DNA of 24,000 nt from an archaeon GW2011_AR15. Lineage in GTDB: Archaea > Nanobdellota > Nanobdellia > Woesearchaeales > GW2011-AR15. The notes under the pieces were generated by a model. That model did not search any database. It saw only the letters and a list, made by a program, of their open reading frames with translations, and was not told the DNA's origin. Made by a program: the position numbers and the translations under genes. The DNA is taken from assembly GCA_000830295.1 (NCBI GenBank), contig CP010425.1, positions 603,308 through 627,307 of the forward strand. The letters are read 5' to 3'. Positions 1 through 24,000 of the stretch are shown piece after piece (positions within the stretch are counted from its first letter, which is position 1; every line of letters begins with the position of its first letter).

Positions 1-1
1 A

Positions 2-2224
2 ACAAATCTTAACCGGACGTGGTATACAAAAAACAGCAATGCTACAAAAATTTCATTAACAGGAAGCAACGGGAATAATCTCCAAAATATAACTTTCACA
101 AAAGCAGGCAGGCAGGTTCTATCAGTCTTTGCCAACAATACCAATGGCGGAGTCGGCAGTGCAAATGTTACTTTTTTCATCAATCAAAGCTTTAATATCA
201 CACAATGGACAAGCGCGGTCTCAACAGCATCCCCGAATATATCTTCTGTAAGAATACAAGATCCAACAGGAGGTACTTTGACAGGAAATATTTCTGCAGA
301 TATGAATTTTACTCTGAAAATAAATTTTACAACTAGTGGGATAAATCTTACAGCACATAATCTGACAGGTCTCAACACAACATGGGATTTCGTACTTATA
401 GCAGATGATGATTCGGCTTCTTTTGTTTCAGACATCGGGGATGCAATAGGTACAGGTCCGGTAGATTATGTTCACCTGAAGAATTTTTCCAATTTTTTCA
501 ATGATTCAGATGATTACTTCGGAAATGTAAGCCTGCCGCTAAACGCCAGCGCATATAACGGAATTTATTATTGCCCGACAGGAAACTTCTCAGCATGCAC
601 GCAGATAAGCAGCTGCTCAGGAGAATTCAATGAGACATCATCAACATCATGTTACAACACCTCAACAGGAATTGCAAGAGTATTCGTGCCTCATTTCAGC
701 GCAGTTTTCGGGGCCAATGATACTGTTGCACCTACAATTACAATGATTAATCCAGTGAATAATTCAATAATTAATTTCAGCTATCATGTTCCTGTTAATT
801 TCACGACAAACGAGAATTCAACATGGTGTTTCTACCAGCATAATGCCGGCACAGCAGTTAATGTTACCGGCACAACATCATTCAATACAGTTTTCAACGC
901 TACAAGCAATAGCGCCCAGAATATTTCAGTCACTTGCCGCGATCAGTATAATAACTCTAATTCGCCGGCCACTGTAGTTTATTTTACAATCAATGATACA
1001 ACAGCTCCAACAATCTCTTCCCTAAGTGATACTTCAACCACGTCAACAGTCAGGATAACATTCAACACAAACGAGCCCGCCAATTCCTCAGTAGTTTTAA
1101 GCAGCGGGACAACGACAACAAACACAACGCTCAGGCTTTCCCATTCATTCAATCTCACAGGCTTAACTGAGGATACAAGCTACAGCTATAATATAACTGT
1201 TTGCGACAGACTCTCCAACTGCGGCAACACATCTGGAACAGAAGCTACAGAAGATTCATCATCAGATGACAGCTCAAGCAGCTCAGACTCTTCCAGCTCC
1301 TCCGGAGGCAGCAGTTCCGGAACAGCATCAGCCACGGCAAAGATGACGCAGATATGGGAAACCCTTGAAAGAGGAGAGCAGATAATGAATGTTGCAAGCG
1401 TAAAGATAGCCTTTACCAGACTCACACTGGCTGTCCTGAATACTATAGACTCTCAGGTGACTGTAAGTGTGGAATCCCTGCTTGAACTGCCTTCATCAGT
1501 GCCGGCGCCAGGCAGAGAGATTTTCCAGTACCTTGAGACTGAGGAAACTGGAATAACAGATGTGGATATAGGAGCAGTCACTATAAATTTCAGGGTGGAT
1601 AATTCATGGATAGAAGAGAACTCAATAGATGCTGAAAGCATAAAGCTTTACAGGTATACTGATGCATGGGCTGCGCTTGAGACAGAGTTCCTGTCGCAGG
1701 ATACAGTATATGCCTATTATGAGGCACAGTCTCCCGGCCTGAGCTATTTTGCAGTAACAGGCGGCAAGCTGCCGCAAAATGTTGTAGCAGCAAACGAAAC
1801 AGGAACAAACGAAACAGGAAATATAACGGATTTACCGAATGAAACAGCTAAAAGATTTAACTTTCTTCCGTGGCTGCTCATACTCCTTTTCGTGGGTGCA
1901 GCGGGTGTAGGGTTCTATTATTACCAAAAAACCGTGTCAGTCAGCACAGACAAGGAGCTGCATGGATTAAGGGAATATGTGAGAAAATACAGGAAGCAGG
2001 GTGGAAAAACAGAAGATATAGAGAAAGCCCTTATCACAGAGGGCTGGAACAAGAACCTTGTTGATCTTGCTCTGCATGAAGTGGAAGAACCGCACGAGCA
2101 GCATGACAAGCTGCAGGAATACATAAGCAAGGCATTAAAATCAGGAAAGACAAAAAAAGAGGTAGAGGAACTCCTGAAAAGAGCAGGCTGGGGCGATGAT
2201 GTGATAAACAAATATCTCAAATAG
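2..2224 (+). CDS. Cell-surface glycoprotein-like protein, 5'-partial (FN3/Ig-like modules, Ser-rich linker, PGF-pre-PGF-like domain, TM anchor, cytoplasmic tail)
   Basis: The frame is open from the window edge. There is no stop between nt 2 and the TTG at 278 that the ORF track uses as start, and the upstream residues have the same N-x-S/T-rich character. Stop is TAG 2222-2224. I count about 40 N-x-S/T sequons by hand. There are two modules led by DT(V/T)APTI, and the second has an FN3-like signature (TFNTNEPANSSVV...SHSFNLTGLTEDTSYSYNITV). A Ser/Asp linker EDSSSDDSSSSSDSSSSSGGSSSG follows. A segment at about nt 1343-1765 (SVESLLELPSSVPAPGREIFQYLE...NSWIEENSIDAESIKLYRY...SPGLSYFAVTG) resembles the PGF-pre-PGF domain. 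A TM helix lies at nt 1856-1924, followed by a 99-aa tail. Confidence 0.8.
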   Translation, partial: TNLNRTWYTKNSNATKISLTGSNGNNLQNITFTKAGRQVLSVFANNTNGGVGSANVTFFINQSFNITQWTSAVSTASPNISSVRIQDPTGGTLTGNISADMNFTLKINFTTSGINLTAHNLTGLNTTWDFVLIADDDSASFVSDIGDAIGTGPVDYVHLKNFSNFFNDSDDYFGNVSLPLNASAYNGIYYCPTGNFSACTQISSCSGEFNETSSTSCYNTSTGIARVFVPHFSAVFGANDTVAPTITMINPVNNSIINFSYHVPVNFTTNENSTWCFYQHNAGTAVNVTGTTSFNTVFNATSNSAQNISVTCRDQYNNSNSPATVVYFTINDTTAPTISSLSDTSTTSTVRITFNTNEPANSSVVLSSGTTTTNTTLRLSHSFNLTGLTEDTSYSYNITVCDRLSNCGNTSGTEATEDSSSDDSSSSSDSSSSSGGSSSGTASATAKMTQIWETLERGEQIMNVASVKIAFTRLTLAVLNTIDSQVTVSVESLLELPSSVPAPGREIFQYLETEETGITDVDIGAVTINFRVDNSWIEENSIDAESIKLYRYTDAWAALETEFLSQDTVYAYYEAQSPGLSYFAVTGGKLPQNVVAANETGTNETGNITDLPNETAKRFNFLPWLLILLFVGAAGVGFYYYQKTVSVSTDKELHGLREYVRKYRKQGGKTEDIEKALITEGWNKNLVDLALHEVEEPHEQHDKLQEYISKALKSGKTKKEVEELLKRAGWGDDVINKYLK

Positions 2225-2225
2225 A

Positions 2226-2660
2226 TTATTTCTTCTTCTTTATCATGTCTTCAATAGTGAGTTCTTTTGTATCCGCCTTCAGGCTTTTGGAAGTAACTTC
2301 CCGTTCTTCAATAAGCTTAACGCTCAGCTGCTTTTCCAGCTTCCTTGCTATCTCAAGCGGAGGCACGTATTCTCCTGATTCCATCTTGTGCACAAGAGAT
2401 TCCCTCTCAGCAAGATATTTTGCGAACTCATTCTGCTTCAGTCCCATCTTTTCCCTTTTTTCCCTGATTATCTTTGGGAAATCATCTATGACGACCTCTA
2501 TTATCTCTTTTTCAGGCCTCCGGACAACCCTCGACCTCACAACAAGTTTCTTCCTTACTGGCCTGCCGAAAGAAGCGCAGTTCCTGCAGACTTTCAGCTC
2601 CACGCCTTCAACCATGACAGTGACCAGCTCTGCTTCTGTTCCGCACATCTCGCAGTTCAT
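2226..2660 (-). CDS. mbf1: Archaeal multiprotein-bridging factor 1 (zinc ribbon + XRE-type HTH)
   Basis: ATG start at 2660. N-terminal CxxC...CxxC ribbon (MNCEMCG...VCRNCASFG) plus a C-terminal HTH (GLKQNEFAKYLAERESLVHKMESGEYVP), at the typical aMBF1 size of 144 aa. The start abuts the stop of the upstream gene (2661). Confidence 0.85.
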   Translation of the reverse strand: MNCEMCGTEAELVTVMVEGVELKVCRNCASFGRPVRKKLVVRSRVVRRPEKEIIEVVIDDFPKIIREKREKMGLKQNEFAKYLAERESLVHKMESGEYVPPLEIARKLEKQLSVKLIEEREVTSKSLKADTKELTIEDMIKKKK

Positions 2661-3851
2661 TTATCTCCCCCACACCAATATATTAAACAGCTCTCTGCCC
2701 TGGTTAAGTGAATATTGTTTTTTTAATTTAAACTTATGGGTTTTGGCATATTCATCAAGTAGCTCATACTCCTTTGCCAGCAGCACAACTTTTCCTGTTT
2801 TTTTCAGTATGTATTCCGCCTGGTAGAAAAGCTCATTGTATATTTTCCTCATCAGCCCGACGTCCTTGTGCTTTGACATCCTTGGAGGGTCTGATATTAT
2901 GAAATCAACATTGTTCTTCCCGAATTTCATGTCCATCCACTCAACTTCTTTCTTGCTTAAAGTTATGTATTTATCCACGCCCGCAAGTTTGGCATTCTTC
3001 TGGGCTGCATTCAGGAATCTCAGCTGGAAATCATATCCTGATACATTTGTCATTTCCCTTTTTATTTTCTTATCATGCATTTCAAAAAATTTCTTTTCAC
3101 CATATTTTTTAAAAAATTCAAAATTGGTAAAAAAGAGCCTGTCCTTGCTGTAGTAATGCACAGGAAACCCCATTGCATACAGCGCAGCCTCTATCACAAT
3201 AACGCCGGAGCCCATGAACGGGTCAACTATCACTGAATCTTTTTTTATGCCGGCTTTCCTCAGCACAGCATAGCCTGTTGTGCCTTTCAGGGCTTCCGGA
3301 TGGTTGAATATCTTATACTGCCTCTTTGAGAGATCAATCCCCGCAAAATCAACCCCGAAATACCCACTGTTTCCGTATATGTAGATATAGAATATCACAT
3401 CAGGCAGGTCATAGTCAATTTCAGGCTTCCCTGTTTTTTTCATCAGCTCAAAAAGACATTTGCTTGCCTCAGCCCCGACATCCACGCTGTGGAAATCATG
3501 CTCGCCTTCCCTGCCTGATTCAACCTTATATTTCCCTAGAAACCATTCACTGATGCCATCTTTCTTTAAACTCCCGGTAAGATTCTTTACTGTCTTATCA
3601 AGCTCTTTCTCTACCTTAAACTCAAACAGGAGAAGAACGGCTTTCGATATAGACTGGGACCTGTAGCATACGGTGCACAGCTCAGAATAGTCTTTTATGC
3701 TGAACTTTGCCAGCGTCTCTGAAACTTCTGCTTTGCTTCCTATAAGCTCTTTTATCTCCTCAGCAGCAACATCCTCAGCGCCTTTGTTGGTTATTGCAAT
3801 TGCCTCGTGCATGATTAACTGGAAAGGAAAGCTGTTTTTAAGCGTTGCCAT
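2661..3851 (-). CDS. THUMP-domain class I SAM-dependent RNA methyltransferase (Trm14/RlmL-like, m2G-type)
   Basis: ATG at 3851. N-terminal THUMP-like region, then NHPEALKGTTGYAVL...VDPFMGSGVIVIEAA (SAM motif I), then IISDPPRM in the place of the (D/N)PP(Y/F) motif IV (nt 2880-2891). Co-directional with gyrA and mbf1. An alternative start at MHEAIAITNKG is possible. Confidence 0.75.
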   Translation of the reverse strand: MATLKNSFPFQLIMHEAIAITNKGAEDVAAEEIKELIGSKAEVSETLAKFSIKDYSELCTVCYRSQSISKAVLLLFEFKVEKELDKTVKNLTGSLKKDGISEWFLGKYKVESGREGEHDFHSVDVGAEASKCLFELMKKTGKPEIDYDLPDVIFYIYIYGNSGYFGVDFAGIDLSKRQYKIFNHPEALKGTTGYAVLRKAGIKKDSVIVDPFMGSGVIVIEAALYAMGFPVHYYSKDRLFFTNFEFFKKYGEKKFFEMHDKKIKREMTNVSGYDFQLRFLNAAQKNAKLAGVDKYITLSKKEVEWMDMKFGKNNVDFIISDPPRMSKHKDVGLMRKIYNELFYQAEYILKKTGKVVLLAKEYELLDEYAKTHKFKLKKQYSLNQGRELFNILVWGR

Positions 3852-3868
3852 GCCGACAGAAATAAGCC

Positions 3869-6295
3869 CTATCCAAGAATTCTCGCAGCATCAGCTACCT
3901 TATCGCCCTGGTTCAGCCTCATCAGCCTGACGCCCTGGGTGTTCCTTCCTATCACAGAAATGAATTTTGCGCTGGTCCTTATTACCTGGCCGTTGACGCT
4001 GATAAGCATAAGCTCGTCTTCGTCACTAACTGATTTTATGACGATGACCCCGCCGTTCCTTTCATTTGTTTTTATGTTTATGACTCCGCTCCCGCCCCTG
4101 TTAATGAGCCTGTAGTCTGATATGGGGGACCTTTTTCCAAATCCGTTTTCAGTGATTGTGAGCAGGGTCCTGTCTTCCTGGGCAACAACCATCCCTATTA
4201 CTTCATCACCTTTTTTCTTCAATGTTATTCCCCTGACGCCGAAGGAATGCCTGGCCACAGGCCTTACATCAGTCTCATTGAATTTTACAGCCATGCCTTC
4301 TTTTGTTGCCAGTATGAGCTGCTTCTCTCCGTTTGTCTTCACGACGCTTATAACATCATCTCCCTCTCTCAGGTTGATTGCCCAGATTCCTCCCTTCCTG
4401 GGCTTTGAATATGCCCTGATCCTTGTCTTCTTCACTAATCCTCCTGTCGTTGCAAATACAAGATATTCATTATCCTTGAATTCTTTCACGGGAATCACAG
4501 CAGATATTTTCTCGTCCTGCTCCAGCCCCACGAGATTCACTATTGCCTTTCCTTTTGAATACCTTGATGCATCAGGAATCCTGTAGACTTTTGTCCAGTA
4601 AACCCTTCCCTTGTTTGTAAATGTAAGCAGGAATGAGTGCGTGTTTGCAATGAAAAGATGCTCCAGGAAATCCTCTTCTTTTGTCTCTGCTCCCCTTATT
4701 CCCTTGCCTCCCCTTCCCTGCTGCTTGTATTCATCAAGGCTCATCCTTTTTATGTATCCTGAATGGCTTATTGTCACAACAACATCTTCCTCGTCAATAA
4801 GGTCCTCAATATCAAGATCATCTTCATAGGCTATTATTTTTGTCCTTCTCTCATCTCCGTAATTGTCAATAAGTTCCTGCAGCTCTTTCTTTATCAGCCC
4901 AAGCACTTTGCTCTTGTCTGCAAGTATGCCTTCAAGCTCTGCAATAAGGCTGACAAGCCCAGCATGCTCATCCTTTATTTTCTTCTGCTCAAGTGCAGCC
5001 AGCCTCTGAAGCTTCAGATCAAGTATTGCTTTTGCCTGCTCCTCGCTTAGCTGGTAATCCCTCATCAGCATGTCTTTTGCCTCTGCTGCATCGGCAGACT
5101 TCTTTATTTTCTCAACAACAGCATCAATATGCGCCAATGCTACAAGAAGCCCTTCAAGAATATGGGCCCTCTCCGTGGCTTTCCTTAAATCGTATTTTGT
5201 CCTTCTTGTTATTATATTGGTCCTGTGCTCTATGTGATATTCAATAAGATTCTTCAGGTTGAGTGTCTTCGGGATATTATTGACAAGGGCAAGGAACCTT
5301 ATACCATAGCTCGTCTGGAGCCTTGAATGCTTGTAAAGCTGGTTTATTACCACTTCCGGATTTGTATCCTTTTTCAGGGTTATCACGATTCTCATCCCTG
5401 TCCTGTCGCTCTCATCCCTCAGCTCTGATATCTCTGTTATTGTCTTCTTCCTTACAAGGTCGGCAATCTCCTCAAGAAGCAGGGATTTGTTTATCATGTA
5501 GGGGATTTCCTTTACAATAAGCGAGACTCTCCCTTTCTTTTCCTCAGTCTCTATCCTTGCCCTTACCTTGATATTTCCTTTTCCTGTTGCATATGCCTGC
5601 TTTGCCCCGGCATCCCCGCACAGCAGGCCGCCTGTCGGCAGATCAGGGCCTTTTACAACAGCAGCAAGCTCATTAACGGATATCTCGGGATTGTCAATAT
5701 TCATTATTATTGCCCTGCACACATCCTTAAGATTATGCGGGGGTACATTGGTTGCCATTCCGACAGCAATGCCGGATGAGCCGTTCACAAGAAGATTTGG
5801 CACAACGCTCGGAAGTATTTTGGGCTCCTTCAGCGAGCCGTCGAAATTATCCTGCATATCAACTGTTTCCTTTTCAATATCTTTCAGGATCTCAGATGAA
5901 ACCTTCTCAAGCCTCGCCTCAGTATACCTCATGGCAGCGGGATTGTCGCCGTCAATGCTTCCGAAGTTTCCCTGCCCGTTAACAAGGGGATATCTCAGGG
6001 ACCATGGCTGCGCCATCCTCACAAGCGCATCATAGACAGAGGAGTCTCCGTGCGGGTGGTATTTACCAAGCGTCTCTCCCACGATTCTTGCGGATTTCTT
6101 GAAAGGCTTGCCATGCTCCAGGCCGAGCTCCATCATCGTAAACAGGATACGCCTGTGGACAGGCTTTAAGCCGTCCCTCACATCAGGCAGAGCCCTTGAG
6201 ACTATGACAGACATAGCATAATCAAGAAAATCTGCCTTCAGCTCATTTTCAATGATTGCCGGAATAACCCTTTCCTGATTACTTTCTTCTGCCAT
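3869..6295 (-). CDS. gyrA: DNA gyrase subunit A
   Basis: 808 aa, ATG at 6295. Motifs seen: [32 protein letters not shown], the catalytic-Tyr motif [10 protein letters not shown], and the GyrA-box-like QQGRGGKG at the start of the beta-pinwheel C-terminal domain. Confidence 0.95.
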
Positions 6296-6448
6296 TTTTT
6301 ACACAAAATTCAGCCCAGAAAATGCATATTTTTTTGCAATTTTCTCCTCTATAAACCTGAATATTTCCGCATTTAAAAAGGTTTTGTATTTCTTGGCCGA
6401 AAACCTGGCCGGGTTAACTATAAATATTAGGAGGATATATGGGAGTAT

Positions 6449-6718
6449 ATGGCTACTTTTGAGCAGCTTGAAAAAGACATAAAAGAGATAAAAGAGAGGA
6501 ACAAAAAAGTAGAGGCAGACAAGGCCTGGGAGACAAGCTGGGCAAGGAGGATACTGGTTGCAGTCCTGACTTATGCTATAATAGCATATTTCTTTTATCT
6601 TGTCGGACTGCCTAACCCGCTGGCAAATGCATTTGTGCCTATGATTGCATTTGTCCTTTCAACATTGACCCTGTCATTTGCAAAGAAGCTCTGGGTGGAT
6701 AGGGTTTACAAAAAATAG
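6449..6718 (+). CDS. Small membrane protein (N-terminal charged helix + 2 predicted TM helices), function unknown
   Basis: ATG at 6449 with GGAGG upstream (about 6429-6434) and a TATA-like CTATAAATATT. 89 aa. The coiled charged N-terminus (EQLEKDIKEIKERNKKVEADKAWETSW) is followed by two hydrophobic stretches. Confidence 0.55.
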   Translation: MATFEQLEKDIKEIKERNKKVEADKAWETSWARRILVAVLTYAIIAYFFYLVGLPNPLANAFVPMIAFVLSTLTLSFAKKLWVDRVYKK

Positions 6719-6769
6719 CACACTTCTTTCCCTAAAATTTATAAACATATAATAAGCCACCATAAGTAG

Positions 6770-7453
6770 ATGAGAAAAGAGCCTATAATCAAGCTTGTGA
6801 ACGTGTGGAAAACCTACACAATGGGAGAAGTCCAGGTGCATGCCCTGCGGGGACTTGACCTTGAAGTGAAAGAAGGGGAATTCCTTGCAATTAAAGGTCC
6901 TTCCGGCTCAGGAAAAAGCACAGCCATGAACCTTGTCGGATGCCTTGATATACCGACAAAAGGCCATGTCTATCTTGAAGGGAAGGATATTTCAGCGATG
7001 GGGGAGTCTGAACTGGCCCAGGTAAGGGGCAGGAAAATAGGCTTCATATTCCAGCAGTTTAACCTCATAAATACACTGACCGCTTTGGAGAATGTAATGC
7101 TTCCCATGATGTTCCAGGGATTTCCAGAGGAGCAGAGGAAAAAAAGAGCAGCAGAGCTGCTTACAAAAGTCGGGCTCGGAGACAGGCTTCATCATAGGCC
7201 TACAGAGCTTTCAGGAGGCCAGCAGCAGCGAGTTGCAATAGCGCGCTCCCTTGCAGTTGACCCTGATGTAATACTTGCGGACGAGCCCACAGGAAACCTT
7301 GATTCCGCAACAGGAAAAACATTCATGGAATTCCTGAGGAAACTCCATAGGGAAGAGAGGAAAACAATAGTAATGGTCACGCATGATGATATGCTTGCAA
7401 AAGAGGCAAGCAGGATCGAGCATATTAAAGACGGACAGCTTGTAAGGAGGTAA
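6770..7453 (+). CDS. ABC transporter ATP-binding protein (MacB/LolD-type)
   Basis: Walker [10 protein letters not shown], signature [15 protein letters not shown], Walker [13 protein letters not shown]-loop VTHD. A TATA-like TTTATAAA ends about 25 nt before the ATG, so the first gene of the operon looks leaderless. Confidence 0.92.
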
Positions 7454-7456
7454 AAA

Positions 7457-8743
7457 ATGAAACTTAAAACAGTACTAACAGTTCTTTTTATGATGGTCAT
7501 GTTTACAGCAATTGTAAGCGCGCAGGCAATAATTGCGCCGACACTCGAAATGACTTTGCTCAACCAGGACCCGGACCCTGTAACACCCGGACAGTATGTT
7601 GAGCTCAGGTTCAGGGTGCATAATGACCAGACCAATACACTGGCAAGGAATGTCCATGTCAGGGTCCTTCCGAGCTATCCGTTCTCAGCAGTTTCAGGAA
7701 GCCCTACAGAAGTAAGCCTTGGAGACCTCCCAGGCACAACACTGAGAAATGAGATGATTACTGTAAAATTCAAGCTGAAAGTTGACGAGAACGCTGTCGA
7801 AGGGGATATCCCCCTGAAGCTGGAATACTCATTCAACAACATTTCTGTGACCCAGGAATTTGATGTCAGGATACAGACTGTGGATGCAAATCTCGGCATA
7901 GTTTCAATATCCTCATCTCCTGAAGAGATACTCCCCGGAGAGATGACAAAGCTGAGCGTAAGATTCAGGAATTTTGCGGATTCCACAATGAGGGACATCA
8001 GCCTCAAGCTTGACTTCGGGTATTCACACCTCCTTGACGAATCAACAGCAATAACTCCGACAGAATCGATAAATGCATTCAACTCACTTCCGTTTGTCCC
8101 TGTAGGCAGCTCATCAGAGCAAAAGCTGAGTGTGCTGGAGCCGGGCGAGGAATACACCTTTACATACAATATAATGACCTATACAGATGCAGAATCAAAG
8201 GTCTATAAAGTGCCGGTCCAGATAACCTATCATGATGAAGTAGGCACCAACTATACAAAGCAGGATATAGTCGGCCTTGTTGTGGGTGGTGAGCCGGAGA
8301 TATACGGGATTGTTGATGATTCCACATTAGCCAGGGGCGGCAGGTCAGGAAACGTGGTGATAAGGTTTGTCAACAGGGGGGTTACAGACGCAAGATTCGT
8401 CAATGTAAAGCTCCTCGAGACAGATGATTATGAAGTTGTTTCAGCAGGCGAGGTCTATCTTGGAGATGTTGACAGCGACGACTATGAAACAGCAGAATTC
8501 GACATCTACTCAAAAAGATCCGCAAGGGAGCCAAGGGACCTGAAGTTTGAGATGGAATACAAGGGAGCTGACAATGTCCTCTACACAAAAGAGCTCAATG
8601 TAACGCTCACCCCTGTAGATGCAGGCAAGCTTGGACAGGGCAGGAGCCCAGCAGGCTTGATAATCGTGCTGATACTTCTGGGAGCAGGCGGCTATATCTA
8701 CTGGAGAAGGCAGCAGGCAAAGAAAAAGCACAGCAGGAAATGA
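7457..8743 (+). CDS. Secreted, C-terminally membrane-anchored protein with three CARDB/COG1361-like beta-sandwich repeats
   Basis: AGGAGG lies 7 nt upstream of the ATG. Sec-type signal peptide ([24 protein letters not shown]). Three repeats of about 110-130 aa each start with a ...PG(Q/E)...(L/V)x(F/V)x(V/F)xN pattern. The C-terminal TM helix ([17 protein letters not shown]) is followed by a basic tail [12 protein letters not shown]. Confidence 0.7.
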
Positions 8744-9960
8744 TAAAGGATTACATCAGGCTGTCGTTCCTTAGTCTCAGCCACAGGAAGCTAAGAAGCT
8801 GGCTGACAATGATAGGTATATTCATAGGAATAGCAGCCGTAATTTCCTTAATCGGCCTTGGAGAAGGCCTCAGGGTGGCTGTCAGAAACCAGTTTGGCTT
8901 TCTTGGAAATGATGTGCTGAGTGTGCAGGCATCAGGGCTTGATTATGCAGGCCCTCCGGGAACAGGCGCCGTTAATCCGCTTGAGGACACTCTTTATGAG
9001 AAGATACAGCGGCTTAACGGCGTAGAGACAGCATTCAACAGGTATATAGAGACAGGAAGGCTGGAATTCAATGATAAGCAGATAGTAGTGCCTGTAGGGT
9101 CTATCCCTATGGGCGAAGACAAAAAAATTCTGGAGAGGATGCTCAACATAGAGATGGCATCTGGCAGAGTATTGAGGGACAGCGACAGCAAAGGAGTCGT
9201 AGTGGGAAGCAGCATTGCTGATGAAAACTCATTTGGAAGGAAGCTTGAAGCAGGCAACAGGGTTGTGCTTAACGGAATTGAATTTGAAGTAATAGGGATT
9301 CTTGAGCCAAAAGGCAGCTTCATACTTGACAACTCAGTAATGATTAACGAGGACTCCCTGCTTGATATATTCGGAGATGCCGGCACTACGGACGTGATTG
9401 CTGTGAAGGTGAGAGATGAAAAAGAGATAGCGTCTGTGAAAACATCAATTGAAAACCTTCTGAGAAAGGAAAGAGATGTTAAAGAGGGGGAGGAGAATTT
9501 CAATGTCCAGTCTCCGCAGAATATTCTTGACACCCTGGACAGCACGTTGTTTGCAGTGCAGATTTTTATTTATGTCATAGCCACTATTTCACTGGTTGTG
9601 GGCGGCATAGGCATAATGAATACAATGTATACAGCAGTCCTTGAGAGGACAAAAGAGATAGGCATAATGAAGGCAATAGGGGCAAGGAACTCAACCATAT
9701 TCCTCCTGTTTTCAATGGAATCCGGATTCCTCGGGATGGTCGGAGGAATAATAGGCGTGCTCATTGGATTAGTGCTGGCATATGGCCTTTCATTTATAGG
9801 ACGACTTGTTTTGGGATCTGACCTGATACAGGCGAATATCAGCATCGCGCTTATAGTTTTCGCCCTTTTGTTTTCATTTCTGCTTGGAACAGTATTTGGC
9901 GTATTGCCGGCGGTGCAGGCCTCAAAGATGCAGCCTGTGGAGGCGCTGAGGTCACAATGA
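8740..9960 (+). CDS. ABC transporter permease, MacB/FtsX family (paralog 1)
   Basis: ATGA start/stop overlap with the upstream gene. N-terminal TM helix, extracytoplasmic domain of about 230 aa, then an FtsX module (GGIGIMNTMYTAVLERTKEIGIMKAIGARN...) with three TM helices. Confidence 0.88.
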   Translation: MIKDYIRLSFLSLSHRKLRSWLTMIGIFIGIAAVISLIGLGEGLRVAVRNQFGFLGNDVLSVQASGLDYAGPPGTGAVNPLEDTLYEKIQRLNGVETAFNRYIETGRLEFNDKQIVVPVGSIPMGEDKKILERMLNIEMASGRVLRDSDSKGVVVGSSIADENSFGRKLEAGNRVVLNGIEFEVIGILEPKGSFILDNSVMINEDSLLDIFGDAGTTDVIAVKVRDEKEIASVKTSIENLLRKERDVKEGEENFNVQSPQNILDTLDSTLFAVQIFIYVIATISLVVGGIGIMNTMYTAVLERTKEIGIMKAIGARNSTIFLLFSMESGFLGMVGGIIGVLIGLVLAYGLSFIGRLVLGSDLIQANISIALIVFALLFSFLLGTVFGVLPAVQASKMQPVEALRSQ

Positions 9961-11165
9961 GCAGCCTTCTCAAATATGCAATAGGGAACCTGCTGCACAG
10001 GAAAACAAGAAGCTGGCTTACTGTGCTTTCTATACTCATGGGCATAATGGCCGTATTTGCGCTTATGAGCTTCGGGTTGGGAATCCAGGCATATGTTGAG
10101 GAAGTCGGGGAATCTACTGGAGCCGATAAGCTGTTCCTGCAGGGAAAAGGAATAGGTGCTCCAGGCACAGACACAAGCTTCTCAATCCCGAAAGAGGATG
10201 TTGATTTTCTCGGAAAAATAAGAGGGGTAAAGGATATAGCAGGGCTCTATTTCCAGGCTGCTGCAATCAAGTTCAATGACCAGATAAAGTATAACTGGGC
10301 AATGGGAAATGAGCCCAGGGACTGGAGGTTTCTGGAGCAGTCTTTTGGCGGCGGGATAGAGACAGGCAGGGAGCTGAAGCAGGGGGACATAAGCAAAGTT
10401 GTGCTGGGATACAATTACCAGATTGAAGACAAGGTCTTCGGGAGAGCAGTTGCGCTTGGGGACAAAGTGGAGATAAATGACAGGGAATTTGAGGTTGTGG
10501 GATTCTACAGCGAGATAGGAAATCCGTCTGATGATGCGAATATCTACCTTACAGATGAGGCAATGGAGCTCATGTACCCTTCTATAAAAAATAAATACGG
10601 CTTCGTGATAATACAGGCAGACAGGGACGTTGATCCAACTGCCCTTGCAGAAAGGGTAGAAGAAGAATACAGGGAGCACAAGGGGCAGGAAGAAGGAAAG
10701 GAAGATTTCTATGTCCAGACATTCACCGACCTGCTGGAGACATTCGGCTCAATAATTACAGTCCTTAACAGTGTCCTGCTCCTCATCGCCCTGATATCAC
10801 TTATCGTGGCCTCAGTGAATATAATGAATACGATGTATACCTCAGTCCTTGAAAGGACAAAGGAAATAGGTGTGATGAAGGCAATAGGTGCAAGGAACAC
10901 CAGCATCATGAAAATATTCATATACGAGTCAGGGATTCTCGGCCTTATAGGGGGCATCCTGGGAGTGGTACTTGGTTTCCTGGTGGCATCCGCAGCTGGA
11001 GGAGCAGCCGCAGCCGCAGGCTATTCTTCATTGCGGCCTATATTTCCTGTTTTCCTTGTACTTGGATGCCTCTTGTTTTCCTTTCTCATAGGGGCAGCGT
11101 CAGGCTTTTTCCCTGCATTAAAGGCTTCTAAATTAAAGCCTGCAAATGCGCTCAGATACGAATAA
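9957..11165 (+). CDS. ABC transporter permease, MacB/FtsX family (paralog 2)
   Basis: ATGA overlap with paralog 1. Same architecture (NIMNTMYTSVLERTKEIGVMKAIGARN...). The extracytoplasmic domain has diverged from paralog 1. Confidence 0.88.
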   Translation: MSSLLKYAIGNLLHRKTRSWLTVLSILMGIMAVFALMSFGLGIQAYVEEVGESTGADKLFLQGKGIGAPGTDTSFSIPKEDVDFLGKIRGVKDIAGLYFQAAAIKFNDQIKYNWAMGNEPRDWRFLEQSFGGGIETGRELKQGDISKVVLGYNYQIEDKVFGRAVALGDKVEINDREFEVVGFYSEIGNPSDDANIYLTDEAMELMYPSIKNKYGFVIIQADRDVDPTALAERVEEEYREHKGQEEGKEDFYVQTFTDLLETFGSIITVLNSVLLLIALISLIVASVNIMNTMYTSVLERTKEIGVMKAIGARNTSIMKIFIYESGILGLIGGILGVVLGFLVASAAGGAAAAAGYSSLRPIFPVFLVLGCLLFSFLIGAASGFFPALKASKLKPANALRYE

Positions 11166-11171
11166 CTTGAC

Positions 11172-11179
11172 TTTTTTTT
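11172..11179 (+). terminator. Oligo-T (T8) archaeal-type terminator after the ABC operon
   Basis: CTTTTTTTTA lies 6 nt after the TAA stop at 11163-11165. Confidence 0.45.
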
Positions 11180-11248
11180 AGGAATCTTTTTAAATGGAAC
11201 CCCATTTAGCTATGATAAATACATATTTATTTACGGAGGTAAATCATT

Positions 11249-11392
11249 ATGGCAGACGGATATTGTGTTAAATGCAAAACAAAAAGACAGATGGCAGATG
11301 CCAAGGAAGTTACAATGAAAAACGGCAGGAAAGCCATGAAAGGCAAGTGTCCAAAGTGCGGCACAGGCATGTACAAGATCTTAGGGAAGTAA
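11249..11392 (+). CDS. 47-aa zinc-ribbon protein (DUF5679-like)
   Basis: Absent from the ORF track because it is under 60 aa. GGAGGT lies 7 nt upstream of ATG 11249. Translation: MADGYCVKCKTKRQMADAKEVTMKNGRKAMKGKCPKCGTGMYKILGK, with CxxC...CxxC spacing. Followed by T-runs at 11401-11419. Confidence 0.65.
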   Translation: MADGYCVKCKTKRQMADAKEVTMKNGRKAMKGKCPKCGTGMYKILGK

Positions 11393-11459
11393 TCCCCTTA
11401 TTTTTCTTTTAATTTTTTTACGATATATTTATATACTATATTTCCCTTAAACACTCCCT

Positions 11460-12332
11460 ATGGTAAAGGCAAATGTCGACAGGATTCTCGAGATTCTCAG
11501 GCAGAAAAAATCTCTCAATATAAAGGATCTTGCATCACAGCTCGGGATAAAGAAAGAGGACGCTGAGAAATCTGCAGAATACCTGGAGCAGGATGGCGTA
11601 GTAAGGATAGAGCACAGGTTCCCGAATACAATTGTCGCGCTTGTAGGTGATGCTTCATCTTTTGGAAATACTGACAGCAGCATGATGCCACCCCTTGACC
11701 TGCAAAAACAACAGGAGACAAAAGAGCAGCCAGCTGGGAAAAAGCCAATGCTCCCCAAGCTTAGCATACCGAAACTGAAGCAGGCAAAGCCTGAAGCAAA
11801 GCAGCCGAAACCAGAACCCGTAAACCAGTTCCCGCAGCCATCATGGCCAGGGCAGAAAGGCCAGAAAAAGGTTGAGTGGCCCGGACTGGAGAATCAGAAG
11901 AAAGCTGAATGGCCGGAAGATATAAAGAAGACAGTAAAAACAGAAGAGAAAAAGCAGGATGTTCCAAAAACACCAAAAAAAGAAGAGCCCGTGATACTTA
12001 AGGATGAAAACCCTCTTGAGCCCGAGACTCCGGGATTCTATATGGCTCCGCCTGATCCTGACGGGGAGCATGTCTACCACTTTGAAGCCTATTATGACTT
12101 TCCTGAAGACATAAAGACGGATTCTGACAAAATCAGTTTTCTTCTCACTGAGATAAATAAAAAAATAGCATCCAGGAACTATGACGGCCTTAACAAGATG
12201 TACAGGGTGCTTTATGACATATACAACAACACAGTAAGCATGAGTCCTAATGAGCTGTACCGGACTGCCGGAATAATCCAGGCGGTCTTTGATAAGATTA
12301 AGAATTTATACATGAAACAGCAGGCAGTTTAA
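11460..12332 (+). CDS. Hypothetical protein: N-terminal winged-helix-like domain, long K/P/E/Q-rich disordered linker, C-terminal helical domain
   Basis: The ATG at 11460 is preceded at about 24-35 nt by ATATATTTATATAC. The N-terminus VDRILEILRQKKSLNIKDLASQLGIKKEDAEKSAEYLEQDGVVRIEH is wHTH-like. Residues of about 65-200 are low complexity, with QKKVEWPG / QKKAEWPE repeats. Confidence 0.6.
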   Translation: MVKANVDRILEILRQKKSLNIKDLASQLGIKKEDAEKSAEYLEQDGVVRIEHRFPNTIVALVGDASSFGNTDSSMMPPLDLQKQQETKEQPAGKKPMLPKLSIPKLKQAKPEAKQPKPEPVNQFPQPSWPGQKGQKKVEWPGLENQKKAEWPEDIKKTVKTEEKKQDVPKTPKKEEPVILKDENPLEPETPGFYMAPPDPDGEHVYHFEAYYDFPEDIKTDSDKISFLLTEINKKIASRNYDGLNKMYRVLYDIYNNTVSMSPNELYRTAGIIQAVFDKIKNLYMKQQAV

Positions 12333-12347
12333 TAAGATTTTTAAAAC
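12333..12347 (+). promoter_or_regulatory. TATA-like promoter box TAAGATTTTTAAAAC upstream of the tRNA-Arg locus
   Basis: It shares TAAGATTT..TAAAA with the box at 14960-14972. It ends 24-25 nt before G12372, the same spacing as between TATA-like boxes and the ATGs of genes 6770 and 13030. Confidence 0.5.
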
Positions 12348-12371
12348 ACTGTTAATTCTTTCTCTATTCAT

Positions 12372-12471
12372 GCGCCTTGTAGCTCACATGAATCAACTGT
12401 CCTGTCGGTTGACACCGGTGTGCGGCGTGCGCTCATTAGTGAGCTTAGCCCCACTAATAAAGAAAAAACAT
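12372..12471 (+). other. 100-nt structured 5' leader / degenerate tRNA-like element upstream of tRNA-Arg
   Basis: It begins with GCGCCTTGTAGCTCA, a copy (one extra T) of tRNA positions 1-14. It contains GTGAGCT (12439-12445), complementary to AGCTCAC (12381-12387). It also has hairpins CGGT-TGAC-ACCG (12406-12417) and ATTAGTG/CACTAAT (12435-12441 / 12452-12458). Confidence 0.45.
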
Positions 12472-12546
<75 letters not shown>

Positions 12547-12560
12547 CTTTTCTTTTGCTC

Positions 12561-12971
12561 CTATACATATATGCCGACAGAATAAGATTTATACAATTTT
12601 CCGGCTATATTGCCGCGGGTTCCAAGATTCATCAGCAGGAGATTTGAAAGCTCCTCTGACATTGGTTGTCCGTTCCTTTCAGGGGACCAGATTTTTTTCT
12701 CTGCTGAATAAACCAGGTGTGCCTGGGAAACAAAATCTTTCAGCAGGCTTCTCTGGAGAGGGCCGAAGTTAAATTTAGCCTCAATTCTTCCTATCATCTC
12801 TTCAAGATAATAATCTGTGCCGGAAGGATTTGAATCATAGATAATTCTATAAGCTGCATAAGCATCAAGAACAAGCCTGAATTCACTCATCTCCAACTTT
12901 TCTTTACGTAATGCCTCAAGCAGCTTTTTTTCTTCCTTTGTATAGGTCGGCATATTCAGTCGAAGAAGCAT
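12561..12971 (-). CDS. Hypothetical protein (136 aa)
   Basis: ATG at 12971; an alternative ATG at 12953 fits a second TATA-like box. Divergent from ogg across an AT-rich region of about 58 nt holding two TATA-like boxes. I recognise no motif. Confidence 0.55.
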   Translation of the reverse strand: MLLRLNMPTYTKEEKKLLEALRKEKLEMSEFRLVLDAYAAYRIIYDSNPSGTDYYLEEMIGRIEAKFNFGPLQRSLLKDFVSQAHLVYSAEKKIWSPERNGQPMSEELSNLLLMNLGTRGNIAGKLYKSYSVGIYV

Positions 12972-13029
12972 CTTATATTTAAAATTAGCCTGATTAAATT
13001 TAAATATCGGGGTTTATTGCCCTTGAGCT

Positions 13030-13707
13030 ATGGACAGGGAGCAGCTTCTGGCAGTGTATAATGTGAGGAGAGACAGGATAAAGTCAAGGCTAGGTGAGTT
13101 TACGCGATTCTACAATGAGCCTGTCTCATGGTTTTATGAGGAGAAAAGCATGGTATTGAAGCCTGTTGACAGAGACCATAATGAAAGGATATTTGAGGAG
13201 CTCTGCTTCTGCCTTATGACTGCCAACACCTCAGCAGAGATGGGGCTGAAAGGCGTAGATGGCATAAGAAAGATACTTTTTACAGGCTCTCTGGAAGATA
13301 TACAGCTGGCGCTTGCTGATGCAGGATACAGGTATCCCAACAAAAGGGCAGAGTATATTATCGAAGCGAGAGAAAGGTTTTCAGATGTAAGGGAGCTTGT
13401 TGAAAGCCATGAGGACAAAAAGAAGCTCAGGGAGCATCTTGCAGAGAATGTGAAGGGTTTGGGATACAAGGAAGCCAGCCATTTCCTTAGGAATATAGGG
13501 GTTTTCGGGCTGGCAATACTTGACAAGCACATCCTCAGGACAATGCATGAGCATGGTGTGATTGAAGGGCTGCCAAAATCGCTGAACAGGAAAAATTATT
13601 TAGATATAGAAGAAAAATTTATTAAGTTTGCAGATGAGCTTGAGATAAACATGGACGAGCTCGACCTCCTGCTGTGGTCAATGAAGAACGGCAGGATTTT
13701 GAAATAG
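13030..13707 (+). CDS. ogg: 8-oxoguanine DNA glycosylase / AP lyase, archaeal Ogg2 type
   Basis: HhH-GPD features: ELCFCLMTANTSAE, RYPNKRAEYI, VKGLGYKEASHFLRNIG (catalytic Lys) and ILDKHIL (catalytic Asp). At 225 aa it is closely reminiscent of Methanocaldococcus Ogg. The TATA-like TTTAAATA ends 24 nt before the ATG. Confidence 0.88.
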   Translation: MDREQLLAVYNVRRDRIKSRLGEFTRFYNEPVSWFYEEKSMVLKPVDRDHNERIFEELCFCLMTANTSAEMGLKGVDGIRKILFTGSLEDIQLALADAGYRYPNKRAEYIIEARERFSDVRELVESHEDKKKLREHLAENVKGLGYKEASHFLRNIGVFGLAILDKHILRTMHEHGVIEGLPKSLNRKNYLDIEEKFIKFADELEINMDELDLLLWSMKNGRILK

Positions 13708-13708
13708 C

Positions 13709-13859
13709 ACGGTAGTGGTCTAACGGCATGACACGACCCTCCCAACCTTTTAAGAAAAGGTTGGCGAAAACAGGTGGGTTTCTTCACCTTGTTCGTCAAG
13801 CCCACATCAAAAAAAGGGAGAGTGAGGTCGATATCCGGGTTCAATTCCCGGCTACCGTA
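13709..13859 (+). tRNA. tRNA-Gly (anticodon CCC) with an 80-nt intron at or near position 37/38
   Basis: Acceptor ACGGTAG/CTACCGT; D arm GTCT-AACGGCA-TGAC; anticodon stem CGACC...GGTCG; loop CTCCCA|intron|A; variable ATAT; T arm CCGGG-TTCAATT-CCCGG; discriminator A. Mature length is 71 nt. The intron is about 13745-13824, and the junction is ambiguous by 1 nt. Followed by a T-run at 13860-13865. Confidence 0.85.
13745..13824 (+). other. tRNA-Gly intron (80 nt)
   Basis: It is flanked by the two halves of the anticodon stem. It contains a perfect 10-bp hairpin CCAACCTTTT-AAG-AAAAGGTTGG (13742-13764). GGGAG (13816-13820) is complementary to the anticodon-loop CTCCC (13739-13743). Confidence 0.75.
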
Positions 13860-13913
13860 TTTTTTCTAATTCAATAGATTTTAATACTTAAATTGTTTTA
13901 AAACTGCCCAGAG

Positions 13914-14417
13914 ATGGAAACAAAAGGGTTTTCACTGTGGCTTATGCCCGAAGGCGAGCAGTACAAAAGATTCAGCGGGATAATTTCTGATTTAGGTAAA
14001 AGATACAAAGGGCCAAGATTTGAACCGCATATAACTCTTTTAGGAGATATAGAAAGGGGTAAGGAAGATGTATTCAACAGGGCAAACCAGCTGGCGCAGG
14101 TTGTAAAGCCCTTTAATGTAAAGCTTGACAGGACAGAATACTCCAATGAATATTTTAAATGTGTTTTTGCCAGGGCAGAAGAAGAATACGAATTCATGAA
14201 AGCAGGGGATATTGCCAGAAGGTTTTTCTATATGGAATCCCAGAAATTCATGCCTCACCTGAGCCTGCTGTACGGGAATTACAGCGAAGATATAAAGAAA
14301 GAGATTGTCTCGAAACTGAAAATAAATGAGGAAGTGCCAGTGAATTGCCTGCATGTTGCCGAAACAAAGGGCGAGCCAGAAGAATGGAAGATACTGAGGA
14401 AAATACCTTTCAGATAA
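13914..14417 (+). CDS. 2H phosphoesterase, cyclic phosphodiesterase (CPDase) family
   Basis: Two H-x-T/S-x motifs in CPDase-type context: GPRFEPHITLLG and FMPHLSLLYG. The N-terminal FSLWLMPEGE and the overall length (167 aa) match my recollection of plant/yeast CPDase (Appr>p phosphodiesterase). Confidence 0.8.
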   Translation: METKGFSLWLMPEGEQYKRFSGIISDLGKRYKGPRFEPHITLLGDIERGKEDVFNRANQLAQVVKPFNVKLDRTEYSNEYFKCVFARAEEEYEFMKAGDIARRFFYMESQKFMPHLSLLYGNYSEDIKKEIVSKLKINEEVPVNCLHVAETKGEPEEWKILRKIPFR

Positions 14418-14962
14418 GCAGCCTGTTCAGGGATAAATATAAGCTGAGGCTTGTAATTATTACAGTCCTTACTTTAATGATACTCTCAGTTTTCATAAAT
14501 ATCTGGGCACTTGTATTCATCATCACTTTCTCATTCCTCAATTCCCTCCTGCTTTCCATAGAGAGGTATGTCAGCATAACCCATGATCTTGAGCTTTCTA
14601 CATTCTCAGCGGTCATGATGAGCGTCTCTTTTGGGCTTGGATGGGGGATGACAGCGGCATTCTTCACGAAATTCATGGAGATAATGTATAACAAAAGCAT
14701 GGAGATAGAGGACATACTTGCAATCACGTCATTCATGATTGCCGCGGTCCTTGGCTTTATTTTTAGGGATATGAATATAACCGAGGTCGGAATAGTTGTT
14801 ACCTTTGCCGTCAATGTATTCAACTTCATTACATCCAGCATGGTGGGATACTACACCAAGTATGAACTTATATTCCAGGTAATGACAAATATAGTGCTGA
14901 ACCTTGTCCTTTTCGTGAGTGCAGCCCCGGTATTGCTTACACTTCTCACTCTTTTAAGATAA
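14384..14962 (+). CDS. Polytopic membrane protein (5-6 predicted TM helices), function unknown
   Basis: The track ORF starts at TTG 14345. I prefer ATG 14384 (MEDTEENTFQ...), which still overlaps the upstream gene by 34 nt. The next ATG (14477) would cut the first TM helix. Confidence 0.6.
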   Translation: MEDTEENTFQISSLFRDKYKLRLVIITVLTLMILSVFINIWALVFIITFSFLNSLLLSIERYVSITHDLELSTFSAVMMSVSFGLGWGMTAAFFTKFMEIMYNKSMEIEDILAITSFMIAAVLGFIFRDMNITEVGIVVTFAVNVFNFITSSMVGYYTKYELIFQVMTNIVLNLVLFVSAAPVLLTLLTLLR

Positions 14963-14972
14963 GATTTAAAAG
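14960..14972 (+). promoter_or_regulatory. TATA-like promoter box TAAGATTTAAAAG upstream of the tRNA-Leu locus
   Basis: It shares TAAGATTT..TAAAA with 12333-12347. It overlaps the TAA stop (14960-14962) of the upstream gene. It ends 25-26 nt before G14998. Confidence 0.5.
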
Positions 14973-14997
14973 ATAATGGCTTTTCTTTTGTTTATAT

Positions 14998-15044
14998 GCG
15001 GAGGTGCGTTGAAACCGGAAACGGTTCACTGACCTCCTCAAAAC
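14998..15044 (+). other. 47-nt structured 5' leader: minihelix-like degenerate copy of tRNA-Leu
   Basis: GCGGAGGT (14998-15005) equals tRNA positions 1-8 (15045-15052). GGAGGT pairs with ACCTCC (15032-15037). The inner hairpin is AACCG-GAAA-CGGTT (15013-15026). CCTCCTCA (15033-15040) is a one-mismatch copy of the tRNA 3' end CCTCCGCA (15164-15171). Confidence 0.5.
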
Positions 15045-15171
15045 GCGGAGGTAGCGAAGTGGCCAAACGTGGCAGACTCAAGAATTTGAGTGATGAGCCG
15101 AGAGGCGATGACATACTATTGGGCCATCTGCTCCCTTAGTGGGTTCGCAGGTTCGAATCCTGTCCTCCGCA
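15045..15171 (+). tRNA. tRNA-Leu (anticodon CAA), class II, with a 43-nt canonical intron
   Basis: Acceptor GCGGAGG/CCTCCGC; D region GCG-AAGTGGCCAAA-CGT; anticodon stem GCAGA...TCTGC; loop CTCAAG|intron|A; 15-nt variable arm TCCCTTAGTGGGTTC; T arm GCAGG-TTCGAAT-CCTGT; discriminator A. Mature length is 84 nt. Followed by TTTTT. Confidence 0.9.
15083..15125 (+). other. tRNA-Leu intron (43 nt, position 37/38, BHB-compatible)
   Basis: The central 4-bp helix TCAA (15078-15081) / TTGG (15119-15122) is flanked by 3-nt bulges GAA (15082-15084) and GCC (15123-15125), adjacent to the anticodon stem. Confidence 0.75.
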
Positions 15172-15223
15172 TTTTTATTCTAAATTTGAAAAGAATTATA
15201 AATTAAAACAGATTAAGATATTT

Positions 15224-15676
15224 ATGGAGTTTGAAGATAAAAGATTTTCCCTCTTTTTTAACGCCATATTGATTCTTTTCGCATCCTTTTGCTTTGTCAT
15301 AGGATACTTAGGAGAGTATATGGTAGTTATGTTTATAGTCTCTTTTACCATTATCCTATTTATCGTTAATGATAGAAATCATTTAATAAGGTTTGATGAT
15401 AACTCGATTGAGATGAGTATTAGCCGGTGGAATCTAAAAGATAGAAAAAAGTTCAGATGGAATGAGATCAAAAGTATCTCTATTATCATATCGTTTATCT
15501 CTCTTCCAACTTTAATTATTGAAACCAAGGAAGGAAAAACTTATCTGACATACATTGTTAACGACAAAGGATTTGCCACTAAACTCTCAGAGTTGAAGAA
15601 TAAGTCAAGAGCATTAAATCATATCAATGTAGCAGTGCCATTTTATTTTAAAACACATTTTAAAAAATCTAATTAA
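15224..15676 (+). CDS. Hypothetical membrane protein (2 N-terminal TM helices + small soluble domain), AT-rich orphan
   Basis: The ATG at 15224 is preceded by the TATA-like ATTATAAATT about 20 nt upstream. 150 aa. GC is about 27-33% in three 60-nt samples, against 40-48% in the flanking genes. Confidence 0.55.
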   Translation: MEFEDKRFSLFFNAILILFASFCFVIGYLGEYMVVMFIVSFTIILFIVNDRNHLIRFDDNSIEMSISRWNLKDRKKFRWNEIKSISIIISFISLPTLIIETKEGKTYLTYIVNDKGFATKLSELKNKSRALNHINVAVPFYFKTHFKKSN

Positions 15677-15707
15677 GAGTATTATCTAGTTATTTAGGTT
15701 TCTTGCT

Positions 15708-18700
15708 TTAGCTAGTTTCCCTCGTTATCGTGAAACTGTCCACAACATTGCCATTCAGGGTCTTGAATTCCCCTTTTGCCTTTGTTGTATCCCCGCCTAC
15801 GTTAAATGTTATGAACAATGCTCCGTAGTTGAAGTTGCTTACAACATTTGTTGTGCAGGATTTGACCTGCTGGATGCCGTTGGTCATGTGGTAGTTGTTT
15901 GAGAATATGCTTGCCCACCATGTATCTGAGTCATGCAGTGCACAGCTGTAGTTTCCAAGGCTGTTCCCTCCAAGCCCTGAGACGACAGTGAATGATTTTC
16001 CGTCTCCAAGTGTCAGCTGGCCAGGCTCGCCTGCTGTTACTATAGGCCCGTCATCAGGCAGGCTTGTGATTGTCCTTGTCCTGGCATAATTACCATCGTA
16101 TCCTGTAACTATTATAGCGCCTTCATCAAGGCATTTCTGGTAGTATTTTCTTCCCAGAGTGTCTGCATCGAGCTTGCTTCCTACCCTCAGGTCATGGTTG
16201 CTCTTGTGGAATACGCAGATGTTCCATGGCTTGTCTGAGGCTGCGAGCTCTTCTGCTATGAATTCCTCGTGCCCGCTTTCTTCAAATGAAGTGCCTACTC
16301 CGGACATCACAAGCAGAATATCCTGGAATCTGCATGTTCCCTTGTTGCCGAATGCCCCTTCGCAGTCCATATCAACAATCCTGCTGTTCCTTGTATCTAA
16401 GATAACCCTGTAGTTTGCCCAGTCTGCAGCATCACTGGCCCCTACTACGCCGGCATATGCAAAGCCAGGGTCAAGGCTTGTGTTTATCATTGTCTCCCAT
16501 TGTGCGGGAGTTGAGCCCATGCCGAGGTTTCCGGCATGCACTATCATCACAGCGCCTTCCTGCCTTGTGAAATTAAGCAGAGTCTTTGCATTGGCTCCTA
16601 TCCCCTGATTGGCTATGAAGGCAACTTTTATCTCGGCAGGAGGCTCTTCCGGAGTAAATTCGCATTCTGTATCAAGATATTTTTCTCCTGCCTCGCACAA
16701 CAATTCTTTGAACGCATTGCTGTATGCAAGCTGGTTTCTTACAGTCTTTATTGTCTCTGTTTCGCCGCCAAGCGCAAGCCATGGCGAGAATATAATGCCG
16801 TCGAAATTATCCTGTCCGAGTACCCTTTCCCCAACACCAGTAACCCATTCCGCGTCCGGCATATCATGCGTTGCATCCTTGAATACTTTTACAACAGGAA
16901 TTACTTTTACTTCTGAGAACTTGTCCTTTATATCTGCTGCAAGCCCATCCTGGTTGTCAAAGAAATTATCATTTTCTTCATTTGGCAGCCTTTCATTGTC
17001 GATATTGAAAAGTGCTATATCGAAGAACTGCTTATCAGCAGCATTGACAAGCTGTTTTGCGCATGTCAGGTTGCCGAATCCCATTATAACTGGGGTTTCC
17101 TCATTCTTTTTCCTGAATTCATCATACAGCTTTGTAAGGTTGGCTGCATTTGCATCCCAGTTGCAGACGTCGTCTATTATCCAGTAGCCCAATATTGCAT
17201 CATCTGCTATTGCATTCCCGAAATCAACTTTTGTGAAGTCAATCTTATTGTTTTTCCTGAACTTGGTATCATCTAGTTTAAAGAATAGGCCAAGGTCCCC
17301 TGCTTCATCAAGGGCAGCCTCAATCTGCCCCTTTGTCCTGTTATTAAGCCCGACAGCAAATGCGCCAAACCCTTCAATCAGCTCGAAATCGCTTGGCAGG
17401 GCATTGAATATTCCCACTATTGAACCGCTTTCAACAGGCTCCTCATTTTCAGGCACACATTTTTTGTTTACGCATATATCCCCTTCCTTGCAGTCGTCAT
17501 CATCTTCACAGGTATTTTTCATATCCAGCAGATGCTCTATCTGGTTAAGCTTGAAGTACAGCTGGTTGTACCCGTCTATTTCCTGGCTCAGTGTTCCAAG
17601 CACATAGCAGCTTCCGTCATCTCTCTGTGCAAGTTTTGTAAATGTTATTGTACCAGATGATAAGTCTCCGAATGCATCGCACATCTGTGTGTCCCTTGTG
17701 TCAACTGTCCTGTCCAGTGTTGCTGTCTGCGGAAGGTTGACAGACACGCCATCGCATGAGTTCTTTAGTCCGCCGGTGTAGCATGGGATATTGCCCCCGC
17801 CACCGCCTCCTCCACCCCCATTGCTTCCGTTAGTGCCAGGGATAGGAACTGGTGGGTATGGAACACCACCCCCGCCACCCCCAATAGGTGGAACAGGAGC
17901 GCACACATCAGGAGTAGAAGCACACTGATCAGCACAATACGTGCAGTCGCTTGGTGCATCGCAGGTATCAGGCTTTTCATCGCATAAAGCAAGAGCTTCT
18001 TCCCTGTTTTCATCAATTATAAGGCAGCTGTAAGCAACTGCAGCGGCACTATAACCTAGAGTAGTTTCTCCCTCAGTCTCTTCTTCCTCTGAACTGGATG
18101 TAGCTAGGCAGGCTTGCTGATCATTAGACCAATATCCTCCGGCTCCAGTGCATTCAACACTGTTTTCGCATAAACTCAGGTGGGCAGCATCACACTCAAA
18201 AAATGTTGGTTGGTCGCATGAGGAACATCCACGCTCAAAGGCACCCCAGCTAGGGCAATCTCGCCAGCAGATTAAGCCGTCTACACATACATGTTGATTA
18301 TTCTTTGGCCATCCCTCACACCACACTGCACCTTCTCCTGAACAGGTTTCACCATTCTTCATAAAAAACCCATCAGGACAAACACCTTGCTCATCTACAA
18401 CACATTGCCCACTTGACTGGTCACAAGTCTCTCCGTCTTTACTGCAGTCATACCCATACATCTGACCGTTGCTGCAATATGTTGAGGCTGCGCTACTTGA
18501 GCATGAGAAGGCATCATTATTAGTGCATGTTTGTCCTTGCAACAATTCATAATTTCTCCCATCTATTACTGGGTTTCCAGTGATATCAGTAATTGTATTT
18601 CCAGTAACTGCAGTCACCCCCCCCGTTGGAGGTAAATTATTCAGTGGGTTGTTTTCTCCACAGAACTCATCACACTGGTCGCTCTCCTGCCATTTGCCGT

Positions 18701-20693
18701 TGATACAAACCTCGCAACTCTCTCCCTCCTGCTTCAATACGCCTTCAAATGTGTATGGACATACTCCTTCACCAAGATCAAAGCATCTTTCACTTGACGT
18801 CCATTCCAGTGCATATGGACTGTCTTCTTCAGCTCCATCATTTTTCATACACTCCATGCAGCTGCCCCTTATGAAGTCGAGTGCACCTTCATTATCACAG
18901 TAATATTTTGCCTCTACAACACCAATTCCTTCTAAATCTACAACAGCATTTGCCTGCAGGCATGCCTCTGCATTCCCTTCAGCGTTCACTACTTCTATTC
19001 CGAAAGTTACTTTAGTATCAACAATTTCGATTTCAGAAACAGGAGTGGCCGATTTATCACTGGGGATTATATAACACTCATCTCCTTCAGTACATTTATA
19101 TGGTGCTATAGTAGCAGTAATCTTGTCGGTCTTTGCTACGACTTTAGCAACACCCTCCGGTATCTCAACAGCCCTTTCAGTTACTGTTGCTATGGACTCA
19201 GCACTGACACAAGAATTCCCGCCTTTCTTAAATTCTACAGTATATTTGCCTGTCCCCTCAAGCTGCTGATCATCACCAGGAACCCCCCACGATGCAGGAA
19301 ATGGTTCTTCTGGTGTGGTTATAGAGCTGTAATCCTGTGGCTTATATGTTTCATAAAGATAATAATAGGGGTTACAGAGACAGTCATATGTCCATCCCTT
19401 GAGTACACCATTTTCTATAATTTCTCCGGTTCTGGAACAGCTATTTAATGTCCCGATTGGTTTACAGGCTGCCTCAGCATCATCTGCAATTGCTGGATCT
19501 ACAGGTTTGACTTCGGGTGGAGGAAGAGTCTGTCCAGGCTCGGCGTCCAAAGTTACCTCAACAGTAAAATCCTCCTCAGAATAGCCTGCCCTTATTAATG
19601 CAGGTATATCTTCTATTACAGCAGGTTCTGCATCAAAGCATTGTGGCACTGCTCCAATCCCAATCCCTGTCTCAATTTCCTGAACAGTCGTTGTATAGGG
19701 TCTTGATACTGCAGTTGGAGTCCCATACTTAAAATGATCAACCCATATATCCTGGCAGTTGGCACAGTCCTGCATCACGAGTGTAGGAGTTATTATTGTT
19801 GCTGATGCTTCTGCATCATCGCAGTAGCTGACAGTAGCCAGCTGTGAGAAATGTGTTGTATAGGCAGTTATCCTGTTCTTTGCCCTGTCAACTTCTGTCG
19901 GAAGGCCGACCCAGACACCAATTTCATTATCAAAATATCCCAATCTCAGGGAATCCTCTGCAATAGTTATTGGAATGTCCCTGTCGTCATAAACGAATGT
20001 AACTTTTACTGGCTTCGAGAATTCAGCCCCGTGAGGGACTCCTGAGAATGCAAGCATGCCTGCCAGTACGCTGTTGTCAAGCCCGTTGAATCCCCTGTCA
20101 AGCAATTTCAGCCCGACTTCATCAACCTGCTTTCCGTCAACAGTTACTCTTGTTCCTGCAGGGACTTCAAGCACCATTGAGCCGTCAGCAGAAACAACTC
20201 GTGTCACGCTGCCGAAATTCAGCTCCTCTGTGACTTCCCTTGGGAAAGTGTATGTCTGCTCCTTGAAATTTATTACTGTGCTGTCTTTTGTAAATGTAAC
20301 AGGATAATCAATATCAGCTACAAGCGCATCCCTTGTTATCTCAACGCCCACAAACAAATTGCCTTCAGCAACATCAAATCCCTGCTGCCTGAAATTCCTG
20401 AAGCCGTTGAAACAGACAGGAAGGCTGTTCTGCAGATAGCTCTTTATCAGGGGAGTTGAATAGACCATGTGCAGCCCGTATCTCTTTTCTCCCTCGATAA
20501 CAGAGCTCTGCACACACGCTTTTATGAAAGCATCCAGAGAGGCCTGTGTTGCAGGAAGGTTTGCAAGGTCTTCTGATTCCCCTTCAAGTGCACTCTCAAC
20601 ACTGGCGTTCTTGATGATAAAGAAACTGGCGATGATGATTACTATCAATAAACCGATAATTGCAAAAATAGATGCCTGCGACCTCTTCCCCAC
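15708..20693 (-). CDS. Giant (1661 aa) membrane-anchored extracellular Cys-rich protein with C-terminal degenerate metallophosphatase-like domain
   Basis: An uninterrupted 4986-nt ORF. The only start before the N-terminal hydrophobic helix is GTG at 20691-20693, since an in-frame TAG lies 5 codons upstream. N-terminus: MGKRSQASIFAIIGLLIVIIIASFFII. I count 66 Cys in total by hand. Gly/Pro tracts are present. The C-terminal region of about 300 aa aligns by eye with purple acid phosphatase-type metallophosphoesterases. Confidence 0.85.
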   Translation of the reverse strand: MGKRSQASIFAIIGLLIVIIIASFFIIKNASVESALEGESEDLANLPATQASLDAFIKACVQSSVIEGEKRYGLHMVYSTPLIKSYLQNSLPVCFNGFRNFRQQGFDVAEGNLFVGVEITRDALVADIDYPVTFTKDSTVINFKEQTYTFPREVTEELNFGSVTRVVSADGSMVLEVPAGTRVTVDGKQVDEVGLKLLDRGFNGLDNSVLAGMLAFSGVPHGAEFSKPVKVTFVYDDRDIPITIAEDSLRLGYFDNEIGVWVGLPTEVDRAKNRITAYTTHFSQLATVSYCDDAEASATIITPTLVMQDCANCQDIWVDHFKYGTPTAVSRPYTTTVQEIETGIGIGAVPQCFDAEPAVIEDIPALIRAGYSEEDFTVEVTLDAEPGQTLPPPEVKPVDPAIADDAEAACKPIGTLNSCSRTGEIIENGVLKGWTYDCLCNPYYYLYETYKPQDYSSITTPEEPFPASWGVPGDDQQLEGTGKYTVEFKKGGNSCVSAESIATVTERAVEIPEGVAKVVAKTDKITATIAPYKCTEGDECYIIPSDKSATPVSEIEIVDTKVTFGIEVVNAEGNAEACLQANAVVDLEGIGVVEAKYYCDNEGALDFIRGSCMECMKNDGAEEDSPYALEWTSSERCFDLGEGVCPYTFEGVLKQEGESCEVCINGKWQESDQCDEFCGENNPLNNLPPTGGVTAVTGNTITDITGNPVIDGRNYELLQGQTCTNNDAFSCSSSAASTYCSNGQMYGYDCSKDGETCDQSSGQCVVDEQGVCPDGFFMKNGETCSGEGAVWCEGWPKNNQHVCVDGLICWRDCPSWGAFERGCSSCDQPTFFECDAAHLSLCENSVECTGAGGYWSNDQQACLATSSSEEEETEGETTLGYSAAAVAYSCLIIDENREEALALCDEKPDTCDAPSDCTYCADQCASTPDVCAPVPPIGGGGGGVPYPPVPIPGTNGSNGGGGGGGGGNIPCYTGGLKNSCDGVSVNLPQTATLDRTVDTRDTQMCDAFGDLSSGTITFTKLAQRDDGSCYVLGTLSQEIDGYNQLYFKLNQIEHLLDMKNTCEDDDDCKEGDICVNKKCVPENEEPVESGSIVGIFNALPSDFELIEGFGAFAVGLNNRTKGQIEAALDEAGDLGLFFKLDDTKFRKNNKIDFTKVDFGNAIADDAILGYWIIDDVCNWDANAANLTKLYDEFRKKNEETPVIMGFGNLTCAKQLVNAADKQFFDIALFNIDNERLPNEENDNFFDNQDGLAADIKDKFSEVKVIPVVKVFKDATHDMPDAEWVTGVGERVLGQDNFDGIIFSPWLALGGETETIKTVRNQLAYSNAFKELLCEAGEKYLDTECEFTPEEPPAEIKVAFIANQGIGANAKTLLNFTRQEGAVMIVHAGNLGMGSTPAQWETMINTSLDPGFAYAGVVGASDAADWANYRVILDTRNSRIVDMDCEGAFGNKGTCRFQDILLVMSGVGTSFEESGHEEFIAEELAASDKPWNICVFHKSNHDLRVGSKLDADTLGRKYYQKCLDEGAIIVTGYDGNYARTRTITSLPDDGPIVTAGEPGQLTLGDGKSFTVVSGLGGNSLGNYSCALHDSDTWWASIFSNNYHMTNGIQQVKSCTTNVVSNFNYGALFITFNVGGDTTKAKGEFKTLNGNVVDSFTITRETS

Positions 20694-20789
20694 TTTTTTT
20701 CCCTTTATCTAAATTTTTTAATGCAGGGTAGTATATATATTTTATCATCAATCAGAGAGCAAAACTTTATATATGATTATCAGGATTAA

Positions 20790-22127
20790 ATGGTGATGAT
20801 TGAAATCACAGCAGTCGGCGGCTATTCTGAAGTAGGAAAAAACATGACAGCTGTGAAATACAAAGATGATGTTGTGATTCTGGACATGGGGCTTCACATG
20901 GAGACTTATATCAACCTTGAGGATGATGACGATGATGATTCTCACAGCCTGAGGGACCTGACGAACACAGGTGCAGTCCCTGATGATTCTGTTATTGAAA
21001 ATCTTAAGAAAAAAGTTGTTGCGATCGTGCCCAGCCACGGTCATCTGGATCACATAGGAGCAATACCCTTCCTGGCGCAGAATTACAACGCCCCGGTTAT
21101 ATGCACACCATATACAGCAGCAGTGCTCAGGGCAGTAGTAGCGGATAAAAAAATACCCTTCTCAAATGAGATAGTTGCAATGGAATTTGGGAGGAAGATG
21201 AAACTTTCTGATTCAATAACAATCGAATTTGTCAATGTCACGCACAGCATTCCCCATACAGCTATTGTTGTGATACATACCCCTGACGGCAAAGTAGTTT
21301 ATGCAAATGACTTTAAGCTTGATGAAACCCCGACATTCGGAGAAAAGACAGACTACAAAAAGCTGAAAGAATTAAGCGGAAGGAATGTCAAGGTCCTGAT
21401 ACTTGATTCGCTGTATGCAGGTACTGACAGGAAAACTCCTTCTGAAAGCGTTGCAAGAGACATGCTGAAGGAGGTCATGCTGAACACCGACACGAAAGGG
21501 AAAGCAGTGATAATATCAACTTTTTCATCCCACATAGCAAGACTGAAATCAATAGTCGAGTTTGGAAAAAAGATGAAAAGGAAGATAATATTCATGGGCC
21601 GCAGCCTGGCCAAGTATGTGGCTGCTGCTGAAAGCATAGGCCTTGCCAAATTCTCGCCCTCTGTTGAGATCTGCGCCTATAAGAAGCAGATGAAGAAGCC
21701 GCTCATGAAAGTTGAGAAAGACGGAAGGGACAAATACCTTATAGTATGCACAGGCCATCAGGGAGAGCCCACGGCAGTGCTTACCAGGCTGGCAGATGAT
21801 AAAATTGGGTTCAGCCTGCAGAGGAATGACCATGTGATTTTCTCGTGCACAGTAATTCCCACAGAAACCAACAGGAAAAACAGGGCATCCCTTGAAAAAA
21901 GGCTCTTGAGGTATGGTGTAATCATATTCAGGGATGTCCATGAGTCAGGCCATGCCAGCAGGCAGGACCATAAAGAGCTTATTGAACTGCTCCAGCCTGA
22001 GCACATAATACCGGCGCACGCAGGCCATGACAAGACAAAGCACATGATTTCACTGGCTGAAGAGCTCGGCTACAAAAGAAATAAGACAGTGCATGAGATG
22101 AAGGACGGAAAGACAATTATGTTATAG
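20790..22127 (+). CDS. rnj: Ribonuclease J (archaeal beta-CASP metallo-beta-lactamase RNase)
   Basis: N-terminus IEITAVGGYSEVGKNMTAV; MBL motif HGHLDHIG; C-terminal HESGHASRQDH...IPAHAG. 445 aa. The start may instead be ATG 20796 (MIEIT...), which better fits the TATA-like TTTATATA at 20766-20773. Confidence 0.9.
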   Translation: MVMIEITAVGGYSEVGKNMTAVKYKDDVVILDMGLHMETYINLEDDDDDDSHSLRDLTNTGAVPDDSVIENLKKKVVAIVPSHGHLDHIGAIPFLAQNYNAPVICTPYTAAVLRAVVADKKIPFSNEIVAMEFGRKMKLSDSITIEFVNVTHSIPHTAIVVIHTPDGKVVYANDFKLDETPTFGEKTDYKKLKELSGRNVKVLILDSLYAGTDRKTPSESVARDMLKEVMLNTDTKGKAVIISTFSSHIARLKSIVEFGKKMKRKIIFMGRSLAKYVAAAESIGLAKFSPSVEICAYKKQMKKPLMKVEKDGRDKYLIVCTGHQGEPTAVLTRLADDKIGFSLQRNDHVIFSCTVIPTETNRKNRASLEKRLLRYGVIIFRDVHESGHASRQDHKELIELLQPEHIIPAHAGHDKTKHMISLAEELGYKRNKTVHEMKDGKTIML

Positions 22128-22694
22128 TGCAGTTATAATTCCAGCTACCCCTTTCGCAATCATTTCTATTGCAACAGCAGTTACAAACAATCCCATTATC
22201 TTTGAGGCTATGCTGACAATCTTTATGTTGACTTTAGGGACTATCAATGAGAACAGGAAGAAAACTATGCCGACAAGCAGGAATCCTGCGACAACATTCG
22301 ATATAAGTGCAGTAGTCCCCATTTCATAGGATTTTATTGTGAGGAAAGAAATTGTTGCAGGCCCTGTAAGCAAAGGGGTTGCTATAATTGTTGTAATCCC
22401 GTCATTGCCTGTTTCTTCCTCTTCCTCTTCTCCCCGCCTTACCATATCTATTCCGAGAACAAACAGGACAACCCCGCCGGCAACCCTGAAAGAGTCAAGG
22501 GTTATGCCGAACAGGCTGAATAGGAAGGGCCCAATCAGGACCATTATAATGGCTATCACGAAAGCTGCAATTACTGATTTTACTGCAACCATCTTCACAT
22601 CCAGCTTTTCCTTGTAAGCCTGAAGCAAAAAAGGGAAGGATGCAATAGGGTTGAGCAGTACAAACAGCTGCGTTATCAGCGTGAAATCGACCAT
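22122..22694 (-). CDS. MarC-family (UPF0056) integral membrane protein
   Basis: ATG at 22694. N-terminal LFVLLNPIASFPFLL motif, 6 predicted TM helices and a central acidic loop RRGEEEEEETG. 190 aa. The 3' end overlaps rnj by 6 nt (convergent). Confidence 0.8.
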   Translation of the reverse strand: MVDFTLITQLFVLLNPIASFPFLLQAYKEKLDVKMVAVKSVIAAFVIAIIMVLIGPFLFSLFGITLDSFRVAGGVVLFVLGIDMVRRGEEEEEETGNDGITTIIATPLLTGPATISFLTIKSYEMGTTALISNVVAGFLLVGIVFFLFSLIVPKVNIKIVSIASKIMGLFVTAVAIEMIAKGVAGIITAL

Positions 22695-22801
22695 GGTTAA
22701 AATTATTCACGGGGTGTTTATAAGTTTATTGATTGCGCTTTCCTTATCGTAACCTTTATAAATTGTTTCCATATCCAGATGTCCAAGGGGGATAGTTAAA
22801 A

Positions 22802-23545
22802 ATGAAATTAACACTTGCTGATTCAAGACTTCTAAAAGACAGTGTATCAATAATATCAGACCTTGTCACAGAGGCAAGGTTCACATTTGGCAAAGACTCC
22901 ATTGACCTTGTTGCCATGGACCCTGCAAATGTCGCAATGGTAATATTCAAGCTTCTCAGCTCAGGGTTCACTGAATATGATTTGAAGAAAGAAGTCAAGG
23001 TTGCACTCAACCTTAACAACCTGAAGCAGGTCCTGAAAAGAGCCAACCCTGTAGATATAATCACACTTGAGCTTGAGGAAAACAAATTCAAGATAACAAT
23101 AAAGTCAGGCACAACAAGGACATTCTATCTTCCGATAATTGAGCTTGACGAAAAAGAGCAGAAGATTCCCTCTCTGAACTTCCCGCTTTCAATAAAGACA
23201 AGCACAACGCTTCTCAATGAGGCAATTGAGGACGTCTCAATTGTTGCAGAGTCTGTCAAGTTCATTGCAGATGACAAGAAATTCACAGTATCTGCAGAAG
23301 GCGACCTGTCAAAGGCAAAAGTTGAAATCCCTGCAGATGATAATACTGTCATCACAAAGGAGGGCGAGGAAGTCCTCAAGGCAAAATACTCGATTGAATA
23401 CCTGAAGAAGATGATACAGGCCAGCAAGCTCTGCGCTGACGTGTACATAAGATTCAACACAGATTACCCTCTGAGGCTGGAGTACAAGGCAACAGACAAG
23501 CTGATGCTTTCATTCATACTTGCGCCAAGAGTGGATAATGATTAG
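22802..23545 (+). CDS. pcn: DNA polymerase sliding clamp (PCNA)
   Basis: 247 aa. The N-terminus (MKLTLADSRLLKDSVSIISDLVTEARFTFGKDSIDLVAMDPANVAMV) and C-terminus (LSFILAPRVDND) are typical of archaeal PCNA. A TATA-like CTTTATAAATT lies about 40 nt upstream, and a purine-rich AAGGGGGA lies before the ATG. Confidence 0.93.
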   Translation: MKLTLADSRLLKDSVSIISDLVTEARFTFGKDSIDLVAMDPANVAMVIFKLLSSGFTEYDLKKEVKVALNLNNLKQVLKRANPVDIITLELEENKFKITIKSGTTRTFYLPIIELDEKEQKIPSLNFPLSIKTSTTLLNEAIEDVSIVAESVKFIADDKKFTVSAEGDLSKAKVEIPADDNTVITKEGEEVLKAKYSIEYLKKMIQASKLCADVYIRFNTDYPLRLEYKATDKLMLSFILAPRVDND

Positions 23546-23565
23546 CAAGGCAGACGGGAGTTATT

Positions 23566-24000
23566 CTATAATTTCATTCCAACTAAAGTAAATTGTCCTG
23601 CTGCAGCAAATTCCATCATTACCTGGAAAAGTCTTGCCCCAAGATAAGGATTTCCGTTTGGATCCAAACAGACGACTTTAACCTTTCTCCCTTCGACACC
23701 ATCATTAGGCTGCGCAGCCAGCAAACCAATATTTCCGGGCCGGGTAGTTCTGACAAGCCTTATCTCAACTATGCCATAGAGAAAATCCTCTTTATGCCTT
23801 GTCTGGAAACTTTCAATAAAACATTTATATGACGCGATGTGATTTGGATTTCCTGTTCCAAGTACAGGGTCATTTTTTAATGCGAGGAAAAATCGTACAT
23901 GGTCTTTCGTCTTCAGAAGTTCCTGTTGCTCCCTTTGCAATTCAGTTTTCCATTCACTTTCAGTTTTACCTCTTAAAAAGACATTTTTATAGAACTTAAA
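23566..24000 (-). CDS. Hypothetical protein, 5'-partial (runs off the window end)
   Basis: The track starts it at TTG 23940, but the frame stays open to nt 24000 (…FKFYKNVFLRGKTESEWKTELQREQQ…). I recognise no motif. Confidence 0.55.
   Translation of the reverse strand, partial: FKFYKNVFLRGKTESEWKTELQREQQELLKTKDHVRFFLALKNDPVLGTGNPNHIASYKCFIESFQTRHKEDFLYGIVEIRLVRTTRPGNIGLLAAQPNDGVEGRKVKVVCLDPNGNPYLGARLFQVMMEFAAAGQFTLVGMKL

Follow-up and report, generated by a model that had tools for sequence, protein, structure and literature searches.

Members of the DPANN archaea are known for unusual tRNA genes, which may be leaderless, split or interrupted by several introns. The window analysed here, a stretch of 24,000 nucleotides of archaeal DNA, raises the question of why a tRNA gene should be preceded by a copy of its own beginning. 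The octamer GCGGAGGT is present twice, at 14998-15005 and as nucleotides 1-8 of tRNA-Leu(CAA) at 15045-15052, and a GCG at 15006-15008 extends the match to nucleotides 10-12 of the tRNA, with A9 absent from the copy. The copy is followed by its own antisense segment: GGAGGT (15000-15005) is complementary to ACCTCC (15032-15037), and the arm ACCTCCTCA reproduces the 3' acceptor strand of the tRNA plus the discriminator A with one mismatch, the single base by which CCTCCTCA (15033-15040) differs from CCTCCGCA (15164-15171). The promoter element TAAGATTTAAAAG overlaps the TAA stop codon of the preceding ORF (14345-14962), and the tRNA carries a 43-nt intron at position 37/38 (15083-15125), which was identified in a bulge-helix-bulge (BHB) scan and has the strict hBHBh' motif. 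All coordinates that the original prediction had given for this unit agreed with the sequence. As seven contigs from independent assemblies (NCBI, JGI, ENA and Logan) show no difference in the leaders of tRNA-Leu and of a second tRNA in the window, tRNA-Arg(CCU), the tRNA-Leu element is not an assembly artefact. The features of both units are listed in Table 1. ARAGORN missed tRNA-Leu, and with default settings two of the three tRNAs of the window went undetected.

Table 1. Features of the tRNA-Arg(CCU) and tRNA-Leu(CAA) units, in positions of the window
Feature	Position	Strand	Basis or remark
tRNA-Arg box A TTTTAAAA	12339..12346	+	25 nt before G12372
Copy of tRNA-Arg nt 1-14 GCGCCTTGTAGCTCA, with one extra T	12372..12386	+	sequence
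100-nt 5' leader of tRNA-Arg(CCU)	12372..12471	+	ortholog of the 98-nt leader in L053
Arg-leader hairpin HP1 (TCAACTG...CGGTTGA)	12393..12412	+	consensus fold, one compensatory C-G to U-A change
Arg-leader hairpin HP2	12420..12454	+	most conserved part, 32/35 identical to L053
tRNA-Arg(CCU)	12472..12546	+	ARAGORN and Rfam, 64.7 bits
tRNA-Leu box A/TATA TTTAAAAG	14965..14972	+	inside TAAGATTTAAAAG (14960-14972); ends 25 nt before G14998
Copy of tRNA-Leu nt 1-8 GCGGAGGT	14998..15005	+	at the predicted transcription start
47-nt 5' leader of tRNA-Leu, single irregular hairpin	14998..15044	+	MFE -19.5 kcal/mol, z -3.61
Apical hairpin AACCG-GAAA-CGGTT	15013..15026	+	sequence and fold
Leader 3' arm ACCTCCTCA, antisense of the copy	15032..15040	+	sequence and fold
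tRNA-Leu(CAA)	15045..15171	+	Rfam RF00005, 44.3 bits
T-run TTTTT directly 3' of the tRNA-Leu discriminator	15172..15176	+	sequence; likely terminator

Chance is a poor explanation of the tRNA-Leu copy, since by our own estimate an 8-nt prefix recurs within about 100 upstream bases with a probability of ~0.0015, the start of the copy falls exactly in the register set by the promoter box, and not one of the 15 further DPANN tRNA genes in the loci examined has a prefix copy of 6 nt or more within 200 nt upstream. The 47-nt leader folds more stably than any of 200 shuffled sequences. The base of its hairpin consists of a G1-C pair, a C2-U mismatch, the helix GGAGG/CCTCC and a U8-A pair, followed by an A. 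When the whole tRNA-Leu precursor is folded the hairpin remains a separate domain, and base-pairing predictions favour the genuine 5' strand as partner of the 3' acceptor strand (probability 0.77-0.95) over the copy (0.05-0.23). The leader tail contains an AAAA with which the T-run behind the discriminator could pair.

The position of the copy relative to the promoter indicates where transcription would begin. In Nanoarchaeum equitans, transcription of tRNA genes starts at tRNA +1 itself, 26 nt downstream of a TTTAAA box in the promoter (PMC3491384). The window shares with these leaderless genes (Randau et al. 2008; PMC3491384) the DPANN affiliation, the fixed distance of box A and the purine start, but its boxes keep the register to the copy whereas those of its relatives keep it to tRNA +1. 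Counted from the copy, box A starts at -33 in both genes of the window, as it does in the tRNA-Leu genes of L042 and L049, which belong to a third lineage, and at about -35 in the tRNA-Arg gene of L053, a relative from Hainich. In leaderless relatives the start of the box falls between -30 and -38 (mode -33), counted from tRNA +1; the box TTTAAAAG itself occupies -33 to -26 before tRNA +1 in the leaderless L001 and L037 and the same register before the leader copy in L042/L049. No box A lies at promoter distance from the genuine +1 (15045 for tRNA-Leu) in any of the leader-bearing genes, so that the spacing of a leaderless, Nanoarchaeum-type promoter is found, with respect to the predicted start, for the copy and not for the genuine tRNA. 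The box of tRNA-Arg directly follows the stop codon of the ORF 11460-12332. Because the relatives' box holds the same distance to tRNA +1 without a leader, the copy sits, as judged by this spacing, on the ancestral start site. The box register thus supports the prediction that the leader has a repeat of the tRNA 5' end as its first segment, at the point where the promoter box places the start. The proposal of TTTATAT as a second TATA box did not hold up, as a T-rich tract (..TTTAT/G) also precedes +1 in several leaderless relatives (L037, L041). Syntenic orthologs of tRNA-Leu without a leader are found in L001 (gene order Ogg-CPDase-tRNA) and in L038 (CPDase-membrane protein-tRNA), the closest relative of the window organism.

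The arrangement recurs. In tRNA-Arg the start of the copy precedes that of the tRNA by exactly 100 nt, and the orthologous gene of L053 has an exact copy that does not contain the extra T; there the 5' repeat and a repeat of the 3' end share a spacing of 98 nt. In L042/L049, tRNA-Leu is preceded by an 18-nt repeat at a spacing of 75 nt, and the leader forms a hairpin of -28.4 kcal/mol (z -4.35). The view that the self-copy is a systematic feature therefore extends from the two tRNAs of the window to two further lineages. The tRNA-Arg genes do not conserve the 'complement' in the proposed order of promoter, copy, complement and tRNA. The L053 copy has no pairing partner inside its leader, which means that a sequestering hairpin is not general, and this copy is even predicted to beat the genuine strand for the acceptor (0.98 versus 0.008). 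The similarity between the leaders of tRNA-Leu in the window and in L042 is not significant beyond the tRNA-like part (p 0.07-0.19). An origin by integrase att-site duplication was rejected, because only 39-85 nt separate the repeats and no ORF lies between them. Searches of viral contigs did not reveal the HP2 pattern, and a scan of them with a D-arm pattern matched only phage tRNA-Tyr genes. In ~37 kb more of the window organism's genome (L045, L047, L050) there are no additional tRNAs.

Whether such leaders are maintained or merely left over was approached by comparing orthologs. The Arg leaders of the window and L053 are identical at 75 of 94 positions (80%), the tRNA-Arg sequences themselves at 56 of 75 (75%), and fourfold-degenerate sites differ at 46-61% between the two genomes. 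Between L042 and L049, one of 75 nucleotides of the Leu leader differs, in the apical loop, versus 62 of 234 third codon positions (~27%) of the adjacent gene, up to its last codons (P ~3e-9); since other short intergenic stretches of this pair are also invariant (0/22 and 0/25), this test is less specific. The copy moreover changes together with the tRNA. The acceptor strand of tRNA-Arg is GCGCCUG in the window and GCAGUUG in L053, and the copy has changed along with it; GCGGAGG of tRNA-Leu in the window versus GCGCAGG in L042 is mirrored in both the copy and the antisense arm. The orthologous loci thus appear constrained and do not drift freely, and on this comparative evidence the sister leaders are under purifying selection. 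For the 47 nt of the window, constraint is extrapolated from the sister leaders because this leader has no diverged ortholog: the seven contigs are identical and L038 is leaderless.

These data bear on the possibility that the leaders are neutral scars, i.e., decaying remnants of a tandem or partial duplication (pseudo-tRNAs) that are tolerated because RNase P removes them, with the copy homogenised by short-tract gene conversion. The direct repeats take in 1-3 bases upstream of +1 (AT, CAT, T), the periodic 98/98-nt repeats of L053 resemble three tandem units, and the part-tRNA direct repeat beside a functional gene recalls the pseudo-tRNA remnants left in organelles by tandem duplication and random loss. 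The extra T in the window Arg copy, the loss or primary absence of the Leu leader in the closest relative, and the failure of the window and L042 Leu leaders to align also fit a scar. Organelle remnants decay, however, whereas the self-copy leaders differ far less than synonymous sites do, HP2 of the Arg leader even less than the tRNA itself, and the copy evolves in concert with the tRNA. The Arg leader has been kept since the split of the window and Hainich lineages although its flanking direct repeats should favour deletion, and G-U pairs together with the compensatory change suggest constraint at the RNA level. Neutral persistence is therefore unlikely. The original prediction had considered serial tandem duplication and decay; the first part remains the best account of the origin, given 5' repeats that are exact over 8-18 nt and the 98-nt spacing in L053, but decay is contradicted by the conservation of the leaders in related genomes, which argues against debris. 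A tRNA ancestry of the leader interiors was not significant (p 0.99, 0.46, 0.08).

The hairpin might instead be an acceptor-stem minihelix that tRNA enzymes recognise (tRNase Z, RNase P, a synthetase or the CCA-adding enzyme), for which it would be a substrate, a decoy or a site of entry. Both Leu hairpin bases copy the lineage-specific acceptor stem, including pair 4:69 (G:C in the window, C:G in L042), and an A occupies the discriminator position 3-4 nt before tRNA +1, so that the window Leu leader, with its acceptor-like stem and discriminator-like A, resembles the tRNA minihelices and tRNA-like small RNAs such as mascRNA that are processed by RNase P or RNase Z. The tRNA enzymes measure 12 bp. 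The two Leu leaders have helices of 16 and 29 pairs and, unlike mascRNA-type RNAs, neither a T-arm nor a T-loop; their length is variable, and the acceptor-like form is not general among the sister leaders, since the Arg leaders do not have a conserved acceptor-like closing stem. The mimic of the window in addition contains a C-U mismatch at 2:71. Recognition as a minihelix is accordingly very unlikely. The description of the element as a tRNA top-half fits at best the acceptor-like stem followed by an A and not the remainder, which has a GAAA tetraloop in place of a T-loop and about 16 irregular pairs instead of 12. Nor is a top-half the common form: the L042 hairpin has about 29 pairs, of which the base keeps only GCGC/GCGC and an A, and in L053 the Arg copy does not pair with a complement.

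In archaea, disrupted tRNA genes with non-canonical BHB introns and split or permuted genes (PMC4090602, PMC3978253) also contain structured RNA that breaks the relation between promoter and tRNA. They share with the leaders rod-like hairpins, gain and loss by lineage, and one module that is common to a leader and a T-loop intron. It could be argued that the copy is the real 5' exon. Splicing endonuclease and ligase would then remove the next 47 nt, with the second copy among them, as an atypical intron, and the tRNA would mature without RNase P. The relatives are rich in non-canonical BHB introns, for example the T-loop introns of L001, L038 and L042; the core of the Arg leader has a homologue in the Hainich genome in the form of a true T-loop intron (33 of 38 positions identical, alignment score 51 versus 14 +/- 2.3 for shuffles); the copy co-varies with the 3' acceptor strand and is the predicted winner of the acceptor pairing in L053; and a palindromic AGCU in tRNA-Arg could provide a central 4-bp helix with a 3-bp h'. 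Arguing against this possibility is the lack of any BHB splice register that excises 47 nt, the central strands being identical and not complementary. A strict scan, for which the canonical Leu intron and the T-loop intron of L001 served as positive controls and were recovered, combined with a register-by-register test, found in neither Leu leader four of four H pairs plus flanking helices, and a BHB intron was rejected for tRNA-Leu; L053 Arg yielded weak partial motifs only. Splicing would also be needless because an intact tRNA lies downstream, and the extra U of the window Arg copy would bulge the acceptor stem. Of the readings considered, this is the least probable and in our view highly unlikely. 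BHB motifs formed by leader and trailer around the tRNAs were rejected as well: the AATA/TATT motif of tRNA-Gly is AT-only and is not conserved in L049 or L051. In contrast to the known disrupted genes, the window leaders have no bulge-helix-bulge, the tRNA is intact and contiguous, and the additional sequence, which begins with a duplicate of the tRNA 5' end, is not part of the mature tRNA.

The strong conservation of HP2 could also mean that the leader is an independent sRNA, co-transcribed with the tRNA so that RNase P generates its 3' end, as in the dicistronic tRNA-sRNA precursors reported in N. equitans (PMC3491384). A cmscan of 12300-15300 revealed at E<=1 only the three tRNAs and a weak C/D match inside an ORF, and inspection by eye did not reveal C/D, H/ACA or K-turn signatures in the leaders; no leader matched an Rfam family at E<1. 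The Arg core occurs nowhere else in 480 kb of related sequence, and an independent sRNA leaves unexplained why the RNA starts with the tRNA's own 5' end, all of which makes this explanation quite unlikely. Known ribozymes were rejected in the absence of an Rfam family, the hammerhead core because it could not be fitted by eye, and a leader peptide because indels between the window and L053 break the reading frame. A processing stem between leader and downstream spacer in L053 (-37.4 kcal/mol versus -31.4 +/- 4.9 for shuffles) was likewise rejected.

Somewhat more probable than its negation, in our assessment, is that tRNA-Leu is transcribed with the 47-nt element as a 5' leader, which arose by duplication, was retained by selection and is presumably removed by RNase P. 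In the window organism, a groundwater archaeon labelled Candidatus Woesearchaeota, and in its relatives, the spacing of tRNA promoters predicts a start that lies on tRNA +1 or no more than a few nucleotides from it, the arrangement known from Nanoarchaeum. Behind such a promoter, a local duplication would have left the old start site occupied by a repeat of the gene's 5' end and displaced the intact tRNA downstream, by 47 nt for tRNA-Leu and 100 nt for tRNA-Arg. The transcript would begin with the copy, which in tRNA-Leu may at once be locked into a stand-alone hairpin with the antisense segment, leaving the genuine 5' strand free for the 3' acceptor strand, and RNase P would cut off the leader at 15044/15045. 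With 47-100 nt between start and tRNA, 5' processing is needed, unlike in N. equitans, which has neither RNase P nor such leaders. It is also implied by tRNA-Gly(CCC), a gene that lacks a separate box and begins 2 nt past the stop codon of Ogg. Every archaeal genome surveyed encodes at least one RNase P protein (PMC6380272), and an archaeal RNase P RNA was found only in L044, a DPANN contig that shares its JGI metagenome of origin with a contig of the window organism. Because the sister elements appear to be under purifying selection and the copy changes with the acceptor stem, the leader may have been retained as a cis-acting part of the precursor that affects folding, processing or expression level and is released as a small hairpin RNA.

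A bolder model, which we consider rather unlikely, would have the duplicate and the genuine 5' strand compete for the single 3' acceptor strand, with the conserved leader hairpins deciding the outcome. The leaders would then represent a new class of tRNA disruption in Woesearchaeota. They could act as a folding switch that controls how much of the single-codon tRNAs Leu-CAA and Arg-CCU is produced, or they could belong to a maturation pathway that bypasses RNase P, with the copy serving as the mature 5' end once a non-BHB excision has taken place.

Under the duplication model, the self-copy leaders, with their putative role, extend the range of disrupted and otherwise unusual tRNA gene architectures in DPANN archaea. 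A conserved structured leader, predicted to open with the tRNA's own 5' end, is here under the control of a promoter suited to leaderless transcription, an arrangement that no annotation would flag. If the leaders act in maturation, a lineage that is nearing the loss of 5' processing still uses leaders or re-acquires them, and 5' leaders would be linked to the pool of mobile introns, since one module occurs in both a leader and a T-loop intron.

Three tRNAs were found in the window by Rfam (see table), and the original prediction for the leader of tRNA-Leu, the stretch predicted to be transcribed between promoter box and tRNA, proved right in all its coordinates when rechecked on the sequence. 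The 47-nt leader (-19.5 kcal/mol) beats 200 of 200 shuffles (z -3.6) and is still a separate domain in the fold of the whole precursor. Its sequence is identical across seven independent assemblies, and a prefix copy of 6 nt or more within 200 nt upstream is absent from all 15 other DPANN tRNA genes in the loci retrieved. The suggestion that the layout is systematic is borne out by its recurrence at the tRNA-Arg of the window, at the tRNA-Leu of a third lineage (L042 and L049, whose neighbouring glycosyltransferases are 90% identical) and at the tRNA-Arg of the Hainich relative (L053), which shares with the window tRNA-Arg the gene order MacB-MacB-DUF5679-DUF4423-like. The 75-nt leader of L042 folds into an extended hairpin (-28.4 kcal/mol, z -4.35).

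Features of the leader-bearing loci and of the window tRNAs (window coordinates unless a relative's locus is named; the copy is the repeat of the tRNA's own 5' bases that opens a leader)
Feature	Position	Remarks
Leu box TAAGATTTAAAAG	14960-14972	overlaps upstream stop codon; ends 25 nt 5' of G14998
Leu copy GCGGAGGT	14998-15005 and 15045-15052	second is the tRNA-Leu 5' end
GAAA-capped hairpin	15013-15026
ACCTCCTCA	15032-15040	antisense of copy; equals tRNA 3' strand plus discriminator, one mismatch
tRNA-Leu(CAA)	15045-15171	Rfam
tRNA-Leu intron	15083-15125	placed by BHB (bulge-helix-bulge) scan
Arg box TTTTAAAA	12339-12346	followed by 25 nt
Arg copy GCGCCTTGTAGCTCA	from 12372	tRNA 100 nt on
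tRNA-Arg(CCU)	12472-12546	Rfam; sole window tRNA seen by ARAGORN
Intron-containing tRNA	13709-13859	Rfam; relatives' orthologs are tRNA-Gly(CCC) per ARAGORN
Second Arg box AATAAGATTTATACAA	12581-12596	250 nt downstream of first
HP1 parts TCAACTGTCCTGTC and GGTTGACA	12393-12414	recur at 17701-17742, + strand
L042/L049 tRNA-Leu unit		box; 25 nt; 18-nt repeat ATGCGCAGGTAGCGAAGT; 75-nt leader
L053 tRNA-Arg (Hainich ortholog)		98-nt leader, alignable over whole length with window Arg leader
L053 tRNA-Arg 3' end plus T-run, CCTCCCAACTGCGTTTTTT	4396-4414 and 4494-4512	second 98 nt downstream
Shared 38-nt module	L038 3236-3302; L053 4256-4294	T-loop intron; Arg leader

The second Arg box is followed after 25 nt by a hairpin-rich stretch of about 85 nt that ends in T7 (12701-12707) and is antisense to a hypothetical ORF (12561-12971); the region 12581-12707 could hold an sRNA missed by annotation, or a third tRNA-Arg unit that has decayed. 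The recurrence of the two parts of HP1, an Arg-leader hairpin, lies inside a 1661-aa ORF on the minus strand and is split by 20 extra bases; the 14-mer alone has a BLAST E of 0.12, and the match reflects either chance or a copied module.

The tRNA-Leu orthologs in L001 and the Hainich relative (L018/L038) were identified by synteny (Ogg, CPDase, membrane protein, tRNA-Leu). No leader precedes tRNA-Leu in L001, L037/L040, L041 or L038. In the first three, box A, the TATA-like promoter element, lies at -33 to -26 relative to the tRNA +1, and in L038 it lies 3 nt farther upstream. The window tRNA-Leu has the same box at -33 to -26 relative to the copy, and no box-like element at that distance from the genuine +1. 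Judged by promoter register, the copy occupies what appears to be the ancestral start site. The arrangement equals that of Nanoarchaeum equitans, where TTTAAA precedes by 26 nt a transcription start that is also the tRNA +1 (PMC3491384). TTTATAT (14991-14997) had been considered a second TATA box from which transcription could start within the leader. Because a T-rich ..TTTAT/G directly 5' of +1 is also found in several leaderless relatives (L037, L041), TTTATAT probably belongs to the initiator-proximal region instead.

The gene adjacent to the unit in L042 and L049 is 88.3% identical in nucleotides, and differs between the two at 62 of 234 third positions of codons and, among fourfold sites, at 17 of 56; these differences continue to its last codons. 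The following 119 nt, comprising box, spacer, leader and tRNA start, contain two differences, of which one falls just 5' of the box and the other within the apical loop that caps the leader hairpin. At the third-position rate, the probability of at most one difference in 75 nt is about 3e-9; a caveat to this test is that an additional intergenic stretch, of 22 nt, is free of differences as well. When the window is compared with L053, 46-61% of the fourfold sites in Ogg and CPDase are different. The two tRNA-Arg genes share only 56 of 75 positions; their leaders share 75 of 94, and the second leader hairpins 32 of 35. The Arg-leader consensus fold has two hairpins and one compensatory change (C-G to U-A). 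Both comparisons indicate constraint on the leaders concerned.

Copy and tRNA change in concert. Where the window tRNA-Arg has the acceptor strand GCGCCUG, that of L053 has GCAGUUG, and the leader copy is altered likewise; for tRNA-Leu, GCGGAGG of the window stands against GCGCAGG of L042, a change that both the copy and its antisense arm match (..CCTCA and ..GCGCA, respectively). Two processes would produce such concert, short-tract gene conversion and selection that favours pairing to the 3' acceptor strand, and one of them must be acting. For the window tRNAs, it is the genuine strand that is predicted to win this pairing (0.99 for Arg, 0.77-0.95 for Leu). A hairpin that sequesters the copy would suit the window Leu leader, yet is not universal in these models, because in L053 the copy is predicted to pair with the 3' acceptor strand (0.98; genuine strand 0.008) and in the consensus fold of the Arg leaders the copy is unpaired with any conserved antisense segment.

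The leader had also been equated with a tRNA top-half minihelix. It is not a faithful one, as the T-loop is absent and the pairs number 16 in the window Leu leader and 29 in L042. The observation behind the original prediction thus stands and its interpretation in part: the recurrent layout is retained, the top-half and the second TATA box are not. The leader is not a BHB intron either: tested register by register, neither Leu leader yielded the full motif, and weak partial motifs appeared for L053 Arg alone. Its two candidate splice regions have one and the same sequence, so that a central helix of 4 bp could form only from a palindrome. Rfam matched no known RNA family in the leader. A weak match to sR28 of the C/D-box family (14611-14664; 17 bits, E 0.22) falls inside the membrane-protein ORF and is probably due to chance.

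The repeats extend one to three bases 5' of the tRNA +1. In L053, a 15-nt 5' repeat and a 19-nt repeat of tRNA 3' end and terminator are both spaced by 98 nt, an equality that three tandem units would give; the leader interiors have no detectable tRNA likeness. L038 and L018 overlap with 99.96% identity and are therefore one organism. In this Hainich genome the Arg leader core is identical at 33 of 38 positions to the 5' part of the tRNA-Leu T-loop intron, which indicates sequence exchange between leaders and introns. A hairpin, GYGGC-RUAAA-GCCAC, is common to the T-loop introns of L038 and L042. The Leu leaders of the window and L042 are not alignable, and the closest relative of the window organism has a tRNA-Leu without leader; leaders either arise repeatedly or are old and easily lost via the flanking repeats.

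The tRNA-Gly(CCC) of the window pairs A1 with U72 and contains an intron of 83 nt in which a strict BHB scan found no motif. In L049 and L051, too, this tRNA abuts or closely trails the stop codon of an ORF (in L051, 10 nt past the Ogg ORF end); in L052 it appears to carry its own promoter-like box. The tRNA-Leu 37/38 intron contains a K-turn or box C/D-like core (UGAUGA-GCC-GAGA-GGC-GAUGA-C), kept in three lineages (window, L038, L042), and may bind L7Ae. The orthologous tRNA-Leu of L001 (5652-5766) lacks the 37/38 intron but carries a T-loop intron of 28 nt whose hBHBh' motif is perfect; this tRNA scores under the Rfam gathering score and is missed by ARAGORN. The two intron-containing tRNAs flank a 2H phosphoesterase/CPDase-family gene (13914-14417) that is syntenic in relatives, and close by is a gene for an RNase J-like beta-CASP nuclease (20790-22127); both products are RNA-end-processing enzymes.

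Transcription would start at about G14998, as the box register suggests. According to the predicted folding, copy and antisense arm would close a hairpin ahead of tRNA synthesis, tRNA-Leu would then fold normally, and a cut by RNase P at 15044/15045 would free a 47-nt hairpin RNA. To judge from gene arrangement, some 5' processing activity must exist, because tRNA-Gly starts 2 nt past the Ogg stop codon and has no box A or other promoter of its own. An archaeal RNase P RNA is present on a related DPANN contig (L044), and RNase P proteins are encoded in all archaeal genomes surveyed (PMC6380272). That the sister leaders are conserved speaks for some contribution of the leader, for example to precursor folding, processing order or the dosage of a single-codon tRNA. 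The element is a new form among the disrupted tRNA gene architectures of archaea, and its significance lies in one design that several lineages keep and that is linked with leaderless promoters.

Follow-up and report, generated by a model that had tools for sequence, protein, structure and literature searches.

The window, a 24-kb stretch of DNA from the archaeon GW2011_AR15, carries on its minus strand a 5-kb ORF that starts with GTG and encodes a protein of 1661 aa (Table 1). The ORF had been described from the sequence alone, and a protein record bears it out: the product matches "hypothetical protein QT06_C0001G0748 [archaeon GW2011_AR15]" (P0001) at 100% identity. Because this identical protein is recorded on 14 contigs, one of them 1.158 Mb in length, and because the gene order MarC-RNase J-giant gene is kept in three genomes, an assembly chimera (for which a check had been proposed) or a chance ORF is ruled out. 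Thus the gene is real and conserved.

As had also been noted, the giant gene diverges from rnj: the RNase J gene lies upstream on the opposite strand, with the spacer in between. The spacer contains TATA-like runs (aaaatatatata and ttaaaaaattta) upstream of the GTG codon and probably serves as a promoter region. The downstream neighbor is a convergent gene for a 150-aa membrane protein. A search of the literature on the organism GW2011_AR15 found nothing relevant.

Table 1. Features of the giant gene and its upstream flank (positions in the window; aa, residues of the 1661-aa protein).
Feature	Position	Strand	Description
Whole gene	15708..20693	-	1661 codons plus stop; GTG start
Anchor	20607..20693	-	aa 1-29; basic N-terminus and hydrophobic helix (MGKRS-QASIFAIIGLLIVIIIASFFII)
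N-domain	19824..20561	-	aa 45-290; conserved; pLDDT 90-98
Predicted cis-autoproteolysis site	19845..19853	-	H-F-S, aa 281-283; predicted cut between F282 and S283
Stalk	18594..19823	-	aa 291-700; conserved, Cys-containing, mostly beta; common to the family
Cys-rich insert	17892..18593	-	aa 701-934; lineage-specific
Gly/Pro linker	17790..17891	-	aa 935-968; PVPPIGGGGGGVPYPPVPIPGTNGSNGGGGGGGGGN
Pre-head domain	17514..17789	-	aa 969-1060; DTRD..MCDAFGDL...CYVL...YFKL
Acidic four-Cys knot	17457..17510	-	aa 1062-1079; CEDDDDCKEGDICVNKKC
Beta/alpha domain	16659..17423	-	aa 1091-1345; TIM-barrel-like, 8 strand-helix units predicted
Pseudo-phosphatase domain	15711..16658	-	aa 1346-1661; purple-acid-phosphatase-like metallophosphoesterase fold
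Spacer	20694..20789		96 bp, AT-rich, common to the giant gene and the divergent RNase J gene; read from the sequence
RNase J gene	20790..22127	+	identified by Pfam; divergent neighbor upstream of the giant gene

Hydropathy revealed a single hydrophobic segment (aa 7-29), and 54 of the 66 Cys of the protein fell within aa 291-1079. With the Gly/Pro tract and the acidic Cys knot, this N-terminal segment and Cys-rich core match the composition first described. The basic N-terminus and the one hydrophobic helix evidently hold the protein in the membrane, and three features support a membrane-anchored, extracellular protein: one helix at the N-terminus, numerous Cys and conserved Cys pairs. Those Cys pairs, together with a DsbB gene that adjoins the orthologous locus, were counted in favor of an oxidative, extracellular setting.

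Searches of Pfam and NCBIfam with the full protein and six segments gave nothing above threshold, phmmer against PDB sequences returned no matches, and family profiles of the whole N-half, the cleavage-site region and the middle domain found nothing significant. Thus, as the sequence-only reading had expected, no full-length match to a characterized family was found in Pfam, NCBIfam or PDB sequences, which supports a modular architecture that no database family covers. The label "unrecognised architecture" stands to that extent, but not for the two ends: the N-domain looks ZU5/GAIN-like with an HF[S/T] motif, and the C-terminus is of purple-acid-phosphatase type. Separately, a non-significant alignment (E 0.62) to axonemal IC97/Casc1 ("...WWDE..W...TTHLAPLALV") was motif-like in look.

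Anchor and N-domain

In the structure model aa 4-43 form one long helix. The motif [KR][GSA]-Q-x-[ST]-[ILV]-[FY] is kept in ~30 of the 32 family members with an apparently complete N-terminus (10 of the 32 have the classic KGQ/RGQ form), and in nearly all full-length members it is followed by ~22 hydrophobic residues. The N-terminus here reads KRS|QASIFAIIGLL: Q at +1 and S at +3 are as in the DUF361 type, while Ser rather than the canonical prepilin Gly/Ala stands at -1 and F/Y rather than Glu occupies +5. The DUF361 class III motif is QXSXEXXXL, with Q at +1, and archaeal class III signals are found on many non-pilin extracellular proteins (PMC2910488). By these residues, the N-terminal helix may act as a class III signal of prepilin type.

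Such a signal would also suit an outsized protein of pilin type, either a minor pilin or a tip adhesin, in which prepilin peptidase cuts before Gln5 so that the helix enters or primes a type IV pilus-like fiber; a filament, and not the membrane, would then hold stalk and head away from the cell, an arrangement compatible with self-cleavage. The family-wide motif and its resemblance to the class III signal speak for this reading, as do Tad/TadF pilin-like Pfam matches in four of ten N-termini and a weak PDB match of the N-terminal helix to a "fimbrial protein" (E 1.2). However, all these database matches are sub-threshold, positions -1 and +5 deviate as described, PF04021 did not match the N-termini, and genes for pilus assembly were found neither in the window nor beside the homologs. 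The 24-kb window also holds no prepilin peptidase gene. We consider the pilin-like protein unlikely. To our knowledge, a 180-kDa pilin as major subunit would be unprecedented.

The N-domain model begins with two helices that contain a conserved Cys60-Cys94 pair, continues with a beta-sheet (aa 107-157) and closes with a ZU5-like beta-sandwich (aa 164-288). Its best PDB matches in Foldseek were the ankyrin ZU5A-ZU5B structures 3ud1 and 3ud2 (E 4e-3 to 7e-3, probability 0.98-1.0). At least 40 clusters (50% identity) contain the domain; it occupies residues ~40-320 where the N-terminus is complete and lies closer to the start of the sequence in members that are truncated there. On the other hand, the Pfam models ZU5, GPS, GAIN, FIIND and Nucleoporin2 gave no match at E <= 10 with aa 36-290 and 28 sub-domain sequences, and a PDB sequence search with the N-domain and cleavage-site profiles found nothing significant.

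Within the N-domain, H281 and F282 are each present in 39 of 40 relatives (F282 is L in the remaining one), and position 283 is Ser or Thr in 39 of 39 (20 Ser, 19 Thr); the three positions are strictly kept among sequences of only 28-50% overall identity. HFS occupies the turn that connects the last two sandwich strands (DSSP: E274-281, turn, E284-288), so that the model combines the beta-sandwich of the ZU5/GAIN-B fold with a His-hydrophobic-Ser/Thr turn. His and Phe followed by Ser or Thr only is the signature of a nucleophile, not of a structural residue. Judged by its best fold match, the N-domain would have a ZU5/GAIN-like fold; its nearly invariant HF[S/T] is a putative motif for autoproteolysis, and self-cleavage at F282|S283 is predicted. 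Behind HF[S/T] follow x-[FY]-[GA]-x-V and then the invariant Cys291; the post-cut [ST]-x-[FY]-[GA]-x-V appears to resemble the adhesion-GPCR "Stachel" T-x-F-A-V-L, and HF|S is the motif of PIDD and Nup98 as well.

Stalk and head

The ectodomain runs from a disulfide-rich stalk through a Gly/Pro hinge, a pre-head domain and a Cys knot to the head. The stalk was modeled at pLDDT 80-90 over aa ~480-680. The insert behind it, of ~265 aa (aa 700-965, with 25 Cys), was found only in this protein: it contains no internal repeats and has no homologues among 175 relatives, and the relative P0002 carries in its place a ~75-aa hydrophobic segment and a Ser/Pro-rich stretch. The pre-head domain, which is small and conserved, matched nothing in Pfam and was modeled at low confidence (pLDDT 29-62), also precedes the GH25 and C39-like heads of relatives. 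The Cys knot gave sub-threshold DUF7107, Dickkopf and EB matches (E 0.002-0.009) and is repeated many times in the relatives P0005 and P0052; DUF7107 was detected in two relatives at E 2.7e-9.

The C-terminal domain of the head shares 31-41% identity (E 1e-30 to 1e-70) with 24 PF00149 proteins, was modeled at pLDDT >90, and in Foldseek matched the purple acid phytase 6gja (E 1.7e-8) and also PhoD. Its ligand signature is NNMASHYG versus the canonical DDYNHHHH, the latter present in 117 of 139 homologs: seven of the eight catalytic or metal-binding positions are replaced and H1496 alone is kept. A similar loss marks a clade of ten (the giant protein, P0002, P0005, P0030-32, P0048, P0050, P0052 and P0064), in which both metal Asp are changed to Asn, wherever that part of the sequence is present, and the first His of GHxH is Tyr (Phe in one). 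By its residues, the domain is a purple-acid-phosphatase-type pseudoenzyme; the "degenerate phosphatase-like C-terminus" of the sequence-only reading was right both in its PF00149 homology and in its degenerate metal ligands.

A surface enzyme that scavenges phosphate as an active phosphatase or phosphodiesterase, in the manner of Bacillus subtilis YfkN, would agree with the clear metallophosphoesterase/purple acid phosphatase lineage of this domain, and YfkN is a precedent for a self-cleaving anchor that carries phosphoesterases. However, the replacement of site residues is common to the whole clade of ten, and the PF00149 model had no hit at E <= 1 on the full-length protein or at E <= 10 on the segment. 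An active phosphatase was set aside as highly improbable.

The beta/alpha domain in front is a module conserved in eight proteins, with G1094, Y1170, C1177, Y1190, C1211, D1225, F1229 and G1299 invariant in their alignment; this module and the N-domain (aa ~45-290 at pLDDT >90) reproduce the domain boundaries drawn earlier. Its model alternates strands and helices at pLDDT 55-90 and gave weak TIM-barrel matches in Foldseek (E ~4e-3 to 2e-2, GH158 included), and Pfam and PDB sequence searches gave no match. An acidic pair, YWIIDD, stands at the end of predicted strand 4 in several members; clan GH-A glycosidases have conserved acids where strands 4 and 7 end, but no acid is kept at the corresponding predicted strand ends across the eight members, and D1225 is their only invariant acid.

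The family and the favored explanation

A word-indexed homolog search returned 3 to 4 relatives, and an exhaustive homology search brought far more; the family query was a single chimeric sequence of three conserved regions. Among 32 relatives scanned, the same scaffold carried a GH25 head in five, Peptidase_C39_2 in two and fn3 in one; further heads were the pseudo-phosphatase module (eight), Cys-rich repeats and an HExxH motif seen by eye only. Paralogs form arrays at three loci (L001, L002 and L007), and across paralogs a conserved N-terminal part is joined to variable C-terminal domains, as in polymorphic toxins. Members traceable to an organism were from archaeal genomes, at least one of them labeled Woesearchaeota, and a GH25-headed member came from a Candidatus Woesearchaeota MAG. 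The phyletic distribution, for which a survey had been suggested, was partly clarified: relatives were found, but a scan with one peptide pattern hit 3 loci in 185,579 species genomes, so that the distribution is thinly sampled. By this one-pattern scan the family is rare and patchy.

The head variation might point to a contact-dependent toxin or a lytic effector that acts through the barrel-like domain of aa 1091-1345 (e.g., a glycosidase acting on a host envelope polymer), with the dead phosphatase for targeting. The constant N-terminal part with variable C-terminal enzymes (GH25, C39-like and, by eye, HExxH), the paralog arrays, the eight strand-helix units with their weak TIM-barrel matches and the YWIIDD pair would all fit. 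But the barrel keeps no acid at the two expected strand ends, lacks a Pfam or PDB sequence match and is modeled with moderate confidence. Moreover, neither a toxin domain nor an adjacent immunity gene was found: the head is a pseudoenzyme plus an unassigned, barrel-like domain, and the neighbors are RNase J and, downstream, the convergent membrane protein. We regard a toxin as distinctly doubtful.

The same head variation bears on whether the protein could be a permanently intact structural surface protein (e.g., S-layer-associated or an envelope scaffold), in which HF[S/T] is kept for folding and nothing is released. The protein is large, Cys-rich and anchored, and many ZU5 domains, including the ankyrin ones that match best in structure, do not self-cleave. 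Yet the His/Phe plus Ser-or-Thr pattern reads as a nucleophile at such low overall identity, the family is rare and patchy in the one-pattern scan, and head swapping among paralogs ill suits a lattice-forming protein. An S-layer-type protein is disfavored by that swapping, and the structural role as a whole appears improbable.

The best reading is a self-cleaving, releasable surface adhesin or effector scaffold, in which both cleavage and binding are presumed. Most likely, with somewhat better than even confidence, the giant protein belongs to a little-known modular surface family, undergoes self-cleavage close to the anchor and carries a dead phosphatase at the tip of a disulfide-rich stalk. 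The cut at F282|S283 would proceed by an N-to-O acyl shift, via His281-Phe282-Ser283, in the ZU5/GAIN-like sandwich next to the membrane. It would leave aa 1-282 in the membrane, and the first strand of the second fragment (aa 283-289) would stay in the sandwich, keeping the two pieces joined non-covalently until force or contact pulled it out and shed the ectodomain. The dead phosphatase site suggests that the head, instead of hydrolyzing phosphate esters, most likely binds a ligand on a second cell or a polymer. Because paralogs mount GH25, a C39-like peptidase, a possible HExxH metallopeptidase or FN3, the scaffold would be a general display-and-release platform for contact with neighboring, partly bacterial, cells.

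The protein had been proposed as a candidate for attachment or host interaction. Relatives that share its anchor, N-domain and stalk bear heads of GH25 muramidase or C39-like peptidase type, which makes it plausible that the protein takes part in cell-cell or host interaction; attachment itself we infer. Several points count against the self-cleaving scaffold: i) no sequence-profile method ties the N-domain to ZU5, GPS, GAIN or FIIND; ii) the domain order is the reverse of that in almost all MAIN proteins, whose anchor is C-terminal; iii) KRS|Q has Ser at -1, and F/Y stands at +5, where Glu is expected; iv) the beta/alpha domain of the head may still act as an enzyme.

For the little-known ways in which DPANN-type archaea (~1-Mb genomes) recognize and hold other cells, giant "hypothetical" surface proteins are the usual suspects. 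As a tentative extension, more speculative than the scaffold reading, DPANN/Woesearchaeota-type archaea may have their own "inverted" GAIN-like, mechano-releasable weapons or adhesins: pilin-signal-anchored and self-cleaving, with a disulfide-rich stalk that contact with host or prey tears off and swappable heads, among which dead phosphatase plus barrel would recognize a phosphorylated polymer in the partner's envelope and, on sister proteins, lysozyme or peptidase heads would breach bacterial walls. If true, this would provide a molecular entry point to the ways in which ultra-small archaea fasten on and exploit other cells, among them bacteria. The analysis itself offers a concrete model of one such surface protein, with a predicted cleavage site (F282|S283), an anchor motif, a scaffold in at least 40 clusters and heads that include bacterial-wall hydrolases. 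The model would extend a recently reported microbial GAIN-like release mechanism to an archaeal family of opposite topology that current domain databases have missed. A further outcome is an entire clade of purple-acid-phosphatase pseudoenzymes that seem to have been recruited as surface modules.

Comparison with known systems

The overall logic is not new: an anchor, a self-cleaving module and an adhesive or enzymatic ectodomain have already been described in bacterial surface proteins and polymorphic toxins (PMC3482391) and in microbial GAIN-like MAIN proteins. The latter (Brogan & Rudner, bioRxiv 10.64898/2026.05.12.724683; e.g., B. subtilis YfkN) are, like the giant protein, large and envelope-tethered, with a beta-sandwich and, in a beta-turn of it, an H-hydrophobic-S/T site. 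In bacteria their HX(S/T) site, specifically HFS, was shown to be cleaved, the cut falling between F and S; S-to-A abolishes cleavage, S-to-T restores it, and the products stay associated (bioRxiv 10.64898/2026.05.12.724683). MAIN ectodomains are adhesive or enzymatic, YfkN combining metallophosphoesterases with MAIN, and the ectodomain of the giant protein would likewise carry such domains. On the other hand, nearly all MAIN proteins run from signal peptide through ectodomain and MAIN to a C-terminal wall anchor, whereas the order here is helix, cleavage module, ectodomain; no sequence-level link between the two was found, and the giant protein is archaeal, without cell wall or sortase, and has an inactivated phosphatase.

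In topology the giant protein resembles bacterial polymorphic toxins and large surface proteins that have a ZU5-superfamily autopeptidase at their N-terminal base (Zhang, Aravind et al. 2012, PMC3482391): a self-cleaving ZU5-like module, in the giant protein a predicted one, comes first, a long extracellular part follows, and the C-terminal domains differ from paralog to paralog, with release at the surface proposed. Those bacterial proteins have RHS repeats, SpvB/TcdB-type export and nuclease or peptidase toxins with immunity genes, all absent here, and a C-terminal CxH motif, where the giant family has HF[S/T] with a Cys eight residues later. The eukaryotic ZU5/FIIND/GAIN-GPS/Nup98 domains (PIDD, NLRP1, CARD8, adhesion GPCRs) include, in ZU5, the best fold match to the N-domain, but they serve cytoplasmic or metazoan signaling, their Pfam models are unmatched, and the giant protein lacks the GPS disulfides that precede the His.

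For the head, the PAP-type metallophosphoesterases (PF00149; e.g., the purple acid phytase 6gja from wheat and PhoD 2yeq) share fold and clear sequence homology with aa 1346-1661. Active relatives have the motif set GDxG / GDxxY / GNH[DE] / xxxH / GHxH, whereas in the giant protein both metal Asp are Asn, the Tyr, the Asn and the catalytic His are lost, GHxH has become GYDG, and a beta/alpha domain, missing from the active relatives, precedes the domain in the same chain. Finally, the archaeal secreted peptidoglycan hydrolases (PLoS Biol 2025, PMC12352652) include GH25 muramidases, as do five of 32 sister proteins of the family. That published set was defined by Sec/Tat signals and Pfam architectures, with no mention of "pilin", whereas the giant protein has no hydrolase head and its anchor/ZU5-like scaffold has no Pfam model. 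GH25 on the sister proteins fits the emerging picture of archaea attacking bacterial walls.

Gene, genomic setting and relatives

The longest ORF of the window (15708..20693, minus strand, GTG start) encodes the 1661-aa giant protein (P0001). At 100% identity it matches 'hypothetical protein QT06_C0001G0748 [archaeon GW2011_AR15]', on record in 14 contigs, one of them of 1.158 Mb. Thus the gene singled out in the sequence-only reading is real, being neither a chance ORF nor a chimera; moreover the hydrophobic segment, Cys residues, Gly/Pro tract and acidic knot described there were all recovered. Pfam, NCBIfam and PDB sequence searches gave no match to the whole protein or to six segments of it. 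NCBI places archaeon GW2011_AR15 in unclassified Archaea; a 2015 study of the Rifle aquifer, whose groundwater was the origin of the GW2011 genomes, reportedly assigned it to Woesearchaeota.

Sequence and model features of the giant protein
Feature	Position (aa)	Remark
Long helix	4-43	AlphaFold model
Single hydrophobic segment	7-29	
Two helices with conserved Cys60-Cys94 pair	N-domain	AlphaFold model
Beta-sheet	107-157	AlphaFold model
Beta-sandwich	164-288	AlphaFold model
Cys residues	291-1079	54 of the 66 in the protein
Gly/Pro tract	935-968	
Acidic knot CEDDDDCKEGDICVNKKC	1062-1079	

RNase J is the divergent neighbour of the giant gene, and further neighbours encode MarC, PCNA, a cyclic phosphodiesterase-like protein and 8-oxoguanine glycosylase. 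Several other features of the window were recorded: i) two Rfam tRNA matches, 13709-13859 (+) (151 nt, 45.9 bits) and 15045-15171 (+) (127 nt, 44.3 bits), both covering the whole model and silent in ARAGORN default mode, probably represent archaeal tRNA genes with introns that flank those for the CPDase and the membrane protein; ii) tRNA-Arg(CCT) lies at 12472-12547 (+), overlapped by spurious minus-strand ORFs; iii) this small archaeal genome codes at 3869-6295 (-) for a DNA gyrase A subunit of bacterial type, in which DNA_topoisoIV is complete and the GyrA C-terminal repeat occurs six times; iv) a 290-aa protein (11460-12332, +) joins a winged-helix-like N-terminal region (weak DUF4423 match) to a long Lys/Pro/Glu/Gln-rich low-complexity stretch.

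A word-indexed search for relatives returned one fragment and two proteins: P0002 (1571 aa), 33% identical to the giant protein over aa 1-700 and 992-1661, and P0003 (1066 aa), which has the N-terminal part plus FN3. Exhaustive phmmer with three conserved regions joined as the query yielded 2356 matches at E <= 1e-3, the best 150 of which were listed. The relatives fall into two classes, carriers of the N-domain (40 of the 175 examined), which begins ~40 residues from the N-terminus in every full-length member, and carriers of the C-terminal phosphoesterase-type domain (139 of the 175).

The P0002 locus (L001, 3797-7922) is syntenic with the window (20790-23545) across PCNA, MarC, RNase J and the giant gene, and the MarC / RNase J / giant gene order recurs in a third archaeal MAG (L006, 1828-3745), whose label 'uncultured Methanosarcinales' looks doubtful because of this synteny. 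Also in L001, a DsbB-family gene (17250-17765, -) lies ~420 nt downstream of both giant genes, which would fit an oxidative folding of their Cys-rich products; the window holds no DsbB counterpart.

N-terminal anchor and a candidate self-cleaving module

The N-terminus of the giant protein, MGKRS-QASIFAIIGLL, leads into a membrane helix and follows a pattern shared by ~30 of 32 family members with an apparently complete N-terminus: a few residues, then [KR]-[GSA]-Q-x-[ST]-[ILV]-[FY]-x-[IL]-[IV], then ~20 hydrophobic residues (the classic KGQ or RGQ form in 10 members). These N-termini resemble the archaeal class III (prepilin-type) signal of the DUF361 type (QXSXEXXXL, Q at +1), but the giant protein has Ser at -1, and the family has F/Y rather than Glu at +5. 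Class III signals are found in archaea on many non-pilin extracellular proteins (PMC2910488). PF04021 did not match the family N-termini, and Tad/TadF-type Pfam matches to them were sub-threshold only. Prepilin-type processing of the giant protein has about an even chance. A pilus-borne tip adhesin, the alternative touched by this signal, would be compatible with our main reading, namely a membrane-anchored surface protein with a self-cleaving module.

In an AlphaFold model of aa 1-700, built from an alignment of 32 sequences, pLDDT was 90-98 for aa 45-300, and the best solved-structure match to the N-domain was ankyrin ZU5A-ZU5B (probability 0.98-1.0, E 4e-3 to 7e-3). His281-Phe282-Ser283 sits in the turn joining the last two sandwich strands (aa 274-281 and 284-288). 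Among 40 family members of 28-50% identity, His is kept in 39 and Phe likewise in 39 (Leu replacing Phe in one); at the third position Ser (20 members) and Thr (19) are the only residues. After HF[S/T] the family reads x-[FY]-[GA]-x-V, with an invariant Cys further on. The motif is of the same type as the cis-autoproteolysis site of GAIN/GPS domains, H-hydrophobic-S/T in a beta-turn. In bacterial 'MAIN' domains, the F/S cut in HFS was located by Edman degradation, S-to-A abolishes and S-to-T restores cleavage, and the two pieces remain together after the cut (bioRxiv 10.64898/2026.05.12.724683). ZU5, GPS and Nup98 domains had earlier been joined into one autopeptidase superfamily, which in large polymorphic toxins and surface proteins occupies the N-terminal base (PMC3482391).

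We infer that the N-domain is a ZU5/GAIN-like module that would cleave itself at F282|S283; the upstream side would end in ...ITAYTTHF and the neo-N-terminal peptide would be SQLATVSYCDDAEASATIITPTLVMQDCANCQDIWVDHFK (SQLATV...). The strand at aa 283-289 would keep the pieces non-covalently joined, and the ectodomain could be shed upon force or contact. A less probable rival reading is an uncleaved structural protein; the restriction of the motif to Ser/Thr at its third position speaks against it.

As a separate observation, PDB chain 8glv_AE (IC97/Casc1) aligned non-significantly (E 0.62) with the family profile around HFS (A10), repeating the cleavage-site motif as 'AWWDE..IW....D....F.FHTTHLAPLALVMR' with Ala replacing Ser/Thr; in that axonemal protein this could point to a ZU5/GAIN-like sandwich that is not cleaved.

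Stalk, middle domain and pseudo-phosphatase head

Beyond the N-domain, aa 291-700 are conserved, Cys-containing and mainly beta (pLDDT 80-90 for aa ~480-680), and aa 700-965 form a Cys-rich insert seen in the giant protein only among the 175 relatives examined. At the insert position the ortholog-like P0002 (L001 gene 8001-12716) carries instead a strongly hydrophobic segment of ~75 aa, rich in Gly/Ala/Ile (aa ~697-775), which could span the membrane several times, in which case the topology of everything downstream would change. The Gly/Pro hinge leads to a small domain (aa 969-1060, DTR..CD.FGD...C...Y) that also precedes GH25 and C39-like heads in relatives, and next to a knot of four Cys with kinship to DUF7107-type modules.

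The middle domain (aa 1091-1345) is common to eight proteins (P0001, P0002, P0005, P0030, P0031, P0032, P0052 and P0064), in all of which a degenerate phosphoesterase domain follows. Eight strand-helix units are predicted, with only weak TIM-barrel matches; two Cys and one Asp are invariant among the eight aligned proteins, and no glycosidase-type conserved acid pair was present across them. A cryptic enzyme in this barrel domain is a further, improbable rival reading.

The C-terminal domain (aa 1346-1661, pLDDT above 90) has structural matches in purple acid phytase (E 1.7e-8) and PhoD, and shares 31-41% sequence identity with secreted PF00149 proteins of bacteria carrying the purple-acid-phosphatase set GDxG / GDxxY / GNHD / WHKN / GHEH. 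At eight ligand/catalytic positions the residues are DDYNHHHH in 117 of 139 homologs, against NNMASHYG in the giant protein, so that the degenerate phosphatase-like C-terminus noticed from sequence alone holds. An active phosphatase, which the fold and identity might suggest, is essentially excluded: seven of the eight positions are replaced. Both Asp-to-Asn changes, where that part is present, and replacement of the first His of GHxH by Tyr (Phe in one) are common to 10 proteins, the eight with the middle domain plus P0048 (393 aa) and P0050 (272 aa), which are too short to contain it. By this shared pattern of residues, the domain marks a stable pseudoenzyme clade rather than a decaying gene, and the head of the giant protein would bind, not catalyse. 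We consider the overall model reasonably probable.

Exchangeable heads and known systems

A Pfam scan of 32 relatives found GH25 in five, Peptidase_C39_2 in two, fn3 in one and DUF7107 in two, and inspection by eye showed an HExxH motif and extended regions of Cys-rich repeats in others. Therefore the family joins interchangeable heads to a conserved unit (anchor, predicted self-cleaving module and stalk), and its genes often form paralog arrays: in L001 (8001-16830) P0030, a second paralog, lies directly downstream of P0002 in tandem; in L002 (1741-11201) an S8 peptidase gene stands between P0003 and P0037, the latter two genes upstream; and in L007 (31-9783) a 794-aa member lies upstream of P0031. 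The window has a single copy. Relatives with a named source derive from MAGs of archaea, among them a Candidatus Woesearchaeota MAG that encodes a GH25-headed member.

Large microbial surface proteins with self-cleaving ZU5/GAIN/MAIN modules are already known, as is the deployment of peptidoglycan hydrolases by archaea against bacteria (PMC12352652). The novelty lies in a divergent archaeal family missed by databases, with its anchor N-terminal of the predicted cleavage site, a possible prepilin-type signal and, in the giant protein, a head built from a purple-acid-phosphatase pseudoenzyme. In its conserved base and swapped heads, the family follows the same logic as polymorphic surface effectors.
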